The translations under genes were made by a program, and so were the position numbers. From Candidatus Entotheonellaceae bacterium (GTDB lineage: Bacteria; Tectomicrobia; Entotheonellia; Entotheonellales; Entotheonellaceae), in the NCBI GenBank assembly GCA_965238075.1, contig OZ250173.1, positions 2,400,001 to 2,464,000 of the forward strand: a stretch of 64,000 bases of DNA, written 5' to 3'. Below are positions 1 to 64,000 of this stretch, one piece after another (within the stretch, counting starts at the first letter, position 1; each line of letters begins with the position of its first letter). The notes beneath the pieces were generated by a model. It did not search any database and had not been told where the DNA came from. It saw only the letters and a list, made by a program, of their open reading frames with translations.

Positions 1-212
1 ATCGTATCGTCGGGCAATTGCGGGGCCTCATACTACAACGCGCCTTTTCGGGGCGGCAAGTCTTTTTTTGTCCTCGCCGTCGAGGGCGGATTTCGCGAGC
101 TCGTTTCGAGTGCCTGAGGCCGGCGTGCGGCGGTCTCTGGACCGCCCCGGTGCGGGGTAGTATAGTCGCGCCCGGTTTGACGCCGTCTTACAATACCCCC
201 AACCCCCAAACC

Positions 213-291
213 GCCATTCCGGGCTTGACCCGGAATCCAGCGACCTCGGCCCCTGGGATGCCTTCTGGACCCCGGCTTTCGCCGGGGTGAC
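213..291. repeat. Palindromic intergenic repeat element (two hairpins within an outer inverted repeat)
   Basis: gccATTCCGGG-cttga-CCCGGAATccag ... ctggACCCCGGC-tttc-GCCGGGGTgac; resembles the widespread GTCATTCC...GGAATCC / GGA..CC..GG.TGAC family of small palindromic elements. Confidence 0.7.
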
Positions 292-415
292 AGCCTGAAC
301 TCTAGGAGCCATTTTCATACCCTTACGTGGCCTGCAAGGCCATGGCGACTCCTACCCATTGATACGATACGGCTGAAATCCGCGGCTTTGGGCCGCCGCA
401 CGGTGAGGGATCCGC

Positions 416-1672
416 GTGGCTCGTGTGTTGCTGTTGCTGCCGACCCGCACCTACCGGGCGCGCGACTTCATGGAGGCGGCCTACCGCCTGGGGGTGGAGG
501 TGGTGGTGGGCTCTGAGCGCCAGCAGGCCTTTGCACCGCTGTTTCCTGGCGGCCACCTGCGGCTGGATTTTCTCAGGCCGCGGCAGGCGGTGCGGGCGAT
601 TGCGGCGTTCTCCCGCTCGTACCCGCTGGACGCCGTTGTGGCGGTTGACGATGAGGGCACCTTGCTGGCCGCGACTGCCGCCAAGGCGCTGGGGCTGCCG
701 CACAATCCGGTGGCGGCAGTGGCAGCGACGCGCGACAAGTACCGCCTACGTCGGAAGATGGCGGCGACGGGTCTTCTGTCGCCGCGATTCGAGCGCCTGT
801 CGGTTGCGGATGACCCGGTTCGAGCGGCGCAGCGTATGCCCTTTCCCTGTGTGCTGAAGCCGCTCAACCTGGCGGCAAGTCGCGGGGTCATGCGGGCTGA
901 TGATGCGGAACAGTTCGTCGTTTCTTTTGAACGGCTTGTGGCGATCTTGCGCACGCCGGACGTTGTACAGCGCAGCGGCCGATTGGCGCGTCACCTGTTG
1001 GTGGAGGCGTTCATTCCGGGTGCGGAGGTGGTGCTGGAAGGGCTCCTGGTCGGCGGCGAATTGACCGTCCTAGCCGTGTTTGACAAGCCCGATCCACTGG
1101 ACGGCCCGTTCTTTGAGGAGACATTGTACGTGACGCCGTCGCGGCTGCCAGCCGACGTGCAGGCAGACCTCGCTGCACAGACGGCCAAGGCGGTGGCGGC
1201 CATCGGGCTGCGGGAAGGTCCCGTGCACGCCGAGTGGCGCGTGAACGGGCACGGCGCGTGGCTCATCGAAATTGCGGCGCGGTCGATCGGCGGGTTGTGC
1301 TCTCGCGCCCTGCGATTCGGGGCGGGTGTGTCGCTGGAAGATTTAATTCTCATGCACGCCAGTGGCGCCGCCGTGGAGACCTGCGAACGCGAACGCGCCG
1401 CCGCTGGTGTGATGATGCTGCCTATTCCGCGGCTCGGCGTGTTGCACGCCGTCGACGGGCAGGAAGCGGCGCGGTGCATCCCCGGGATTGTAGCGCTGAC
1501 GATGACCATCGCTATCGGGCAGGAAGTCGTTCCGCTCCCCGAAGGCGTGCAGTATCTGGGCTTTCTGTTCGCCCGCGGCGACACGCCGGAAGCGGTTGAA
1601 GCCTCACTCCGTAGAGGTTACCAATGCCTGTCGTTCACCATTAGGCCGAGCACGCCCTGCCATCATACGTAA
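416..1672 (+). CDS. ATP-grasp domain protein (amino-acid ligase-like)
   Basis: RDKYRLR, PCVLKP, SRGV, VEAFIPG, HAEWR and IEIAARSIGG motifs of ATP-grasp ligases; GAGG RBS before GTG. Confidence 0.85.
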   Translation: MARVLLLLPTRTYRARDFMEAAYRLGVEVVVGSERQQAFAPLFPGGHLRLDFLRPRQAVRAIAAFSRSYPLDAVVAVDDEGTLLAATAAKALGLPHNPVAAVAATRDKYRLRRKMAATGLLSPRFERLSVADDPVRAAQRMPFPCVLKPLNLAASRGVMRADDAEQFVVSFERLVAILRTPDVVQRSGRLARHLLVEAFIPGAEVVLEGLLVGGELTVLAVFDKPDPLDGPFFEETLYVTPSRLPADVQADLAAQTAKAVAAIGLREGPVHAEWRVNGHGAWLIEIAARSIGGLCSRALRFGAGVSLEDLILMHASGAAVETCERERAAAGVMMLPIPRLGVLHAVDGQEAARCIPGIVALTMTIAIGQEVVPLPEGVQYLGFLFARGDTPEAVEASLRRGYQCLSFTIRPSTPCHHT

Positions 1673-1687
1673 ATGCAAGGAGGGACT

Positions 1688-2974
1688 TCAGAAGATTGGG
1701 TTGTGTACCACAGCGTGTTCTCGGCCGTGACCGGTGGAGATGATGGACACCTCGCTCTCCATGATCGTTGTCAGCCGGTCGATATAACGCTTGGCGGCGT
1801 CCGGAAAATCTTTGTACGACGTCAACCCCGCGGTCGGTGCCTGCCAGCCGGGCAACTCCTCGTATATCGGTTCGGCTTCTTGCAAGACGGTCAGATCGCA
1901 AGGCATGTCCTTTAGCACCTCACCCCGGTAGCGGTAAGCGGTGCACAGCGACAGGGAGGGCAGCGTGTCGAGGACGTCCAGTTTGGTGAGCGCCAGGCTG
2001 GTGACGCCGTTATGCCACAGGCTGGACCGCGCGCTCACCGCATCGAACCAGCCGCAGCGCCGCACCCGACCGGTGGTGGCGCCGAATTCCTGTCCGCGCT
2101 CCTGCAGAATTTTCCCGTGGTTGTTTTGCAACTCGGTGGGGAAGGGACCCATGCCGACCCGCGTGGCGTATGCCTTCACGACTCCGATCACGTGCGTCAG
2201 GCGTGTCGGAGCAATTCCCGCGCCGCTGCACAGCCCGCTGCTGTTGGTGTTCGACGAGGTGACGTACGGGTAGGTGCCGTGATCGAGATCGAGGAGCGAC
2301 CCCTGGGCGCCTTCCAGCAGCAGATGCTCACCTTTGCGGATGGCCTCGCGCACCATGACGTCGGTGTCCTGCACAAAATCGCGCAGCGTGTCGGCATAAC
2401 CGGCGTATGCCTCACAGACCGTCTCTGGGTCGACGGGTGTCTGGTGAAAGAAATCACGCAGCAGGAAATTGCTCTCCGGCAGATTGGTCTCCAGGCGCTC
2501 GCGGAACTGCGACGGCGACAACACGTCCTGCATTCTCACGCCGCTGCGCGCCGCTTTGTCGGTGTACGTGGGGCCGATCCCCCGGCCGGTGGTGCCGATT
2601 TTGTGGCCGCCGCGCCGCGCCTCGCGCCCAGCTTCCAGCAGGCGGTGGTAGGGCAGCGTGACGTGCGCCTTGGGGCTGATGAACAAGCGCCCACGCAGGT
2701 CGATGCCGCGCACCTTCAGTTGTTGCATCTCTTCCACCAGCGATTCGGGATCAATGACCACACCGGCGCCGATGATGCAGCGAATGCCGGGATGCAACAC
2801 CCCGGAGGGGATTTGGTGGAAGATGTACTTCTCGTCGCCGACCACGATCGTGTGCCCGGCGTTGGCGCCGCCCTGACAGCGGATGACCCACTGAACCTGC
2901 GGGGTTAGCAAATCGACGATCTTTCCTTTCCCTTCATCGCCCCACTGGACGCCCACAATCGCCACAACTGCCAT
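1688..2974 (-). CDS. purA: Adenylosuccinate synthetase
   Basis: GVQWGDEGKGK, QGGANAGHT, IGTTGRGIGP, EGAQG, GTYPYVTSS, GATTGR. True start is MAVVA (ATG at 2974, GGAGA RBS); the ORF-track N-extension is spurious. Confidence 0.98.
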   Translation of the reverse strand: MAVVAIVGVQWGDEGKGKIVDLLTPQVQWVIRCQGGANAGHTIVVGDEKYIFHQIPSGVLHPGIRCIIGAGVVIDPESLVEEMQQLKVRGIDLRGRLFISPKAHVTLPYHRLLEAGREARRGGHKIGTTGRGIGPTYTDKAARSGVRMQDVLSPSQFRERLETNLPESNFLLRDFFHQTPVDPETVCEAYAGYADTLRDFVQDTDVMVREAIRKGEHLLLEGAQGSLLDLDHGTYPYVTSSNTNSSGLCSGAGIAPTRLTHVIGVVKAYATRVGMGPFPTELQNNHGKILQERGQEFGATTGRVRRCGWFDAVSARSSLWHNGVTSLALTKLDVLDTLPSLSLCTAYRYRGEVLKDMPCDLTVLQEAEPIYEELPGWQAPTAGLTSYKDFPDAAKRYIDRLTTIMESEVSIISTGHGREHAVVHNPIF

Positions 2975-3003
2975 GTATTGTTCTCCGTTTCTCGCTGTAA
3001 AGG

Positions 3004-3963
3004 TCAGCCGTTGCCCAGCCCCGGCACGCCGCCGACGCTGCGAGCCGCCTTCACTGCGGCGCTCAGGGATTCGGCCACCAAGTCGGCCGCCACGATCCCT
3101 AGTTGAATGGAATCGGCGGCCTGCGTGCCTGTCGATACGGCAAACATAGTGTCGCCGTCGTACAGCGTATGGGTGGGCGACAATCCCTTGACGAAGCCGT
3201 GCTGCGCAAGTTGGGCCAATTTGCGGGCCTGCGGTTTGTTTAACTTGGCGTTGGTCGCCACGACGCCGAGCGTCGTGTTGGTGCCGGCGTCCAGACGGGG
3301 CGTCGCGCCCCGCCGTAACTGCTCGGCGGTGTCCGCCAATGCCATGCTGTCGGGTGTCTCGCGGGTGCCCGCCAGCAGCGCGCCGGTGGCCGATTCCCGG
3401 ACGTCGCCGAGCGCGTTGCAGACGACCAGGGCGCCGACCCACACGTCGTTGTCCAGTTGCGTACTTGCCGTGCCCACGCCACCCTGCATGGCCTGGGGCA
3501 TGCCGTACAACTTGCCGACCGTGGCGCCCATGCCGGCGCCGGCGTTGCCCTGTTCAACCGGGCCGGCAGCGGCGGCTTGGCAGGCGGCATATCCCATGGC
3601 AGCGTTGGGGCGTATGCCAGCCGCCCCGATGCCCAAGTCGTAGATGATCGCGGCCGGCACGATCGGCACGCAGGCGGCGGGTGTCGGGAATCCGATGCCC
3701 TGTTCTTCCAGCCACCGCATGACGCCGCCCGCCGCGTCCAGCCCGAACGCGCTGCCGCCTGCCAGGGTGATGGCGTGAATCGTCGGGGTCAGGTGCATGG
3801 CGTCCAGCACCACCAACTCCCGCGTGCCGCTCGCCGAGCCGCGCACGTCGACCCCGCCCACGGCGCCGTCCGGGAAGGCCACGACGGTGCAGCCGGTCAG
3901 CGCCTCGGTATCCTGCGCCTGTCCGACCAGCACGCCCGGCACGTCGGTTATCGCCTGCCACAT
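3004..3963 (-). CDS. P1/S58 (DmpA-like) peptidase
   Basis: ITDVPGVLVG, LAGGSAFGLDAA, NTTLGVVATN, HTLYDGDTMF. Confidence 0.9.
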   Translation of the reverse strand: MWQAITDVPGVLVGQAQDTEALTGCTVVAFPDGAVGGVDVRGSASGTRELVVLDAMHLTPTIHAITLAGGSAFGLDAAGGVMRWLEEQGIGFPTPAACVPIVPAAIIYDLGIGAAGIRPNAAMGYAACQAAAAGPVEQGNAGAGMGATVGKLYGMPQAMQGGVGTASTQLDNDVWVGALVVCNALGDVRESATGALLAGTRETPDSMALADTAEQLRRGATPRLDAGTNTTLGVVATNAKLNKPQARKLAQLAQHGFVKGLSPTHTLYDGDTMFAVSTGTQAADSIQLGIVAADLVAESLSAAVKAARSVGGVPGLGNG

Positions 3964-3978
3964 AACGTCCCGCAATCC

Positions 3979-5316
3979 TCATCCGACATTGCTCACCACC
4001 TCGCCGATGGCCAAGCCGTCGCTCAGCCTGTGCAAGCGCACCATCGCCATCCGGTTTGACAGGTCCTCTGACGCTTCGACGCCCACCTTGAGGTAATTGT
4101 CACTGAAGCCGGTATGCAGGCCCGATTTCTCAAGACGCTCGAACAACACCCGCACCGTGCTGCCCATGGAGCCGCGATAAAATGCCGCCTTCTTGCGCGT
4201 GCTGAGTTCCCGCAGAGTGCGGCTGCGCGCCTGAATGTCGGCGGGCGGCAGGTGATCCGTATACCGTTGGGCGTAGGTGTGCGGCCGCTCGGAGTATGAA
4301 AAGACGTGGCAATAGGCCAGCGGCAGGTCGGCCAGCAGCAGGCGGGTGTTGGCGAATGCCGCCTCATCCTCGCCGGGGAAGCCCACCATCGCGTCCGTGC
4401 CCAGGCAGACGTCCGGCACGCGCGCCGCGACCCGCTGGATGAACGACGTGAAGTCGGCCCGTGTGTAACGCCGCTTCATGCGTTGCAGCACGTCGTCGTC
4501 GCCGCTCTGCAGGGGTACGTGCAGGTAGGGGCACAGCTTGGACGAGGTTGCCATCCAATCGACCAGCCCCTCGGGGATGGTGGTCGGCTCGATGGAACTG
4601 ATGCGGATACGGTCGAGGCCGTCGATGTCTTCGAGTGCCCGGATAACCTGGAGCAGGTCGTAGCCGTCGCTTGTGTACGTGCCGATGTTGACGCCGGTGA
4701 GCACGATCTCCCGGTGCCCTCTCGCGACCAGGCCGCGGGCCTCCTGGAGGATGTCCGGGAACTTGCGGCTGCGGGCGCCGCCGCGGCTGAAGGGGATGAT
4801 GCAAAAGGCGCAGGCGAAGTTGCAACCGTCCTGGATTTTCAGGTTGGCCCGCGTGTGATCGCTGTAATTGCCAATCACGTCCAGGCTGAAATCATCGCGG
4901 GCGATTTTCGTGGTGTGAACGACGCGCGGCGCGACTTCCTTTTGCGGCGTGTCGACGAGGTCTACCACCTGCATTTTGTGGGCTGTACCGACGATCAGGT
5001 CGAGCCCGTCGATGCCCCGCAGCGCCTCCTTGCCCACTTGCGCGTAGCATCCGGTGACGACTACGTAGGCGTTCGGCGAGCGGCGCAGCACGGTGCGCAC
5101 CGCTTGGCGGCACTTGGCCTCGGCGCTTTCGGTGACCGAGCAGGTATTGATGACGCACACATCGGTATCGGCGCCGTAATTGACGATGCGGTAGCCCCGG
5201 TTGGCGAACGTCGCGCTGATCGACGCCGTCTCGGCCTGATTGAGGCGGCAGCCCAAGGTGTGGAACGACGCTCGCATGCCGTTCTCGGGGCTCACCTGCC
5301 CATCCGTTGTACGCAT
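3979..5316 (-). CDS. mtaB: tRNA t6A37 methylthiotransferase (radical SAM)
   Basis: TLGCRLNQAE, INTCSVT, VTGCYAQ, KIQDGCNFACAFC, RISSIEP, C-terminal TRAM-like domain. Confidence 0.9.
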   Translation of the reverse strand: MRTTDGQVSPENGMRASFHTLGCRLNQAETASISATFANRGYRIVNYGADTDVCVINTCSVTESAEAKCRQAVRTVLRRSPNAYVVVTGCYAQVGKEALRGIDGLDLIVGTAHKMQVVDLVDTPQKEVAPRVVHTTKIARDDFSLDVIGNYSDHTRANLKIQDGCNFACAFCIIPFSRGGARSRKFPDILQEARGLVARGHREIVLTGVNIGTYTSDGYDLLQVIRALEDIDGLDRIRISSIEPTTIPEGLVDWMATSSKLCPYLHVPLQSGDDDVLQRMKRRYTRADFTSFIQRVAARVPDVCLGTDAMVGFPGEDEAAFANTRLLLADLPLAYCHVFSYSERPHTYAQRYTDHLPPADIQARSRTLRELSTRKKAAFYRGSMGSTVRVLFERLEKSGLHTGFSDNYLKVGVEASEDLSNRMAMVRLHRLSDGLAIGEVVSNVG

Positions 5317-5437
5317 TGCTTTCTCCTGAAGCCGTCCGGCCGCCAAGGCGCGTCGGCTTGCTCGCCATCTATGGGTGCGCTACGCTTCTCACGTTACCGA
5401 ACAGGACTCTGGAATTTCAACCAAGCGAGGGATCATT

Positions 5438-6349
5438 GTGCGGCATGCCACACCCCGGCAAGTGCGCGTGCGCGTTCCGGCTACGACGGCCAACCTGGGT
5501 TGCGGGTTCGATATCCTGGGGCTCGCACTGAAAATCTACAATACCTTTACGTTGACTGTGACGCCTGAGCCGGGTTGGCGTGTCACGCTGCCGGCCGGGG
5601 TGGACCTGCCGTCTGATGGCGATAACTTGGTATTCAAGGCCGCCCACGGCGTGTTTACCAAGGTCGGCGACAAGCCGGCGGGGTTGCATTTGTCGTTGGA
5701 CATGGACATTCCGCTGGCGCGCGGTCTTGGCAGCAGTTCAGCCGCCATTGTCGGCGGCCTGCTCGCCGCCAACGTGCTTGCCGGCAACCCGCTGAAACCC
5801 GAGGCGCTGCTTGCCATGGCCGTCGAGATGGAGGGGCATCCCGATAACGTCACGCCGGCGCTGATGGGCGGTCTGACCCTTTCCTACGCCGTCGACGGGT
5901 GCCATGCATTCCTGCCTCTGGATTTTCCGTCCGACTTGAGCCTGATCGTGGCCATCCCCGACTTTGAACTGCCAACTGCCAAGGCGCGAGCCGTGCTTCC
6001 CCGGCAGATCAGCCGGGCCGACGCGGTGTTTAATTGCAGCCGCACCGCCCTGCTCGTGGCGACGCTTCAGATGAGGCGCTACGACCTTCTTTCCGCCGCC
6101 ATGGACGATCGCCTGCATCAACCCTTTCGCGCCGCCCTCGTGCCCGGTATGGAAGCCGCCATGGCCGCCGGCTATCGCGCCAAGGCGTTGGGTGTGGTCC
6201 TCAGTGGCGCCGGGCCTACCTTGGTTGCCTTGACCCGTTCCGACCCGCAGGCCGTTGCCGCGGCGATCAGCGATGCCTTCGCGGCGCACCATGTTACGTG
6301 CCGGACCCAACTCGTACAAGCCGACGTCGAAGGCGCCGTGGTCTGGTGA
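5438..6349 (+). CDS. thrB: Homoserine kinase
   Basis: VPATTANLGCGFD, IPLARGLGSSSAA (GHMP motif), EGHPDN, DRLHQP, SGAGPT. Confidence 0.95.
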   Translation: MRHATPRQVRVRVPATTANLGCGFDILGLALKIYNTFTLTVTPEPGWRVTLPAGVDLPSDGDNLVFKAAHGVFTKVGDKPAGLHLSLDMDIPLARGLGSSSAAIVGGLLAANVLAGNPLKPEALLAMAVEMEGHPDNVTPALMGGLTLSYAVDGCHAFLPLDFPSDLSLIVAIPDFELPTAKARAVLPRQISRADAVFNCSRTALLVATLQMRRYDLLSAAMDDRLHQPFRAALVPGMEAAMAAGYRAKALGVVLSGAGPTLVALTRSDPQAVAAAISDAFAAHHVTCRTQLVQADVEGAVVW

Positions 6350-6565
6350 ACGGGGTCATCATCCGGCGCCGGGCTGCCTTGGCGAAGGCGGGATTGTACC
6401 ACAAGGGCCTGTCGCCGTTGTTGCAGTCCGCGTTCACGGCACTTCGGGGAGGCTTGACAAAGACGGGCGGCTTATGAGAGAAGGGCTGACGCGGATGCAA
6501 ACGCCGCTACGGAGTGTGGTAGTGCCGTTTAAGGGTTAGTTGCCATACGGAGAGAGGAGCACGTC

Positions 6566-7684
6566 ATGCAAGTAGAATGGCTGAAGCGATATATGACCCA
6601 GCAGCACCAGGGTTGCCAACATGAACACGCTGCGGAGGCAGAGGACGCCGCGACCGAGCAAGACGACAGCGGCGTGTCGCGCCGTGATTTCGTCAAGACC
6701 GGCGTTGCCGCCGGCATGGCTGCCGGCATGGCTGCCGGGCACGTGATCGGTAATCCCGACAAGGCCGAAGCGGCGGCGCACTGGGATTTCCCCCTGGGCG
6801 CTCAGTGGTGGCCGTCCGAATGGGGCCCGGAGGATGAGGCCGGCGCTTCCAACCGCATCACGCCGAGCAAAGTGCTGGAGGCCGCCAGTCTGATTCGCAA
6901 GGGCAAGGTTTACCGCCTTGGCATGGTACTGGAGGCTGGGGTTCCCCTGTTTGGCGCGCGGCACGTTTCGATCACCATTCCGGGCGGCCCCACCGGCGGC
7001 CCGTTTGGCGCCCAGCAACTCATGTACAACGATGAGATGTTCAGCGGCGAGATCGGCCAGGTCGGGTCGCAGTTTGACGGCCTCGGCCACATTGGCGCTA
7101 AGGTGGGCGACACGATCCGCTACTACAACGGCTTCACGCAGGACCAGGTGGGCGGCTCTTACGGGCTGCAAAAGTTGGGCGTTCACAACTGCAAGCCGTT
7201 TTTCACGCGCGGCATCCTGCTTGACGTGGCGTCCATGAAGGGTGAAGAACGGCTGCCGATCGGCTACGTCATCACCATGAACGATGTCGCGGACACGCTC
7301 AGCAAGCAGGGTATTAACGAACCCGGCGAGGGTGACGCGGTCATGTTCCGCACCGGCCACATCAGTTTGTGGATGAAGGACAACGAAGAGTACAACAAGG
7401 GCTGCCCGGGTCCCGGCGAGACGGTGGCCAGGTGGCTCGCCGAGCGCAAAATCGCCTGCGTCGGCGGTGACAGTTGGCCGGTCGAGGCCGTGCCGGGCGA
7501 GGTGGAGAGCCAGCCGTTCGCGTGCCACGTGATCTGGATCCCCATGAACGGCATCTACATTATCGAGAACCAGTACCTGGATGACTTGGCGAACGACGGC
7601 GTTTACGAGTTTGCCTGGTCGTTCAGCCCGTGGCCGGTCAAGGGCGGTACCGGGGCGCCAGGCATCTCCGTGGCCATTGCCTAA
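6566..7684 (+). CDS. Tat-exported cyclase (kynurenine formamidase-like) family metallohydrolase
   Basis: SRRDFVK twin-arginine signal; WGPEDEAGASN, GSQFDGLGH, FRTG, GGDSW, IIEN, KGGTGAP. Confidence 0.85.
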   Translation: MQVEWLKRYMTQQHQGCQHEHAAEAEDAATEQDDSGVSRRDFVKTGVAAGMAAGMAAGHVIGNPDKAEAAAHWDFPLGAQWWPSEWGPEDEAGASNRITPSKVLEAASLIRKGKVYRLGMVLEAGVPLFGARHVSITIPGGPTGGPFGAQQLMYNDEMFSGEIGQVGSQFDGLGHIGAKVGDTIRYYNGFTQDQVGGSYGLQKLGVHNCKPFFTRGILLDVASMKGEERLPIGYVITMNDVADTLSKQGINEPGEGDAVMFRTGHISLWMKDNEEYNKGCPGPGETVARWLAERKIACVGGDSWPVEAVPGEVESQPFACHVIWIPMNGIYIIENQYLDDLANDGVYEFAWSFSPWPVKGGTGAPGISVAIA

Positions 7685-7809
7685 TTCGGGCAACACGGGT
7701 TTGTAATTCCTCCCTGATACCGGGGCGAGCGTTGCATATCAGCGCTCGCCCCGCTTTCCTTTGATTCCCAGATCCCGGTTTCGGATTGGCACGGCAGAAA
7801 GGACGCAGC

Positions 7810-8772
7810 ATGAAATTCGGTCTGCATCTCGGCACGCGGGGCGTTGCTGCGCGTGCGGACGGCCTGCGACGGGTGGCGCAGCACTGCGAGCGTCTGGGGC
7901 TGTCGCATTTCGGCCTCAGCGATCACGTCATCATTCCGGCACGTACGGCGTCGCGGTATCCCTACAACGATTCCGGCACGTGGCCGGCCAGCGATACGGG
8001 TATGTGCCTTGAGCAGATCACGGCGTTGACGTGGGCGGCGGCGGCCACCGAGCGCATCCGGCTGCTCACCTCGGTGATGGTGCTGATGCACCGACCGCCG
8101 GTGCTGACCGCCAAGATGCTGGCAACGCTGGACGTGCTGTCCGGGAGCCGGTTGACGCTGGGGATTGGGGTCGGCTGGATGGCCGAGGAACTGGCCGTTC
8201 TGGGCGCGCCGCCCTTCGACCGCCGGGGCCGGGCGTCCGATGAGTACATCGGTGCCTTCCGGTCGCTGTGGACGGAGGACGATCCAGCCATGGACGGCGA
8301 GTTCGTGCGCTTTACCGGGGTGCGGTTTGCGCCCAAACCGGCGTCGAAGCTACCCATTTGGGTCGGCGGCGAGGGTGCGGCAGCGCGGCGCCGCGCGGGA
8401 CGCCTGGGCGACGGTTGGTATCCGGTCGGGCGCAACCCGCGCGCCATGCTGGACACCCCGGCGCTGTTTGCCGAGGCGCTTGCGGATGTGCACCGCCACG
8501 CCGAGGCGGAGGGCCGTAACCCTGACGATATCGATACCGCCATGTTTGTCCCGTGGTATTGTCTGGGAACTGAGTTGCCGCGTCCCGAAGGCGGGCGGCT
8601 GCCGTTTACGGGTTCTGCGGGGCGTATTGCGGAAGACGTGGCGGCATTTGGGGAGCGGGGGTTGAAGCACCTGATTATCGGCTTCGAGAGCGACGACCTC
8701 AGTGAGACGCTGGATCTTACCGAACAGTTCGCCAAGGAGGTCGCGGACTGTGACGCTGACAGTGCCGGCTAA
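7810..8772 (+). CDS. LLM-class (probably F420-dependent) oxidoreductase
   Basis: SDHVIIP, AAATERIRL, AKMLATLDVLSG, GIGVGW, PKP..PIWVGG. Confidence 0.9.
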   Translation: MKFGLHLGTRGVAARADGLRRVAQHCERLGLSHFGLSDHVIIPARTASRYPYNDSGTWPASDTGMCLEQITALTWAAAATERIRLLTSVMVLMHRPPVLTAKMLATLDVLSGSRLTLGIGVGWMAEELAVLGAPPFDRRGRASDEYIGAFRSLWTEDDPAMDGEFVRFTGVRFAPKPASKLPIWVGGEGAAARRRAGRLGDGWYPVGRNPRAMLDTPALFAEALADVHRHAEAEGRNPDDIDTAMFVPWYCLGTELPRPEGGRLPFTGSAGRIAEDVAAFGERGLKHLIIGFESDDLSETLDLTEQFAKEVADCDADSAG

Positions 8773-9959
8773 CGACCGGTCTGCCCGGCCGCCGACAGGT
8801 AGGGGCGGGTGATGGCGCGGCCGATCACGACGTTCTGAATTTCTGTGGTGCCGTCCAGATATTGCGCCATTTTGGCGGCGGTCAAGTGGCGTGCCAATGG
8901 GTATTCGGTGCGAAAGCCGTTGGCCCCCATGGCCTGCATACAGTCGGCGATGCGACTGAGCGCCACCCGTGTGGCGAACTTCTTGGCGTGGGCGGCGGCC
9001 AGGGTATGGCGGCCCGTTCCGTCGTCCAATACCGTGGCGGCGTGCGCGGTCAGCAGCCGCGCAGCCTCCAGGTCGGTGGCGGCGTCGGCCAGCAGCGACT
9101 GGACGGCCTGGTGTTCCAGCACCGATTTTCCGAACGTGCGTCGTCCGGCTGCGTGTTCCATTGCGACTTCCAACGATCTCCCCAGCATGCCGCAGCACAT
9201 GGCGGCAACCGCGATGCGAGCGAAATCGACTCCGGCCAAAGCCGCCTTGAATCCCCCGCCGGATCCCACCAGAACGTCGTTCGCGCCGACGCGGCACCCC
9301 TCGAAACGAAATCCGCCGGTACCGAGCGCGTGGCCGCCCAACAGGCGATAGGCGGGTTCCCGGATCACCCCCGGGGCGCCGGCTTCCACGATGAAGCAAG
9401 CAATGCCGCGCCAGCCGGCCGACGCATCGGTCTGGGCATACACGCTCAACAGGTCGGCGGTTGCGGCGTTACTGACCCATGCCTTGACGCCGTCAAGCCG
9501 CCAGTCACGACCATCCCGCCGTGCCGTCGTGGTAATCGCCGCCGCGTCGCTTCCGCCTTGCGGTTCGGTGAGCAGGAAGGCGCCGATCTGTTCGCCGGTG
9601 ATCAGTCCGGGTAGCCAGCGCTCCAGTTGTAGAGTGCTGGCGTTGCGCGTAATGCCGCGTGCCAGGTTGTTGTGCACGGTCAGTGCGAACGCTGAGGCCA
9701 TGCAGGCGGCGGCCAGGGCTTCCACGACCAGAGCCATGGCCGGCATGCCAAGCCCGTGGCCGTGCATGGATTCCGGCACGGTCAGGCGGCACAGCCCGCG
9801 CGCGGCGGCCTCCCGGAAGGCTTCTCTCGGCACACCGCCCGCTTCCTCCCAAGCGCCGGCATTCGGTTCGATCACGCCGTGCGCAAATGCCCGCGCGGCG
9901 TTCACCACATCCTTTTCACGATCTGAAATCGGGGGCATGACAGCGGCAAGACCGTTCAT
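8769..9959 (-). CDS. Acyl-CoA dehydrogenase family protein
   Basis: AFLLTEPQGGSD, GVKAWVSN, RRTFGK, QAMGANG, YLDGTTEIQ. Confidence 0.92.
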   Translation of the reverse strand: MNGLAAVMPPISDREKDVVNAARAFAHGVIEPNAGAWEEAGGVPREAFREAAARGLCRLTVPESMHGHGLGMPAMALVVEALAAACMASAFALTVHNNLARGITRNASTLQLERWLPGLITGEQIGAFLLTEPQGGSDAAAITTTARRDGRDWRLDGVKAWVSNAATADLLSVYAQTDASAGWRGIACFIVEAGAPGVIREPAYRLLGGHALGTGGFRFEGCRVGANDVLVGSGGGFKAALAGVDFARIAVAAMCCGMLGRSLEVAMEHAAGRRTFGKSVLEHQAVQSLLADAATDLEAARLLTAHAATVLDDGTGRHTLAAAHAKKFATRVALSRIADCMQAMGANGFRTEYPLARHLTAAKMAQYLDGTTEIQNVVIGRAITRPYLSAAGQTGR

Positions 9960-10068
9960 GGCAGTCCATCAGAAACAAGGTTGGCAGGGTCGGGAGCGTA
10001 GGCCGTGATGTCAGGAACCGCCGGGAGGAGGTCTCGGCAACGTCGAATGCGGGTAGGACCGAGCGGGA

Positions 10069-10152
10069 TGCCGAAGGGGGGATTTGAACCCCCACGCCCG
10101 GTGAGGCACCACCCCCTCAAGATGGCGTGTCTACCATTTCCACCACTTCGGC
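10069..10152 (-). tRNA. tRNA-Leu (anticodon GAG)
   Basis: Reverse complement GCCGAAGTGGTGGAAATGGTAGACACG-CCATC-TTGAGGG-GGTGG-long variable arm-GGGGGTTCAAATCCCCC-CTTCGGCA; classic position downstream of secG; CCA not encoded. Confidence 0.95.
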
Positions 10153-10257
10153 ATATTTGTACGTCTGGAAAACGGGTTTCCGAGACGGAAAGAAGGCTCA
10201 GCATAGCGCCTGCGCCTGGCCATTGTCAACGGCTTTCTCGGGCTGCCTGACCCCCGG

Positions 10258-10614
10258 CTATTGCGTTGTTTCTTCCTGAGCCTCAGGCGCGGGTGCGTTC
10301 TCCAAAGCAATCGGAGGCGCGGGCACCGCGGGTTGGCCGGTGGCGGCCGGGGCCTGATCCATAATCACTGAACTCTGGCCGCGGTGGGCGGAAAAATAGG
10401 CCAAGCCCAAAGATGTGACCATGAAGACAGCAGCGGCGACAGTCGTCAGGCGCGACAGGAACGTCGCCGGGCCGCGGCTGCCGAAAATGGTTTGCGATGA
10501 GCTGGCGCCACCGAACGCGGCGCCAATGGACTGGCCTTTGCCGACCTGCAGCAGAACGGTGAGGATGAGAGCCAGGGCCACCAGGACGTGGACCACGATG
10601 AGCAGGATGAACAT
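10258..10614 (-). CDS. secG: Preprotein translocase subunit SecG
   Basis: Two TM helices, VLLQ.GKG..IGAAFGG..SQTIFGS; tpiA-secG-tRNA-Leu synteny. Confidence 0.95.
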   Translation of the reverse strand: MFILLIVVHVLVALALILTVLLQVGKGQSIGAAFGGASSSQTIFGSRGPATFLSRLTTVAAAVFMVTSLGLAYFSAHRGQSSVIMDQAPAATGQPAVPAPPIALENAPAPEAQEETTQ

Positions 10615-10627
10615 GTTATGACAATCC

Positions 10628-11398
10628 TTACGAATAGGTCAGAAGTTGGATGAACGAGTCGACATCAAGGCTTGCGCCGCCTACTAGGGCGCCATCGATA
10701 TCTTCCTCGGCCATCAGAGCGGCGATGCTGTCCGGGTTGACGCTGCCGCCGTACTGAATGCGCACCGCCTCAGCCACCTCGGTTCCCCAGCGTTGCGCCA
10801 GCAAGTCGCGCAGATAGCCATGCGCCTCCTGCGCCTGCTGTGGCGTGGCGCTCACCCCCGTGCCAATGGCCCACAACGGCTCGTAGCCCAAGACGATGCG
10901 GGGCATGACGTCCGCCGAACACGACGCCAAGCTGTTCTGTATTTGCCGCTTGAGTACGTCGAAAGTCTGCCCCGCCTGCCGCTCGTCGAGCGTTTCCCCA
11001 ATGCAGACAATCGGTTGCAGCCCAGCCTGCAACGCGGCGGATACTTTTTTATCAGCCATGGCGTCCGTTTCGCCGAACCCTTGCCGGCGTTCGGAATGGC
11101 CGATGATGACGTGGGAACAGCCGACGTCAACCAGCATGGCAGCAGAAATTTCGCCCGTGTACGCTCCCGCGGGCTCCCAAAACAGGTCCTGTGCGGCCAG
11201 CCGAAACGGTGTCGCGCGCAGGCGGGATCGCAGGGTGGAGAGTGCCGTGAACGGCGCCGCTATGACGGCTTCAATGGTGCCGGGGTCGGGGCACCGATTC
11301 AAGAGATTGTCGGCGAACTGCCCGGCCTCCTTAAGGGTTTTGTTCATCTTCCAATTGGCGGCAATGATGGATTGACGCCCGCTTGGGTTGTTCGGCAT
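10628..11398 (-). CDS. tpiA: Triosephosphate isomerase
   Basis: ANWKMN, GAYTGEIS, IGHSERR, YEPLWAIGTG, YGGSV, DGALVGGASL. Confidence 0.98.
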   Translation of the reverse strand: MPNNPSGRQSIIAANWKMNKTLKEAGQFADNLLNRCPDPGTIEAVIAAPFTALSTLRSRLRATPFRLAAQDLFWEPAGAYTGEISAAMLVDVGCSHVIIGHSERRQGFGETDAMADKKVSAALQAGLQPIVCIGETLDERQAGQTFDVLKRQIQNSLASCSADVMPRIVLGYEPLWAIGTGVSATPQQAQEAHGYLRDLLAQRWGTEVAEAVRIQYGGSVNPDSIAALMAEEDIDGALVGGASLDVDSFIQLLTYS

Positions 11399-11414
11399 CG
11401 CAGAGTCCCCCGTG

Positions 11415-12815
11415 TCAGGCGGCTTTGGCGCCGTGATTGGCGACGTAGTCCACGAGAATATATTCCCCCAAGCTGGTGGGAGAGGCGAAGAAGGCCCGCC
11501 CGCGGTTGACCTTGGTCAGTTCGCTCACAAAACGCTTCATGGGGCCGTTCTCTCCGAGCATGAAGGTGTTGATGGTGATCCCGCGGCGCGTACAGCGTTT
11601 CGCCTCCTTCAGCGTTTCCGTCAAGGTTTGGGGCGATGGCGGGTATTCGAGACAGATGCTGCGGCCGCGCATATGGGCGGTAGGCTCGCCGTCCGTTATC
11701 AGGATGACCTGCTGGTTTCCGGCGCGCTGTTGGTTGAGGAGCCGCCCGGCCACTTGCAGCCCCGCCTGGATGTTGGTGAAGGCCGCCGGAACGCTGGCCC
11801 GCCCGAACGCGGCCTCGGCGGCGTCGACCTGTACGTTTACGAACCCCAGTGGATTGCGGTACATGGTGCGGTAAAAGTGGGGAAAGAAACCCAACGGCTT
11901 GGGAGACAGGGAGGGGATGTCAGCCAATTGCAATTCCTGGGCGTACGTGCAGAACCCGACGACGTGCAACCGGTCACGCGGGAACTGGGTGCGGATCAGG
12001 GCATCGAGGGCCAAGGCAACCCGTTTGGCGGCGGTGAAACGGCCGTAGCGCGCCATCGAGCCGCTCATGTCGAGCAGTAGTACCGTGGTGCAGCGGACGG
12101 CCGACTCGGTCTCGTAGACCTCGAAGTCCTGCGGTGCCAGGCGAATCGATGTCCGCCCATCGGCGCGCTGCGCGGCATTCATGATCGTCCGTCCCAGGTT
12201 GATCGCAAAAGCATCTCCAAACTGATAGGGCCGACTGTCTTCCAACCGTTCGCCGCCTACCCCGTTCCGTCGTATGGCATGCCCGCCGAACGAGCCGCGC
12301 CGCAGGGAGGAAAAGACATCCAGCATGGCGCGTTGGGCAATGCGGCGAATGCCTTGCACCGTCAGCTCGAGCCGAGTTCCGTTGCGATCTACGTACCGCT
12401 CCAGGCCTTTGGTCAGTTCCTTGAATACACACACTTGACGCCGCGCTTCATTTCCCATTATCTTTCTAACCAGATCATCGTCGATGGTATCCGCATCGCT
12501 GCCCCAGAAAACGCTATCCAGCATCCTGTCAAGTCTATCCATTTCCATGAGCCACCAGTCCCGCGCCATGTCCTTTGAGTCGTACTCAGCCTGTGCCTGT
12601 TGCCGCATGTCGAACAGTCGGTCGCGGATGTCCCGCAAGCCCGGAACGAAGCGGCCTCGTCGGTCGGTAAAACCCTGCTGCATCAGAAGCCGTAGGGCCT
12701 TCCGCAGATCGCCGTGTTCAATGATTGAGTCGGCGATGCCATCAAGCACGTCTTCGGGGTCGGGGTGGAAACAACCGAGAGAGGTATTCCAGGCGGAGTA
12801 GCGATAGCGCCGCAT
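11415..12815 (-). CDS. VWA-domain protein (type usually partnered with a chelatase-like AAA ATPase)
   Basis: MIDAS motif DMSGSM, TNIQAGL, LITDGEPTAH; N-terminal RYRYS.W and C-terminal LGEYILVDY. Confidence 0.8.
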   Translation of the reverse strand: MRRYRYSAWNTSLGCFHPDPEDVLDGIADSIIEHGDLRKALRLLMQQGFTDRRGRFVPGLRDIRDRLFDMRQQAQAEYDSKDMARDWWLMEMDRLDRMLDSVFWGSDADTIDDDLVRKIMGNEARRQVCVFKELTKGLERYVDRNGTRLELTVQGIRRIAQRAMLDVFSSLRRGSFGGHAIRRNGVGGERLEDSRPYQFGDAFAINLGRTIMNAAQRADGRTSIRLAPQDFEVYETESAVRCTTVLLLDMSGSMARYGRFTAAKRVALALDALIRTQFPRDRLHVVGFCTYAQELQLADIPSLSPKPLGFFPHFYRTMYRNPLGFVNVQVDAAEAAFGRASVPAAFTNIQAGLQVAGRLLNQQRAGNQQVILITDGEPTAHMRGRSICLEYPPSPQTLTETLKEAKRCTRRGITINTFMLGENGPMKRFVSELTKVNRGRAFFASPTSLGEYILVDYVANHGAKAA

Positions 12816-13039
12816 GCTGCTGGGGCACCTTTAGGCCAAGACCGTACACCAGAGTGAGGTTCTTCGTGTTAACCGGACGCGCATTTTGGCCGTTGCACCT
12901 GCCGAAGTCAACCTGCGGCCCGATTCTGGCGTCATCGACACGAATTCGCTAAAGTTTTCTAGGCGTTTGAGTTGACAGGTTTTATATTATTTTGGGTTTG
13001 TCGTTCCTGCCCTTGTAGCCGTTACATGGAGAACGTGAG

Positions 13040-13339
13040 ATGAAAAGTGCCCTTGAATTGGCGATGCAAAAGGTGAACGCGCGCCAGGATCGGGCGCCTG
13101 TGGCGTCGTTGACGGAGGACCAGCGTCGTGAGATTGGTGAGTTGCGTAAGCAGTGCGCGGCAAAGATCGCCGAAAAAGAGATCATGATGCAGGCTGAGAT
13201 ACGCCGCTTGGTGCGTGAACGACCACCGCAGGAAGCCGTAGCAAAGGTTTACGAGCTTCAGACCCAGTTCCAGGAGAGCAAGAAGGTGCTCCAGGAGAAG
13301 TTGGAGGCTAAGGTCTCGGCGCTCCGAGACGCGTCATAG
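13040..13339 (+). CDS. Conserved-looking helical hypothetical protein
   Basis: MKSALELAM start, coiled-coil composition, GGAGA RBS, first gene of a + strand run. Confidence 0.7.
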   Translation: MKSALELAMQKVNARQDRAPVASLTEDQRREIGELRKQCAAKIAEKEIMMQAEIRRLVRERPPQEAVAKVYELQTQFQESKKVLQEKLEAKVSALRDAS

Positions 13340-13349
13340 GAGGGAAGAC

Positions 13350-15458
13350 TTGGCAGAGCAACAACCTTCAGGACCAAAGCGGCGTTGGGTTTGGTGGATG
13401 TTTGCTTGTCTGGCAGTGTCAGTCTGTTTGTCGCCTATCGGCTTGCATGCGGCTCAGGGGCGGCAAGCCGACACGCTGTTTCCGCTACCCAAGTCGCTGA
13501 AGCCCAGCGTGGATTTCTGGATATACGCTTTCGCCAGGCTGGAGGGCGGCACGGGTTTGCTGCATGATTCCCGTGATCTGAGCATCATCTATCAGAAGTT
13601 GAACAAGTTGCCGCGTGGCAAGGAACGTCGCAGGAGCCTGATCAAGCGGACACGTAATTATTACAAAGGCATTCTGGAACGGCTGGCGCGCGGTAAGCGC
13701 CAAGGGTTGACCCGTGACGAGCGGCGTGTCCTGTCGATGTTTCGGGGCAAGCAGACCGCGGCAGCGTTTCGTAGGGCAGCCCAGCAGGTGCGTTTTCAGG
13801 GTGGCGTGCGGGAAGCGTTCATGGAGGGCTTGGTGCGTTCGGGGGCGTATTTGCCGATGATGGAGTCGATTTTTGAACGCGCGGGTCTGCCGAAAGAACT
13901 GACCTTGCTGCCTCACGTCGAGTCGTCCTTTCGCAATGATGCGCGTTCCAAGGCCGGTGCCGCGGGCATTTGGCAGTTCATGCCGTCCACAGGCCGCCGG
14001 TTTCTGAGGGTCAACAAGAGAGTCGATGAACGCCACGACGTGCGGCTGGCGACCATTGCGGCCACCAAACTGTTGAAGGAGAATTACAGCCTTCTGGGCA
14101 CTTGGCCCCTGGCGATCACGGCCTACAATCACGGCGCCTGGGGCATGAAGAAGGCGGTGGCGAAGACAGGCACGAAGGACATTGGCAAAATTGTGCAGCG
14201 TTACCGTGGACGCGCGTTCGGCTTCGCATCGCGAAATTTCTACGCCGAGTTTCTTGCCGCGGTTCACATAGCGAAGCATTATAAAGCGTACTTCGGTAAC
14301 ATCCGATTCGCCGAGCCTCCGACAAAGACCGTTCGGCCGCAGCATTACCGGGTGCAGCGGGGAGATTCACTGCGGCGGATCGCCAAGCGTTTCGATACGA
14401 CTGTCAGCGCCTTGGCGGCCTTGAATAATCTGGAGCGACTGCACCTGATCCAGATTGGCCAGATATTACGTATCCCGGTAGAACATGATCGTTACCGGGT
14501 ACGTCGCGGCGATACCCTGGGGCGCATTGCCAAACGCTTTGGCACCACCGTCGACACACTGGTCGCCATGAACAACATGGACCAGGCACATTTCATCAAG
14601 CCGGGTCGGGTCCTGCTCGTGCCGGCTGGACAAACGGCAGCGTCGCCAGCCGTTCACGAGCCGGTGCAACCGCAGACACCGCAGCACTATCGGGTACGTC
14701 GCGGCGATACCCTGGGGCGCATTGCCAAACGCTTTGGCACCACCGTCGACACACTGGTCGCCATGAACAACATGGACCAGGCACATTTCATCAAGCCGGG
14801 TCAGGCCTTGCTCGTGCCGGTTGGACAAACGGCAGCGTCGCCAGCCGTTCACGAGCCGGTGCAACCGCAGACGCCGCAGCACTATCGGATACATCGCGGC
14901 GATACCCTGGGGCGTATTGCCAAACGCTTTGGCACCACCGTCGACGCACTGGTCGCCATGAACAACATGGACCAGGCGCATTTCATCAAGCCGGGTCAGG
15001 TCCTGCTCGTGCCGGGCGGACAAACGGCAGCGTTGCCAGCCGTTCACGAGCCAGTGCAGCCGCAGAGGCCGCAGCGCTACCGAGTGCGGCCCGGTGATTC
15101 TCTGAGCGTCATCGCGGCGAGCTTCAACACCACCGTAGCGACGCTGGCGATGGTGAACGGATTGTCCAAGCCCTACCTCATCAAGCCGGGGCAGGTCCTC
15201 GACGTGGCGCAACCGATGCCGCTGCAGCGCTACCGGGTGAGACGAGGCGACACGCTTGGGCGGGTGGCGAAGCGTTTCCGTACCACCGTGGCGATGTTGG
15301 CGGCGCTCAATGGTCTGCGGAAGCCCTATTTGATCAAGGCTGGTCAGACCCTCGTCATCCCGCAACTCCGTTCTCAGACTTCGGACGACGGCACCGTCAC
15401 CGGGATGCGTTTTCCCGGTGAAGACTTGCGGGCAGGTCTTTGGGTGGCCGCGGCATGA
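13350..15458 (+). CDS. MltD-like lytic transglycosylase with six LysM domains
   Basis: Signal/TM segment; SLT motifs LPHVESSF, AAGIWQFM, AITAYNHG; six YRV..GD.L..IA.RF LysM units. Confidence 0.93.
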   Translation: MAEQQPSGPKRRWVWWMFACLAVSVCLSPIGLHAAQGRQADTLFPLPKSLKPSVDFWIYAFARLEGGTGLLHDSRDLSIIYQKLNKLPRGKERRRSLIKRTRNYYKGILERLARGKRQGLTRDERRVLSMFRGKQTAAAFRRAAQQVRFQGGVREAFMEGLVRSGAYLPMMESIFERAGLPKELTLLPHVESSFRNDARSKAGAAGIWQFMPSTGRRFLRVNKRVDERHDVRLATIAATKLLKENYSLLGTWPLAITAYNHGAWGMKKAVAKTGTKDIGKIVQRYRGRAFGFASRNFYAEFLAAVHIAKHYKAYFGNIRFAEPPTKTVRPQHYRVQRGDSLRRIAKRFDTTVSALAALNNLERLHLIQIGQILRIPVEHDRYRVRRGDTLGRIAKRFGTTVDTLVAMNNMDQAHFIKPGRVLLVPAGQTAASPAVHEPVQPQTPQHYRVRRGDTLGRIAKRFGTTVDTLVAMNNMDQAHFIKPGQALLVPVGQTAASPAVHEPVQPQTPQHYRIHRGDTLGRIAKRFGTTVDALVAMNNMDQAHFIKPGQVLLVPGGQTAALPAVHEPVQPQRPQRYRVRPGDSLSVIAASFNTTVATLAMVNGLSKPYLIKPGQVLDVAQPMPLQRYRVRRGDTLGRVAKRFRTTVAMLAALNGLRKPYLIKAGQTLVIPQLRSQTSDDGTVTGMRFPGEDLRAGLWVAAA
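14496..15080 (+). repeat. Three near-identical 195-bp tandem units (LysM plus Pro/Gln linker)
   Basis: Units begin at 14496, 14691 and 14886 (cgggtacgtcgcggcgataccctggggcg...), with only scattered substitutions. Confidence 0.95.
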
Positions 15459-16486
15459 CGGCGGTACTCGATCCGCCGAGCCGACAGTGGGGTGTGAGTT
15501 ATTTCGGGGTCCGAAATCCGCAGCATTTTCAACGGGATCTCGACGATATTGCCTGCCTCGGTTTTACCTACATCGTCTTTACCTTCTCCGAAAACGACCA
15601 TCGGTTTTACCAAGGCAGCGTAGCCGATTGCGTGCGGCTGACCCAAGAGCGGGGTCTGCAAGCTTACGTTGATCCGTGGGGCGTGGGCGGCATGTTCGGT
15701 GGCGAGGCGTTCACGGAGCGCGGCGCATGGGACCTCGAGGGCCAGCAGCGCCGCAGCGATGGCCGATCCTTGCCGCTTCTGTGCCCCAATTCGGACGAAG
15801 CGAGAACATATCTTGTCCGGTGGATCGACACGGTGGCGACCGTTTTGCAGGCCGATGCCATTTTCTGGGATGAGCCGCATTTTTATCTGCCGTTTGGCGA
15901 GGCGCGTGCGCAAGGTCTGTGGGGCTGCTGCTGCACGCGCTGCAAAGAGCGCTTCACGTCTGCTTATGGCAAGCCATTTCCCTGCACGGAAACACCTGAC
16001 GTTCGGCACGCCAAGCAGGCAGCCATCGCCGACCTTCTCGGCGACATGACGACGGAGGCCGGCGAGAAGGGCTTGCGTAACATCGTTTGCCTGCTTACCG
16101 ACCCCGATACCCTGGATGATCTGGAAAAAAAATGGGAACCGTACGCGGTCATGGCTCATATCGACGTGTTAGCGGCTGACCCGTATCCGTTTTTCTATGG
16201 CCGTGACATCGCCACGACACGGGTGTTTTGCGAGGCGCTGCAGCGCCTCGGCAAACGTTACGGCAAAGCGACCCAGATGTGGGTGCAAGGTTTTCGCGTG
16301 CCGCAGGATGCGGCGCCTTTGCTGGGACAGGAGATGTGCCTGATGGCAGCGTGCGGCATGCGTGATATTGCCATGTGGAGCTATCTGGCAACCGCCTACA
16401 TGGCGTCCCACGCCTGTGCCCAGCCCGAGCAGGTGTGGCAGGTGTTCACGCAGACGATGGCCGAACTGAGCGCTGGAGAGGAATAA
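15455..16486 (+). CDS. Putative glycoside hydrolase-like TIM-barrel protein
   Basis: IFWDEPH, LCPN, CCCTRC, DPYPF, MWVQGF; ATGA overlap with the upstream gene. Confidence 0.6.
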   Translation: MTAVLDPPSRQWGVSYFGVRNPQHFQRDLDDIACLGFTYIVFTFSENDHRFYQGSVADCVRLTQERGLQAYVDPWGVGGMFGGEAFTERGAWDLEGQQRRSDGRSLPLLCPNSDEARTYLVRWIDTVATVLQADAIFWDEPHFYLPFGEARAQGLWGCCCTRCKERFTSAYGKPFPCTETPDVRHAKQAAIADLLGDMTTEAGEKGLRNIVCLLTDPDTLDDLEKKWEPYAVMAHIDVLAADPYPFFYGRDIATTRVFCEALQRLGKRYGKATQMWVQGFRVPQDAAPLLGQEMCLMAACGMRDIAMWSYLATAYMASHACAQPEQVWQVFTQTMAELSAGEE

Positions 16487-16489
16487 ACG

Positions 16490-17851
16490 ATGCGAGCAGA
16501 ACCGAATCCAGCCTCGGACGGCACGCCTTATCGCGCCTGGTTTCAGTGCATTGCGGGCTGTTCCGAGCAATACAGCCTGAAGGACATCATCTACCGGTGC
16601 CCACGCTGCGGCAACCTCCTGGAGGTGCGCCACGACCTGGACCGCTTGCGGCAGAGCACCCCGGACGACTGGAAAAAACTCTTCGATAAGCGGTATTTGC
16701 GGACCCAGTGGCCCTACGGCAGCGGTGTCTGGGGCAAACGCGAATGGGTCTGTCCGGGCGTTGCGGATGCCAACGTCGTGTCTGCCTTCGAGGGTGGCAC
16801 CAACCTATTCTGGGCCGAGCGACTGGGTAAGCAGATCGGCGTGCCTGAACTGTGGATCAAGCAGTGCGGCAACAGCCATACCGGGTCGTTCAAGGACTTG
16901 GGCATGACGGTGTTGGTGTCGATGGTGCAGCAGATGATCGCGGAGGGCAAAGACATACCGGCGGTGGCGTGCGCCTCAACCGGCGATACCTCCGCGTCGC
17001 TGGCTGCCTACTGCGCCGTCGCCGGTCTGCAGGCCATCGTTTTCCTGCCCAAGGGCAAGGTATCCAACGCCCAGCTGATTCAACCCATCGCTCACGGCGC
17101 CTTGACGCTGTCGCTGGATACGGATTTCGACGGCTGCATGGCTCTCGTTCAGGAAGTCTGTTCCCGCCATAACATCTACCTCGCCAATTCGATGAATTCC
17201 TTGCGTATCGAGGGGCAAAAGACCATTAGCATCGAGCTTGTGCAGCAGTTTGACTGGGAGGTGCCGGATTGGGTGATCATCCCGGGCGGCAATCTCGGCA
17301 ACGTGAGCGCCTTGGGGAAAGGCTTCATGATGATGCGCGAGTTGGGATTGATCTCGAAACTGCCGCGCATCGCCTGCGCCCAGGCGCAGCGTGCCAACCC
17401 GCTGTATCTGAGCTATTTGAAGGGATTTGAAGACTTTCAGCCGATGCAAGCGCAGCCGACGCTGGCGAGCGCCATTCAGATCGGTCATCCGGTGAGCGTG
17501 CAGAAGGCTATCGCTACGTTGCAGGCATTCAACGGCGTGGTGGAACAAGCGACCGAAGACGAGTTGGCCAATGCGTCGGCGCGGTCGGACCGCACGGGGT
17601 TATTCAATTGCCCTCACACCGGCGTGGCGTTGGCCGCCCTGTTCAAACTTGTGGAGAAAGGCTACATCAATAAGGGCGACCGGGTCGTAGTCATTTCCAC
17701 GGCCAACGGTCTGAAATTTCCCGAATTCAAGATTCGCTACCATGAATCCCGCCTTGCCGACGTAACCCCCCATCACGCCAACCTGCCTGTGGACCTCCCG
17801 GCTACGTACGACGCGGTACGGGAGGCGATTATGCGGACGTTCGAGCGTTAA
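16490..17851 (+). CDS. thrC: Threonine synthase
   Basis: HTGSFKDLG (PLP lysine), [36 protein letters not shown]. Confidence 0.95.
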
Positions 17852-17865
17852 ACCGCACAACTCCG

Positions 17866-19185
17866 TCAGGACTGGTAGTACTCGATGCCCAAGTGGGTGA
17901 TCTGATCCTCGTCCCGCAGGTAGCGCAGGGTGTTCTTCAGCTTGGTGAGCTGGATGAACAAATCGTGCTCTGGGTATAGGAACGAGGCGCACATGGGGCT
18001 TTTGAAATAGAAGGAGAGCCATTCCTGAATGCCGCTGAGCTGGCTGCGCTGAGCGAGGTCCATGAATAGCACCAGGTCGAGCATCAACGGCGCCGCCAGG
18101 ATGCTGTCGCGGCACAGGAAATTGATCTTGATCTGCATGGGGTAATCGAGCCAGCCGAAGATATCCACATTGTCCCAGCCTTCCTTGTTATCGCCGCGCG
18201 GCTTGTAATAGTGGATATGTACTTGGTGCTCGTAATCGCCGTAAAGATCCTCGTTGAGTTCCGGCTGCAGGATGTATTCCAGAACCGACAGCTTGCTGTA
18301 TTCCTTGGTGCGGAAGGACGACGGGTCATGCAGCACGTCGCCGTCCCGGTTGCCTAGGATGTTGCTCGAAAACCAGCCGTGCAGGCCTAGTTGACGTGCT
18401 TTGAGTGCGGGTGCAAGGATGGTTTTCATGAGCGTCTGGCCGGTTTTGAAATCCTTGCCGCACACGGGTACACGCCGGTCGTCAGCTAACTCCAGCAGCG
18501 CCGGAATATCGACGGTCAGATTCGGCGCGCCATTGCCGAAGGGCACGCCAGACATCAGCGAAGCGTAGGCGTAGATCATGCTGGGCGCAATGGCCGGGTG
18601 GTCATTCTTGAGGCCGTCCTCGAAGTTGCGCAGCGTCTTGTGGACCTCATCCAATTCCATAAACACTTCGGTGCTGCCGCACCACAGCATCACCATGCGG
18701 GTGGTGCCGTGGCGGCCCGAGAAGGTTTCGATGTCTTCCATCAACTGCATCGCCAAGTCGTATTTATTCTTCCCCGTTTTGACGTGCGGACCGGATAAGC
18801 GCCGCACGTAATTCTGATCGAAAACGGCCTTCCACGGCCGTAGTTCCTGCAGTTCTGTTCGCACGGCTTCCAGGCGCGACGGCTCGATGACGCCGGCATG
18901 CATGGCGGCGTCATAGGCGTTTTCGGCGAAGAGGTCCCAACAGCCGAAGACGAGTTCGTCCAGGCCGGCCAGAGGAACGAAATCTTTGATCAGGGGGCTG
19001 TTATTTTCGGTGCGTTTCCCGAGGCGGATGGTTCCGTACTGCGTCAGCGAGCCGATGGGCCGGCCCAGGCCCTTCTTAATCAACTCGATACCCGCGATCA
19101 AGGTCGTACTCACGGCACCGAGGCCCGGAAGCAAAACGCCGAGCTTGCCCCGAGCTGGTGCGATGGCCACCTGCGACTGCTCCAT
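17866..19185 (-). CDS. ino1: myo-Inositol-1-phosphate synthase
   Basis: GLGAVSTT, GKDFKTGQT, NILGNRDG, RGDNKEGWD, CRDSILAAP, LSFYFKSP. Confidence 0.95.
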   Translation of the reverse strand: MEQSQVAIAPARGKLGVLLPGLGAVSTTLIAGIELIKKGLGRPIGSLTQYGTIRLGKRTENNSPLIKDFVPLAGLDELVFGCWDLFAENAYDAAMHAGVIEPSRLEAVRTELQELRPWKAVFDQNYVRRLSGPHVKTGKNKYDLAMQLMEDIETFSGRHGTTRMVMLWCGSTEVFMELDEVHKTLRNFEDGLKNDHPAIAPSMIYAYASLMSGVPFGNGAPNLTVDIPALLELADDRRVPVCGKDFKTGQTLMKTILAPALKARQLGLHGWFSSNILGNRDGDVLHDPSSFRTKEYSKLSVLEYILQPELNEDLYGDYEHQVHIHYYKPRGDNKEGWDNVDIFGWLDYPMQIKINFLCRDSILAAPLMLDLVLFMDLAQRSQLSGIQEWLSFYFKSPMCASFLYPEHDLFIQLTKLKNTLRYLRDEDQITHLGIEYYQS

Positions 19186-19416
19186 AATGGATTGTCTCCT
19201 TTTGTCTGCCGTCTTGGAAGTCGGGTTGTAAATTCGGGGAAATGTGCGTTGCGATACACCTGAGATGCAGGAGCGCTATCAGACGCTATTTGTTGGCGGA
19301 AGCGTTGATAATAGGCGAATTGCCGCGTGTTTGCAAACCATGCCCGGGGCCGTCCCAGGATGCAGCCGGTTACTCGACGAACCCGTCAGCATACGAAGAA
19401 TTATCGAGGGGGAACT

Positions 19417-20571
19417 ATGGATTTCACGCTGGACGATACCCAACGACAGCTGCAAACGACGATGCGGCGCTTCGTGGACAACGAGGTCATCCCGGTTGCC
19501 AGCGAATACGAGCATGCCGATGCCTACCCCGACCCAATGGTCAAGCAAATGGCGGAGATGGGTCTGTTCGGCTGTATCCTGCCGACCGAATATGGCGGCG
19601 GTGGGCTCGATTACGTGAGCTACGCCATTATCTGCGAGGAACTGTCGCGGGGCTGGATGAGCTTGGCGGGCATCCTCAATTCTCATCTCATGATGGCTTT
19701 GATGACCTGTTGGTATGGCACGGAGGTCCAAAAGCAGACCTATGTGCCGGCTTTCGCAACCGGCGAGCGGCGCGGTGGGCTGATGCTAACCGAAGCGAAT
19801 GCCGGCTCCGACGCCGCCGCCATGCAGACGACCGCCATCCGGCAGGGTGACGTGTACGTCGTCAATGGCAGCAAAATGTTCATAACCAACGCCGAACGCG
19901 GCAACACCTTCATGCTGCTGGCCAAGACCGATCCGACGCGGCAGCCGCAACACCGGGGCATCAGCGCCTTCCTGCTGGATAAGAGCCGTCCCGGTTTTCG
20001 GGTCGGGCGGCGCATCAAAAAGCTGGGCTACAAGGGCCTGCGAACCTGTGAGGTCATTCTGGAGGATTGCCAGATTCCGAGAGATTGCTTGATCGGGGAA
20101 GAAGGCCACGGCTTCCGATACGTGTTGTCGGCGCTTGAGGTCGGACGTATCAACGTCGCCGCCCGCGGCGTCGGCATGGCGCGCGCTGCGTTCGAGGACT
20201 CGATTCGATACGCCCAGCAGCGGGAGCAATTCGGACAACCCATCGCCAATTTCCAGGCCATTCAATTCAAGTTGGCCGACATGGCGACGGCAATCGAGGC
20301 GGCCCGGTTACTGACCTTCCAAGCTGCCGCCAAAAAAGACCGCGGTGAGCGCTGCGACTTGGAAGCTGGAATGGCAAAACTCTTCGCCAGTGAGATGTGC
20401 GAGAAAGCCGCCTCGGAAGGTATTCAGATTCACGGGGGGTACGGCTACACGGAGGAGTTCGCGGTGGAGCGGTACTACCGGGACGCCAAATTGCTCACCG
20501 TCGGTGAGGGCACCAGCGAGGTTCAGCGGCAGGTTATCGCCCGGCGTCTGCTGGAGTTGTATGCTATCTGA
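19417..20571 (+). CDS. Acyl-CoA dehydrogenase
   Basis: LTEANAGSD, NGSKMFITN, REQFGQPI, QIHGGYGY, VGEGTSEVQR. Confidence 0.95.
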   Translation: MDFTLDDTQRQLQTTMRRFVDNEVIPVASEYEHADAYPDPMVKQMAEMGLFGCILPTEYGGGGLDYVSYAIICEELSRGWMSLAGILNSHLMMALMTCWYGTEVQKQTYVPAFATGERRGGLMLTEANAGSDAAAMQTTAIRQGDVYVVNGSKMFITNAERGNTFMLLAKTDPTRQPQHRGISAFLLDKSRPGFRVGRRIKKLGYKGLRTCEVILEDCQIPRDCLIGEEGHGFRYVLSALEVGRINVAARGVGMARAAFEDSIRYAQQREQFGQPIANFQAIQFKLADMATAIEAARLLTFQAAAKKDRGERCDLEAGMAKLFASEMCEKAASEGIQIHGGYGYTEEFAVERYYRDAKLLTVGEGTSEVQRQVIARRLLELYAI

Positions 20572-20583
20572 CTCTATCCGATC

Positions 20584-22539
20584 TTACTTCTGTGCCGCTT
20601 CAACAGGTTCGCTGACCTGGGCGGGTTCCTGCTTGGCGGCCCCGTCACTCTGGCCTGCCTGACTTGAGGCGCGCCGTCGCCACCAGCCACGCGCGCGGCG
20701 CGCCAGACGGCCGGCCGTCTGGCGGCCAGAACGCGCGCCAGCCTTAGCAACCGGCGGTTCGCCGTTGCCATGACCTTCCAGACGCCTCGACCCCGAATTG
20801 AACCGCCAGAAAATCCGCCCACGCGCTCCAGCCTGGGGTGCCGCCACCTCGGCGTTGACGACAACGGGCGGCAGCGGGGTTGGAGCCACCTCATCTGCCG
20901 GTTTTGATGCCTGTGCTTCCGGCTCTTCCACACGAGCGCCGCGCCCGCGGCGTCGATACGTAACGCTAGCCGTCGAACGAGCCGGGGATTCCTTGCTTTC
21001 CTTAGCCGTTGCTCTTTCAGTCGCCGCAGCCCCTGCCTCAGGTGTGGGGGCCGCGCGCCTGACGAATTCCATGGTGTGCTCGTTCTGCCGTGCTAACGGG
21101 TTGCCGACCAGATTGAGCGTCAGGTTGTATTCCTCTTCCAATTGGGCGATTTCCTTGCGTTTCTGATTCAGCAGGTAAAACACCACGTCCATCGGTAGTT
21201 GCGCGTTGACGGCTGCCAAGGTGTCCTTGGCAGCTTCCGCGCGAATCCGGCGCAGAACCGAGAGCGCAAACGCCACCGCCGAGCGGATCAAGCCGCTGCC
21301 CTCACAATGCGGACAACTCTGATAATTGCCCTCGAGGATGGTCGGTTTAAGCCGCTGGCGCGACAATTCCAGCAGGCCGAACTGGGAAATGCGCCCCAAC
21401 TGCGTGCGTGCCTTGTCCCGCTTGACCGCCTGCCGCAGCGTCTTCTCGATTTCCTGGTTGTGCTTGGCGTTGCGCATGTCGATGAAGTCAATGACGATGA
21501 GTCCGCCGAGGTCGCGCAAGCGCAACTGCCGGGCGACTTCCTGGGCCGCCTCCATGTTGGTCTTGAAAGCCGTCTCCTCGATCGTCTTTTCCCGTGTCGC
21601 GCGCCCCGAATTCACGTCGATGGCAACGAGTGCCTCGGTCTGGTCGATGACGATGGAACCGCCCTGCTTCAGATTGACCTTATGGCTGTATACGGTTTCC
21701 AACTGCTCCTCAAGCTGGTACTTGGCAAACAGCGGCTTTTTCTCGCGGTACAGCTTCACGCGGCCGTGGTATCGCGGCATCACCGCTTGAAAGAAGTCCC
21801 GCGCGCGGTAATAGACCTCGCGGTCATCGACTAGAACTTCCTGAATGTCGGGTGTGAAATAATCGCGGATGGAGCGGATCACGAGATCCTGTTCCCGATA
21901 GATCAGAGCAGGGGAGGGGGACTGTTGGCTCTTGTCTTCGATGCTGGTCCACAAACGTTGCAGGTACGCCATGTCGCGTTGCAACTCGGCTTTGTTACGA
22001 TTCAGCCCGGCGGTTCGTACGATGATGCCCATGTTCGGGGGCGGTTCGAGCTGGGTGACGATCTCCTTGAGCTTCCTGCGCTCTTCCTCATCCTCGATTT
22101 TGCGCGAGATGCCGCCGGAGGTCTCCGATTCGGGCATGAGCACCAGATAGCGCCCCGGCAGGGAGATATAGGTGCTGAGGCTGGCACCCTTGGTGCCCAG
22201 TTCCTCTTTGACGACCTGTACGATGACTCTCTGGTTGCGCTGCAGCACGTCCTGTATGCGGGGACGGCGCTCGCGGTCTTCCGCTGATTTGCCGTCGTCG
22301 TTGAACCACCGGGCGTGAATCTCGCCAATGGGCAGGAAGCCGTGTCGGTTGCCGCCGTAATCTACGAACGCCGCTTGCAAGCTCGGTTCGACTTTGACGA
22401 TAACGCCGTTGTAGATGTTGCCTTTGTTCTGCTCCTTGCTGGCCGTCTCAATGGTGAACTCTTCCAGAATGCCATCTTCGATGATGGCGACGCGGCTTTC
22501 TTCCTCGTCCGCGACGTTAATGAGCATCCGTTTCTTCAT
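20584..22539 (-). CDS. rne: Ribonuclease E/G family endoribonuclease with disordered C-terminal tail
   Basis: MKKRMLIN, S1 domain, TEALVAIDVNSGR, LRDLGGLIVIDFIDM, CPHC Zn-link, Arg-rich tail. Confidence 0.95.
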   Translation of the reverse strand: MKKRMLINVADEEESRVAIIEDGILEEFTIETASKEQNKGNIYNGVIVKVEPSLQAAFVDYGGNRHGFLPIGEIHARWFNDDGKSAEDRERRPRIQDVLQRNQRVIVQVVKEELGTKGASLSTYISLPGRYLVLMPESETSGGISRKIEDEEERRKLKEIVTQLEPPPNMGIIVRTAGLNRNKAELQRDMAYLQRLWTSIEDKSQQSPSPALIYREQDLVIRSIRDYFTPDIQEVLVDDREVYYRARDFFQAVMPRYHGRVKLYREKKPLFAKYQLEEQLETVYSHKVNLKQGGSIVIDQTEALVAIDVNSGRATREKTIEETAFKTNMEAAQEVARQLRLRDLGGLIVIDFIDMRNAKHNQEIEKTLRQAVKRDKARTQLGRISQFGLLELSRQRLKPTILEGNYQSCPHCEGSGLIRSAVAFALSVLRRIRAEAAKDTLAAVNAQLPMDVVFYLLNQKRKEIAQLEEEYNLTLNLVGNPLARQNEHTMEFVRRAAPTPEAGAAATERATAKESKESPARSTASVTYRRRGRGARVEEPEAQASKPADEVAPTPLPPVVVNAEVAAPQAGARGRIFWRFNSGSRRLEGHGNGEPPVAKAGARSGRQTAGRLARRARGWWRRRASSQAGQSDGAAKQEPAQVSEPVEAAQK

Positions 22540-22713
22540 CTAAACCTTCTCTGATGCAGGATCTGCATGGGGTGGGTAGTTGTGGGTATCCGGTGTTGGG
22601 ATGGCCGTTGCCAAAACGAATTGTGGGGGCGATTCACAACCGCGTAGCATAAATGTGAGGCGCATGCAAGTGTAACATGATATCTGCGTAGTGCAAAATT
22701 TGGCGCCGTGGTG

Positions 22714-23109
22714 TTAAGGCTGGGCATACTCGATCAGGACGCCGTGGTTGGACTTGGGGTGCAAAAAGCAGATCATGCCCGCCAGTCCGGCGCGCGGCTG
22801 CTGATCGATCAGCCTCACGCCGCGCCGTTTGGCGGTTTCCAACTCCTGACTGACGTCGTCCGTTTCGAAGCACAGATGATGCAAACCCTCTCCCCGCTGG
22901 GCCAGAAAACGAGCCACTCCGGTTCCCGGCGCGACCGGTTCCAGCAACTCGATCTCGCTCTCACCAATGGTCAGCAGGGCAGCCCTGACGCCCTGATCCT
23001 GGATGATCGCTTCCTTGTGAACCGGCAGGGACAGGGCGTCGCGGTAAAAGGCATAGGCCTCGTCGAGGCTGCGTACCACGATGCCGATGTGGTGGATTTT
23101 GGTCAGCAT
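22714..23109 (-). CDS. mce: Methylmalonyl-CoA epimerase (VOC family)
   Basis: IHHIGIVV, IELLEP, GEGLHHLCF, FLHPKSNHGVLIE. Confidence 0.85.
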   Translation of the reverse strand: MLTKIHHIGIVVRSLDEAYAFYRDALSLPVHKEAIIQDQGVRAALLTIGESEIELLEPVAPGTGVARFLAQRGEGLHHLCFETDDVSQELETAKRRGVRLIDQQPRAGLAGMICFLHPKSNHGVLIEYAQP

Positions 23110-23136
23110 GGTATCTCCCCGCTGCTTGGCGCCGGC

Positions 23137-24222
23137 TCAGCCGATATAGCCCCGGTGCACCAACAACTCTGCCGTCAGGACCGTGCCCTTGGCGGCGCCC
23201 ATCTTGGTATTGTGTGACAAGAGCACGTATTGCAGGCCGTTCTCGAAGGCACTGTCAGCCCGCAAACGGCCCACGCTGGTGGCCATGCCGTCGTCCAGCG
23301 CGCGGTCCAGGCGCGGCTGTGGCCGGAACGGATCGTCGTGCACGACGATGAGGCGCTGCGGCGCGGAGGGCAATCCCAGCCGAGCGAATTCCGCGCCGAA
23401 ACAATTGAAGGCATCGCGCGCCTCGGACACCGTGGCCGGCCGCGCGGTGAGGGCTAGCACGCTCTCGGTGTGCCCCTCCAGCACCGGCACGCGGGTGCAC
23501 GTCGCACTCATGCGAAGCGCGGCCGGCTGCAGACCGTCCGCCGTATAGTGGCCGAGAATTTTGCACGTCTCCCGCTGCACTTTCTCTTCTTCTTTGGCGA
23601 TGTAGGGAATGACGTTGTCGATGATGTCCAGGCCCAGAACGCCGCCATGGCGTCCGGCGCCGGAGACGGCCTGCAGCGAGGTCATGACGACGGCTTCCAG
23701 GCCGAAGCGCTGCGCCAGGGGAGCCAGGGTGATGGCCAACCCGACCGTGGTACAATTCGGGTTTGGCGCGATGAATCCCCGCCAGCCGCGCGTTTTGCGT
23801 TGGTTGTCGATCAGCCCGATGTGATCATCGTTGACGCCTGGCAACAGCACCGGCACGTCGTCGTCGTAGCGAAAGGCCGAGGCCGTGCTGATGACCGGCG
23901 TGCTGCGTGCGTATTGGGGCTCGAGCGTCTGGGCGGCGTCCGATTCGACGGCGCTGAAAATCACGTCGAAGCGCGCTGCGTCGAGGTCGGCGGCGTTTTC
24001 CACGGGCAGGTCAAAGATGTTGTCGTCCGGTAGGGCTTCGGCGTACCACTGCAGGGAGCCGTCGGGGGCGTCCCGCAGCGCCTCGCCATACGAACGGCCC
24101 GCCGAGCGCCGTGACGCAGCCAAGGCGGCAATGGTAAACCAAGGATGCCGTTGCAGAGCCAGAATGAACTGCTGTCCGACGATACCAGTGGCGCCAACGA
24201 TGGCGGCCTTGAGCCTGCTCAT
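23137..24222 (-). CDS. asd: Aspartate-semialdehyde dehydrogenase (archaeal/fungal-type)
   Basis: VGATGIVGQ, HPWF, NPNCTT, QAVSGAG, RVPVLEGH, PQPRLDR, LSHNTKMGAA. Confidence 0.93.
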   Translation of the reverse strand: MSRLKAAIVGATGIVGQQFILALQRHPWFTIAALAASRRSAGRSYGEALRDAPDGSLQWYAEALPDDNIFDLPVENAADLDAARFDVIFSAVESDAAQTLEPQYARSTPVISTASAFRYDDDVPVLLPGVNDDHIGLIDNQRKTRGWRGFIAPNPNCTTVGLAITLAPLAQRFGLEAVVMTSLQAVSGAGRHGGVLGLDIIDNVIPYIAKEEEKVQRETCKILGHYTADGLQPAALRMSATCTRVPVLEGHTESVLALTARPATVSEARDAFNCFGAEFARLGLPSAPQRLIVVHDDPFRPQPRLDRALDDGMATSVGRLRADSAFENGLQYVLLSHNTKMGAAKGTVLTAELLVHRGYIG

Positions 24223-24363
24223 GTCACCTCGTCAATCTGGAAAAATGGATGCGCTTCAACCTGGCAGGGAGGGCGCTTGCTTCGCCCCGGAGGCTTTGCG
24301 AGAATGGCCGCCCTCGGTGTCGTGGAAGGGAATCGTAAACGCGCAAGAACAGCGGAGGACGCC

Positions 24364-26208
24364 ATGCACGGATACCATGGGCGCATACTGAATGTCAATC
24401 TGAGCAGTGGCCAAGTCGCCATCGAGACGTTCGATGAGACGTTTGCCAAGCAGTATCTCGGCGGCAACGGTTTTGCCATCCGTCTGTTGTACGAGCGCCT
24501 GGCCGCGGGCATTGATCCCCTGGCGCCTGAAAACGTCATCGTTTTTGCCGTTGGTCCCACCACCGACACCACGGTTCCCGGCGCCACGCGCTGCTGTGCC
24601 GGCACGAAATCCCCGCTTACCGGCTTGTTCTTCGACACCACCTTTGGCGGCATGTTCGCTGCGGTCCAGAAGCGCAGCGGCTTCGAGGCCATCGTCATTA
24701 CCGGCCGCGCCGCCGAGCCCGTGTACCTGTTGGTGCACGAGGAAGGCGCCGAGATCAAGCCCGCCGGCGATCTGTGGGGGCGTTACACGCAGGAAACCAA
24801 CCACGCCATCCGCGATCGTGAGGGAGGCAACGTGGAAGTCTGCGCCATCGGACCGGCGGGCGAAAACCGCGTGCGCTTCGCCTGCGCCGTGCATACCTGG
24901 GACAAGAGCCGCGACGGGGTTGCCGGACGCGGCGGCCTCGGCGCGGTGATGGGTTCCAAGCATCTTAAGGCGGTTGCCGTGTCGGGCGGCCGCAAGACCA
25001 GCGTCGCCGACCCTGACGCCATCAAGACGCTGCTGAGTGAAACTCGTGAACCGATGAAGGTCGGCACCGCGGCGCTGAAGAATTACGGCACGACGATTCT
25101 CGTCAACATGGTGAACAAAATCGGTGCCCTGGGGGTGCGCAACCTGCAGACCGAGTGGTACGACAAAGCCGATGCCATCTCCGGTGAGACCTACAAGGCG
25201 GCCTATTTCGACAAGGACACCACCTGTTTCAAATGTCCGGTGGCCTGCGGCAAGGACTTTCACGTGGACGACGGTGAATACGCGGGGACCCGCTGGAAGA
25301 TGCCGGAATACGAGACGATTTTTGCCCTTGGCTCCATGCTGGACAACGCCCACAAGGGGTCCATCGTCAAGGCCAACGAGTTGTGCGATCAGTTGGGCAT
25401 GGACACGATCAGCCTCGGCGTCACCCTGGCGTTTGCCTTCGAATGCTTTGAGAAGGGCTTATTGAGCCGTGAACGCGCCGGGCGCGACCTCAATTTCGGT
25501 GACTACCACGCGATCCTCGATCTCATCGAGGACACGGCTTACCGGCGCGGTTTGGGGGACCTACTGGCCGAGGGCTCGGTGCGCTTGGCGGCGCGTTTGG
25601 GAGGCGAGGCCAGCCGTTTTCTGTACGCCGTCAAAGCGCTGGAAATGCCGGCCCACTCCGCCCGCGTGCTCAAGGGCATGAGCCTGGGCTACGCGACCTC
25701 CACGCGCGGCGGCAGTCACCACGACACCCGCCCGACGCTGCAGTACGGCACCGAGCACGACAACACGACGCCCGACGGCAAGCCTGAATTCGCCGTGCAC
25801 AACCAGCATTTCACCGCCGTGGGCGATTCGCTGACGCAGTGCCGCTTCGTCAGCGAGCGCGGCTTCGGCGGCATGCTGAACGAGCACTACCCCCGCATGA
25901 TCAACGCCGTCACCGGCTGGGACCTGTCGCTGGATGACGTCGAGCGCATCGGCGAGCGCATCTGGAACCTGGAACGGGCCTTCAACGTGCGCGAAGGCAT
26001 CGGGCGCGAGCAGGACGTACTGCCGTATCGGGTTATGCACGAGCCGGTGCCTGAGGGCATGCACAAGGGGATGCACTGCCCGCCGGACGAATTGAACGGC
26101 ATGCTGGACAGCTACTACGCGCTGCGCGGCTGGACGCCTGACGGCGTGCCGACCCCCGAGCGGCTGCAGGCCCTGGAACTGGCCGAACTTGTCCAAAACG
26201 GTAAGTAA
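24364..26208 (+). CDS. Aldehyde:ferredoxin oxidoreductase family (tungstopterin) enzyme
   Basis: MHGYHGRIL, TKSPLTG, GRGGLGAVMGSK, CFKCPVAC, PEYET, CDQLGMDTIS, YYALRGW. Confidence 0.93.
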   Translation: MHGYHGRILNVNLSSGQVAIETFDETFAKQYLGGNGFAIRLLYERLAAGIDPLAPENVIVFAVGPTTDTTVPGATRCCAGTKSPLTGLFFDTTFGGMFAAVQKRSGFEAIVITGRAAEPVYLLVHEEGAEIKPAGDLWGRYTQETNHAIRDREGGNVEVCAIGPAGENRVRFACAVHTWDKSRDGVAGRGGLGAVMGSKHLKAVAVSGGRKTSVADPDAIKTLLSETREPMKVGTAALKNYGTTILVNMVNKIGALGVRNLQTEWYDKADAISGETYKAAYFDKDTTCFKCPVACGKDFHVDDGEYAGTRWKMPEYETIFALGSMLDNAHKGSIVKANELCDQLGMDTISLGVTLAFAFECFEKGLLSRERAGRDLNFGDYHAILDLIEDTAYRRGLGDLLAEGSVRLAARLGGEASRFLYAVKALEMPAHSARVLKGMSLGYATSTRGGSHHDTRPTLQYGTEHDNTTPDGKPEFAVHNQHFTAVGDSLTQCRFVSERGFGGMLNEHYPRMINAVTGWDLSLDDVERIGERIWNLERAFNVREGIGREQDVLPYRVMHEPVPEGMHKGMHCPPDELNGMLDSYYALRGWTPDGVPTPERLQALELAELVQNGK

Positions 26209-26216
26209 ACGCGGGC

Positions 26217-26603
26217 ATGCAACTGACCGTTACGACGCATATTTTTGGCTTGCCGACCGGCCAACGCACGGTGCCGGTGTCCGTCACGGTGCCGTCGGCG
26301 GGCCTCAGCGTGCGGGAACTCATTGCGCGGAAGATCGAGCAGGAATTTTCGGAGTGTGCCGACCGGCAAAGGCCGGGGCTCAGTGGGGAGGCATTTTCGT
26401 CCGAAGAGCTTCTGGGAGCTGTGCCGCTTGCCCTTTGCAGCGACGCCCGTGAGGAAGTCGAACGCGCTCAGCGGGCGTTTGCGGCCCGCGAGTTCATGGT
26501 GGTGATCGATAACCAGCGGGTCTGCGACCCCGACGAAGTCCTGTCCCTCAATCCGGACACCCGCGTGGAGTTCATCAAAATCCTGCCCATGGTTGGGGGA
26601 TAA
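26217..26603 (+). CDS. Ubiquitin-like (beta-grasp) protein ending in Gly-Gly
   Basis: SVRELI helix, VVIDNQRV, LNPDTRVEFIKILPMVGG-stop; about 40 aa longer than MoaD/ThiS. Confidence 0.75.
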   Translation: MQLTVTTHIFGLPTGQRTVPVSVTVPSAGLSVRELIARKIEQEFSECADRQRPGLSGEAFSSEELLGAVPLALCSDAREEVERAQRAFAAREFMVVIDNQRVCDPDEVLSLNPDTRVEFIKILPMVGG

Positions 26604-26609
26604 CCTGCC

Positions 26610-27959
26610 TCACCGTACCTGGATTCCTACCTCTACCATCATCCCCGGTTTCAGCAGATTGTCCGGGTTCTCAACCACGATGCGTACCGGAATGCGCTGC
26701 GTCACCTTGATGAAGTGCGCCGACGCGCTGCCCGCTGGAATGATGGCGAATTCGGACCGTGTGGCGGCGCCGATCTGGTGCACTTGCCCCTGAAATGACT
26801 GGTCGGGATAGGCGTCCACCGCAATGTCCACCGGTTGTCCCAACTGCACTTGGCGAATCCGCGTTTCCTCGATGTTGGCGCTGATCCATACGTCCTGCGG
26901 GTCATTGACAATGGCGATCGGTTGTCCGGCCCGAACGTGCTCGCCGCTGTCAGCAATCGCTTGGCTCACGGAGCCGGTCACCGGACTGTGGATGACGGTC
27001 TTTTCCAGCCGCAGGCGCGCCAGGGCGAGCTTGGTCTCGGCCTCCTTGATCTTGGCGCGGAGGTCCTTCAGCCCCTCAGCCTGTGCCATATTGCCCAGAC
27101 GTCCCACGTCCACCGCCTGGGTCTTCAGCGCTTGCGACTCTTCGACTTTCTGCTCTTGGGTGCGCACGCTCTCGAGACGCAGTTGCACGCGCTGGCTTTC
27201 GTCTCTCGCCCTTTGCAGCAGCACAAGGTCCTTATTCAAACGTTCTTGTACCGATTGGTACTGGGCCAGAGCGAAATTGTAGGCTGCCGTCACTTGGTCC
27301 CGTTGCTCGGCAGCGATGATGCCGTCCTGGAACAGACGCTCGGCGCGTTCGCTCTCGGCTGCTGCCACGTCGAGTTGTGCCTTGGTCCCCGCTAACTGGG
27401 CTCTGGCCTCCTCCACGGCGGCCTCTTGTCCCCGCAATTCAGCCTGGACGCGTTTGTTTTCAAGTTGCGCAGCGCCCTGCACTTCGCTCAGTTGGCTCTG
27501 CGAGGCGCTCAAGACGGCTTCGGAAACTTCGATGTTGCCCTCGGTCTGGGCCTGCGCCAATTCGTGCTCGATCTCGGCGCGGGCCAGTTGGCTCTGCACC
27601 GCTTCCAGAGCAGCCTGCCGCTGTGCCACTTCCAACTCGTAGAATTCCGGGTCGATACGGGCCAACAGGTCGCCCTGCTTGATCGGCTGCCCCGCCTCGA
27701 TCGGCACGCTCAGCAAACGCCCCGGAACTTCCGCACTCACCGTTATCAGCGTGCCCTTCACGCGCGCGTCGTCTGTCGACACGTGACTCAGCGTGTACAG
27801 CCACCACTGCACGCCGAAATAGCCGCCGACCGCCAGCCCCAGCACCAGCAGCGGAACGAAAATGCGCCAACGCGAGCCGCGCTGGCTGAGGGGCGGCATC
27901 GGCGCCGACCCACCAGCGCGAGGCGAGGGGGTGTCCAAGGGAGCGTTATCTTCAGCCAT
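26610..27959 (-). CDS. HlyD/EmrA-family membrane fusion protein
   Basis: N-terminal TM, VSTDDA, long coiled coil, SEFAIIP, FIKVTQRIPVRI, LKPGM. Confidence 0.92.
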   Translation of the reverse strand: MAEDNAPLDTPSPRAGGSAPMPPLSQRGSRWRIFVPLLVLGLAVGGYFGVQWWLYTLSHVSTDDARVKGTLITVSAEVPGRLLSVPIEAGQPIKQGDLLARIDPEFYELEVAQRQAALEAVQSQLARAEIEHELAQAQTEGNIEVSEAVLSASQSQLSEVQGAAQLENKRVQAELRGQEAAVEEARAQLAGTKAQLDVAAAESERAERLFQDGIIAAEQRDQVTAAYNFALAQYQSVQERLNKDLVLLQRARDESQRVQLRLESVRTQEQKVEESQALKTQAVDVGRLGNMAQAEGLKDLRAKIKEAETKLALARLRLEKTVIHSPVTGSVSQAIADSGEHVRAGQPIAIVNDPQDVWISANIEETRIRQVQLGQPVDIAVDAYPDQSFQGQVHQIGAATRSEFAIIPAGSASAHFIKVTQRIPVRIVVENPDNLLKPGMMVEVGIQVR

Positions 27960-28146
27960 GTGCTGTTTCCTTTGTTATCAAACTTCGCTCGGCATGATGC
28001 GAAAGATTGGGGATGAGTACCGGAGGGTTTGCGAAGCAGTTAGAGGCGGTTGGGACAGCCTCGGAGCATGATGCATTATCAACGATGGACGATAGCTTAA
28101 CACAGACGGTTGTTGCAAAGGGCCGGGTTGATTTCCTGATGGATCG

Positions 28147-28175
28147 TTGATAACTGCTCATTTGTGCATTATATT
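28147..28175 (+). promoter_or_regulatory. Putative sigma-70 promoter of the radical SAM gene
   Basis: TTGATA-N17-TATATT, about 55 nt upstream of the start codon. Confidence 0.5.
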
Positions 28176-28228
28176 GACGGCATGAATCCGCGTTACCAGA
28201 CCCCAGTCAGCCCATTCATGCGGGAGGG

Positions 28229-29314
28229 GTGAACATGGAACCTGACGCAAGAGACCCTCAGGCGGCCATTCGTGGGCGCGGCACCGGCTCGAATCCCCGT
28301 AACCGTTTCGAGCCGCTGTTCTATGCCCCGGACCCCGACAGCGAGGTGCCGCCAGACACCGTCTTTACGACGGAACTGCTCCGCGACACCTCACAGTCCA
28401 TCTTGGCCTACAACAACAGCCCGGACATCGGCTTTGACGCCAGCATCAACGCGTACCGCGGCTGCGAGCACGGCTGCATTTACTGCTATGCCAGGCCGAC
28501 CCACGAATATCTCGGGTTTTCCGCCGGCCTCGACTTCGAGACCAAAATCCTGGTCAAGCCGGAAGCCGCGACGCTCCTGCGCCGGGAACTGTCGTCGCGT
28601 CGTTGGAAACCGCAGGTGGTGGTTCTGAGCGGCGTCACCGACCCTTATCAGCCCACCGAACGCCGCCTGCGGCTGACGCGGGCCTGCCTGGAAGTGCTGG
28701 CGGAATTCCGCAACCCGGTGGCCATCATCACCAAGAACCACCTCGTGACCCGGGATATTGACGTGTTGGGTGAATTGGCGCAGTACCAGGCGGCATCGGT
28801 GGCGCTGTCCGTTACCAGCCTGGACAGCGGGCTCAGCCGTGTGCTCGAACCCAGGGCCTCGCACCCCCAGCAACGACTGGCGGCTATCGAGGAATTGTCG
28901 CAGGCAGGCGTGCCGGTCGGCATGATGGTGGCGCCGGTCATCCCGGGACTGAACGAACACGAGATGCCTGCCATTATCGAGGCCGGTAAGCAAGCCGGTG
29001 GGCAGTTTGCCGGCTACACCACGCTGCGGCTGCCGCATGGGGTAGCGCCGCTGTTCGAGCGCTGGCTGGATCAGCACGCGCCGAACAAAAAGGCCAAAAT
29101 CCTCAACCGCTTGCGCAGCCTGCGTGGCGGCAAGCTGAACGACAGCCGCTTCGGCAAACGCATGCGCGGCGAGGGGCGATACGCCGAGCAAATCGCCGCC
29201 ATGTTCGCTCTGGCCTGCCGCAAGGCGGGTCTGGTCAACAAGCCCCCGAGGCTCTCGACAACCGCCTTCCGTCGCCCCGTAGAGGGAGGGCAGTTGAGGC
29301 TGTTCGACGGGTAG
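28229..29314 (+). CDS. PA0069/Rv2578c-family radical SAM protein (spore photoproduct lyase-like)
   Basis: NAYRGCEHGCIYCYARPTHEYL, GLDFETKI, SGVTDPYQP, C-terminal QLRLF. Confidence 0.92.
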   Translation: MNMEPDARDPQAAIRGRGTGSNPRNRFEPLFYAPDPDSEVPPDTVFTTELLRDTSQSILAYNNSPDIGFDASINAYRGCEHGCIYCYARPTHEYLGFSAGLDFETKILVKPEAATLLRRELSSRRWKPQVVVLSGVTDPYQPTERRLRLTRACLEVLAEFRNPVAIITKNHLVTRDIDVLGELAQYQAASVALSVTSLDSGLSRVLEPRASHPQQRLAAIEELSQAGVPVGMMVAPVIPGLNEHEMPAIIEAGKQAGGQFAGYTTLRLPHGVAPLFERWLDQHAPNKKAKILNRLRSLRGGKLNDSRFGKRMRGEGRYAEQIAAMFALACRKAGLVNKPPRLSTTAFRRPVEGGQLRLFDG

Positions 29315-29484
29315 CGTCCCGCTGCGCTGGTTGATCCGTTCCACAGCATTCCGTAATGATTCCCTCATGTGGATCGTCTATAGTCCATAATAGCCGGACA
29401 AGGACGCAGGCGGACCTCCCTGTGGCGTGTACGGTTGCCCGATCGGTTACTTCCCACTGCAATGCCCCAATAAGGAGAACTCCC

Positions 29485-30003
29485 ATGAAACGACGCAGCG
29501 CGTTTATCCTGGCCGGATGCCTCGTATTTTGCCTTGGCGTGACCTCCGTCAGCGCCATGTCGCACGGTGGCGGCCTGCCGCGGGTGCCGGTTATGACGAC
29601 CGAACTCGCCGAAACCATCGCCATCACCTGCGACGAGTACGCCAAGAAGCAGGAAGGCTGGCGCGCCCTGAACATCGCCATTGTGGACGACGGCGGCGAG
29701 CTGTTCTATTTCCGCCGTGACCCCACGTCGTTCAAGGGCAGCATCGAGATCGCCATTAACAAGGCGTGGACGGCGACGCGTTTCGGCTTCCCGACGCGGG
29801 CCATCGGCGGCATCGTCAACCGCGAGCCCGGCAAGGTGCACGGCATCCAGTTTATGGATCGGCTAATCATTTTCGCCGGCGGGTTGCCGATCATTGCGGA
29901 CGGCACGGTCATCGGCGGAGTTGGCGTCAGCGGCGCTACCGGCGATCAGGACGAAGAGTGCGCCCAGGCGGGGCTCGATGCCGCCAAGGACATGCTGAAG
30001 TAA
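29485..30003 (+). CDS. Secreted GlcG/HbpS-family heme-binding protein
   Basis: Signal peptide; IAIVDDGG, IAINKAWTA, FAGGLPI, GGVGVSGA..QDE. Confidence 0.9.
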   Translation: MKRRSAFILAGCLVFCLGVTSVSAMSHGGGLPRVPVMTTELAETIAITCDEYAKKQEGWRALNIAIVDDGGELFYFRRDPTSFKGSIEIAINKAWTATRFGFPTRAIGGIVNREPGKVHGIQFMDRLIIFAGGLPIIADGTVIGGVGVSGATGDQDEECAQAGLDAAKDMLK

Positions 30004-30059
30004 TCGTGGCGTCAGGGCCGGGGCTGTGATGTCGTCTCGGCCTTGTTTCGCGGCGTGAT

Positions 30060-30371
30060 TCATTCTCCCTGCCAACGATAGGCCTTCAAATCAACTCGGT
30101 CGTTCTCGTCGAAGACGACGCCCTCCGACTCCAGCAGCAGCCGCTGAATGAGCGGGCTTTCAGCGGGGAAGCGCGGGCTGATCTCACCCCGATGGTTGAT
30201 GACGCGCTGCCACGGCACGTCCGTGCCGCGCGGCAGATAACGCAGTGCATAGCCCACCGCGCGCGCTGATCGCGGGCTGCCGAGCAGCGCCGCCACCTGC
30301 CCGTAAGTCACCACCTTGCCCGGCGGCACCTGCTGAACCAATTCATACACCTGTTCGTAGAAATGTCTCAT
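30060..30371 (-). CDS. Alkyltransferase-like protein (ATL/YbaZ type)
   Basis: VPPGKVVTYGQVA, ARAVG; PWQRV has Trp in place of the catalytic Cys of PCHRV. Confidence 0.9.
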   Translation of the reverse strand: MRHFYEQVYELVQQVPPGKVVTYGQVAALLGSPRSARAVGYALRYLPRGTDVPWQRVINHRGEISPRFPAESPLIQRLLLESEGVVFDENDRVDLKAYRWQGE

Positions 30372-30459
30372 GACGGCCTGCGGGGGTTCGTTTGCGCCAA
30401 TAGCGGCGGTAGGTTACGGTATGTCCCTGGCGCGAAAAATTTCCCGTGTGGAGAACGGA

Positions 30460-31917
30460 ATGGAACTCTACGAACTGCGGCACGTGGTGAATCTGGCGCT
30501 GGACGTGATTGCCGGGGACTCATCGTTTCTGGAGGCCGAGGTCTGCGCCTCCTGGTGCGAACAGCAGATTGCCGAGTTGAGCCACGATACCGCCCAGCCC
30601 GAAAACGCCGGGCCATCCCTGCGTGACGAAACGGCTTGCGGTTTCAGCATCCTCCTGGTCATGGCCGATGGCGCCGGTCGCAAAGTCGGCTTCGGTGTCG
30701 ACCGCGACGACCTCACTCGCGACAGCATCGCCCTGGCGTTGGAAATTGCCAAACAGAGCGCCGTTGTCGATCCGGGTTTTACAAGCCTGCCGAAGCCGCC
30801 GGAAGCGATCCCAACTGCCCCCATGCTGCACGATCCGGCGGTCATGAGCCTGTCCGACGATGCCGTCGCGGGGTTGGCCAGCGAAGCGCTGGACGGCGCC
30901 CTTTCGACCTTCAGGGAAGCGGCTGTTGAGGCCCCGTTCCGGATCAGCGGCGAGGTGTGCAGCCGCACGGAATTGCTGGTGGTCGGTAATTCGCACGGTT
31001 TGTTGGCCGAAGATACCTCAACTGCCCTGTTCGCCACTCTGCATGGGTATCTCGGCTCGCAACAGAGCCACGGTGTCGGCAGCCACAGCGCCACGCATCT
31101 CAAGGACTTCTCACCGCACGATGCCGGCGTCGAAGCGGTCACAGAGGCGTTGCGGGCACGCGACGGCACGGCTTTGCCGGCTGGCGAGTATGCCGTCATC
31201 TTCGGTCCTCGGGCCGTTGCCGACCTGTGCCAGGATATCCTGCTGCCGGCCCTCAGCCTCGATACCCTGGCAAACGGTATCAGCCCCTTTGAAGGTCGAT
31301 TCGGTCAACAAATCACCAGCACCTTTCTGACCGTCGCCGATGAAGGTCGCTTTCCCGGCTTGGTCGGCAGTCGCACGATAACCGGCGACGGTTTGCCCAC
31401 CGGCAGCACCACCCTGATCGCCGGCGGTCGTTTGACGGGTTTTCTGGCCGATGTCTATCATACCCAGGCCATGGCGCCGAAGTTCGGTCCGCTGCCGCCA
31501 TACAACGGCATGCGGCACGCCATGTACGGTGAAAGCTTTGCCATGCGCCCCGGTATTTTCCCCACCAACGTCATCTTCGCCAGCGACACAGCCGTGTCGC
31601 GCGATGCGCTTGTGGCGCCGATAACGAACGGCATTTACGTCGGTGGCCTGTGGGCCACGGCATTCCGGCGCGGCGTGGCGCCCGGCGACTTCATCAGCAC
31701 GATCGTCGGCCCTTCCTTCCACATTCACGAAGGCAAGTTCGCCCAACCTCTGCAACCTCGCGTGCTGCATATTCAGGACAATGTGCTTGACGTGTTGCAA
31801 CGCCTTACCGGCCTTTCCACGCTACGGCGTCCGGTCGTGCTGACCAGCGGCCAATCCGTGGTGCTGGCGCCCGAGTTGCGGTGCAGCCGGGTTTCGTTTG
31901 TTCAGCGTCGAGGATAG
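30460..31917 (+). CDS. TldE/PmbA-like protein
   Basis: GEYAVIFGP, LTVADEG, GDGLPT, GRLTGFL, TNGIYV, GDF; no HExxxH seen; start uncertain. Confidence 0.75.
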   Translation: MELYELRHVVNLALDVIAGDSSFLEAEVCASWCEQQIAELSHDTAQPENAGPSLRDETACGFSILLVMADGAGRKVGFGVDRDDLTRDSIALALEIAKQSAVVDPGFTSLPKPPEAIPTAPMLHDPAVMSLSDDAVAGLASEALDGALSTFREAAVEAPFRISGEVCSRTELLVVGNSHGLLAEDTSTALFATLHGYLGSQQSHGVGSHSATHLKDFSPHDAGVEAVTEALRARDGTALPAGEYAVIFGPRAVADLCQDILLPALSLDTLANGISPFEGRFGQQITSTFLTVADEGRFPGLVGSRTITGDGLPTGSTTLIAGGRLTGFLADVYHTQAMAPKFGPLPPYNGMRHAMYGESFAMRPGIFPTNVIFASDTAVSRDALVAPITNGIYVGGLWATAFRRGVAPGDFISTIVGPSFHIHEGKFAQPLQPRVLHIQDNVLDVLQRLTGLSTLRRPVVLTSGQSVVLAPELRCSRVSFVQRRG

Positions 31918-32636
31918 CGAAGCGCCCAGCCGAGTTGCCGGGCAATACCGCGCAGCCGCCGCACGTCGCGTCGTTCGAGGCCGGTGCGCTCGAAAATACG
32001 CCGCAGGCCGCTGAGGGCGCGCTCCACCGCCGGTTCTCCGGGGAAACCGCGTACCGAGAAAGCCTGCCGAAGATGCTGGTACATGGCCTCGCTTTCCGCC
32101 ACGGAAGCGAGCGGCGGCGCGGGCGGCGTGGCGGGGGCATGGCGGGGCTGCGAGATTTCGTAACACACGACCGCCACCGCCTGGGCCAAGTTGAGCGACG
32201 GCGCCTCGGGGGAAGTGGGGATTGCTACCAAGTCGTGACAAGCGTCGAGTTCCGCGGTGGTCAGCCCGGCGTCTTCCGGGCCGAATACCAGGCCGACCCG
32301 ATACGGCTGGCACAGCGCCGGCAGTTTGTCGCCGAGTAGCCGAGGCGTCAGCGGCATGTTGCGGTGCTGGCGCTGGCGCGCCGACGTGCCGGCCAGCCAA
32401 TGACACGTCGCGGTAGCGGCGGCCAGGGTGTCGTGAACCGCCGCCTCCTCCAGCAGGTCTCGCGCGCCGCTGGCCATCATGCGCGCTTCCGGGTGGGGGA
32501 ATCGCTCGGGGGCCACGAGCACTAGGCGGCCGAAGCCCATATTGCGCATCACGCGCGCCACCGACCCGATATTACCCGGACTTTGTGGACGCACAAGAAT
32601 GATGCTGACGTGGGCTTTATTGAGGGCGGGACTCAT
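31902..32636 (-). CDS. trmJ: TrmJ/LasT-family SPOUT RNA methyltransferase
   Basis: PGNIGSVARVMRNMG, GTSAR, LVFGPEDAGL, SLNLAQAV. Confidence 0.85.
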   Translation of the reverse strand: MSPALNKAHVSIILVRPQSPGNIGSVARVMRNMGFGRLVLVAPERFPHPEARMMASGARDLLEEAAVHDTLAAATATCHWLAGTSARQRQHRNMPLTPRLLGDKLPALCQPYRVGLVFGPEDAGLTTAELDACHDLVAIPTSPEAPSLNLAQAVAVVCYEISQPRHAPATPPAPPLASVAESEAMYQHLRQAFSVRGFPGEPAVERALSGLRRIFERTGLERRDVRRLRGIARQLGWALRYPRR

Positions 32637-32684
32637 TCGCGGCGTGCTCCCTACGAGCCGTTCCTGGCGTTGCCGGAAGCGCGG

Positions 32685-34217
32685 TTAGCCGATCAGGGTC
32701 TTGGGTGCGATGCGGTACTTCTTCAACTTGTAGCCGAGTTGCCTGGGGGTGATGCCAAGTAGCATGGCGGCCCGCGTCTGCACACCGCCGCTCGTCTGCA
32801 GGGCCTCGACGAGCCGTTCGCGCTCGATCTCGGCCACCGCCTTGGGAAGCGTCGATGAACGGGTTTCGGGAGAGGGCGCCGGGGTTTCGGCTACCGCAGC
32901 CAGCGGAGGCGGGCTCAGGCTCATTGAAAGCGGCACGTCCTCGGGCGCCACGATATCCCGGCGGGTCATCACGACCATGCGCTCAACGCAATTTTCCAAC
33001 TCTCGAACGTTGCCGGGCCAGTCGTACTCGACGATCAGGTCCATGGCGGCGGACGAAATTTTCAGGTGCTTGCGATTCTCCGCGTTGAAGCGCACCAGGA
33101 AATAGCCCACCAGAGAGGGAATGTCTTCACGCCGCTCGCGCAATGAGGGCAGCACGATGGGCACGACGTGCAGGCGGTAGTAGAGGTCTTCGCGGAAGTG
33201 CCGGTGGCGCACGGCCTCTTCCAGATCGACGTTCGTGGCGGCGATGATGCGTACGTCGACCGAGATCGGGCGATGGCCGCCGACGCGCTCGAAGTTGCGC
33301 TCTTGCAGGACGCGCAGCAGCTTCACCTGCATCGCCAAGCTCATGTCGCCGATTTCGTCGAGGAACAAAGTGCCGTTATCCGCAAGCTCGAAACGGCCGC
33401 GCCGCGTTTTGATCGCCCCGGTGAAGGCGCCTTTTTCGTGCCCGAACAGTTCGCTCTCCAACAACGTTTCCGGCAACGCGGCGCAGTTGAGCTTGACGAA
33501 CGGCTGCTGGCGCCGCGCACTCAGCTTGTGCAACGCGCGGGCGACCAGTTCCTTGCCGGTGCCGCTCTCGCCGCGCAGCAGGATGGTCGAACGACTGCTG
33601 GCCGCCTGCTGAATCTCGTGCATGATGGCCTTCATACGGGCGCTGTGGCCGACGATCTGATCCGGGTTGTAGCTGGCGGAGAGCCCGGCAGCGGCGTCGC
33701 TGGTGACGTCGGGCTGCGCCTTGAGGCGTTCTTGCAGGCTGGCCGTTTGCAGGTGACAGCCAAGAACGGTGCCGACGACGTTCAGACACGTCAGAGCGGT
33801 TCCCAGCGGCACGGGCGGCTGTTTGAGGCAGAAAAAAACCATGACGCCGATGGCCTGCTGCACGCCCGTCAAAGGCGTGGACAGGACCATCCCCTCGGAC
33901 GTTCGGCCTGGCCGGGAGCCGGGAAGCACCGTGTGGCGGGCAGTGGCTTCGCCGTGGGCCTCAACGCCATCAACGAGTTCCCGCCCCATTTGAATGATTT
34001 GTCTCTGATCATCCCCGCAAGCCCACTCGTGCTGCCGTTTGGGCGAGGCGTCGGACAAGACGATGGCGCCGCCGCGGGCGCCCAGCACCTCGGTCAGCGT
34101 GTGCAGAGCGCGGTCGAGGGTGGTGAATGCGTTGCGGCTGCTGCGCACCAGATGCGCGATCTGTTCGAGTCGTTGCATGGGCCCGTTGAGCGGTTCAGAG
34201 CCAGCCGATTTTGCCAT
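32685..34217 (-). CDS. Sigma-54-dependent activator (GAF-like + AAA + Fis HTH; NifA-like architecture)
   Basis: GESGTGKE, ESELFGHEKGAFTGA, FLDEIG, REDLYYRL, WPGNVREL, C-terminal HTH; GGAGG RBS. Confidence 0.93.
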   Translation of the reverse strand: MAKSAGSEPLNGPMQRLEQIAHLVRSSRNAFTTLDRALHTLTEVLGARGGAIVLSDASPKRQHEWACGDDQRQIIQMGRELVDGVEAHGEATARHTVLPGSRPGRTSEGMVLSTPLTGVQQAIGVMVFFCLKQPPVPLGTALTCLNVVGTVLGCHLQTASLQERLKAQPDVTSDAAAGLSASYNPDQIVGHSARMKAIMHEIQQAASSRSTILLRGESGTGKELVARALHKLSARRQQPFVKLNCAALPETLLESELFGHEKGAFTGAIKTRRGRFELADNGTLFLDEIGDMSLAMQVKLLRVLQERNFERVGGHRPISVDVRIIAATNVDLEEAVRHRHFREDLYYRLHVVPIVLPSLRERREDIPSLVGYFLVRFNAENRKHLKISSAAMDLIVEYDWPGNVRELENCVERMVVMTRRDIVAPEDVPLSMSLSPPPLAAVAETPAPSPETRSSTLPKAVAEIERERLVEALQTSGGVQTRAAMLLGITPRQLGYKLKKYRIAPKTLIG

Positions 34218-34337
34218 TCTGTTAACCTCCCCCGGCAGAAGGTTCTTCAATACTGTACGCCCAATGGCATACACGTTGTTAGGGTGGAGGTCAAGCGCCG
34301 CGGGCGGTTTTCGCGTGTCGGCCCTTGTTGCATTTGC

Positions 34338-34352
34338 GCGGCAATCGTGCCA
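34338..34352 (-). promoter_or_regulatory. Possible sigma-54 -24/-12 promoter
   Basis: TGGCACGATTGCCGC on the minus strand: GG and GC correctly spaced, TT replaced by CC. Confidence 0.35.
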
Positions 34353-34398
34353 CGGTCGGTTCCGGCGAAATGATACCCCGTGAGTCTGTGGAGCGAGT

Positions 34399-35127
34399 AT
34401 GCGGAACTACGATGCGGTATTTTTCGATGCGGCGAATACCCTCCTGTATCCCTATCCATCCGTGGGCGCCGTCTACGCCGAGGTGGCCGCGCGGTATGGC
34501 GTAACGACGACGGCTGATGCCGTGCAGGCGGCCTTCCGCCGGTCGTGGGCCGAGGCCAACGCGGCCGCCGATAGCGACCCGGTGCGCTACGGTGTCGGCG
34601 AACCCGACGGGCGCCGTTTCTGGCACGCCTTGGTGCACGCTACTTTTGCGAAGATCGAGCTGCCCAAGGATTTCGAGGCGTTCTTCGATGAGTTGTACTG
34701 GCTCTTTTCGCAACCGACCGTCTGGCGGCTTTACCCGGAATGCCTCGCGGTGCTTCAAACCCTGCGCCAGCGGGGGTACACCGTCGGCGTTATTTCCAAC
34801 TGGGACATCCGGCTGCTAGACCTGTTGCATGGCCTGGGGCTGATGGCCTGTGTGCAGCACGTCAACATCTCCGCCGTGGTCGGTTGGGAGAAGCCGCACG
34901 GCAATATTTTCGCGCACGCCCTCGACGCCATTGGCGTGGCTCCCGTGCGCGCCGTGCATGTTGGGGATAGCCTGCACGCCGACGTGCACGGCGCGCGGCA
35001 AGCCGGCATGCAGCCGCTGTGGCTGCGACGGGACGACGATGCGCACCGCGATGGTGTGTCCGGAGATGATGAGGTGATTCACGACCTCAATGGCGTCCTC
35101 GATTGGCTGGCGAAGCATGACGCGTAG
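34399..35127 (+). CDS. HAD-IA family hydrolase (REG-2-like)
   Basis: FFDAANTL, VISNWD, EKPH, HVGDSLHADV. Confidence 0.9.
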   Translation: MRNYDAVFFDAANTLLYPYPSVGAVYAEVAARYGVTTTADAVQAAFRRSWAEANAAADSDPVRYGVGEPDGRRFWHALVHATFAKIELPKDFEAFFDELYWLFSQPTVWRLYPECLAVLQTLRQRGYTVGVISNWDIRLLDLLHGLGLMACVQHVNISAVVGWEKPHGNIFAHALDAIGVAPVRAVHVGDSLHADVHGARQAGMQPLWLRRDDDAHRDGVSGDDEVIHDLNGVLDWLAKHDA

Positions 35128-35312
35128 CATGCGTTATCCACTGTCCACCGAACTTGCGGCCAGTTGCGCCGCCCAATGCCCCAAAGCGTGATTCCGGCAC
35201 GTTGCGCCATCCAGCGCCTGTTTGGTATTGTTACCGCACTTTCCGCATCCGCATTTGAACGCATCGGCAATGGGCTGTTTGGCTCGACGGACAGCACTGT
35301 TAGGAGTTACGT

Positions 35313-36503
35313 ATGGCTAAGACGCAGCAAGATTTTCTTGTCGCGGCGCGGCAGGAAATCCCGGAAGTGAGCGTGCAGGAGGTGCAGGAACGCGGCCAGC
35401 CCGGTGACGACTTTGTGCTCCTGGACGTACGCGAGAACGACGAGGTGCGCGCCGGCTACATCGACGGGGCGGTCGCCATTCCGCGCGGGTTTCTCGAATT
35501 TCAAGTGGCCAGCAAGGTGCCGCAGACCGACAAGGAAATAATCGTTTACTGTGCGGGTGGCGCTCGCTCGCTGCTGGCGGCTCAGGTGCTGCGCTCAATG
35601 GGGTATGAAAACGTGTCGTCGATGGCCGGCGGCGTTACCCGCTGGAAGGATGCCGGGTTTCCCGTTCAGCGGGACCGGCAGCTCAGTGCGGAGCAGCTCG
35701 AGCGCTACAGCCGGCATTTCCTATTGTCCCAGATCGGCGAAAAGGGACAGGGGAAACTCCTGGACGCCAAGGTCCTGCTGGTTGGCGCCGGCGGCCTCGG
35801 TTCGCCCGCCGCGCTGTATCTCGCCGCCGCGGGTGTCGGCACGCTCGGCCTGGTGGATGCCGACGTGGTGGATCTGTCCAACCTGCAGCGCCAGGTGCTG
35901 CACAGCAACGACCGCATCGGCATGCCCAAAACCGAGTCGGGCAAGATTGCCATCAACGCGATCAACCCGGACGTCAACGTGCAGGCCCACAACATGCGAC
36001 TGACGACCGATAACGTCCTGGACCTGTTCGCCGAGTACGACATCATCGTCGATGGCTGCGACAACTTCCCGACGCGGTATCTGGTCAACGACGCCGCGGT
36101 GTTGGCGCGCAAGCCCGTGGTGCACGGCAGTATTTTCCAGTTTGAGGGACAGGCGAGCGTGTTCAAGCCACCTGAAGGGCCGTGCTATCGTTGCCTGTTT
36201 CCCACGCCGCCGCCGCCGGGGCTGGTGCCCTCGTGAAGCGAGGCCGGCGTCCTGGGAGTTTTGCCCGGGGTCATTGGTGTGGTGCAGGCGACGGAAACCG
36301 TGAAGCTCATCGTCGGACAGGGAGAACCCCTGGTCGGCCGCCTGCTGATGTACGACTCGTTGGCTATGACGTTCCGCGAAATCCGCCTGCGGCGCGATCC
36401 GAATTGCCCGCTGTGCGGCGACAACCCTACCATCACGGAGTTGGTCAATTACGAGGAGCTTTGTGGTCTTGCCGCTCCGGAACCGGTGGGTGTGGGTGGT
36501 TAA
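35313..36503 (+). CDS. moeB: Rhodanese + MoeB/ThiF (E1-like) fusion; probable selenoprotein (Sec308)
   Basis: Rhodanese YCAGGARS; RYSRH, GAGGLG, DLSNLQRQ, CYRC. In-frame TGA at 36234-36236 in PPPGLVPS*SEAGVLG; the same frame continues to CPLC and TAA at 36503. Confidence 0.9.
36237..36278 (+). promoter_or_regulatory. Candidate bacterial SECIS hairpin
   Basis: CCTGGG-AGTTTTG-CCCGGG stem-loop; the loop begins 20 nt after UGA with G at loop position 2. Confidence 0.65.
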
Positions 36504-36517
36504 GACGTACTGTTGAA

Positions 36518-36569
36518 CCAAAGGAAAGGGCCGGCGTGGGAAGTTACCCACGCCGGCCCTTTCCTTTGG
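36518..36569. terminator. Perfect 23-bp inverted repeat, likely bidirectional terminator
   Basis: ccaaaggaaagggccggcgtggg-aagtta-cccacgccggccctttcctttgg between convergent genes. Confidence 0.8.
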
Positions 36570-36591
36570 CGCCGAGAACGTCCGTCTTCGG

Positions 36592-36942
36592 CTATTGCCA
36601 CGTTCCTTTCACGCAGCGCCCGCAGACCGCATTCGTCGATCCGTCCGGTTTGTGAATCGTCAGTCCGGTGGCGTCGCAGCCGATGCCGCAGAGGAAGCCG
36701 CCACCGAAGCCAACGCACATGAGGCACTCGGTGTCACCCTTGCCGAGTTCGTGGTTGTTGTCCAGCCACTCCTGGAAAATATCGCTCGTGTCGGGTTTCT
36801 GCTCTTTTTCCTGAGTCGCTGCCGGAACGGCCGCGGGTTCATCCTTCGGCGTCTCCTCAGCGTGGCCGCTGATCGCTAAAGCGCCGGCAATGGCAACGGC
36901 CAGGGCAACCTGCACCAAAACGGTGTACAGTTTCCTTTTCAT
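36592..36942 (-). CDS. Small secreted Cys-rich hypothetical protein
   Basis: MKRK + hydrophobic signal ending GHA; acidic linker; CLMC, CGIGC, CGRC; AGGTG RBS. Confidence 0.7.
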   Translation of the reverse strand: MKRKLYTVLVQVALAVAIAGALAISGHAEETPKDEPAAVPAATQEKEQKPDTSDIFQEWLDNNHELGKGDTECLMCVGFGGGFLCGIGCDATGLTIHKPDGSTNAVCGRCVKGTWQ

Positions 36943-37168
36943 CTTCACACCTGTTAACCAACGATTGTTCGTGTACCCGTAGGCGGTTGCCGAACGGGCG
37001 GTCCACCGCATTGTCCGCCATCCGAAACGCTCACGCCAACGATATTATTTCTCGCCGTCCGGTTGGCCCTTGACAGGCCGCGGGGCTTCTGGCTAGATGC
37101 GCCGCCGGTTCGCACGGCTGGGCGATTTGTTACCAACCCGTACCGATTTGCTTAAGGAGTTCGCACGC

Positions 37169-38272
37169 ATGCGCGCAAAGGCCGCCATTCTCTACGAAGC
37201 TGGTACGCCCTTACGGTTTGAAGAAGTCGAAGTCGCCCCGCCGCAAGCCGGTGAGGTGCTGGTGCGGTTGTACGCCGGTGGCGTGTGCCACAGCGACCTG
37301 CACGTCATGAAGGGCGATCTGCTGATGCCCATGCCGATCATCCTCGGGCACGAGGGGTCGGGCGTGATCGAGGACGTCGGCGCGGGCGTCAAATCGGTGC
37401 AGCCCGGCGACCACGTCATTCCCATCTGGCGGGTTTCCTGCGGCACGTGCGAGTACTGCACCGGCGGGCGACCGGCGCTGTGCGACGTGGGCACCGAGAT
37501 GCGCGTCACCGGGCTGATGGAAGACGGCACGACGCGCTTTTCCGCGGCGGGCCAGCCGGTGCGGCACTTCGCGGGAGTGTCGAGTTTTTCCGAGTTGTCC
37601 ACCATGCCAGAAGCCGCGGTGCTCAAGATTCCCAAGGATTTTCCGCTGGATAAGGCGGCATTGCTGGGTTGTGGCGTGATAACCGGGGTCGGGGCCGTGG
37701 CGAACGGCGCGCGAGTCAAGATGGGCAGCACAGTGGCGGTATTCGGCTGCGGCGGCATCGGGCTGAACGCCGTGCAGGGCGCCCGCATCGTCGGGGCCCG
37801 GCGTATCATCGCGGTCGACGTGGCCGAGCAGAAGCTGGAATACGCCCGCACCATGGGCGCGACGCACACCGTTAACGCTGCCGACGTGGACGCCGTCGCT
37901 GCCATCAAGGATCTCACCGACGGGCGCGGCGTGGATTATGCGTTCGAGGCCATCGGCATCACCAAAACGATCGAGCAAGCGTACGCGGCTACGAAGAAAA
38001 TGGGCACCTGTGTGGTCATCGGTGTCACCCGCGCCGATGTGCGGGTCAGCATCAACGCCAACGAGATGGTGTATGCCGAGAAGACACTGATGGGCTCGCT
38101 GTACGGCTCGGCGCGGCCCAAGATCGATCTGCTGCACCTGATGGAGATGTACCGCTCGGGCGACCTGTTGCTGGATGAGCTGCTCACCCGCACCTGGCCG
38201 CTGGCGGAAATCAACGACGCCTACGCGGCGCTCGAACGCGGCGAGGTGGCGCGCAGCCTGGTGCTGGCATGA
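37169..38272 (+). CDS. Zn-dependent alcohol dehydrogenase (class III-like MDR)
   Basis: GVCHSD, GHEG, CGTCEYC...C, LLGCGVITG, GCGGIG. Confidence 0.95.
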   Translation: MRAKAAILYEAGTPLRFEEVEVAPPQAGEVLVRLYAGGVCHSDLHVMKGDLLMPMPIILGHEGSGVIEDVGAGVKSVQPGDHVIPIWRVSCGTCEYCTGGRPALCDVGTEMRVTGLMEDGTTRFSAAGQPVRHFAGVSSFSELSTMPEAAVLKIPKDFPLDKAALLGCGVITGVGAVANGARVKMGSTVAVFGCGGIGLNAVQGARIVGARRIIAVDVAEQKLEYARTMGATHTVNAADVDAVAAIKDLTDGRGVDYAFEAIGITKTIEQAYAATKKMGTCVVIGVTRADVRVSINANEMVYAEKTLMGSLYGSARPKIDLLHLMEMYRSGDLLLDELLTRTWPLAEINDAYAALERGEVARSLVLA

Positions 38273-39978
38273 ACCGCGCCACCATAGCCCGCCGAGGAAA
38301 CCCATCTGCCATGCCCGCCGAGATGCGACAAACGATGCGCCAACGCCTGCTGGCTGAACGCGGCGCGGTGGTGAAGGAAGCGGGCGCCGTGCGCCTGCGC
38401 TTCGCGTTGGCGTATCCGCACACCTACCATATCGGCATGTCAAACCTGGGCCTGCAGACGATCTACCGGCTGGTCAACCAGCGCCCGGACACCCTGTGCG
38501 AGCGTGTCTTTCTGCCTGATCCCGCCGACATCAGCCGCCACGGCTATGCCAACGTACCGTTGGTTTCCGTCGAATCGCAGCGGCCCGTCCGTGATTTTCA
38601 CCTGGTTGGTTTTTCGGTGTCGTACGAGAACGATTACCTGCATCTGCTGCACATGCTGGCGATGCTCCGCATTCCGCTGCTGGCCGCCGAGCGCGATGAG
38701 CGCCACCCACTGATCCTCCTCGGCGGCGCCGTCACCTACCTCAACCCGGAGCCCTTGGCGGATTTCGTCGATCTGATGATCATCGGAGATGGCGAGGACG
38801 CGCTCAACGAGTACCTGGACTTGGCGCACGACACCCTTGGCCAGCCGCGCCGCGCCCACCTGCGCCAGGCGGCGGAAATTCCCGGTGTCTACGTTCCGGC
38901 CCTGCACGACCGGTCCGGGGACGTCAGCCCCATACCGCCGCGCAAAATCGCCGATCTGGCCCAATGGCCGGCGTATTCCACCGTTCTCACCGACGAGACC
39001 GAATTCAGCGGCTCGCTGCTTATCGAGATTACGCGCGGATGCCCCTTCAAGTGCCGATTCTGCACGGTTGGCTACGTCTATCCCAAGTTTCGCCAACTGC
39101 CGGGTGAAATGGTTCTGGACATCGTGACCGCCCAGCAGCGGCGCGACCGCGATAACGGCCTGGCACCGGTCGGAAAGGTGGGTTTGATCAGTTCCGCCAC
39201 CGGTGATTACCGCGCCCTGCCTATGGTGGCGCAGGGGCTGGTGGACATGGGCGTAGGTATCGGCATCTCGTCACTGCGCATGGACCGCATGCCCGACGTG
39301 CTGATTGATTGCATGGTGCGCAGCGGCGTCCGCTCCTGCACCGTCGCCCCCGAGGCGGGTTCCGAGCGTCTGCGGCAGCTCATCCGCAAGGAAATGAGCG
39401 AGGCGGTCATTCTCGAGGGCGTGGAACGCCTGCTGGCCCACGGCGTGCGCGACCTCAAGCTCTATTCCATGATCGGCCTGCCCACCGAAACCGACGATGA
39501 CGTGCAGGAATTGCTGGCCCTGGTCTTGAAGATCTGGGCGCTCATGAAAAGCTACGGCCGTCCCCGCGGCGCCTTGGGAACCCTGACCCTGAGCGTCAAT
39601 CCGTTCATCCCCAAACCCGCCACGCCCCTGCAATGGTGCGCCATGGCCCCCCAGCGCGACGTCAAGGCGAAACTTCACACCCTGCGCCAGGCCCTGCGCC
39701 GTGAATCCTCCATCCGCCTCCAGCACGGCAGTCTCAAAGACGATTACCTCGAAGCCATCCTCGCCCGCGGCGACCGCCAGCTCGGCGCCTTCCTCCTCGA
39801 AACCCATCGTCAACGCGGCAACTGGCCCCGCGCCGCCAAGGTCCTCGGCTTCGACGCCATCGACTGGGTCTGCCAACCGTTGTCTCGTGACGCCATCCTG
39901 CCCTGGGATTTTCTGGAAACCGACCGCCAACGCCAGCGCCTGCACCGTGAGCACGACCGTGCCCTGGCCGTGCCGTAG
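38269..39978 (+). CDS. Radical SAM protein with B12-binding-like N-terminus
   Basis: YPHTYHIGMSNLG, CERVF, RGCPFKCRFC, APEAGSERLR, MIGLPTET, FIPKPATP. Confidence 0.88.
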   Translation: MNRATIARRGNPSAMPAEMRQTMRQRLLAERGAVVKEAGAVRLRFALAYPHTYHIGMSNLGLQTIYRLVNQRPDTLCERVFLPDPADISRHGYANVPLVSVESQRPVRDFHLVGFSVSYENDYLHLLHMLAMLRIPLLAAERDERHPLILLGGAVTYLNPEPLADFVDLMIIGDGEDALNEYLDLAHDTLGQPRRAHLRQAAEIPGVYVPALHDRSGDVSPIPPRKIADLAQWPAYSTVLTDETEFSGSLLIEITRGCPFKCRFCTVGYVYPKFRQLPGEMVLDIVTAQQRRDRDNGLAPVGKVGLISSATGDYRALPMVAQGLVDMGVGIGISSLRMDRMPDVLIDCMVRSGVRSCTVAPEAGSERLRQLIRKEMSEAVILEGVERLLAHGVRDLKLYSMIGLPTETDDDVQELLALVLKIWALMKSYGRPRGALGTLTLSVNPFIPKPATPLQWCAMAPQRDVKAKLHTLRQALRRESSIRLQHGSLKDDYLEAILARGDRQLGAFLLETHRQRGNWPRAAKVLGFDAIDWVCQPLSRDAILPWDFLETDRQRQRLHREHDRALAVP

Positions 39979-40062
39979 CAGGAGGGAGGCTGTAGCACAA
40001 GCTCCCTTACGTGGGTGCAATAAGGCTGCAAGCTGTCGTCGGACGGCTTCGGAGGGCTAAGG

Positions 40063-40845
40063 ATGAAGCACAGCGTGCTGAAGCCGCCCAAGTCGCTCGC
40101 GGCCACGATCGCATTCCTCACCTGTTTGACGATCGCGCATGTGCTCTCGGCGCCAAGCGCTGTCGGCACCGAATCGCTCCAGGCGGCGCGTAGCGCACAC
40201 GCCGAGGGCCGATTTACCGAAGCCGCCGAACTCGCCGTGGCGGTCGGCACTTCCGAAGGATTTGCGCTGGCAGCCGGGGCGCTGGCGATCCATAGCTACT
40301 ACATCGCCGAAGACGACGCCAAGCCGGCTTTGCTTGAGCGGGCCATGCGGTTGGCACAGGAAGCGGTCCGCCTCGACACCAACAATCCCGAGGCCCATCT
40401 CCAATCAGCACACGCCATGGGCCGATACGCGCAGACCATCGGATTGTTGAAAGCCTTCAGTCAAGGCTATGCGGGAAGGGCGCGAGAGGCAATCGACAAT
40501 GCCCTCCGGCTCGATCCGCACAGGGTGGCCGCGAACCTGATGTTGGCCATGTGGCATAAGGACATCGTCGCCAGCGGATTGGCGGCCAGATTGGCTTATG
40601 GGTCGACCAAAGAGAAGGCCGTCGAACACTACGAGCAGGCCCTTGAGATTGCGGCCGGCGCACCCGATGAGAAGGTGGTGCTCGTTGAATACGCCGAGTG
40701 CCTGTTGCGCTTGTATCGCAGCCGGCACCACAAGCGGGCACGTGAGTTGCTCGTGCGGGCGATCGGAGTACCGTCGAAGGACGCGTTCGAGCGTATTCTC
40801 CATCAAAGGGCCGTCGAACAGTTGGCGGCTCTGGAAGCGCCTTAA
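40063..40845 (+). CDS. Secreted TPR-like protein
   Basis: Signal peptide; helical repeats (AVRLDTNNPEAH, ALRLDP, HYEQALE). Confidence 0.7.
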   Translation: MKHSVLKPPKSLAATIAFLTCLTIAHVLSAPSAVGTESLQAARSAHAEGRFTEAAELAVAVGTSEGFALAAGALAIHSYYIAEDDAKPALLERAMRLAQEAVRLDTNNPEAHLQSAHAMGRYAQTIGLLKAFSQGYAGRAREAIDNALRLDPHRVAANLMLAMWHKDIVASGLAARLAYGSTKEKAVEHYEQALEIAAGAPDEKVVLVEYAECLLRLYRSRHHKRARELLVRAIGVPSKDAFERILHQRAVEQLAALEAP

Positions 40846-40919
40846 ATCAGGAGCCTTGGATCGTTCAAACCATGTGTTGCGTTGCTGTCAGTGTTCCATT
40901 AAGTTGCTTTGGCGTCTCG

Positions 40920-41012
40920 CATGAATGCCCGCCGGTCCAGCATAAGATCGCCATCAGGCTCGTAGACGTTTTCGGCAATGACACCGAGACAGTCGCGGAG
41001 GTGACAGCATGA
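40920..41012 (+). pseudogene. Remnant 3' end of a site-specific DNA methyltransferase gene
   Basis: Reads HECPPVQHKIAIRLVDVFGNDTETVAEVTA-stop, matching the KIAVKVVDIFGNDT C-terminal motif I recall from Mod-like MTases; its TGA overlaps the next ATG (ATGA). Confidence 0.6.
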
Positions 41013-41902
41013 AATTTGACCTGCCGAAAAGAATCCGACACAGCAAGGATGGTTTCGAGGTCTTGGCGTGTCTCCATGCTCAGACTGAGCGCTGTTTTAT
41101 GGATGATGTCGAGATTGACATGGCATCAACGGATTGGTTTGACGCAGATATGTGCGCGGTACTTGGGGGCATTCTGTACCGCTTAGGGGGCAGGTCGAAC
41201 CTGAACACTGTGGCTCTCACAAATATCTGCTCAGAGGTAGAAACAATTCTGGCGAGAAACGGCTTTCTCAGTCACTACGGCCGGGAAAAGCTCCCCGACC
41301 GTTGGGGGACAACCATTTCATACAAGCGGTTCGATGTTGAAGACAGCAGCTATTTTGCCCGGTACGTTGAAGACGAGTTTATCCAGCAGCGTGAAATGCG
41401 TGAAATGCTGGACATGTCGCCGGGCCTCCAGAAAAAATTCCACGAGGCCATTTTCGAGATATTCAGCAATGCTGTGTCACATTCCCATACTGAGATGGGG
41501 ATCTTCAGTTGTGGACAATTCTATCCTGCGAGACACCAGCTTAATTTTACGGTGGCGGATATGGGGGTCGGCATGCGCCGCAAGATACAGGACCATTTAG
41601 GGCGTAACCTGTCACCGGAGGAGGCAATCGTCTGGGCAACGGAGCGCAACCACACGACCAGGAAAGGCGGTATTCCCGGGGGTTTGGGGCTGAAGTTGCT
41701 TCGCGAATTCATTGACCGGAATGATGACGGCTGTCTTCAGATCGTATCCGACGCCGGATATTGGCGCCGCGAAAAACACGGCACCTGTACCGAACGATTG
41801 AGTTATCCGTTCCCGGGTACGGTAGTGAATGTGGAGATCAATACTGCAGACCAGAACACCTACGGCCTTTCTTCCGAGGCCACGACCAACGATATTTTTT
41901 GA
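41009..41902 (+). CDS. GHKL/HATPase ATP-binding protein (RsbW-like Ser kinase?) with STAS-like N-terminus
   Basis: N-box EIFSNAVSHS, G1 VADMGVG, G2 GGLGL, G3 PGTVV; no His-acceptor helix; N-terminal IDMASTDWFDAD. Confidence 0.8.
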   Translation: MKFDLPKRIRHSKDGFEVLACLHAQTERCFMDDVEIDMASTDWFDADMCAVLGGILYRLGGRSNLNTVALTNICSEVETILARNGFLSHYGREKLPDRWGTTISYKRFDVEDSSYFARYVEDEFIQQREMREMLDMSPGLQKKFHEAIFEIFSNAVSHSHTEMGIFSCGQFYPARHQLNFTVADMGVGMRRKIQDHLGRNLSPEEAIVWATERNHTTRKGGIPGGLGLKLLREFIDRNDDGCLQIVSDAGYWRREKHGTCTERLSYPFPGTVVNVEINTADQNTYGLSSEATTNDIF

Positions 41903-41913
41903 GATGCATCCCC

Positions 41914-42279
41914 ATGGAAAAGAGCCTTGTGATATCCATATTTCAGGTTGTCGGCAGTCCCTTGTGTGTCGCGTCTGACGATGGGCAGAAGGTATACGAC
42001 CGTCTAGCCGCCGCCTTGCACCAGGGACGATGCGTCTCGCTTTCATTTCGCAACGTCTCCGTGCTGACCTCAGCGTTTCTCAACGCGGCGGTCGGGCAGT
42101 TGTACGGAAAGTTCGACGAGCACCAAATTCGCGAATTATTGCAAGTGGAAGACATGCAGCCTGATGATGTGGCGCTGTTGGAACGCGTCGTAAAGACGGC
42201 TAAACAGTTCTTTCGAGACCCGGAGAGATTCAGCAACGTGGTGAAGGAGGTCCTGGAGGAGGAAGACGATGACGCATGA
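41914..42279 (+). CDS. STAS-like (DUF4325-type) protein
   Basis: ASDDGQKVY, VSLSFRNVSVLTSAFLNAAVGQLY. Confidence 0.8.
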   Translation: MEKSLVISIFQVVGSPLCVASDDGQKVYDRLAAALHQGRCVSLSFRNVSVLTSAFLNAAVGQLYGKFDEHQIRELLQVEDMQPDDVALLERVVKTAKQFFRDPERFSNVVKEVLEEEDDDA

Positions 42280-42769
42280 TGTCTCACATGTCGGGGACTA
42301 TCATTTCACCACCAACGACGCGTTATTTCTGGACGCCAACATCTGGCTATGTATGTATGGCTCAACGAGTGTAGGTAGGAATAACAGAAAAGAAACCTAC
42401 CTCTCAGCGTTTCGTCGCATTCTGGAAGCTAAGAGCCGCATCTATATTAACGTCCTCGTCGTCTCGGAGATTATCAACGTCTGGGCCAGAATCTCTTACC
42501 GGGATTGGGAATATTGGTCGCCTCAAAATTTCAAGGCATATCGTAGCAGTGATGCTTTCAAATCCGTTGCTTCGGATATTGCCGCCGACATCAAACGGAT
42601 CCTGAGTTATTGTTCACGAATCGAAAGCGGCTTTGAAACGGCAGAAATAGATACCTTGATTGACGAATACAAGGAAACTGGTTCCGACTTCAATGATCAA
42701 ATCATCCGAGAGTTGTGTAAAAGTAGAGACTTGAGGCTGATAACGGACGATGGTGACTTCTATGGTTAG
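42269..42769 (+). CDS. PIN-domain nuclease; TAG at 42767 probably premature (frame continues to 42811)
   Basis: Acidic tetrad FLDANIW, VVSEIIN, DFND, ITDDGDF; after the TAG the frame reads GISILTANRRLLR-stop. Confidence 0.8.
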   Translation: MTHDVSHVGDYHFTTNDALFLDANIWLCMYGSTSVGRNNRKETYLSAFRRILEAKSRIYINVLVVSEIINVWARISYRDWEYWSPQNFKAYRSSDAFKSVASDIAADIKRILSYCSRIESGFETAEIDTLIDEYKETGSDFNDQIIRELCKSRDLRLITDDGDFYG

Positions 42770-42990
42770 GGTATATCCATCTTAACGGCCAACAGGCGTT
42801 TATTGCGCTGATCTCAAGGTATTCCTCCTTCGCCTTCCTTTTCTTCTCCACACGCGACCTTGCCCCGCGCTTCGCGAGCTTCCAACTGCTGGCGCCTCGG
42901 CATTGCCCACCACCGCACGGTTGCTTTGTTTTGAACGACTAGGGTAGTATGTAGCGCCGAATTGATAACCCATGCGAGGAGGGCTCAGGG

Positions 42991-44121
42991 GTGGCGGATA
43001 ACGTTTTTCAGGCGGCGATTGACATACTTGAAAGAGGCGAGCAGGCGGCGCTGTCGACGATCATCTCGTCGAAGGGGTCGTTGCCGATGAGCGAAAAGAG
43101 CAAAATGCTGGTGACGCCGGAAGGGAAAATTATCGGCACGGTCGGCGGCGGCTGTCTGGAAGCGGATGTGTGGACGGAAGCCCGCGAAGTGATGGAGGCG
43201 GGCAAGAGCCGCATCCAGAAATTCATCCTGACGGAGAAATACGCCGGCGAGAGCGGCCTCAATTGCGGCGGCGTGGTGGAAATCCTGACGGAGCCGTTGC
43301 CAGAGCGCGGCCAGGACGTGTTCCGCACCATTCTCGACCTCAAGGAATCCGGGCACCGCGGCACGTTGGCGACGATTCTCACCGACCACCCCGATTTCCC
43401 GGAGGGACGCCGCAAGCTCCTGCTCACCGACGATGGCAGCACGGTTGGTTCCCTGGGCAACGCTGACCTCGAAAGCTTCGTGGTGCAGCGCGGCCAGGAT
43501 GTGTTGCGGGGCGAAAACTTCGCCATCGAGTCCTACGCCGCCGCTTCCGGCGACACCCTGCAGATTTTTCTGGAACCCGTTCTCCCCACCCCGACCGTGT
43601 GGGTATTCGGCGGTGGACACGTGTCGTTCTTCCTGGTACGCGCCGCCAAGCTGGCCGGTTTCAGGGCCAAGGTGATTGATGACCGCCCGGCCTTCGCCAA
43701 CAAGGAGCGCTTCCCGGAAGCCGACGCCACGATCGTCATGGAATTCGACAAGGTCCGCGAGGCGTTCGATTTTGGCCACGACGATTACGTGGTCCTCGTG
43801 ACGCGCGGCCACCAGCACGACCAGCATATTCTGGAGCAGATTTACGACTGCGACGCCCGCTACCTCGGCATGATCGGCAGCAAGAGCAAGATCGCCAAAA
43901 TGTGGCAGCGCTTGGAGGCCAAGGGCATCGACAGTGGCTATCTCGACCGCGTACACGCACCGGTCGGCCTGAACATCGGCGCCGATTCGCCGGAGGAAAT
44001 CTGCATCAGCGTCATGGCCGAGATCATCCGCGAGCGGCGTATCGGCAAGGTGCAGGCTACCCGCCACAAACGCAGCCATGACGAGCGCCGCGAGGCCGTT
44101 GCGGAGGCTGCGGCGTCGTAG
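42991..44121 (+). CDS. xdhC: XdhC/CoxI-family Mo-cofactor chaperone
   Basis: [49 protein letters not shown]. Confidence 0.9.
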
Positions 44122-44138
44122 ACCATCGGGAGACATCC

Positions 44139-45041
44139 GTGCAATTGGTCCAGCTCGAAACCCGCCCGCAACCGCCGAAGCCCGCCTGGTTGCGCGTCAA
44201 ACTACCCACCGGCAAGACGTATTCGGACGTCAAAAGCCTGGTTCGCCAACACCGCCTGCACACCGTGTGCGAGGAGGCCATGTGCCCCAACATCGGCGAG
44301 TGCTGGGAGCAGAGAAGCGCGACCCTTATGTTGCTCGGCGATACCTGCACCCGCAGTTGCGGTTTTTGCGCCGTGCGCACGGGGCGGCCCGGCAGCGTGG
44401 ACGAGCAGGAACCGGAGCGCGTGGTCGAGACGATTGCCACGCTGGGGCTGCGATATGCGGTGGTGACGTCGGTGAACCGGGACGATTTGGCCGACGGCGG
44501 CAGCCACATTTTCGCGGCGGTCATTCGAGGCCTTCGGCAGCGGGTGCCGGGGTGCCGTATCGAGGTGCTGATTCCCGATTTCAAGGGCAATTGGGAGGCT
44601 TTGACCGAGGTGGTGGAAGCCGGTCCCGACGTCTTGAATCACAATATAGAAAGCATTGCCCGACTGTACGACACGGTAAGGCCGCAAGCCAAATACGAGC
44701 GGTCTCTGGAGCTTCTGCGGCGGGTCAAGGACATCGATGCCGCCATGCGCACCAAATCCGGCCTCATGGTCGGCCTCGGGGAGGAACCCGAGGAGATCGT
44801 CGACACGATGGGAGATTTACGGGACGCCTATTGCGATCTGCTGACCATCGGCCAGTACCTGCGTCCGTCGCTACAGCATCTGCCGGTACAGCGGTTCTAC
44901 CACCCCGACGAGTTTGTCGAGCTCAAACGCCAGGGCGAGGCGCTGGGCTTCGCGCACGTTGAGTCCGGTCCACTGGTGCGCAGTTCTTACCATGCATCGA
45001 ATCAGGAAGCGGCGGCTCAGACGCTGCATGTGACGGGATAA
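44139..45041 (+). CDS. lipA: Lipoyl synthase
   Basis: [33 protein letters not shown]. Confidence 0.97.
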
Positions 45042-45088
45042 CTGGCGCTGGCTGCGACCCTGCCGAGCGGCCACATGTCTTCCCACAG

Positions 45089-45120
45089 CCCCTCCCTCAA
45101 GGGGAGGAGTTGGGGAGGGG
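45089..45120. repeat. GC-rich intergenic palindromic element
   Basis: cccctccc-tcaa-ggggagg-agttggggagggg; similar to 58247-58284. Confidence 0.5.
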
Positions 45121-45127
45121 AGTTCTT

Positions 45128-45961
45128 ATGAGCACGACCACGACCATCGAGGCGAAAGTCGACAAGTTGTTGGAGACGCTGCGCGACATGGAAAGCGTCA
45201 TCGTGGCGTTTTCAGGCGGGGTGGACAGCTCGCTGCTCGCCAAGGCCGCCTATGAGGCGTTGGGCGACAAGGCCATCGCCGTCACTGCGGTATCGCCGTC
45301 GTTGCCGCAGGCGGAGCTGGAAGAGGCGCAGGATGTGGCGAAACGTATCGGCATCGAGCACCGGCTGGTGAATACGGACGAAATGGACAACCCGCAGTAT
45401 GCCGCGAACCCTGAAAACCGCTGCTACTTCTGCAAGTCGGAATTGTTCGTCAAACTCAATCCCCTGGCCGAGTCCATGGGCTTCAAGCACGTGGTTTACG
45501 GCGCCATGATGGATGACCGCGGCGATCACCGGCCCGGCGCGCAGGCGGCGCGGGATTACGCCGTGCGGGCGCCGCTTGATGAAGCGGACCTCAGCAAGGA
45601 CGAAATCCGCACCCTTTCCAAGCGCTGGGACCTGCCGACCTGGAGCAAGCCGTCCTTTGCCTGCCTGGCCTCACGGGTACCTTACGGCCAACTGATCACG
45701 ATCGAGAAACTGAGCACGGTGGAGCAGGGGGAGGCGTTTCTGCGGCAGCACGATTTTCGGGTCTTCCGGGTGCGGCACCATGAGAACGTGGCGCGCATCG
45801 AGGTGTTGACGGAGGACATGCTCCGCCTCTGCTCGGAACCCCTGCGCAGCGAGCTAGTGGCGCATTTCAAGGCCATCGGATACACCTACGTCACGGTGGA
45901 CCTTGCGGGTTTCCGCTCGGGCAGCATGAATGAGACCCTGCGCCAGGCGCAGAACGACTGA
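45128..45961 (+). CDS. larE: LarE-family ATP-dependent sulfur transferase
   Basis: PP-loop SGGVDS, RCYFCK, DDRGDHRPG, KPSFACLASR, RVRHH, GFRSGSMN. Confidence 0.9.
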   Translation: MSTTTTIEAKVDKLLETLRDMESVIVAFSGGVDSSLLAKAAYEALGDKAIAVTAVSPSLPQAELEEAQDVAKRIGIEHRLVNTDEMDNPQYAANPENRCYFCKSELFVKLNPLAESMGFKHVVYGAMMDDRGDHRPGAQAARDYAVRAPLDEADLSKDEIRTLSKRWDLPTWSKPSFACLASRVPYGQLITIEKLSTVEQGEAFLRQHDFRVFRVRHHENVARIEVLTEDMLRLCSEPLRSELVAHFKAIGYTYVTVDLAGFRSGSMNETLRQAQND

Positions 45962-45973
45962 GGGCGTTTGATT

Positions 45974-46003
45974 GTCGGATTATGCTGCGCTAATCCGACC
46001 TAC
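45974..46003 (-). repeat. GTAG-type REP element
   Basis: Reverse complement GTAG-GTCGGATTA-gcgcagca-TAATCCGAC, between convergent genes. Confidence 0.75.
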
Positions 46004-46012
46004 ATCTGGAAT

Positions 46013-46321
46013 TTATTGAGGCAGTTCTTCTTCTGGGGCGGGAACGTTCTCGGGGGTGTCGTCAGGCGCCGGGTTCGGGGCGGCTTGCGGTGTTTCGGGC
46101 GCAGATGCCGGCATTGGGGTAGCCAAGTCGACTTCGGTTTCATCGTAGCGGTACTGCTGTGCCCCGCGCGGGTGACGGTATTGGGTAGCCGCCACAGACG
46201 GCGCACGTTCCAGGTCGACAGTCGTCTCGTCCGTCATGCTCCAGTCGCCGGGCTGCATGCCGGCAAGCAGCATCAGCATCCCTAAGCTGTGGACCAGACG
46301 ATGTAAATGGTTATGCAGCAC
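46013..46321 (-). CDS. Small acidic/Pro-rich hypothetical protein
   Basis: GGAGA RBS; fills the intergenic gap; repeated DETTVDL/DETEVDL. Confidence 0.45.
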   Translation of the reverse strand: MLHNHLHRLVHSLGMLMLLAGMQPGDWSMTDETTVDLERAPSVAATQYRHPRGAQQYRYDETEVDLATPMPASAPETPQAAPNPAPDDTPENVPAPEEELPQ

Positions 46322-46472
46322 GTGTCTTAAGTCTCCCGGTAAAATTGATGTTCACCCCGCGGCCTGTGCTGGCGAAGGCCGGAGGACAGGCGGCGCAGTA
46401 TCCCATACCGTCCCGCCGGGACGCAAGGCGCGCCGCGCTCACTTTCCAGTCCTATTCCGGAACGCCATTGCC

Positions 46473-47108
46473 ATGAATCAACCAGCAAATCCGTGCCGCG
46501 GACTGCTGATCGTTTTCGAGGGCCTGGATGGTGCGGGCAAAACGACGCAATTGGGGCTCCTGTACGATCACATGCTCCAGCAAGGCCAGGACGTTGTGCG
46601 CCTCCGGGAGCCCACCGAGGGGCCGTGGGGGCAAAAGCTACGGCAACTCATGGTGCACGGGCGTGGCGGCGTAACGCCGGCCACGGAACTGGAATGGTTC
46701 CTGAACGACCGGCGGGAACACGTCGATCAATGTATCCGGCCCGCGTTGAATCGGAAACAAATCGTCCTGTTGGATCGTTACTATTTTTCGACGATGGCGT
46801 ATCAGGGCGCCCTGGGCTGTGACCCGCAAGACATTCAGGCGCGCAATGAGGCGTTTGCGCCGCCGCCCGATCTGTTGTTGCTGTTGGATTTACCGCCCGA
46901 GACGGGCTGGCGTCGCCTGAAGCAACGCGGCACGCCGTCGCATTTCGAACGGCTGGACTATCTGGAGCAGGTGGCCGGCCTTTTTGACGTCATGGACTTT
47001 CCGTATCTCAGGCGCATTCCGGCGAATCAGGAGCCGCAGGTGGTGCAGTTGCAGGTGCGCCGGGAAACACAGCAACTGCTGCAGCGCCACGCACAGACCG
47101 GGGGCTGA
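46473..47108 (+). CDS. tmk: Thymidylate kinase
   Basis: FEGLDGAGKTTQ, REPT, LDRYYFSTMAYQG, PDL. Confidence 0.95.
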   Translation: MNQPANPCRGLLIVFEGLDGAGKTTQLGLLYDHMLQQGQDVVRLREPTEGPWGQKLRQLMVHGRGGVTPATELEWFLNDRREHVDQCIRPALNRKQIVLLDRYYFSTMAYQGALGCDPQDIQARNEAFAPPPDLLLLLDLPPETGWRRLKQRGTPSHFERLDYLEQVAGLFDVMDFPYLRRIPANQEPQVVQLQVRRETQQLLQRHAQTGG

Positions 47109-47109
47109 C

Positions 47110-47988
47110 ATGATCGAGCGCGTCATCGGGCCGGCATCACACGTTTTCTATTCACAGCGGTTGAAGTTGCACTACGTGGATTGGGGAAACGTCAGCGCGC
47201 CGCCGATGGTCCTCATCCACGGTGGCCGGGACCACTGCCGCAACTGGGACTGGGTAGCGCAGGAGTTGCGCGAGCAATATCACATCATCGCCCCCGACCT
47301 GCGCGGCCACGGCGACTCGGAATGGTCGCGCGGCGGGCAGTATGCCCTCATCGACTACGTTCTCGACGTGGCGCAGTTGCTTGAGCACTTGCGGTTGTTC
47401 CCCATCACGCTCGTCGGCCACTCCCTGGGCGGCGGCATTGCCTGCCAGTACAGCGGTATTTATCCCGACCGCGTCAAGCAACTTGTCTCCATCGAGGGGC
47501 TCGGTCCGCCGCCCGAGCACATTCGTCAGGGCCCGGCGCACCAGCGCATGCACGACTGGATTGCCCAGATGCAGGCGTTCGCCGGTCGCCACGTGCGCCG
47601 CTACCCCAGCCTCGACGAAGCGGTGCAGCGTATGCAGGAGGCGAACAAGCACCTGAGCGCCGAGCAGGCGTATCACCTGACGCTGCACGGCACCTACCGC
47701 AACGAAGACGGCACCTACACTTGGAAGTTCGACAACTACGTGCGGTCGCAGTCGCCCTATTCCTTCAACCTGGAAGAGGCCAAGGGTATCTGGGGCCGGG
47801 TCACCTGCCCGACGCTGCTGCTGCGGGGTCTGGAGAGCTGGGCCAGCGACCCGATGCTGGACGGACGCGCCCAGGCATTCCCCAACGCCTGCTGCGTGAA
47901 CATCGCGCAGGCCGGTCACTGGGTGCATCACGATCAGTTGGACAAATTTCTGGAGGTGGTGGGGGGCTTCCTACGGGAAAATGCCTGA
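47110..47988 (+). CDS. Alpha/beta hydrolase
   Basis: IHGG, PDLRGHGDS, GHSLGG, AGHWVHHD. Confidence 0.93.
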   Translation: MIERVIGPASHVFYSQRLKLHYVDWGNVSAPPMVLIHGGRDHCRNWDWVAQELREQYHIIAPDLRGHGDSEWSRGGQYALIDYVLDVAQLLEHLRLFPITLVGHSLGGGIACQYSGIYPDRVKQLVSIEGLGPPPEHIRQGPAHQRMHDWIAQMQAFAGRHVRRYPSLDEAVQRMQEANKHLSAEQAYHLTLHGTYRNEDGTYTWKFDNYVRSQSPYSFNLEEAKGIWGRVTCPTLLLRGLESWASDPMLDGRAQAFPNACCVNIAQAGHWVHHDQLDKFLEVVGGFLRENA

Positions 47989-48026
47989 GCGCCGTTGGAG
48001 AGCCGCACGCACAAAGGAGGGTTGTC

Positions 48027-48917
48027 ATGGACGCGCTGAGAATTGAGGAAGACCTGTCAGGCTTGCGCCAGCCGCATCTGCTGTTGACCTTCTCGGGCTG
48101 GAGCGATGCCGCCGGGGTTGCCATCGCGGCGGGCCGTTTTCTGGTCGAGCACTTGGAAGCGGAGTGCATTGCCCAGATTGACCCGGAGGATTTCTACAGC
48201 TTTGCTGATCAACGGCCGCAGGCGCAGTACAATGATAACGATCAGCGAGAGATTATCTGGCCGGCGAACGAATTCTTTCTTAGCCGTCAGCCACAGCTTG
48301 AGCACGACGTGATTATCGGGGTCGGCGTCGAGCCGCACCTCAAGTGGCGCACATTTACCGACCTGATGATGGACCTGACGCAGCGTTGCAACGTGTTCCA
48401 GACCGTCACCCTGGGAGCGCTGTGGGCTGACGTGCTGTATTCGGCGCCGGTGCGGTTTTCCGGTTCGGCAACCGATCCCGAACTGTCGCGTACGCTGGGC
48501 CTGGGCAGCGGCTCGCGCTATGAAGGGCCCACGGGGATGATCGGCGTCTTGCACGACAAGCTGCGCCGCAACCAATTCACCTCGGCGAGCCTTTGGGCCA
48601 ACATGCCGTACTACATTTCCGTCACGCCGAATCCCAAGGGCATGCTCGCCCTGGTGCGGCGCGGCCTGGAAATCGTCGGGTTGCCGGCCGACTTTCCGGA
48701 GCTGGAAGAGGAAACGCGGGAGTTTGAAGAGCGGGTTGCCGAGGCGATTGCCCAGGACCCCAAGATCGCCGCCCACGTGAAGAAGCTCGAGCGCCAGCAG
48801 GCGCGCGCCGATTCGGGGCCTCTGCTGCTGCCGGAGGACGTTGTCAGCGGCGACGACCTGGCCGCCGAGCTACAGCGCTACCTGCGCGAGCAGCGCGGCG
48901 AGCCGGAGGGAGAATAG
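48027..48917 (+). CDS. PAC2 (proteasome assembly chaperone-like) family protein
   Basis: FSGWSDAA, IDPEDFY, EPHLKW, YEGPTGMIG, SLWA..PYY, LAAELQRYLR. Confidence 0.85.
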   Translation: MDALRIEEDLSGLRQPHLLLTFSGWSDAAGVAIAAGRFLVEHLEAECIAQIDPEDFYSFADQRPQAQYNDNDQREIIWPANEFFLSRQPQLEHDVIIGVGVEPHLKWRTFTDLMMDLTQRCNVFQTVTLGALWADVLYSAPVRFSGSATDPELSRTLGLGSGSRYEGPTGMIGVLHDKLRRNQFTSASLWANMPYYISVTPNPKGMLALVRRGLEIVGLPADFPELEEETREFEERVAEAIAQDPKIAAHVKKLERQQARADSGPLLLPEDVVSGDDLAAELQRYLREQRGEPEGE

Positions 48918-48926
48918 GCGCGCGGC

Positions 48927-50027
48927 CTATCTGACGACTTGCACCTTTTCCCGTTCCACCAAAGCCCAGTCGATCTCATACCCCAAGCCCGGCTTCTCGG
49001 GCGCATAGACGTATCCCTGATCATCTACCTCGATGTCCTCCACCAGCGCGAACTTGTTGGCGCCGCTGGACGGGAACACCTCGTAATAGTCGCAGTTGGG
49101 GATGGCCATGGTGACGTGCAGGTTGGCGACGTTGTTGAGCGAATTGCCGCCGTGGTGAATCTCGCACTTCATGCGGAACGCCTCCGCCATGTGGGCGATT
49201 TTGACCAGCGGGGTGATGCCGCCCGTCACCGCCACGTCGCCGCGCAGAATGTCGGTGGCCATTTGCTGCACCCATTGCGCCATGCCGTACAGGCGACCGG
49301 GGGCGTATTCGGTGGACATGATGGGGATGTCCAGTTTGTTGTGCAGCTTGACGTAGTTGTAGATGTCCTCCTCGACGAGCGGATCTTCGTACCAGAAATA
49401 ATTCAGCGCCTCGATGGCGCGGCCCACCCGCATGGCGTCTTCATAGCAGTAGGCCCACATGGAATCCAACATCAACACCATGTCGTCGCCGACGGCGCGA
49501 CGGACTGCCTGGCAGATTTTGATGTCGTTTTGGGGCACGCCGTGGGGGTGAATCTTGTAGGCGGGCCATCCCAGAGACTGAAAGTGGCAGGCCTCCTCGC
49601 CGTAGGCTTCGGGGGTCGGCAGCCAGCCCGAGCTGGCATAGGCCGGCACGCGGTCGCGGCAGGTTCCCAACAGGCGGTGGATGGGCAGACCGGCCACCTT
49701 GCCGGCGATGTCCCACAGGGCAACGTCCACCGCGCCGATGGAATTGGTGGACACGGAGCGGTTCATCTTCCACATGCGCTGCCAGATGGCGCCGCTGTCC
49801 AGGGGATTGGCGCCCACGATGGCCGGCTTGATGAATTCCATCAGCGGCCCCGCGTGCGCGTCGGCACCCTGCCGCGAGGAGCCGAGAAAGGCATGCCCCT
49901 CCACGCCCTCGTCGGTATGTACCGTCAACACGCCCAAAAGCCTGGTGCCCCCGAAAGAGCCGCTTCCCGTCCGCCACTGGGGACTGTTCCAGTTAAACAT
50001 GGTGACGCTTACATCGGTAATCTTCAC
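48927..50027 (-). CDS. Mandelate racemase/muconate lactonizing enzyme family protein
   Basis: VDVALWDIAGK, YKIH, LMLD, WYEDP, GGIT, PEKPGLG. Confidence 0.92.
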   Translation of the reverse strand: MKITDVSVTMFNWNSPQWRTGSGSFGGTRLLGVLTVHTDEGVEGHAFLGSSRQGADAHAGPLMEFIKPAIVGANPLDSGAIWQRMWKMNRSVSTNSIGAVDVALWDIAGKVAGLPIHRLLGTCRDRVPAYASSGWLPTPEAYGEEACHFQSLGWPAYKIHPHGVPQNDIKICQAVRRAVGDDMVLMLDSMWAYCYEDAMRVGRAIEALNYFWYEDPLVEEDIYNYVKLHNKLDIPIMSTEYAPGRLYGMAQWVQQMATDILRGDVAVTGGITPLVKIAHMAEAFRMKCEIHHGGNSLNNVANLHVTMAIPNCDYYEVFPSSGANKFALVEDIEVDDQGYVYAPEKPGLGYEIDWALVEREKVQVVR

Positions 50028-50158
50028 GCCTCGCCTCCTTGTGACGCACGGTTCGCATCCGTGCCTGAAATAAGGGCCTTGAGAAGTGCGGACATCATAG
50101 CCGAAGGGTCCGCCGCTTGCCAGACGGCGGCCTTGCCCGGCGCCAGCGAAAGGCAGCC

Positions 50159-51130
50159 ATGATGGATCAACCGGAGGCCCCTGTTTCTCCCATTCGCGTC
50201 GGCGTTTCCGCCTGCCTGCTGGGGCAGCGGGTGCGCTACGACGGCGGCCACAAGGCCGACCCTTTCATTATCGACACGCTGGGGCGGTATTTCTGCTGGG
50301 TGCCCGTCTGCCCGGAGATGGAGGTCGGCCTCGGCACGCCGCGGGAGCCGATGCGCCTGCAGGGCGACGTGACGGCGCCGAAACTGGTCGCCACGGTGTC
50401 GGGACATGATCTCACGGCGCGCATGCAACGTTTTGCAACGCAACGTTTGTCCCAACTCACCGAACTGGGGCTGCACGGCTACATCCTGAAGAAGAATTCG
50501 CCGTCGTGTGGCATGAGGGGGGTAAGGGTGTACGGCTCGTCGGGAAGGCCACGACGCAGCGGGCGGGGCGTGTTCGCCCAGGCTCTGATGGCGCGTTGGC
50601 CGTTACTGCCTGTGGAGGAGGAAGGCCGCTTGCAGGACCCGGGACTGCGGGAGCATTTCATCGAGCGAGTGTATGCCTGCCATCGCTGGCGTCGGTTTTT
50701 GGCGTCGAATCCGGCGCCGCAGGACATGGTGCAGTTCCACGCGCGGAATAAGCTGTCGCTGATGGCGCACAGCCGGTCGCATTATCAAACGCTCGGACGC
50801 ATGGTGGCGCGGTGCGGCGAGGGGCTGGGCGAGGAATTTCTGGACGCTTACGGCGATCTGTTCATGGCTGGGTTGAAGGTCAGGGCGACCCGCAGGAAGC
50901 ACGCCAACGTTCTGTCCCACGTCCAGGGGTATCTCAAGCAGCACCTCAGCAAGCCCGAAAAAGCTGCCTTGACGGCGTGCATCGATGATTACCGGCGGGG
51001 GCTCGTGCCGCTGACCGCACCGCTGGACTTGTTGCGCGATCACGTCCGCCGCCACCCGTGTCCCTACGTGGAAGCGCAGACCTACCTGAATCCTTATCCC
51101 GACGACCTGATGCGGTTGCTGCACGCCTGA
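50159..51130 (+). CDS. DUF523-DUF1722 (YbgA-like) protein
   Basis: VSACLLG..VRYDGGH, CPE, LKKNSPSCG, EEEGRL, NVLSHVQGY, QTYLNPYP. Confidence 0.9.
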   Translation: MMDQPEAPVSPIRVGVSACLLGQRVRYDGGHKADPFIIDTLGRYFCWVPVCPEMEVGLGTPREPMRLQGDVTAPKLVATVSGHDLTARMQRFATQRLSQLTELGLHGYILKKNSPSCGMRGVRVYGSSGRPRRSGRGVFAQALMARWPLLPVEEEGRLQDPGLREHFIERVYACHRWRRFLASNPAPQDMVQFHARNKLSLMAHSRSHYQTLGRMVARCGEGLGEEFLDAYGDLFMAGLKVRATRRKHANVLSHVQGYLKQHLSKPEKAALTACIDDYRRGLVPLTAPLDLLRDHVRRHPCPYVEAQTYLNPYPDDLMRLLHA

Positions 51131-52018
51131 TCAGAGAAAAGACCCGTGGGCGATCATCTTCACCCCACCGCCGACCGATACGGTGATGCCGTCGGCGTCA
51201 TCGCTCGCCTTCAGGTAAAGCAGGGAAGGACGGCCCACGGCGTGGCCCTGCTCGACACGAATGTCGATGCGGTCCGAACTGAAATAACGGTGGCGCGTCA
51301 GATACGCCGCCAGACAGCCGTTGGCGCTCCCGGTGGCCGGGTCCTCCGGCACCCCATAATAGTCCGCAAACACCCGCACGCTGAGATCGTTGCGGCGTTG
51401 ATGCGTTTCGGGGCTGAAGACCAGCAGCGCCTTGGCCTGCTCGTCCGCCAGCAGGGCCAGGCAGCGGTCTCGGTCCACCTTGACCTGTTTCAGGGCCGCC
51501 AGGTTCTGCAGCGGCACCACGACGAACGGCAGGCCGGTGGACACCTCCTGCGCCGGGAAGCGCGTATCCAGCGCCGCAACGTCGAGACCGAGCACCGGCG
51601 CCAGGGACTCGGGGGCGAACGTTGCGCCAAACACCGGCGCCGGCTGCCGCATCCACAGGATGTCCGGGTCGTCGATCAGATACGTAAAAGTGACCGGAAT
51701 CGGGCCGACCGGCAGATTCAGGGTGACGGTGTCCACGGGCGTCTTGACAATCTCCTGTTGAATCACGAACGCCGTGCCCAGCGTTGGGTGGCCGGCAAAA
51801 GGGACCTCCGCCTCCGGGGTGAAAATGCGCACGTCGTAACCGCCGTCGCGCGGCTCGCGGGACAGCAGAAAGGTGCTCTCGGAGAAGTGCATTTCCTTGG
51901 CGAGCCGCTGCATGTCCGCACCGGAAAGCGCAGCGGCCTCGGTGAACACCGCAAGCTGGTTGCCGGCGTATTTCTCCTCCGCGAATACGTCCACGATGAA
52001 GAACGGGATGGTTGGCAT
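51131..52018 (-). CDS. PhzF-family isomerase
   Basis: VDVF..GNQLAV, SESTF, RIFTP..EVPFAGHPT, EDPATGSANG. Confidence 0.92.
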   Translation of the reverse strand: MPTIPFFIVDVFAEEKYAGNQLAVFTEAAALSGADMQRLAKEMHFSESTFLLSREPRDGGYDVRIFTPEAEVPFAGHPTLGTAFVIQQEIVKTPVDTVTLNLPVGPIPVTFTYLIDDPDILWMRQPAPVFGATFAPESLAPVLGLDVAALDTRFPAQEVSTGLPFVVVPLQNLAALKQVKVDRDRCLALLADEQAKALLVFSPETHQRRNDLSVRVFADYYGVPEDPATGSANGCLAAYLTRHRYFSSDRIDIRVEQGHAVGRPSLLYLKASDDADGITVSVGGGVKMIAHGSFL

Positions 52019-52068
52019 GTGTGGAACTCCCGGAGAACCAGCAGTCGAAAGGTTCGGTGCTGGTTCTA

Positions 52069-52461
52069 TCATCTGTGCAAAGGAAGCACGAGGTGCATAT
52101 TGAGGCTAGGTAAGTATACATATGGAGGGTACACATAGGGCGTGTGGTGATGCCAGGGCCGATGATGGCGGCGGGACCTGTGACCACGCACGTGGTGCTC
52201 ATTCCGGCGAGGGCCTTGCCGGTGATGTCTACGTCTATCAGGCCCGGCCCAATGACGTCGGTGCCCTTGATGTCTACGCCAGCGAGGGCCGCGTCCATGG
52301 TGTCCGTGCCGCTGATGCCCACGCCAGTGCGGTCCGTGTCCATGATGCACGTGCCTGTATTGTGCGGCCTGTTTTCGCGGGCTTGCGGGTGCCGTCATGG
52401 GTATCGTGAGGAGGAACGCCAGGCAGGCAATGACCAGTCCGTAGAGTCGTTTCCGTGACAT
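52069..52461 (-). CDS. Secreted His/Arg/Gly-rich low-complexity protein
   Basis: AAGGAG RBS; signal peptide ending APA; 24 His in 130 aa; YVYPPYVYLP tail. Confidence 0.7.
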   Translation of the reverse strand: MSRKRLYGLVIACLAFLLTIPMTAPASPRKQAAQYRHVHHGHGPHWRGHQRHGHHGRGPRWRRHQGHRRHWAGPDRRRHHRQGPRRNEHHVRGHRSRRHHRPWHHHTPYVYPPYVYLPSLNMHLVLPLHR

Positions 52462-52506
52462 GTCTGTCTCCTTCTTGGATGATGAGGCCGAGCGGCTTGG
52501 CTGCCG

Positions 52507-52533
52507 TGTCTGAAAAGGGAGTTCCCCACGTCA
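52507..52533 (-). promoter_or_regulatory. Candidate ECF promoter of the His-rich gene
   Basis: TGACG-N18-GACA on the minus strand. Confidence 0.55.
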
Positions 52534-52611
52534 CAAGAGGCGTCGCTGAAAACCTGGAGAATTTTTTTCTTCAATAAAAATAGCCGGTTAGAGCATTATA
52601 TTTTTTCTCTA

Positions 52612-52638
52612 TGACGTTTCTGGATATCTCGGGGGACT
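52612..52638 (+). promoter_or_regulatory. Candidate autoregulatory ECF promoter (near-leaderless transcript)
   Basis: TGACG-N18-GACT, ending 7 nt before the sigma ATG. Confidence 0.55.
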
Positions 52639-52645
52639 ACGTCGT

Positions 52646-53215
52646 ATGGATTGGAACGCGCAGCAGGCTTGTGATAGCGACGTGCGGCGCGCCATGGCAT
52701 CCGGAGCATTTCATCAAGCCCTGGAAACACTCGTGCAAGGGTATCAGCGAGCGGTTGTTGGCTTCTGCGTCAACATGGTCGGCGACATCCACCACGGTGA
52801 GGATATCGCGCAGGATGTGTTTCTGGCTGTGTACAAAGCCATGCCTCGCTTCCGTCAGCAGGCTTCTGTTCGTACCTGGCTATTTGCCATTGCGCGTCGC
52901 CAGTGTCTCAAGGCCATGCGAGATCGACGCCGCCGAAACCGTCTGGCACAGGAACGACAAGAAACGATCGCTGCGACGGCGCACCGCAACGTTCCGGAAA
53001 CGCCCGAGGATGATCCGGAACGGCAACTCCAGCTTGTCAAGCAGGGACTCGCACGCCTCGGCAAACACGAGCGGGCTCTCCTCCTGATGCGTTATGATAC
53101 CGGACTCCTGCTTACCGACGTGGCCCATATTCTCGGGATATCCGAGGCGAGCGTACGGCGGCGCCTGGCACGGGCGCTGCAACATTTGCGGGAGGTCATG
53201 AACGATGCGGCATGA
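52646..53215 (+). CDS. ECF sigma factor
   Basis: Region 2 EDIAQDVFL..F...SVRTWLFAIARR; region 4 DVAHILGISEASVRRRLARA. Confidence 0.92.
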   Translation: MDWNAQQACDSDVRRAMASGAFHQALETLVQGYQRAVVGFCVNMVGDIHHGEDIAQDVFLAVYKAMPRFRQQASVRTWLFAIARRQCLKAMRDRRRRNRLAQERQETIAATAHRNVPETPEDDPERQLQLVKQGLARLGKHERALLLMRYDTGLLLTDVAHILGISEASVRRRLARALQHLREVMNDAA

Positions 53216-53957
53216 TGAATTTGAGCAGCATGAGCGGGCGGCCCGCGACGTCATACACGCCATAGGCCGCGCATCGGATGACATCCAGGTGCCGCCCCAT
53301 TTTGCGGCACAGGTGATGGCCAAGGCGAAGTCCTTGTCGTCTCGTTCCGTCTATTTCCATTGGCGCAGCGTGGCGTTGACCTGGATGTCGTCCAGGCGGT
53401 TCAGAGTCGCCATGGCGCTGGTCTTCGTCCTCGCTCTGAGCGGTGCGATCCCGCAGTATGCCACGTGGTTCAGGGCCTTTACCGCCGGAGTTCCCTCGAC
53501 GGCGCTGCACACGGCGCTTGAGCAGGAACGGTTGTGGGAAAAGAACTTCACTTGCGCCACCAAACTCGACCAGAATTCCAAGGATTACGCGGCCATCACG
53601 GGTGACAACGTGCACGTCGTGGTATGGGCCTGTCCTTCGGGCGACGTGCTCATCACCACGGAGTCGCCGCAGGAAACCGCCTCACCACGCAGCGTCTGGG
53701 TACCGCTGGCCCCTTCGCCGAGCGGGGCAAGTCCCTGGCCGCCGCTGGTTCGGCAGGCCCTTGCCGCTGCCCAGCGCTCGCCCGCAGGCTGGCGGGTGGC
53801 CCGTATCACCCAGGTTCTGTGTCAGAAATGGCTTAGCAACAAACGCATCTTGCGCCGGGTCAGACTCACGGATGGTAGTTGCCGGGACGAGGTCATCAAC
53901 ACGCGAACAGGCAGGGTGGTGCGAAGTCGTCCGGCGCCTTGCAACCCGCAGTGCTAG
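53205..53957 (+). CDS. Putative single-TM anti-sigma factor with Cys-rich extracytoplasmic domain
   Basis: Overlaps the sigma gene; VPPHFAAQVM motif, one TM segment, six Cys after the TM. Confidence 0.7.
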   Translation: MRHDEFEQHERAARDVIHAIGRASDDIQVPPHFAAQVMAKAKSLSSRSVYFHWRSVALTWMSSRRFRVAMALVFVLALSGAIPQYATWFRAFTAGVPSTALHTALEQERLWEKNFTCATKLDQNSKDYAAITGDNVHVVVWACPSGDVLITTESPQETASPRSVWVPLAPSPSGASPWPPLVRQALAAAQRSPAGWRVARITQVLCQKWLSNKRILRRVRLTDGSCRDEVINTRTGRVVRSRPAPCNPQC

Positions 53958-54013
53958 GCGCTGGTAGCGCGAGCGCCTGACCGCCGTTTTCTTTGTCAAA
54001 GACGGGAGCACGT

Positions 54014-54898
54014 ATGGAGTCAGCAGAACGACAGCAGCGCATTCTCGGTGAGACCGACGCCGCGGCTTGGGTGGAGAGCGGCATGACGATTGCCGTCGGC
54101 TCGCCACCTCCCATGGCGCTGGTGCGGCAACTCATCCGGCGTGGCGTCAGCGACCTCACGGTCATCGACAGCGGCCTGTCGCTCGACTTGCTCATCGCCG
54201 GCGGCTGTGTCCGCAAAGCGGTGAGCTATTACGCGGGCGGCGGATTCGGCGTGGCGGTGGCGCCGTCGTTTCGGCGCGCCGTGGAGCAGGGCGAGATCGA
54301 GGTGTGGGAATGCGAAGAGGGCATCCTGGCAACGGCCCTTCAGGCCGCCGCGCAGGCGCTGCCGTTCCTGCCCTGGCGCGGCGGCGTGGGCACATCGATG
54401 CCGCAGGTCAATCCCGACCTGAAGCTCATGACCGACCCCATCGGCGGCGAAACCCTGATCGCTGTGCCGCCGGTCAAGCCCGACGTCACCCTGTTGCACG
54501 CCGCCACCGCCGACCCGTACGGCAACGTGCAGCACATCGGCGGACCGGGCTGGCTCGACCTGTTTCTGCACCGCGCCGCCGACCGTACGATTGTGCAGGT
54601 GGAGCGCATCATCGCCAACGAGGACACCCGCGCCAATCCGTGGGCCACCACCATCCCGAGCGCCGACGCCGTCGTTCGCGCTCCCTACGGCGCGCATCCC
54701 TATTACAGCCGCGGCTTCTACGTGCAGGACCAAGCCCATCTGCAAGCCTACGTAGCGGCTGCCAACGCGGCGGCGCGCGACAACCGCCCCGACGACCTGG
54801 TGCACTATCTGGCCACCTACTGCCGCGCGCCGACAACCCACGCCGACTACCTGGAACGCGTCGGCATCAAGCGCCTACTCTCCCTGTATGAGTACTGA
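54014..54898 (+). CDS. CoA-transferase subunit A (GctA-like)
   Basis: PMALVRQLIR, DLLIAGG, PFLP, PDVTLLHA..AD.YGN. Confidence 0.88.
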   Translation: MESAERQQRILGETDAAAWVESGMTIAVGSPPPMALVRQLIRRGVSDLTVIDSGLSLDLLIAGGCVRKAVSYYAGGGFGVAVAPSFRRAVEQGEIEVWECEEGILATALQAAAQALPFLPWRGGVGTSMPQVNPDLKLMTDPIGGETLIAVPPVKPDVTLLHAATADPYGNVQHIGGPGWLDLFLHRAADRTIVQVERIIANEDTRANPWATTIPSADAVVRAPYGAHPYYSRGFYVQDQAHLQAYVAAANAAARDNRPDDLVHYLATYCRAPTTHADYLERVGIKRLLSLYEY

Positions 54899-54912
54899 AA
54901 CGTGAGGAAGCC

Positions 54913-55716
54913 ATGTCACAAGACTATACGCCGCAAGAGCTGATGGCTGTGTTTCTGGCGCGCGATTTGCGCGACGGCGAGGTGTTGCGCGTGGGGGTGG
55001 CGATGCCGGTGGTGGAGGCCGCGGTGCGTCTGGCGCACGTGATGCACGGGCCGAACATGGAGTTGATCTTTCTCGGCACGCGCATGAACGTGGCGCATTT
55101 GCACAACCTGCCGATGCCGGCTTTCGGCTGGGACCGCCGCGTGGTGCGCTGGGCGGAATCCTACAGCGATACGGGGCATCGCTTCGACAGGGTAAAGGAC
55201 TGGCACAGCCACGTGTTCTTCATCGGCGGGGTTCAGGTGGATCGGTTTGGCAACAGCAATCTGATCGGCGTCGGCCCGGACTATCGACGGCTGCGGTTTC
55301 GCGGGCCGGGACCGGTAGGCACGGCGACGCTGACGACACACGTCGGGCGTTACTACATCGTGCTCAATTCCCATACGCCGCGCACGCTGGTGGAGCGTTG
55401 CGATTACGTCAGCGCCTTCGGATGGGGGACGGGCGGCGCGGATGCGCGCCGGCAACTCGGCCTGCCGGGCGGCGGCCCGAAGTACTGCGTGACGCCGTTG
55501 TGCGTGATGGATTTCGCCGAGGACGACAAGCACATGCGCTTGCACACCTTGCATCCCGGTGTTTCGCAGGCCGACGTGCAGGCCCGGACCGGCTTTGATC
55601 TCACGACGCCGGAACCCGTTCCCGCCACTCCGCAGCCCACGCTAGAGGAACTGCACGTGCTGCGCACACGGGTCGACCTCGCCGGCCTGTTGCGCCGCTC
55701 AACCAAGGGAGAGTGA
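54913..55716 (+). CDS. CoA-transferase subunit B (GctB-like)
   Basis: GGVQVDRFGNSN, RGPG, VTPLCVMDF, LHPGV, TGFDL. Confidence 0.88.
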   Translation: MSQDYTPQELMAVFLARDLRDGEVLRVGVAMPVVEAAVRLAHVMHGPNMELIFLGTRMNVAHLHNLPMPAFGWDRRVVRWAESYSDTGHRFDRVKDWHSHVFFIGGVQVDRFGNSNLIGVGPDYRRLRFRGPGPVGTATLTTHVGRYYIVLNSHTPRTLVERCDYVSAFGWGTGGADARRQLGLPGGGPKYCVTPLCVMDFAEDDKHMRLHTLHPGVSQADVQARTGFDLTTPEPVPATPQPTLEELHVLRTRVDLAGLLRRSTKGE

Positions 55717-55717
55717 C

Positions 55718-56101
55718 ATGGCGGAAGAATTTGTCCGTAGGGAGCAGTTCGAGGAATACACAGTTCGCATGGATGAGCGCTTCTTGAGTGTCGAGAAACG
55801 TATGGAACAGGGCTTTGCCCACGCTGAGAAAGCGCGAGAGCAGAATGTTGTTCACCTCAATCAGCGTTTCGACGATCTGAAGGAGCACTTCAATCAACGC
55901 TTCGATGATCTGAAGGAGAGCTTCAACCAGCGCTTCGATGGTCTGAAGGAGAGCATTGATCAGCGCTTTGACAGCGTTAACCAGCGTATTGATGATCTGC
56001 GGGCAGACATTCGCAGTCTGCGAACGTTGATTTTGGGACTGCACACCCCTGTTGTCCTTGCCATTTTGGGGGCGGCGGTGAAGTACCTGTTTTTTCAGTA
56101 G
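55718..56101 (+). CDS. Small coiled-coil protein with C-terminal TM anchor
   Basis: 11-aa repeats (F/L)NQRFDDLKE; hydrophobic C-terminus; GGAGA RBS. Confidence 0.8.
   Translation: MAEEFVRREQFEEYTVRMDERFLSVEKRMEQGFAHAEKAREQNVVHLNQRFDDLKEHFNQRFDDLKESFNQRFDGLKESIDQRFDSVNQRIDDLRADIRSLRTLILGLHTPVVLAILGAAVKYLFFQ
55858..55998 (+). repeat. 33-bp imperfect tandem repeat, three units plus a partial unit
   Basis: caatcagcgtttcgacgatctgaaggagcactt / caatcaacgcttcgatgatctgaaggagagctt / caaccagcgcttcgatggtctgaaggagagcat. Confidence 0.9.
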
Positions 56102-56158
56102 CCGCCGTAGACCATCCGCCGCTGACGTTCTCCTCAGTTCACATGGTCCGACGTGCCT

Positions 56159-57028
56159 TCAAGCCACCGGCTGCAAGCCGAAATCGTAGGTCACCAGGGC
56201 ATATCCCTCCGTCACCCCGTACGCCGTCGCCTCTTTGGCGGATTCGATGCGCCGGAAATCAACGAGCAGCGGTTCCCTGACGCCAAACACCGCGTCGGCG
56301 TCGATGTGGGCGTCGTCCGCGACGAACAGCTCGGTGACCAGTGGCTGATACCCCGCCGCGCTGATCCTGAAATGGATGTGCGCGGGCCGCCAGGCGTGCC
56401 GCCCGAGAGCCTGCAGCATCGTGCCGACGGGGCCGTCGTACGGCACCGTGTAGGCAATCGGCTTGATGGTGGTGAAGCGGTAACGCCCCTCGTCGTCGGT
56501 GAGCATTTTGCCGCGCAGATTACCGGGTGCGTGCTCCGGGTCCTCGCTCTCATACAGCCCGTTGGCGGCGTTCTGCCAGATTTCCAGGCAAGCGCCGGCA
56601 ATGGGCGCGCCCTGCGGCGTGGTCACACGCCCCGCCACCACCACCGGCTCACCGTCGTTGTCCCCGATGAGGTCACCCCCGACCTCAAGGGGTTGCATGC
56701 GTTCTCCATTGATGTAGAACGGCCCCAGCAGGCTCGAGGTCGTGGCGCCGCCGCCGGCGCGGTTGTGCGACAGATCGACCAGTGCCGAAATCCCCAGCGT
56801 GTCCGAAGCCAGGATGAACTCGTTGCGGTCGGTCTTGGTGGCCTCCCCCACGCGTGCCAGGAACTCTATGGCCGCCATCCACTCGTCCGGCGTCAGCTCC
56901 ACCTCGCGCGCGAAGGCGTGCAGGTGGCTGATCAGGCTCGTGGTAATCTGCCTGAGGCGCGGCTCGGTGGTGTCGGCGATCGTCTGTAACACCGCCTCGG
57001 TGATCGTATCTGCAGTGACGTTGCGCAT
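56159..57028 (-). CDS. Intradiol ring-cleavage dioxygenase (hydroxyquinol/catechol 1,2-type)
   Basis: EFILASDTLG, LGPFY, WQNAANGLY, Y.VP.DGPVG, WRPAHIHF. Confidence 0.92.
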   Translation of the reverse strand: MRNVTADTITEAVLQTIADTTEPRLRQITTSLISHLHAFAREVELTPDEWMAAIEFLARVGEATKTDRNEFILASDTLGISALVDLSHNRAGGGATTSSLLGPFYINGERMQPLEVGGDLIGDNDGEPVVVAGRVTTPQGAPIAGACLEIWQNAANGLYESEDPEHAPGNLRGKMLTDDEGRYRFTTIKPIAYTVPYDGPVGTMLQALGRHAWRPAHIHFRISAAGYQPLVTELFVADDAHIDADAVFGVREPLLVDFRRIESAKEATAYGVTEGYALVTYDFGLQPVA

Positions 57029-57042
57029 GCCTGCGGTCCTCC

Positions 57043-57330
57043 CTATCCCTGGGTCTCGCCGTGCTCGTGCAGCCAGCCGTCGCCCTCGGCCTGGTCCAGC
57101 GTGGCGAGGATTTTGTGGGCCAGTTGCCGTGCTGATTCCGGCGTCAACTCGACCGCCACACGGGCGCCCGGCCCCGCCGCCTCGTTGACGAAATCGATAT
57201 TGAGCGCGTGCTCCAACCGGATATGAAACGGGTGATCGTAGGTGACATTGGCGGCGCTCAGCTCGAACCAGCCCCCGGTGCCTTTGCCGCTGCCGAAAAT
57301 CCTCGCCTGATGGGAAATCATCGTACACAT
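57043..57330 (-). CDS. Conserved small protein (DUF6295-like)
   Basis: MCTMI, GSGKG..GWF, YDHPFH, EHALNIDF, RVAVEL. Confidence 0.75.
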   Translation of the reverse strand: MCTMISHQARIFGSGKGTGGWFELSAANVTYDHPFHIRLEHALNIDFVNEAAGPGARVAVELTPESARQLAHKILATLDQAEGDGWLHEHGETQG

Positions 57331-57352
57331 CGTTGCGCTCCTTGCCGGGTGC

Positions 57353-58111
57353 CTACGTGCTGAGGTGGGTTGCGAGAAAGGTGAAGACCTTCTGCCAGCC
57401 GTCGACCGCCTGCTCCTGCCGATAGGCGGGCCGGTCGTAGTAGAAGAAGCCGTGGCCGGCGCCGGCGTAGCGGTGAAACTCGTATGCTTTGCCGTGTGCC
57501 TTCAGCGCTGCCTCGTGCTCGTCCACCTGCGCCAGTGTGGGCGCCTGATCTTCCTCGCCGAACAGGCCGAGAAGCGGACACATCAAGTCTTTCGTATAGT
57601 CGATCGGCGCCACCGGCTGCTTGGCCGTCAACTCTTCCTGACCCATGACCACACGGCCGCCCCAGCAGTCGATGGCGGCGTCGAAGCCCGCTACTCGGCT
57701 GGCCACCAGCACCGTCTGGCGTCCGCCCGAACAGGTGCCGAAGACGCCAACCTTGCCGTTGCACGTGGGCAGCGAGCGCAGGTACTGCATGGCGCCCCCA
57801 ACGTCGCCCATGGCCTGCTCGTCTGCTACGCCCCCGGCGGCGCGCACCTTGGCCGCCACGTCTTCCGGGCTGCCGTGTCCTTCGCGGGAGTAGAGGTTGG
57901 GGGACAGCGCCAGATAGCCGTGGTGGGCGAATTTGCGGGTCGCCTCCCGGTACCACTCGTCCCAGCCGGGTAAGTGATGGATCAGCACGATGCCGGGGAA
58001 CGGTCCAGCTCCCAGCGGTCGGGCGAAGTAGGCGTTGATGACGTCCCCGTTGGCCCCGTGCATGGTGATGGTTTCCGCCACCATGCCCTCGTACATGTCT
58101 GTCTGATACAT
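57353..58111 (-). CDS. Dienelactone hydrolase family protein
   Basis: GTCSGG nucleophile elbow, GEEDQ, AGHGFF. Confidence 0.9.
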   Translation of the reverse strand: MYQTDMYEGMVAETITMHGANGDVINAYFARPLGAGPFPGIVLIHHLPGWDEWYREATRKFAHHGYLALSPNLYSREGHGSPEDVAAKVRAAGGVADEQAMGDVGGAMQYLRSLPTCNGKVGVFGTCSGGRQTVLVASRVAGFDAAIDCWGGRVVMGQEELTAKQPVAPIDYTKDLMCPLLGLFGEEDQAPTLAQVDEHEAALKAHGKAYEFHRYAGAGHGFFYYDRPAYRQEQAVDGWQKVFTFLATHLST

Positions 58112-58246
58112 AAAGGCACCTCCTGCGTGAGCGCGCTTTCGGATGGGGTAAAGAGGCGGGTACCTTGTCACAAATCACCCCTGGAAGCAAAGCCGGAATG
58201 GCGCCCCGATCCGCTCCCGCGGCCGCCGGGTGAGGGAATTGCTGCT

Positions 58247-58284
58247 CCCTCTCCCCCGGCGGGAGAAGGTTGGGGCGAGGGGGG
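58247..58284. repeat. GC-rich intergenic palindromic element
   Basis: ccctctccc-ccggc-gggagaagg-ttggggcgagggggg. Confidence 0.55.
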
Positions 58285-58426
58285 GAAATCTGGGGTGAGA
58301 CACGACCGGTTGACGGCATGACTTTCAGGGGCTTATCCAGTATAGTCAGCCGCGCACGCCAGCGAGCCGCCAGCGTGTCTATCGTTCAATAAAGACGCCG
58401 ATTACTTGTGAGCTAGGAGAGCCGGT

Positions 58427-59608
58427 ATGAAGGAAGCCGTTATCGTGTCGACCGCCCGCACGGGGCTGGCCAAATCCTATCGCGGATCGTTCAACAACCT
58501 CGAGGTGCCCAGCATGGTTGCGCCGGTTATCCAGGCGGTCATCGAGCGTGCCGGGGTCGAGCCTGGGGAGGTCGAGGACGTGGTCATGGGGGCGGCCATT
58601 CAGCAGGGAACGCAGGGGTACAACTATGCCCGGCAGTGCGCCATTGCCGCCGGCCTGCCGGTGACCACCGCGGGCATGAGCGTCGACCGCCAGTGCTCCT
58701 CCGGCATGATGGCGATCGCCACGGCTGCCAAGAGCGTTATGGTCGATGACGTGCCCATCGCCGTGGCCGGCGGCGCCGAGTCCATCAGCCTCGTGCAGAA
58801 TGAGCATGCTAATGCCTATCGTCGGAAAGACCCGCTGGTCATGCAACTCCGTCCCGAGACCTACATGAGCATGATCGACACCGCCGAGGTAGTGGCCGAC
58901 CGCTACCGGGTGAGCCGCGAGGTGCAGGACGAATACGCCCTGGAAAGCCAGAACCGTACCGTCGCGGCTCAGGCGGCGGGGAAATTCGACGATGAGATCA
59001 TCCCCATCAATACCAGTATGGCGGTGGTCGACAGGGAAACCAAGGAAATCTCCTACAAGGACGTGACGGTTACCCAGGATGAATGTAATCGCCCCGGCAC
59101 CACGTTGGAAGGGCTGTCGAGCCTCAAGTCGGTGCGCGACGGCGGTACCGTGACGGCCGGCAACGCCAGTCAGCTATCAGACGGCGCCTCGGCGGTGCTG
59201 GTGATGGACGCCAAGCTGGCCGAGAAGCGCGGCCTGCAGCCCCTGGGCATCTATCACGGCGTGGCGGTGTCCGGTTGCGAGCCGGATGAGATGGGCATTG
59301 GCCCGGTTTTCGCGGTGCCGCGCCTGCTGGAACGCAAAGGGCTGAAGATGGATGACATCGATCTGTGGGAACTCAACGAGGCGTTCGCGGTGCAGACCGT
59401 GTATTGCCGCGACCGGCTGGGCATTCCCATGGAACGCCTTAACGTCAACGGCGGGTCGATTTCCATCGGCCATCCCTACGGCATGACTGGCGCCCGCCTT
59501 GTTGGCCATGCGCTCATTGAAGGCAAGCGGCGCGGCGCCAAATATGTGGTCGTGACCATGTGCATCGGTGGCGGCATGGGCGCAGCCGGCCTGTTCGAGA
59601 TCGCCTGA
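58427..59608 (+). CDS. Thiolase (acetyl-CoA C-acyltransferase)
   Basis: [37 protein letters not shown]. Confidence 0.96.
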
Positions 59609-59717
59609 GAAGCATCGCAACCGGGGCGAGCGTCACGGAACGGCCTCGCCCTGCAACCCGATTGCAGCCGACCTTGCCGTCTGTATGCGCCCGCAAGCTG
59701 TGGCGAAGGAGAAAAAC

Positions 59718-60143
59718 ATGCTCAAGAAATGGGTCTTCGTCTTGCTGCCGTTGTTGGCATTTGGATGTGCCGGCTCTCCAGGCCGGGTGTTGCTTACGAA
59801 GTCCGATAAGCTGCAAGCCGTTTCCACGCTCGACCTCTGCAAATCCTACTTCCTGCGGCCTGCCGCCAAGTTGAAGCTCGAGTTGAAGGAACGGAACGAA
59901 TTCACATCCGAGGAGTGGTCTTTCATTGACCAGCAGAAGATTTACATCGACATGCGAGAGGTGGCGCTGGTGTGCGCGTGGGGGCATCCGGGGTTGTTCG
60001 GTTCGGTATCCGAGTCCGTGAGCGACGAGGTCGTTCATAAACAGTGGGTGTACCGCGCTTGCCCAGGGTGCAAGGCGCTGTACGTGTACACGGAGAACGG
60101 CAAGGTAACGAGTTGGCAGAACGTCAAGGCGCAGTCGCAGTGA
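59718..60143 (+). CDS. Putative lipoprotein (BamE/SmpA-like C-terminal pattern)
   Basis: AAGGAG RBS; lipobox LAFGC; WGHP...QWVY...YVYTENGKVTSWQ. Confidence 0.7.
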   Translation: MLKKWVFVLLPLLAFGCAGSPGRVLLTKSDKLQAVSTLDLCKSYFLRPAAKLKLELKERNEFTSEEWSFIDQQKIYIDMREVALVCAWGHPGLFGSVSESVSDEVVHKQWVYRACPGCKALYVYTENGKVTSWQNVKAQSQ

Positions 60144-60157
60144 CGGCACTTGGCGTC

Positions 60158-60433
60158 CTAAAACGACACGCATGCCGCCGTGATGACACGCAGAACGGAC
60201 TCCTGGCCCAACGCACGTTTGTACGCCTCCGTAATCTCCTCCGTCCGCCGCGTCCCGTCGGCCTCCGGCTTGGCCAGAATGAGCACCAGCTTCGTTCGCT
60301 CCCGTACGATCGTGCCCGACCCGTCGCGCCATTGTCTCGCAGCGTCCAGGACGGTCAGGCCGTCGGAGAAACGCGGCGTGATCTCGTCAGCCAGAAACGC
60401 CAGCCAAGCCGCAAGGTCTCCTGCAAGTCTCAC
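60158..60433 (-). pseudogene. N-terminally truncated DUF3574-like gene
   Basis: AFLADEITPRFSDGLTVLDA..QWR...RERTK...YK...QESVLRV...CVSF; no signal peptide or N-terminal strand. Confidence 0.6.
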
Positions 60434-60672
60434 GGGGCCTGTTTTGCGTCGGCGTTGTAGACCGTCAGGGCTTCCATGGCCAGTTCGGCGGGGTGCTTGA
60501 TGACTTCGAGTTCCGTATCGGGCGATACCGCGACGCCGCCTCGGGTGGCGAAGGTCACCCGGCAACCGCCGCCTTGCTTGGTGAGAACCCCGACTTGGCC
60601 GTCAGGCAAGCGCACGAGAGTCCAATCGCTCAGGTACTTGGCGGTTACCAGTCGGTCTTTTCGCGGTGCCAT
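60430..60672 (-). CDS. Small hypothetical protein
   Basis: 80 aa MAPRKD...; protein-like composition; GTGA overlap with the downstream frame. Confidence 0.5.
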   Translation of the reverse strand: MAPRKDRLVTAKYLSDWTLVRLPDGQVGVLTKQGGGCRVTFATRGGVAVSPDTELEVIKHPAELAMEALTVYNADAKQAP

Positions 60673-60719
60673 GATTTGCATCCCACCTGTTTCGATACCA
60701 TTTCCAGGTCGCCGTTCCG

Positions 60720-61175
60720 TTACGATTCCGTCGTCGTGTGCGGCCAAGTAATCCGGTCCGTCAGCGGCGGCGCCCCGGCCTGCTGCTGGGCTTGGGCAAT
60801 GGCCGTCAGCCAGGTGGTCAGGCGTTGGCAGCGGTTGCGCAGATCGTTGGGGGTATCGACATAGAGCCGGATCACCGCCCGCAGGCGGCTGGGGATATCC
60901 AGGTCGGGGTTGGCCACCATCTCCGGGTCCGCGGCCTGTTGTAGCACCAGGGCCAGGGCCTCCCGCCCACTGCTCAGCACGTTGCGGGCGTCTTCGATGG
61001 TCCGCTCGATCGCCAAGCGGGGCGTGCCGACGAGGTGCCCTTCGCGCCCCAACGCCTGCCAATCCACGGCGGCCAGTTCCGCCAAGGCCGGCCCGTACGT
61101 TTCGTGCAGCGCGTCGAGCTGGCGCAAGAGCGCTTCCACATTTCCCACCAAGTCGCTGAATTCATCTGAAGGCAT
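60720..61175 (-). CDS. Helical hypothetical protein
   Basis: GGAGG upstream; amphipathic helical pattern; co-oriented with uppP. Confidence 0.6.
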   Translation of the reverse strand: MPSDEFSDLVGNVEALLRQLDALHETYGPALAELAAVDWQALGREGHLVGTPRLAIERTIEDARNVLSSGREALALVLQQAADPEMVANPDLDIPSRLRAVIRLYVDTPNDLRNRCQRLTTWLTAIAQAQQQAGAPPLTDRITWPHTTTES

Positions 61176-61204
61176 GCGTTGCCATCCTCCCCGGGGTTGC
61201 CGGC

Positions 61205-61999
61205 TCAGCGCCACAGTAGCAAGACCGCGCCGGCTACGACGAGGCGATACCAGCCGAACGGCGCCAGGGTGTAACTGCCGAGCAGGCGAAGGAAAAACTT
61301 GACCGCCAGCCGCGCCGACAACCAGGCGACGGCAAAGCCGACGGCGAAGACCGGCAGGCTTTCGAGTTCCAGGTGTTGCCAGCTTTTCAGCAGGTCGTAC
61401 CCAATGGCGGCGAACATTACCGGCACGGCGGCGAGGAAGGAGTATTCGGTGGCCGTGCGGCGTTCAAGGCCGGCGATGCGCCCGCCGATGATGGTGGCCG
61501 CGGCGCGTGATACGCCGGGCCACAGCGACAGGCACTGGAACAGCCCGATCAGCAGCGCATCATGCCATTGCAAGGTGCCCAGACCTTCACGCCCGGGCCG
61601 CACCCACAGACGCTCGATCAACAGAATGGCCACTCCGCCGACGCCGAGCCCCAGGGCGACGGTGACGGGGTTGAACAGGTGCTGTTTGATGAAGCCATGT
61701 GCTGCGGCGCCGCATACCAGGGCGGGTAGGGTGGTGAGGCCGAGTAGCAGAAGCCCGCGGCTCCCCCCGAATTCGCTTTCCCGGCGTCCCGTCAGCAGGC
61801 TGCGGAAGCGGTCCCTGTAAAGTCCTACCACCGCCAGGATGGCGCCTGACTGAATGAATATCTGAAACGTTGCCGCCTGCGGTCCGCGCCAGTCGATCAG
61901 GTGCCCGACCACGATCATGTGTCCGGTGGACGAGACCGGGAGAAACTCCGTCAGCCCCTCAACGACGCCCAGGAGGACGGCCGACAGCACCATGAACAT
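61205..61999 (-). CDS. uppP: Undecaprenyl-diphosphate phosphatase
   Basis: GVVEGLTEFLPVSSTGH, IQSGAILAV, PGVSRAAATI, YSFL, FGWYR. Confidence 0.95.
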   Translation of the reverse strand: MFMVLSAVLLGVVEGLTEFLPVSSTGHMIVVGHLIDWRGPQAATFQIFIQSGAILAVVGLYRDRFRSLLTGRRESEFGGSRGLLLLGLTTLPALVCGAAAHGFIKQHLFNPVTVALGLGVGGVAILLIERLWVRPGREGLGTLQWHDALLIGLFQCLSLWPGVSRAAATIIGGRIAGLERRTATEYSFLAAVPVMFAAIGYDLLKSWQHLELESLPVFAVGFAVAWLSARLAVKFFLRLLGSYTLAPFGWYRLVVAGAVLLLWR

Positions 62000-62202
62000 G
62001 GACGGTTCTCCCAAACCCATTCCCGCGGCCTGCACCGCTGCCGAAAGCGGCATCCTAGCACAGCCCGCGATATGAGCAAAAGCCGCTCAGCCGCCAGCGA
62101 ACGGGCGCCCAGGGCGAAATATGCTACTATGCAAATGGTGTTCTCACCGTCTGAACTCAAGTCCTTATGCGGGGCGGAATCCCGCGTCGACGGAGCGTCG
62201 GC

Positions 62203-62757
62203 ATGACTCGAAACTTCATCCTGCTGCTTAGCGTTGCGTGTCTGGTCGTGGTGGCCGTCCTGTCTGGCGAACACGTCCTGTCCGGTACCTCCGAGGAGGG
62301 CGCGCTGGCCGCCGACGCGCAGACCATCATGCAGACCTTGCCGCATCTCAACGGCCCGCCGGTGACGCACGCCACGTTCGACGACAAGGTGCTCATCGTC
62401 ACCTTTTTCGCCAGTTGGTGCCCGCCCTGTCGCCAGGAGTTCGCGGACCTGAGCGACATCTACCTGCAACACCGCGAGGCCGGGCTGGAGGTCGTGGCTA
62501 TCAACCTATTCGAAGACTTCGACAACTTCTCCGACGATGAACGGCTGGCGACCTTTCTCGAACTGACCCAACCCCCCTTCACGGTGGTCAAAGGCAACGA
62601 CGCCATCTCGCAACAGTTCGGCACCATCCGGCGTATCCCCAGCCTGTTTGTTTTCGACCGTCAGGGCCGCCGGGTCCTGACATTCGCCCACGAGCGCGGC
62701 GCGCAAGCTACCCTCGACGCCGCGGCGCTGCGGCAAGTCATTTCACCGCTGCTGTAA
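62203..62757 (+). CDS. TlpA/ResA-like thioredoxin
   Basis: Signal/TM segment; FFASWCPPCRQE; IPSLFVFDRQG. Confidence 0.9.
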   Translation: MTRNFILLLSVACLVVVAVLSGEHVLSGTSEEGALAADAQTIMQTLPHLNGPPVTHATFDDKVLIVTFFASWCPPCRQEFADLSDIYLQHREAGLEVVAINLFEDFDNFSDDERLATFLELTQPPFTVVKGNDAISQQFGTIRRIPSLFVFDRQGRRVLTFAHERGAQATLDAAALRQVISPLL

Positions 62758-62795
62758 AGCGGATTCTCCCCAGCACACAAAAAGGAAGGTGAGCC

Positions 62796-63509
62796 ATGAG
62801 TCTTGCAGGCGTGCAGGCGCTGACGTTTGACGTGTTCGGCACGGTGGTTGATTGGCGCGGCAGCATCATTCGCGAGGGCGAGGCGTTGGGGGCAACGCAC
62901 GGCCTCGAGGTGGACTGGGCGGCGTTTGCCGACGCCTGGCGGGGCGACTACCGGCCGTCCATGGCGCGGGTGCGCAGCGGCGAGTTGCCGTGGACGAAAC
63001 TCGACGCCCTGCACCGGATGATCCTGGACGATCTACTCGAGAAACACGGCATCAGCACCCTGAACGAGGCCGACAAGCAGCACTGGAACCGCGTCTGGCA
63101 CCGTCTGACGCCGTGGCCGGATGCGGTGCCGGGGCTGACCCGCCTGCGGCAGCATTACGTGCTGGCGACGCTGTCGAACGGCAACGTGGCGCTGCTGACC
63201 AACATGGCCAAGCACGGCGGCCTGCCGTGGGATTGCATCCTGTCGGCGGAGATCGTGCGGCATTACAAGCCGGACCCGGAGACCTATCTGGGCGCTGCCG
63301 AGCTGCTGGGCCTGCAGCCCTCGGAGGTGATGATGGTGGCGGCGCACAAGTCGGACCTGAAAGCGGCCCAGGCCGTCGGCTTGCGCGCCGCCTTCGTGAC
63401 GCGTCCGCTCGAATACGGCCCCGGCGTCGAGGTGGACGTGGAGCCGGAACCGGCTTTCGATGTCCATGCTCATGATTTCAATGATCTCGCGGACCAGTTG
63501 GCGCGCTGA
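62796..63509 (+). CDS. Haloacid dehalogenase type II
   Basis: FDVFGTVVDW, LSNGN, YKPDP, MVAAH..DL. Confidence 0.92.
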   Translation: MSLAGVQALTFDVFGTVVDWRGSIIREGEALGATHGLEVDWAAFADAWRGDYRPSMARVRSGELPWTKLDALHRMILDDLLEKHGISTLNEADKQHWNRVWHRLTPWPDAVPGLTRLRQHYVLATLSNGNVALLTNMAKHGGLPWDCILSAEIVRHYKPDPETYLGAAELLGLQPSEVMMVAAHKSDLKAAQAVGLRAAFVTRPLEYGPGVEVDVEPEPAFDVHAHDFNDLADQLAR

Positions 63510-63525
63510 GACGGGGAGGTGAGCA

Positions 63526-64000
63526 TTGGTGCTGAGCGGGCAGATCGAAAAGATGGGGTCGCGGCTGGCGGAGCCGGTGGAATACCATCTGCCCATCGGT
63601 GACGAGCAGGTGGCGCTCAATCCCTTCCTGGGCCGCCGCCTGACCCTGAGCTACGCGGGCGTCATCACCTGCATTGCCTGCGGCGCCAAAACCAAGCGGA
63701 GCTTTTCGCAGGGGTATTGCTATCCCTGCTGCATGCGCCTGGCGCAGTGCGACCTGTGCATCGTCAAGCCCGAGACGTGCCACTACCACCTGGGCACGTG
63801 TCGCGAGCCGGAGTGGGGCGAGCAGCACTGCATGATTCCCCATTTCGTTTATCTGGCCAATGCCTCGGGGCTCAAGGTGGGCATTACCCGCACCTCGCAG
63901 GTGCCGACCCGCTGGATCGATCAGGGGGCGACGCAGGCGCTGGCCATTCTCAAGGTGCGGACGCGCCGCCAATCCGGCCTCATGGAGGCGGCGTTGAAAC
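63526..64000 (+). CDS. DUF2797-family Cys-rich protein (runs off the window end; absent from the ORF track)
   Basis: CIACG..TKRSFSQGYCYPC, QCDLCIVKPETCHY, CREPEWG, VYLAN.SGLKVGITR, TRWIDQGA; GGAGG RBS. Confidence 0.85.
   Translation, partial: MVLSGQIEKMGSRLAEPVEYHLPIGDEQVALNPFLGRRLTLSYAGVITCIACGAKTKRSFSQGYCYPCCMRLAQCDLCIVKPETCHYHLGTCREPEWGEQHCMIPHFVYLANASGLKVGITRTSQVPTRWIDQGATQALAILKVRTRRQSGLMEAALK

Follow-up and report, generated by a model that had tools for sequence, protein, structure and literature searches.

A rhodanese-MoeB/ThiF fusion gene with a predicted selenocysteine codon at the crossover-loop cysteine position in a Candidatus Entotheonellaceae bacterium

The window analysed here is a 64,000-nt stretch of contig OZ250173.1 from a Candidatus Entotheonellaceae bacterium, whose one-contig genome has as its closest named relative an assembly labelled uncultured Candidatus Entotheonella sp. 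MAG. On the forward strand, the frame running from the ATG at 35313 to the TAA at 36501-36503 is interrupted by a single TGA at 36234-36236 and is otherwise open. Translated with TGA as U, its 396 codons (35313-36503) give a 396-aa protein. A 307-aa ORF (35313-36236) and an 80-aa ORF (from the TTG at 36261) share this frame with no further stop between them, and the peptide around the TGA reads CYRCLFPTPPPPGLVPS-(TGA)-SEAGVLGVLPG. This agrees with a preliminary description of the locus, which had reported one frame with a lone internal TGA in the same peptide context. The gene has a GC3 of 0.79 and is preceded by a putative Shine-Dalgarno-like AGGAG on the same strand (35302-35306), 6 nt 5' of the ATG. 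An inverted repeat (36520-36567) whose 21-bp arms are exactly complementary around a loop of 6 nt (fold of -60 kcal/mol) begins 17 nt past the stop codon. It sits between the gene and a possible convergent minus-strand ORF of 139 aa (36592-37011, a candidate gene) and is probably a two-way terminator. A simple promoter/terminator scan returned no promoter for the gene and did not list the inverted repeat either. The ORF list for 33000-39000, taken alone, held no sulfur-carrier or cofactor gene beside it.

The TGA=U translation covered positions 5-386 of the 387 in the NCBIfam model NF006444 and scored 574.3 bits against a cut-off of 449. Its N-terminal part is a rhodanese domain (residues 26-113, 35388-35651 on the forward strand; Pfam PF00581, E = 4.6e-17) with the active-site Cys80 (TGT 35550-35552) in the loop CAGGARS, where Y79, C80, A81, G82, G83, R85 and S86 are invariant in nine Sec forms. 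This is followed by a ThiF/MoeB adenylation (E1-like) domain (residues 132-366, 35706-36410, forward strand; PF00899, E = 7e-86, 287.7 bits with a cut-off of 28.1), which matched E. coli MoeB 1JW9_B in phmmer with E = 5e-60. The domain profiles thus bear out the earlier assignment of the 396-aa read-through protein as a rhodanese-MoeB/E1 fusion. Two CxxC motifs lie on either side of the TGA, as had been proposed, and correspond to both CxxC motifs of 1JW9_B: CYRC (C291 and C294; 36183-36194), aligned with MoeB C172/C175 and invariant in alignments A1 and A2, and CPLC (C365 and C368; 36405-36416), aligned with MoeB C244/C247 and invariant in the alignments of relatives. The Gly-rich loop G158-A-G-G-L-G163 and D250 (in DCTDN; aligned with MoeB D130), which we take to be the nucleotide loop and the Mg-binding Asp, are likewise invariant among the aligned relatives. 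The roles of the nucleotide loop, the Mg-binding Asp and the CxxC motifs in MoeB are in part described in the literature (excerpts of PMC13139853). A structure model built from a 13-row alignment had a mean pLDDT of 78.6 and a pTM of 0.63; residues 306-312, around the TGA-encoded position, were below a pLDDT of 50, as expected of a flexible loop.

The TGA specifies residue 308 and aligned with Cys187 of MoeB and with the crossover-loop Cys of ThiF and Uba4, in keeping with the position proposed for it in the preliminary description. Among the 41 genomes searched, the present one included, 13 carried a full-length orthologue containing a single TGA, and in all 13 of these the TGA was at the identical column; one locus that did not match the motif (L030) was left out of these column counts. 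Cys codons paired with the TGA in most other homologues. Local alignment of the best 80 loci from species genomes gave 2 TGA, 61 TGC and 17 TGT at this column, and the 79 alignable loci among the best 80 from metagenomes (L192 being an incomplete locus) gave 18 TGA, 49 TGC and 12 TGT. Over both sets of database loci, 139 of the 159 that aligned thus had TGC or TGT. In total, the TGA was kept in 33 sequences from several lineages, with 61-99% identity, of which 25 were distinct as 48-mers. Coding was conserved past the TGA as well, with 43 invariant columns between 309 and 372 in nine Sec forms, including the second CxxC.

A first tree (95 rows) still allowed a single origin of Sec. A second tree of 129 rows required at least four Sec/Cys changes; it came from a quick search (LG+G4, SH-aLRT only), was unrooted and omitted 45 actinobacterial and chloroflexal rows. 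A locus that was 99% identical to the gene in the window (L035) was outside both trees. Whether these changes were losses or gains of Sec can be inferred solely from nesting in the unrooted tree.

Four runs, each from a different study and two of them on RNA libraries, yielded contigs in which the TGA was unchanged, with the caveat that contigs drop rare variants and that an RNA library can include DNA. The same TGA was thus recovered from independent runs, a check that had been proposed earlier. One RNA-library contig (X7, record 27) spans 35748-36547 with 0 differences, and another RNA record (X4-23) begins just 30 nt 5' of the TGA, one short of the bridging rule.

The genome holds the machinery for selenocysteine insertion, which the preliminary description had named as something to look for. 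SelA (513 bits), selB (358 bits, adjoining selA) and selD (319 bits) were all above their cut-offs, and a tRNA-SeC was detected, which is the sole tRNA reported with the anticodon tca. Of the 13 genomes carrying the TGA form, 12 had a strong selA match, and the one without is 62% complete.

Downstream of the TGA lies a SECIS-like hairpin (36246-36272, forward strand), present as described before (CCTGGG-AGTTTTG-CCCGGG). Its upper stem pairs CCTGGG (36251-36256) with CCCGGG (36264-36269) around the loop AGUUUUG (36257-36263), and lower pairs are possible between 36246-36248 and 36270-36272 if GU at 36249-36250 bulges out. The loop starts 20 nt past the UGA. The loop codons GGA, GTT and TTG were rightly described as unusual, as all three are minor across 1003 long ORFs from this genome (8.8% of Gly, 14% of Val and 14% of Leu codons, respectively; product 0.0018). 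Published bacterial SECIS rules, as excerpted from PMC13188914, call for a loop of 3-9 nt with a G among its two initial nucleotides, a stem of 4-16 bp, a distance of 16-37 nt from the UGA and an MFE of -7.5 kcal/mol or lower. With its AGUUUUG loop, 6-bp stem, 20-nt spacing and about -11.6 kcal/mol, the hairpin lies within all four limits. The same was found for nine of nine distinct Sec forms and also for 37 of 84 Cys forms, so the rules discriminate weakly; Cys homologues pass because the conserved peptide VLGVLPG encodes the hairpin. The earlier proposal of a SECIS element therefore stands in that the hairpin conforms to the published bacterial rules, but the hairpin alone is not diagnostic, since Cys homologues share it. 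Stability was tried and rejected as a Sec discriminator: a 76-nt fold had z = -0.30 against shuffles, and hairpin energies, averaging -11.6 kcal/mol over eight distinct Sec forms and -10.5 kcal/mol over 80 Cys forms, did not differ (Mann-Whitney p = 0.37). An Rfam scan of 36150-36400 (E <= 10) returned no SECIS family, only five chance-level matches of 12-16 bits, far below cut-offs.

A stronger signal came from synonymous differences in codons +4 to +12 compared with the rest of the gene. These were 0.162 versus 0.469 in Sec group 1 (n=10) and 0.139 versus 0.324 in Sec group 2 (n=12), compared to 0.375 versus 0.371 in the Cys forms nested in group 2. Between Sec forms and the nested Cys forms, the values were 0.573 versus 0.459 and 0.603 versus 0.354. 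Synonymous change across the hairpin was thus suppressed about 2-3 fold, and in TGA forms only. At the level of sequence, this constraint is better evidence for a SECIS element than the hairpin fold or the rules. In a cruder count over nine mixed Sec forms the hairpin region had a high value (0.68 versus 0.50) but was not the top-ranking interval. Third-position stem partners co-varied (C-G, A-U and G-C in L012, L023 and L024), and the register and loop of the hairpin differ from those of a soil-metagenome group of TGA forms. Genomes of relatives do not count as independent samples. What goes beyond chance is that the TGA keeps to a single column and that the synonymous constraint is specific to TGA forms.

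These data bear on what is inserted at the UGA. Elsewhere, UGA can be read as Cys through the Sec pathway when selenium is scarce, or as Trp or Cys by a near-cognate tRNA, and read-through here might likewise yield mostly a residue other than Sec. Several close relatives have Cys at the Sec column (L131-L135, L175, L177 and L206), showing that the enzyme works with Cys. Nonetheless, we consider predominant insertion of another residue improbable: the Sec machinery is complete and is found together with the TGA form, and the TGA-specific constraint on the hairpin region argues for SelB-dependent decoding.

Alternatively, the TGA could end translation, as it does under table 11 at 36236, in a pseudogene or nonsense allele. 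The 307-residue product, inactive or a remnant, would then be missing the second CxxC along with the C-terminal portion of its fold. This is very unlikely, because the TGA is shared by the 33 sequences described above with downstream coding intact and conserved, and because an RNA-library contig crosses it. The genomic setting points the same way. The gene is the only PF00899 match above cut-off in the genome, where there are also a MoaD-MoaE pair and six MoaD/ThiS-family ORFs ending in GG. Pterin enzymes number at least nine, counting six PF00384 matches, two proteins of the xanthine-dehydrogenase type and an aldehyde:ferredoxin oxidoreductase. With these carriers and pterin enzymes and no other ThiF-family gene, the rhodanese-MoeB gene must work.

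The in-frame 80-aa ORF with its TTG start at 36261 also invites the reading that the 307-aa and ~80-aa polypeptides are made separately and then assembled. The TTG start is not conserved, as codon +9 is TTG in 8 of the 25 distinct TGA forms, CTC in 14 and TTA in 3. The break would also coincide exactly with a codon that otherwise invariably specifies Cys, and the SEAGVLGV stretch between the TGA and the TTG is conserved, which makes a split gene just as hard to credit as a pseudogene. An altered code, in which TGA is a sense codon throughout the organism, has a negligible chance of being right, because TGA is an ordinary stop here, the commonest in the genome (of 1438 open frames with >=400 codons, 691 end in it), because it is the terminal stop of the rhodanese-MoeB gene itself in L013, L016, L018, L020, L022 and L024, and because tRNA-SeC alone was reported with the anticodon tca.

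Codon 308, the UGA, is almost certainly read as selenocysteine, in the place of the enzyme's reactive cysteine. We regard as very probable the explanation as a whole, namely a single 396-residue Sec enzyme, UGA decoding by SelB and tRNA-Sec, and carrier activation. SelB and tRNA-Sec would decode codon 308 as Sec, aided by the hairpin 20 nt 3'. The product would be an N-terminal rhodanese, carrying a persulfide on Cys80, joined in one chain to an E1-like adenylyltransferase of the MoeB/ThiF type, with Sec308 in place of the crossover-loop Cys. Since the genome has no other E1-like activator, it most likely serves all six MoaD/ThiS-type carriers, adenylating their Gly-Gly ends and converting them to thiocarboxylates. 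The thiocarboxylates would feed the synthesis of the Mo/W-pterin cofactor, and probably thiamin and other sulfur insertions too.

The selenium-based chemistry that the preliminary description had suggested is still an inference, and two roles for Sec308 can be drawn by analogy with Uba4 and ThiF. It may attack the carrier acyl-adenylate to form a selenoester, from which the carrier would be passed to the Cys80 persulfide. Alternatively, it may resolve a carrier-S-S-Cys80 acyl persulfide, leaving a Cys80-S-Se-Sec308 bond and a free thiocarboxylate. The crossover-loop Cys of E. coli MoeB and ThiF is reported, in the excerpts of PMC13139853, to form no thioester with the adenylated substrate, so the selenoester step is an analogy with Uba4 only.

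In this lineage, related to the sponge symbiont Entotheonella, Mo/W-cofactor synthesis, and possibly every protein-thiocarboxylate pathway, may run via one selenoenzyme, an idea that we put forward tentatively. If so, all pterin enzymes of this lineage would depend on the selenium supply. The use of costly Sec would further mean that bacterial rhodanese-MoeB fusions truly rely on the crossover-loop residue for catalysis, by way of a selenoester or Se-S intermediate, a departure from the textbook picture of E. coli MoeB. According to PMC466961, Mo and Se build up jointly in Theonella conica, in its Entotheonella fraction; a tie between this accumulation and the rhodanese-MoeB enzyme is speculation.

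The finding also matters for annotation, as standard gene callers stop at the TGA. A genome with a clear dependence on Mo/W enzymes would then look devoid of any MoeB/ThiF activator, and the metabolism reconstructed for these sponge-associated bacteria would be wrong. A crossover-loop Sec is moreover a natural probe of the disputed catalytic role of this residue in bacterial sulfur-carrier activators. The presence of the SECIS-like hairpin in Cys homologues suggests how Sec codons may easily arise and revert at this site: with a hairpin of SECIS grade built into the Cys forms by VLGVLPG, one change from TGC/TGT to TGA can be enough to make a Sec codon that is decodable. This would possibly, though by no means probably, explain the repeated Sec/Cys switching on the tree.

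A MoeB selenoprotein family was predicted in the Sargasso Sea (Zhang, Fomenko & Gladyshev 2005, PMC1088965) and again in GOS in 2008 (PMC2398784), and is listed in reviews (PMC9312934, PMC13188914). As compared by published table rows and legends, the gene in the window is a further member of the 2005 family, sharing with it an in-frame TGA in a COG0476/ThiF-type homologue, Cys in most homologues and a stem-loop after the TGA. The published members are from marine metagenomes, whereas the present gene is in a complete genome and is its only E1-like gene. The preliminary description had noted that Sec-containing MoeB homologues were already predicted computationally and lacked biochemistry, and the literature searched, seen in part, is consistent with this: Sec-MoeB appeared in family lists only, with no characterised Sec-containing E1-like enzyme found there, nor 75Se labelling or mass spectrometry of Sec-MoeB. 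A literature search for MoeB + MoaD + C187 found no data on a MoeB C187 mutant.

E. coli MoeB (PDB 1JW9/1JWA/1JWB) and ThiF (1ZFN/1ZUD) share the adenylation fold (E = 5e-60 and 3e-58) and both CxxC motifs with the present protein, and their C187 and C184, respectively, occupy the Sec308 position. Neither has a rhodanese domain, and both carry Cys where the present protein has Sec. In ThiF, C184 is linked to ThiS through an acyl disulfide (PMC12596934). Fusions of the Uba4/MOCS3 type (PDB 6YUB; excerpts of PMC6007339) share the combination of an E1-like and a rhodanese domain in one chain. Their rhodanese domain is C-terminal, in contrast to the N-terminal one here, and they are eukaryotic, have Cys instead of Sec and serve a single carrier, Urm1. 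The MoeZ model NF005902 gave 431 bits, below its cut-off of 647. The present protein is outside the E1-then-rhodanese architecture of Uba4, MOCS3 and MoeZ, though it may plausibly work in a similar way. In yeast Uba4, C225 of the crossover loop forms a thioester with the carrier, which is then transferred to the persulfide of the rhodanese C397, and both residues are essential (PMC6007339, in excerpt). By analogy, Uba4 is the best functional model for the pairing of Sec308 with Cys80.

The rhodanese-MoeB/ThiF fusion gene occupies positions 35313-36503 (+) as one reading frame, interrupted solely by a TGA at 36234-36236 (codon 308) and closed by a TAA at 36501-36503, with AGGAG 6 nt 5' of its ATG. 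Translation with TGA as U gave 396 residues and reproduced exactly the peptide context of the TGA quoted in the preliminary description. Pfam assigned residues 26-113 to Rhodanese (E = 4.6e-17) and 132-366 to ThiF (E = 7e-86). The product scored 574 bits (cut-off 449) over positions 5-386 of 387 of NCBIfam NF006444, which models MoeB proteins carrying the rhodanese domain at the N-terminus; neither half of the frame would by itself be a complete member of this family. A perfect 21-bp inverted repeat (36520-36567; 6-nt loop, fold -60 kcal/mol) between the stop and a minus-strand 139-aa candidate ORF (36592-37011) may be a two-way terminator; it was absent from the output of a simple terminator scan. 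Judged by eye from their translations, the neighbouring ORFs resemble a sigma-54-type AAA+ activator (32685-34274, -), a HAD-like hydrolase (34399-35127, +), a zinc alcohol dehydrogenase (37097-38272, +) and a radical-SAM protein (38269-39978, +), with no obvious MoeB partner among those at 32685-39978.

Of 41 genomes (own and relatives), 13 had a full-length orthologue containing a single TGA, at the same codon in 13/13. The pairing of TGA with Cys codons in homologues, anticipated in the preliminary description, was observed at this column: among contigs drawn from one genome per species, the top 80 loci had 2 TGA against 61 TGC and 17 TGT, and the best 80 metagenome loci (79 alignable) had 18 TGA against 49 TGC and 12 TGT. 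The pooled TGA sequences (33, or 25 distinct as 48-mers) were 61-99% identical to the window protein, and conservation 3' of the TGA, second CxxC included, equalled that 5' of it. The TGA, which had been proposed for checking in sequencing data, was unchanged in contigs from four public runs of four studies, RNA libraries included, one run possibly being the source sample; as this evidence consists of contigs, rare variants and transcript ends lie beyond judgement. There were no differences in a DNA contig from another study (36103-36540), in an RNA-library contig (35748-36547) or in a second RNA library (36204-36502), which begins 30 nt 5' of the TGA, just under the bridging rule. Metatranscriptome runs X4, X7, X9, X13 and X15 (two studies; X4, X9 and X13 are from one study labelled sponge metagenome) contained 73-83% of the sampled words of window positions 35313-36620. 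This places the locus in sponge-associated communities, where it is probably expressed. The closest named record (99% identical) is labelled as an uncultured Candidatus Entotheonella sp. MAG, and the Entotheonella fraction of Theonella conica is described as accumulating Mo and Se jointly (PMC466961).

The Sec machinery named for checking in the preliminary description was found in the organism's own genome (one contig, 3.35 Mb), which carries selA adjoining selB, together with selD and a tca-anticodon tRNA-SeC. A strong selA match was detected in 12/13 genomes with the TGA form, the remaining genome being only 62% complete. A changed genetic code was ruled out, because long open frames end in TGA more often than in any other stop (691/1438) and six relatives use it as the terminal stop of this gene. 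Outside the window, the small rhodanese-like ORFs G000:C1:1342538-1342894 (-) and G000:C1:2660932-2661252 (-) on the same contig each show a TGA in frame at the active-site loop position (VTHUGGENR and VVLYUTCPHH, respectively), then a stable stem-loop, and are probably further selenoproteins. Similar single-TGA rhodanese matches occurred in most relatives.

The SECIS-like hairpin initially described (CCUGGG/AGUUUUG/CCCGGG, 36251-36269, +) was compared with the bacterial consensus given in a figure legend, namely a 3-9-nt loop carrying G in its first two nucleotides, a 4-16-bp stem, a distance of 16-37 nt to the UGA and an MFE <= -7.5 kcal/mol (PMC13188914, Fig. 2). It passed all four rules: the loop has 7 nt, the 6-bp stem can gain three more pairs beyond a GU bulge, the spacing is 20 nt and the energy is about -11.6 kcal/mol. 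Its loop codons are indeed unusual (GGA 8.8%, GTT 14% and TTG 14% of their families genome-wide; gene GC3 0.79), and the triplet GGA GTT TTR occurred in 10/25 distinct Sec forms versus 2/140 distinct Cys forms. The hairpin is nevertheless undiagnostic alone: the rules, as coded for this analysis, were passed by 9/9 distinct Sec forms and also by 37/84 Cys forms (Fisher p = 0.001, relatives being non-independent), and mean energies did not differ (-11.6 kcal/mol, n=8, versus -10.5, n=80; p = 0.37). Among Cys-coding loci L036-L114 and L131-L206, MoeB forms from GC-rich genomes have a hairpin at the same place (30 nt beginning 9 nt past the Cys codon), typically GUGCUGGGC-GUGCU-GCCCGGCAU. The Cys-form hairpin is a by-product of the invariant peptide VLGVLPG, whose GC-rich codons are self-complementary (CUGGG...CCNGG); hairpin presence is therefore weak evidence for Sec, and the by-product may make Sec easier to acquire at this site.

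Stronger evidence came from synonymous constraint across the hairpin, measured as the fraction of synonymous codon pairs differing at codons +4 to +12 from the TGA versus the rest of the gene. This fraction was 0.162 versus 0.469 within Sec group 1 (n=10) and 0.139 versus 0.324 within Sec group 2 (n=12), both TGA-bearing clades. Within Cys forms nested in these groups it was 0.133 versus 0.183 (group 1; n=5, close kin) and 0.375 versus 0.371 (group 2; n=3), and between Sec and nested Cys forms 0.573 versus 0.459 (group 1) and 0.603 versus 0.354 (group 2). The constraint is thus specific to TGA forms. Third positions of Val (+5) and Gly (+11) co-vary (C-G, A-U, G-C), and a soil-metagenome Sec group forms the hairpin one base out of register (CCUGGG/CCCAGG; CGUGCU loop), its CTC and CCA codons being invariant.

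On a 129-row tree (quick search, LG+G4, SH-aLRT only, unrooted, 45 distant rows omitted), the Sec label required at least four changes, and Cys forms fell within both Sec groups (five in group 1, support 95; three in group 2, support 97), so Sec and Cys interchange repeatedly. The nested Cys genes, from metagenome loci L131-L135 (68-77% identical to the window protein) and L175, L177 and L206 (about 61-63%), suggest recent Sec-to-Cys reversions by their position in TGA-bearing clades. Their hairpin codons have drifted alongside, for example GGA GTT to GGC GTG. Since Cys forms already carry a SECIS-grade hairpin, one point mutation in the Cys codon could conceivably be enough for Sec gain.

The rhodanese-MoeB gene is the only PF00899 match above cut-off in its genome, which also contains six PF00384 molybdopterin-oxidoreductase matches and six ThiS/MoaD-family ORFs with GG ends, having 0-2 extra residues and in one case a longer tail. 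One such ORF lies immediately 5' of MoaE, two directly 3' of xanthine-dehydrogenase-type Mo-binding subunits and one 3' of aldehyde:ferredoxin oxidoreductase. The Sec enzyme is therefore most likely the single activator of all six carriers. This predicted role makes it untenable to read the TGA-interrupted gene as a pseudogene. The MoaD-like ORF before MoaE (G000:C1:464537-465183; locus L210:3525-4183) extends 11 residues past Gly-Gly (SGG-YGCSASRQNP) and overlaps the MoaE start, and three further carriers have 1-2 residues beyond GG, so carriers may need C-terminal trimming. Together, the conserved TGA, the Sec machinery and the TGA-specific constraint uphold the hidden-selenoprotein reading, and we consider that the UGA at codon 308 is very probably recoded as Sec.

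The preliminary assignment to the active-site-loop Cys agrees with phmmer alignments to PDB sequences, in which U308 pairs with E. coli MoeB Cys187 (1JW9_B; residue number counted along the alignment output) and with the crossover-loop Cys at the corresponding position in ThiF and Uba4; both CxxC motifs and Asp250 (MoeB D130) align too. Residues 306-312 fall below pLDDT 50 in the AlphaFold model (mean 78.6), as would be expected of a mobile loop. In Uba4 this Cys is reported to form a thioester with the carrier before transfer to the rhodanese persulfide (PMC6007339), and in ThiF an acyl disulfide is described between Cys184 and ThiS (PMC12596934). By analogy with Uba4, the adenylated carrier might be bound by Sec308 as a selenoester, although one paper denies thioesters on MoeB C187 and ThiF C184 (PMC13139853). 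Alternatively, Sec308 might resolve a carrier-S-S-Cys80 intermediate, involving the rhodanese active-site Cys, through a Se-S bond. We regard the proposed Sec308 chemistry as evenly poised between right and wrong; retention of costly Sec would argue that residue 308 matters in this fused subfamily.

The gene belongs to an already known family. 'Molybdopterin biosynthesis MoeB protein' was listed as a new selenoprotein family from 11 Sargasso Sea sequences (PMC1088965), recurred in GOS with 19 Sec versus 2,262 Cys sequences (PMC2398784) and appears in reviews of 2022 and 2026 (PMC9312934, PMC13188914). As the preliminary description stated, these are computational predictions; the available excerpts of literature on MoeB, selenoprotein and selenocysteine contained no experiment on a Sec-MoeB protein. 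To this family the present gene adds a sole E1-like enzyme of its genome whose UGA is spanned by RNA-library contigs, a diagnostic in Sec-specific synonymous constraint where the hairpin alone is none, two hairpin registers and repeated Sec/Cys switching.

Follow-up and report, generated by a model that had tools for sequence, protein, structure and literature searches.

The three tightly packed genes at positions 41009–42769 of the window, by which we mean the whole 64,000-nucleotide stretch of Candidatus Entotheonellaceae DNA analysed, very probably form a vapKSC operon, a kinase-gated, type II-like toxin–antitoxin or anti-phage module, and this copy is apparently decaying (Table 1). The locus is assigned to vapKSC because its VapS and VapC match the Escherichia proteins in PDB entry 9z7o, because VapK combines a STAS domain with a GHKL kinase, and because close relatives of the locus are listed among the 289 loci of Dataset EV3 of the paper describing the system (Chambers, Rani, Min, Villa and Corbett, EMBO J 2026;45:5079; PMC13373217). 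Among the entries there named as vapKSC are Nitrosomonas nitrosa Nm90 (L002), whose VapK is 65% identical to that of the window, and a second relative of the locus, Zetaproteobacteria CG_4_9_14_3_um_filter_49_83 (L077). An earlier note on this DNA had proposed a three-component toxin–antitoxin or defence system in which the activity of a PIN RNase is controlled by a GHKL kinase together with a STAS protein. This agrees with that report and with the family match; the note's remark that no characterised example was known has been overtaken, since vapKSC was described and tested in 2026 (PMC13373217). The mechanism deduced for the triad is already published under that name (PMC13373217). The locus is a new copy, not a new system, and should be labelled and counted as such.

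The presumed roles of all three genes are drawn entirely from homology with the Escherichia system, at low sequence identity; the VapC match was found by profile only. In Escherichia, VapS acts as antitoxin to VapC, a PIN toxin, both the toxicity and its neutralisation having been demonstrated, and a phosphomimetic Ser-to-Glu VapS loses VapC binding and neutralisation, so that VapC is released (PMC13373217). The same paper reports the crystal structure of the VapS2VapC2 complex, and protection of E. coli by about 2 logs against one phage with the operon of Escherichia sp. E4736, a protection that required VapC D28, VapS S48 and VapK F54. That VapK phosphorylates VapS, and that single-stranded DNA (ssDNA) is the trigger, are proposals even there; Escherichia VapK is insoluble, and the kinase step rests on mutant phenotypes and predictions (PMC13373217).

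By analogy, VapS, composed of a STAS domain and a C-terminal helix, would bind VapC 1:1 on the VapC dimer, blocking the active site. ssDNA from DNA damage or phage infection would activate VapK, which would phosphorylate the conserved VapS serine (Ser53 here) within the VapS–VapC interface; phosphorylated VapS would dissociate, and the freed VapC would cut RNA and arrest growth. Decay of the present copy would then consist of a C-to-T stop in vapC and the loss of the restriction genes mod and res, bar 34 mod codons.

Table 1. Features of the vapKSC locus (positions in the window).
Feature	Positions	Strand	Description
Low-GC islet	40846–42869		~2.0 kb; absent from same-genus genome G005; from GC profile
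mod remnant	40905–41006	+	3' end of Type III-like DNA methyltransferase gene, last ~34 codons; profile match
GGAGG	40997–41001	+	Shine-Dalgarno-like sequence, 7 nt 5' of vapK start, within mod remnant
vapK	41009–41902	+	297 aa; STAS (~1–95) and GHKL Ser-kinase domain of anti-sigma-factor type (~99–282)
vapS	41914–42279	+	121 aa; STAS/DUF4325 antitoxin, C-terminal helix, acidic tail
vapC	42269–42769	+	PIN-domain toxin gene, 166 aa; relatives mostly 174–186 aa
Premature TAG	42767–42769	+	Codon 167 of vapC; Gln in 41/76 relatives
Orphaned vapC 3' end	42770–42811	+	GISILTANRRLLR then TGA; in frame, fits family consensus

Architecture and conservation of the three genes

The predicted kinase VapK gives a Pfam match to HATPase_c (E 3.7e-6, 27.8 bits against a cut-off of 26.4) with HisKA absent, bearing out its earlier description as a GHKL ATPase that lacks an acceptor histidine. 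The N box (E150, N154), G1 (D184, G186) and G2 (G224–G227) motifs are intact. In the AF2 model (pLDDT 94.7), residues 99–282 superimpose on SpoIIAB (1l0o_A) with Z 10.6 and rmsd 3.0 over 136 of 141 residues, and the kinase domain matches RsbW with Z 7.1–7.2. The STAS-like N-terminus that the earlier note had also recognised is upheld by a structural search with the model of residues 1–100 (pLDDT 86): all 21 chains at Z ≥ 8 found by VIA-align among 48,161 chains are STAS domains or STAS-bearing proteins, RsbV (6m36_B) giving Z 10.3 and rmsd 2.2 over 88 aligned residues. This call rests on VIA-align because Foldseek gave no match to the domain model at E ≤ 0.001, its best being RsbS/RsbV at 0.034. 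When a VapK sequence profile was run against PDB chains, a histidine-kinase domain from a plant (E 0.004) was the sole match, and no solved VapK or CapK appeared. Trp43 is invariant and Phe44 at least 90% conserved in 46 sequences; both are candidate counterparts of Escherichia F54, the conserved aromatic of the presumed ssDNA site. Five VapK residues of the window deviate at alignment columns with 95% conservation or more, compared with a median of one. An Asp/Ala that a by-eye alignment had put at the acceptor-serine position of VapK was dropped; a profile–profile comparison of VapS with the VapK N-terminus gave a probability of 0.13, that is, no relation.

For VapS, whose ATG lies inside a longer TTG-initiated frame (41761–42279), Pfam reports DUF4325, a 'STAS-like' family (E 5.6e-16), and residues 11–117 match Escherichia VapS (9z7o_A) with E 1.8e-16. 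Besides the STAS domain, the protein has an acidic tail and a helix of some 35 residues; it lacks a winged helix-turn-helix (wHTH), and Pfam finds no HTH family in it. The motif LTSAF, placed earlier at the phospho-serine loop, occupies residues 51–55, and Ser53 (codon 42070–42072) is the predicted phospho-acceptor. It aligns with position 66 of 9z7o_A, which corresponds to native S48 provided that 18 residues have been added at the N-terminus of the chain (134 versus 116 aa), and its column holds Ser in 79 and Thr in one of 80 relatives. Structure prediction of complexes, proposed earlier as a check, yielded for VapK with VapS a median ipSAE of 0.52 (runs 0.53, 0.36 and 0.52) against 0.00 for the best of three controls, which lends the putative contact weak support. 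The pass mark is reached by 116 of 157 solved complexes and two of 215 mismatches; the range up to 0.60 holds only 18 of the 157 and both mismatches. The runs share at least 85% of their contacts, with partner pLDDT of at least 79.

VapC is a PIN protein by Pfam (E 2.5e-8), and a PIN profile search pairs it with Escherichia VapC (9z7o_C, E 2.5e-10), placing D22 on the published catalytic D28. The acidic residues D22, E67, D140/D143 and D161/D163 are present and invariant or nearly so, five of them (D22, E67, D140, D143 and D161) occurring in all 76 relatives compared. The earlier statement that all four acidic motifs are present is literally correct; the protein itself is probably disabled, as a TAG codon removes the conserved C-terminal strand.

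The close packing of the genes is as first described, with an 11-nt gap (41903–41913) between vapK and vapS and an 11-nt overlap (42269–42279) between vapS and vapC, all on the + strand. The end at 42811 given in the earlier note needs correction, having been obtained by reading through the in-frame TAG; the encoded frame stops at 42769. A search of genome contigs found 122 relatives, of which 80 related loci were kept, and the triad is conserved as a neighbourhood: all three genes are adjacent in 79, and the eightieth (L051) is cut by a contig end 33 nt past its second gene. The order is K-S-C in 76 loci and S-C-K in three (L056, L065 and L079), and the linkage to a PIN gene spans many phyla. 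VapK relatives are rare in mobile elements, with one among 72,556 plasmid records and three among 50,697 phage records, and these two sets do not point to plasmids or phages as habitual carriers. PADLOC v2 (2023), a search that the earlier note had suggested, recognised none of the three proteins, and neither it nor NCBIfam gave anything above threshold. The silence of PADLOC is to be expected because its library predates the 2026 description of the system.

A premature stop in vapC

What is the state of the toxin in this strain? The TAG shortens VapC by 14 residues at the C-terminus, among them the last conserved strand. The removed segment holds Thr173 (75/76 relatives) and Asn175 (74/76) and aligns to ordered residues of the crystallised VapC. 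The window protein covers profile positions 1–163 of 178, and its frame is the only one among 80 (79 related loci and the window) to end at position 163 through such a stop. Two substitutions, D61N and G137T, also fall at columns with 95% conservation or more.

The stop is a strain polymorphism, a C-to-T change turning Gln167 into TAG: runs X5 and X7 have T at base 42767, whereas X11 and X16 have C (CAG), as read from assembled contigs and not from raw reads. Sister strains with CAG are predicted to keep a full-length VapC of 180 residues, and the truncation reflects the state of this copy, not its ancestry. On the TAG background, contigs of run X7 also show a +1 insertion in vapS, behind 42018, which may be an assembly error; such a frameshift would be expected if the toxin no longer needed neutralising. 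We consider it somewhat probable that the VapC of this strain has lost its activity or most of it. Residual activity is possible, as the truncated protein would retain all four acidic residues. The natural TAG and CAG alleles of related strains offer a ready pair for asking what the C-terminal strand contributes to toxicity.

The islet and its restriction context

The operon lies in an islet that is, as noted earlier, more AT-rich than its surroundings, with a GC content of 0.46–0.54 over 40750–42999 against 0.59–0.67 in the flanks. It holds the three genes only, and its neighbours encode a TPR protein, a radical-SAM protein and XdhC. In G005, of the same genus, sequences 95% identical to the flanks lie about 40 nt apart (query 3–2546 and 4606–6801 of window:38300-45100), and the junction alignment puts the right edge of the islet between about 42870 and 42905; no direct repeats were seen by eye at its ends in that alignment. 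An Rfam search of 40000–43600 found no RNA family. Scans for promoters and terminators gave chance-level numbers, with no promoter-like site upstream of vapK, and expression of the operon in this genome is therefore uncertain. Metatranscriptomic runs X11 and X13–X15 contain 0.66–0.72 of the words of the stretch, and X11 contigs span it, contigs from RNA libraries being no proof of transcription.

The sequence just upstream of vapK is the end of a Type III-like mod gene. The remnant corresponds to positions 707–740 of 741 in a profile of mod from 16 related loci (E 4.4e-7), and its DNA aligns with the 3' end of mod in both G001 and G003. Its TGA (41010–41012) overlaps the vapK ATG, an NTGA junction found in 22 of 22 loci checked; GGAGGT or GAGGT is kept at the Shine-Dalgarno-like place before vapK in the 22 loci. 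The usual setting of vapKSC in this clade is a Type III-like restriction operon with the gene order mod-vapKSC-res: of the related loci, 46 of 79 have mod sequence directly adjoining vapK, and 31 of 69 have res downstream. L002 and L004 are examples in which the whole operon is intact. G001 and nine related loci have an AAA_15/AAA_21 ATPase module between mod and res. The window, in turn, lacks res and retains mod only as the remnant; G003 and this genome have had their restriction–modification (R-M) genes and vapKSC degraded together.

The insertion site of the islet is a defence hotspot in the genus. In this genome the islet lies outside any defence island, PADLOC having given only generic matches for the 19 ORFs within about 10 kb, to sigma-54 activator-like AAA+, E1/MoeB-like and thymidylate-kinase-like proteins. 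The words 'Type III' and 'methyltransferase' do not occur in the main text of PMC13373217, and its Dataset EV3 has no RM_type_III entry.

We tentatively suggest, while holding it somewhat less likely than not, that vapKSC in this clade may be no free-standing cassette but an integral second line of defence within Type III-like restriction operons. The interval from mod to res would be a slot that takes other cassettes as well, and the window may hold a relic whose first layer has been deleted and whose second is being disarmed. In such a restriction-then-abortive-infection circuit, restriction attack on a phage, or its failure, would yield DNA ends and ssDNA, which would activate VapK and so set free VapC as an RNase. 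The fusion of mod to the start of vapK in over half of the related loci, with res often behind vapC, means that vapKSC may be restriction-coupled. If it is, the coordination of restriction with abortive infection, an idea put forward in PMC13373217, becomes testable within one operon. The recurrent remnants, whether mod stubs or broken vapK or vapC genes, show toxic modules decaying after loss of their context.

Related systems and alternative readings

The locus shares with the published VapKSC the triad itself, the architecture of VapK and VapS, the acceptor serine and the catalytic aspartate, and differs in the nonsense codon that cuts VapC here and in the frequent nesting of the clade's operons between Type III-like mod and res (compared with PMC13373217). 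Like type II VapBC systems it has a VapC-type PIN toxin with the antitoxin gene directly upstream in an overlapping frame. The antitoxin, however, is a STAS protein lacking the DNA-binding domain of VapB (AbrB, RHH, PHD and others), and the release signal would come from a third gene, a kinase, and not from antitoxin proteolysis. The PIN.4 subfamily (Matelska et al., Nucleic Acids Res 2017, PMC5499597), likened here by its description, has the same gene pairing, although that description gives no mechanism and mentions no kinase.

Could the operon still be working as a defence or toxin–antitoxin module in this genome, the 166-residue VapC being active or the TAG partly read through, with toxicity merely tuned? 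All four acidic residues precede the stop, vapK and vapS are intact with complete catalytic and acceptor motifs, and the TAG allele has not been rapidly purged, since assemblies of three or more studies carry it (P1 by word share alone, and possibly the source of the window itself; P2 and P3 by contigs of X5 and X7, respectively). The 3' remainder of vapC is also unchanged and in frame, which fits a very recent mutation equally well. Against continued function stand the loss of the ordered segment with Thr173 and Asn175, the fact that none of the 79 related PIN frames ends at the stop position of the window, and the antitoxin frameshift in X7, which would be lethal were the toxin active; we regard a working operon as rather unlikely. 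Less likely still is that the module serves mainly as an addiction cassette, stabilising an R-M island by post-segregational killing instead of sensing phage, and has decayed after the island was lost. Its nesting between mod and res in many relatives, the translational coupling to mod, and the joint degradation of R-M genes and vapKSC in this genome and G003 would all suit that role. The dependence of protection in Escherichia on VapC D28, VapS S48 and VapK F54 (PMC13373217) points instead to a triggered response, and addiction and phage response are in any case not exclusive.

Two further readings would detach the kinase and STAS protein from the toxin, and we consider both highly improbable. 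In the classical switch of SpoIIAB/SpoIIAA or RsbW/RsbV, the target would be a sigma factor encoded elsewhere and the adjacent PIN gene would be unrelated. SpoIIAB is indeed the best structural match of the kinase domain, and the substrates are alike in their STAS fold and in a serine at the acceptor place whose phosphorylation controls, or here would control, partner binding. Yet no sigma factor or PP2C phosphatase gene was found in or beside the islet (10 kb either side, by PADLOC models only), a PIN gene is linked in 79 of the 80 loci, and VapK has a STAS domain of its own, unlike SpoIIAB and RsbW. The partner-switch wiring proposed in the earlier note survives as control of a PIN protein by a kinase and a STAS protein; it needs amending in that the STAS protein, not the kinase, would hold the effector, and the module has neither phosphatase nor sigma factor. 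Scarcely more credible is a transcriptional switch of CapK/CapS type acting on neighbouring genes, with the PIN gene as regulated cargo. CapK/CapS is the sister family and regulates downstream operons (PMC13373217), and it shares with VapKSC a GHKL kinase with internal STAS, a STAS substrate with a conserved serine and a proposed ssDNA trigger. CapK, however, carries an additional N-terminal HTH, and CapS a wHTH with which it represses transcription (PMC13373217). Neither domain occurs here, VapK beginning at the STAS domain and VapS comprising 121 residues that include no wHTH, and the output would be a bound toxin: the homologous VapS is seen bound directly to VapC in the crystal structure.

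Identity of the triad as vapKSC

As the earlier note had described, the three genes are co-oriented and tightly packed, with an 11-nt gap between vapK and vapS and an 11-nt overlap between vapS and vapC, and they lie in an AT-richer islet (GC 0.46–0.54 over the triad, against 0.59–0.67 on either side). The 3.35-Mb genome holds a single copy. In Pfam searches the vapK product matches HATPase_c barely over the curated cut-off (E 3.7e-6) and carries no HisKA, in agreement with the proposed GHKL ATPase lacking a His-acceptor domain; the vapS product matches DUF4325 'STAS-like' (5.6e-16) and the vapC product PIN (2.5e-8). PADLOC (2023 version), earlier suggested as a check, was run, and neither it nor NCBIfam recognised any of the three proteins; over the ~10 kb around the triad PADLOC gave generic matches only. 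No RNA families were found in the triad region with Rfam. A scan found no promoter-like site upstream of vapK, which may therefore rely on the gene before it to be transcribed.

Coordinates of the vapKSC genes and neighbouring features in the window
Feature	Coordinates	Orientation	Length
Radical-SAM gene	38269–39978		
Variable defence hotspot of the genus	39990–42990		
TPR-like gene	40063–40845		260 aa
vapK (ORF 1; STAS + GHKL kinase)	41009–41902	co-oriented with vapS, vapC	297 aa
vapS (ORF 2; STAS protein)	41914–42279	co-oriented with vapK, vapC	121 aa
vapC (ORF 3; PIN toxin)	42269–42769	co-oriented with vapK, vapS	166 aa
Stop codon TAG of the PIN frame	42767–42769		
xdhC-like gene	42991–44121		

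Among PDB sequences, the vapS product has a single strong match, 9z7o chain A, 'Escherichia VapS' (E 1.8e-16, residues 11–117), and a PIN-family profile hits another chain of that entry (chain C, 'Escherichia VapC'; E 2.5e-10). The three-gene system vapKSC was defined by Chambers et al. (EMBO J 2026; PMC13373217): VapK is CapK-like and has a STAS and a GHKL kinase domain, VapS is a STAS protein whose C-terminal region is short, and VapC is a PIN protein. Escherichia VapC is toxic, a property lost with D28A, and is neutralised by VapS in a 2:2 complex whose crystal structure was solved; neutralisation is lost on deletion of the VapS C-terminus or with the phosphomimetic S48E at the conserved S48, and S48E also abolishes co-purification with VapC (PMC13373217). 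The Escherichia operon gives ~2-log protection against phage Bas42, requiring VapC D28, VapS S48 and VapK F54; VapK was insoluble, so VapS phosphorylation and activation by ssDNA stay a model backed by predictions (PMC13373217).

The key residues are found in the window proteins. VapS Ser53, in LTSAF, aligns with position 66 of 9z7o chain A, which is the native S48 provided that the 134-residue chain exceeds the 116-residue protein by 18 residues at its N-terminus; LTSAF had been placed at the phospho-Ser loop from sequence, and the alignment agrees. The column is Ser in 79/80 and Thr in 1/80 of the best 80 of 122 VapK relatives. PIN D22 aligns with Escherichia VapC D28, and the acidic residues earlier noticed in this domain are conserved: D22, E67, D140, D143 and D161 in 76/76 and D163 in 75/76 loci from the same 80, leaving out L035, L043 and L059, where the frame is cut or broken.

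Structure models point the same way for VapK. In an AlphaFold2 model built on an alignment of 56 sequences (pLDDT 94.7), residues 99–282 best match SpoIIAB (1l0o_A; Z 10.6, rmsd 3.0, 136/141 aligned), with Foldseek concurring, and also match RsbW, UsfX and SiaB (Z 6.7–7.2). Residues 1–100, modelled separately (pLDDT 86), match STAS domains or STAS-bearing proteins in all 21 chains at Z of at least 8, led by MlaB (Z 10.6) and RsbV (Z 10.3, rmsd 2.2, 88 aligned), which bears out the proposed STAS-like N-terminus; Foldseek gave this model only matches at E of 0.034 or above. For the predicted VapK–VapS complex the median ipSAE was 0.52 (runs 0.53, 0.36 and 0.52; best of three controls 0.00), to be read against the tool's calibration: 116 of 157 solved complexes and 2 of 215 mismatches attained the mark, but at values up to 0.60 just 18 of the 157 did so, along with both mismatches. 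Between runs at least 85% of contacts coincide, partner pLDDT is at least 79, and the prediction lends weak support to a VapK–VapS contact.

The observation in the earlier note is therefore confirmed, and the kinase/STAS-gated PIN mechanism it proposed is right in substance, but this mechanism had already been published and tested, so that the window triad is vapKSC, a known system; the Escherichia operon is the characterised example that the note had not known (PMC13373217). Dataset EV3 of that paper names as vapKSC two of our related loci, those of Nitrosomonas nitrosa Nm90 (L002; VapK 65% identical) and Zetaproteobacteria CG_4_9_14_3_um_filter_49_83 (L077). In the literature searched the name is confined to the two versions of the Chambers et al. 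paper; the PIN–DUF4325 pairing was noted earlier as subfamily PIN.4, without a mechanism (Matelska et al. 2017; PMC5499597).

Conservation and nesting in a restriction operon

In a library of 1.84 billion proteins, 1,717 cluster representatives match VapK at E ≤ 0.001, and 282 of them at E ≤ 1e-30. When one genome per species was scanned, 122 relatives of VapK came out, and 79 of the best 80 loci hold all three genes; in the other, L051, the contig ends 33 nt past vapS. Gene order is K-S-C in 76 of these loci and S-C-K in 3 (L056, L065 and L079, all Thermodesulfobacteriota and one group on the VapK tree). Carriers are spread across many phyla, and the tree is out of step with taxonomy.

As a lead, the most interesting finding is the integration of this clade's vapKSC into a Type III-like restriction operon, between the methyltransferase gene mod and the restriction gene res. 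In the window, the 100 nt upstream of vapK are a mod 3' end that aligns to the mod ends of two genomes of the genus (G001 and G003) and covers positions 707–740 of a 741-position mod profile (E 4.4e-7), its TGA overlapping the vapK ATG; the junction reads NTGA in all 22 loci inspected. In 17 of 37 loci with full flanks, the immediate upstream neighbour is an N6_N4 methylase whose end meets the vapK start, and in one more it is a Type ISP enzyme; the immediate downstream neighbour is a ResIII protein in 11 of the 37, and in 4 it is an AAA_15/AAA_21 ATPase. Profile searches of the best 80 of 122 loci place mod next to vapK in 46 of 79 with at least 300 nt upstream, and res downstream in 31 of 69 with at least 1,500 nt; both occur in 29 loci, the ATPase in 9, and a C-terminal mod stub alone, as in the window, in 14 with ample upstream DNA. 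We conclude that nesting with mod and res is the rule in this vapKSC clade.

This arrangement was not found described in the main text or Dataset EV3 of Chambers et al. (PMC13373217). 'Type III' and 'methyltransferase' do not occur in the main text, and the supplementary figures might bear on nesting; EV3 has no RM_type_III entry; 'DMS_other' occurs in it 20 times, and names beginning with RM_type_I, which include RM_type_IIG, give 29 matches.

The VapK tree (quick maximum-likelihood, 77 proteins) leaves ten rows with short upstream flanks unlabelled and omits L057, L060, L067 and L074, whose vapK is broken; as it is unrooted, gain cannot be separated from loss. Mod-linked loci occur in both of its halves. 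By parsimony the stub state requires 10 changes, of which well-supported branches force at least 3, and the end branch leading to the window has a length of 0.51, where the median is 0.22.

In G001 (L094:7512-9287) an AAA_15/AAA_21 ATPase (PADLOC NsnB 5.2e-40, AriA-like) and a small ORF stand between mod and res in place of vapKSC, and such an ATPase follows vapKSC in nine related loci (L003, L011, L012, L053, L058, L059, L070, L072 and L078). The mod–res gap seems to be a slot in which cassettes are exchanged.

Among individual loci, L037 and L040 are two copies in one genome, ~106 kb apart on the same contig, each with only a mod stub and one with a DUF4238 protein (Pfam 1.1e-23) upstream. 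The VapK proteins of L008 and L009 are almost identical (end branches 0.008 and 0.004) in MAGs labelled as different phyla (Deltaproteobacteria and Thermodesulfovibrionia), reflecting either transfer in the very recent past or an error of binning or labelling. Immediately 3' of vapKSC in L046 (7993-9168) is a fused HTH_3 + Peptidase_M78 (ImmA/IrrE-like) protein, a pair that recalls the CapH+CapP regulators of Chambers et al. (PMC13373217).

The insertion site in the genus

The islet arose by insertion or deletion: its flanks are 95% identical in the same-genus genome G005, where ~40 nt separate them, so the window's extra DNA spans 40846 to ~42870–42905; G004 is also empty (~104 nt between flanks). 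G001 carries a Type III system there (MTase_III 3.4e-105, REase_III 1.5e-19, with the AAA ATPase between), G003 the same system with a degraded vapKSC between split mod and res, and G002 an MmeI-like Type IIG enzyme (2.9e-302) adjoining the downstream flank. A VapK protein query matched in 2 of 40 other genomes, G035 (41% identity) and the G003 remnant.

Across the genus, the interval from the radical-SAM gene to the xdhC-like gene is a defence hotspot of variable content (L094–L098 for G001, G003, G005, G004 and G002, respectively). The TPR-like gene directly upstream of the islet is itself accessory: it is present in G005, but in G001–G004 the DNA match breaks off at about window 39990. G003 has a ~115-nt copy (C8:16083-16195), 82% identical, of window segment 42898–43016 upstream of the xdhC-like gene, at the island's far end beside the radical-SAM flank, where G002 has a shorter copy. 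Insertion of the island could have left these copies as repeats; the ORFs listed for L095 include no integrase.

Truncation and decay of the window copy

The earlier note had ended gene 3 at 42811, but the PIN frame already stops at the TAG. With the TAG ignored, the frame extends over GISILTANRRLLR up to a TGA at 42809–42811, and the 13 codons past the TAG still fit the family consensus, including Thr173 (75/76) and Asn175 (74/76). Relatives are mostly 174–186 aa, and codon 167 is mostly Gln (41/76). Among 79 related frames from the best 80 of 122 loci, none ends at the window's stop position and 74 are a single full-length piece; the others are cut by a contig end (L035), carry an insert (L049 and L058), lack the 5' part (L043) or are frameshifted (L059).

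Assembled contigs of four public sequencing runs were aligned to the triad region. Base 42767 is T in X5 and X7, as in the window, and C in X11 and X16, which gives CAG and a 180-aa VapC; the vapC stop is thus real, recent and different between strains. By contig evidence only, X7, which shares the stop, also has an additional C after 42018 that shifts the vapS frame past codon 35. The same insertion is found in X11 at 3 of 20.5 depth, where contigs fragment into several short pieces at 41990–42051, as at a polymorphic site.

At columns conserved in at least 95% of sequences, window VapC departs at D61N and G137T (6/77 have at least two departures), VapK at five places (median 1; 3/77 have at least five) and VapS at one. 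The listed differences from X16, a set that leaves out 13 further ones, comprise 2 synonymous and 9 non-synonymous changes (stop included) in vapC; the corresponding numbers are 7 and 3 for vapK and 2 and 3 for vapS. The stop, strain alleles, departures and substitution counts, drawn from contigs and small numbers, together suggest relaxed constraint and a toxin that is disabled or weakened. With its restriction partners deleted and its toxin truncated, the window copy is probably on its way out. Other decaying copies occur among the relatives: a frameshift breaks vapK in L060, L067 and L074, the vapK of L057 is without its N-terminal part, and vapC is broken in L043 and L059.
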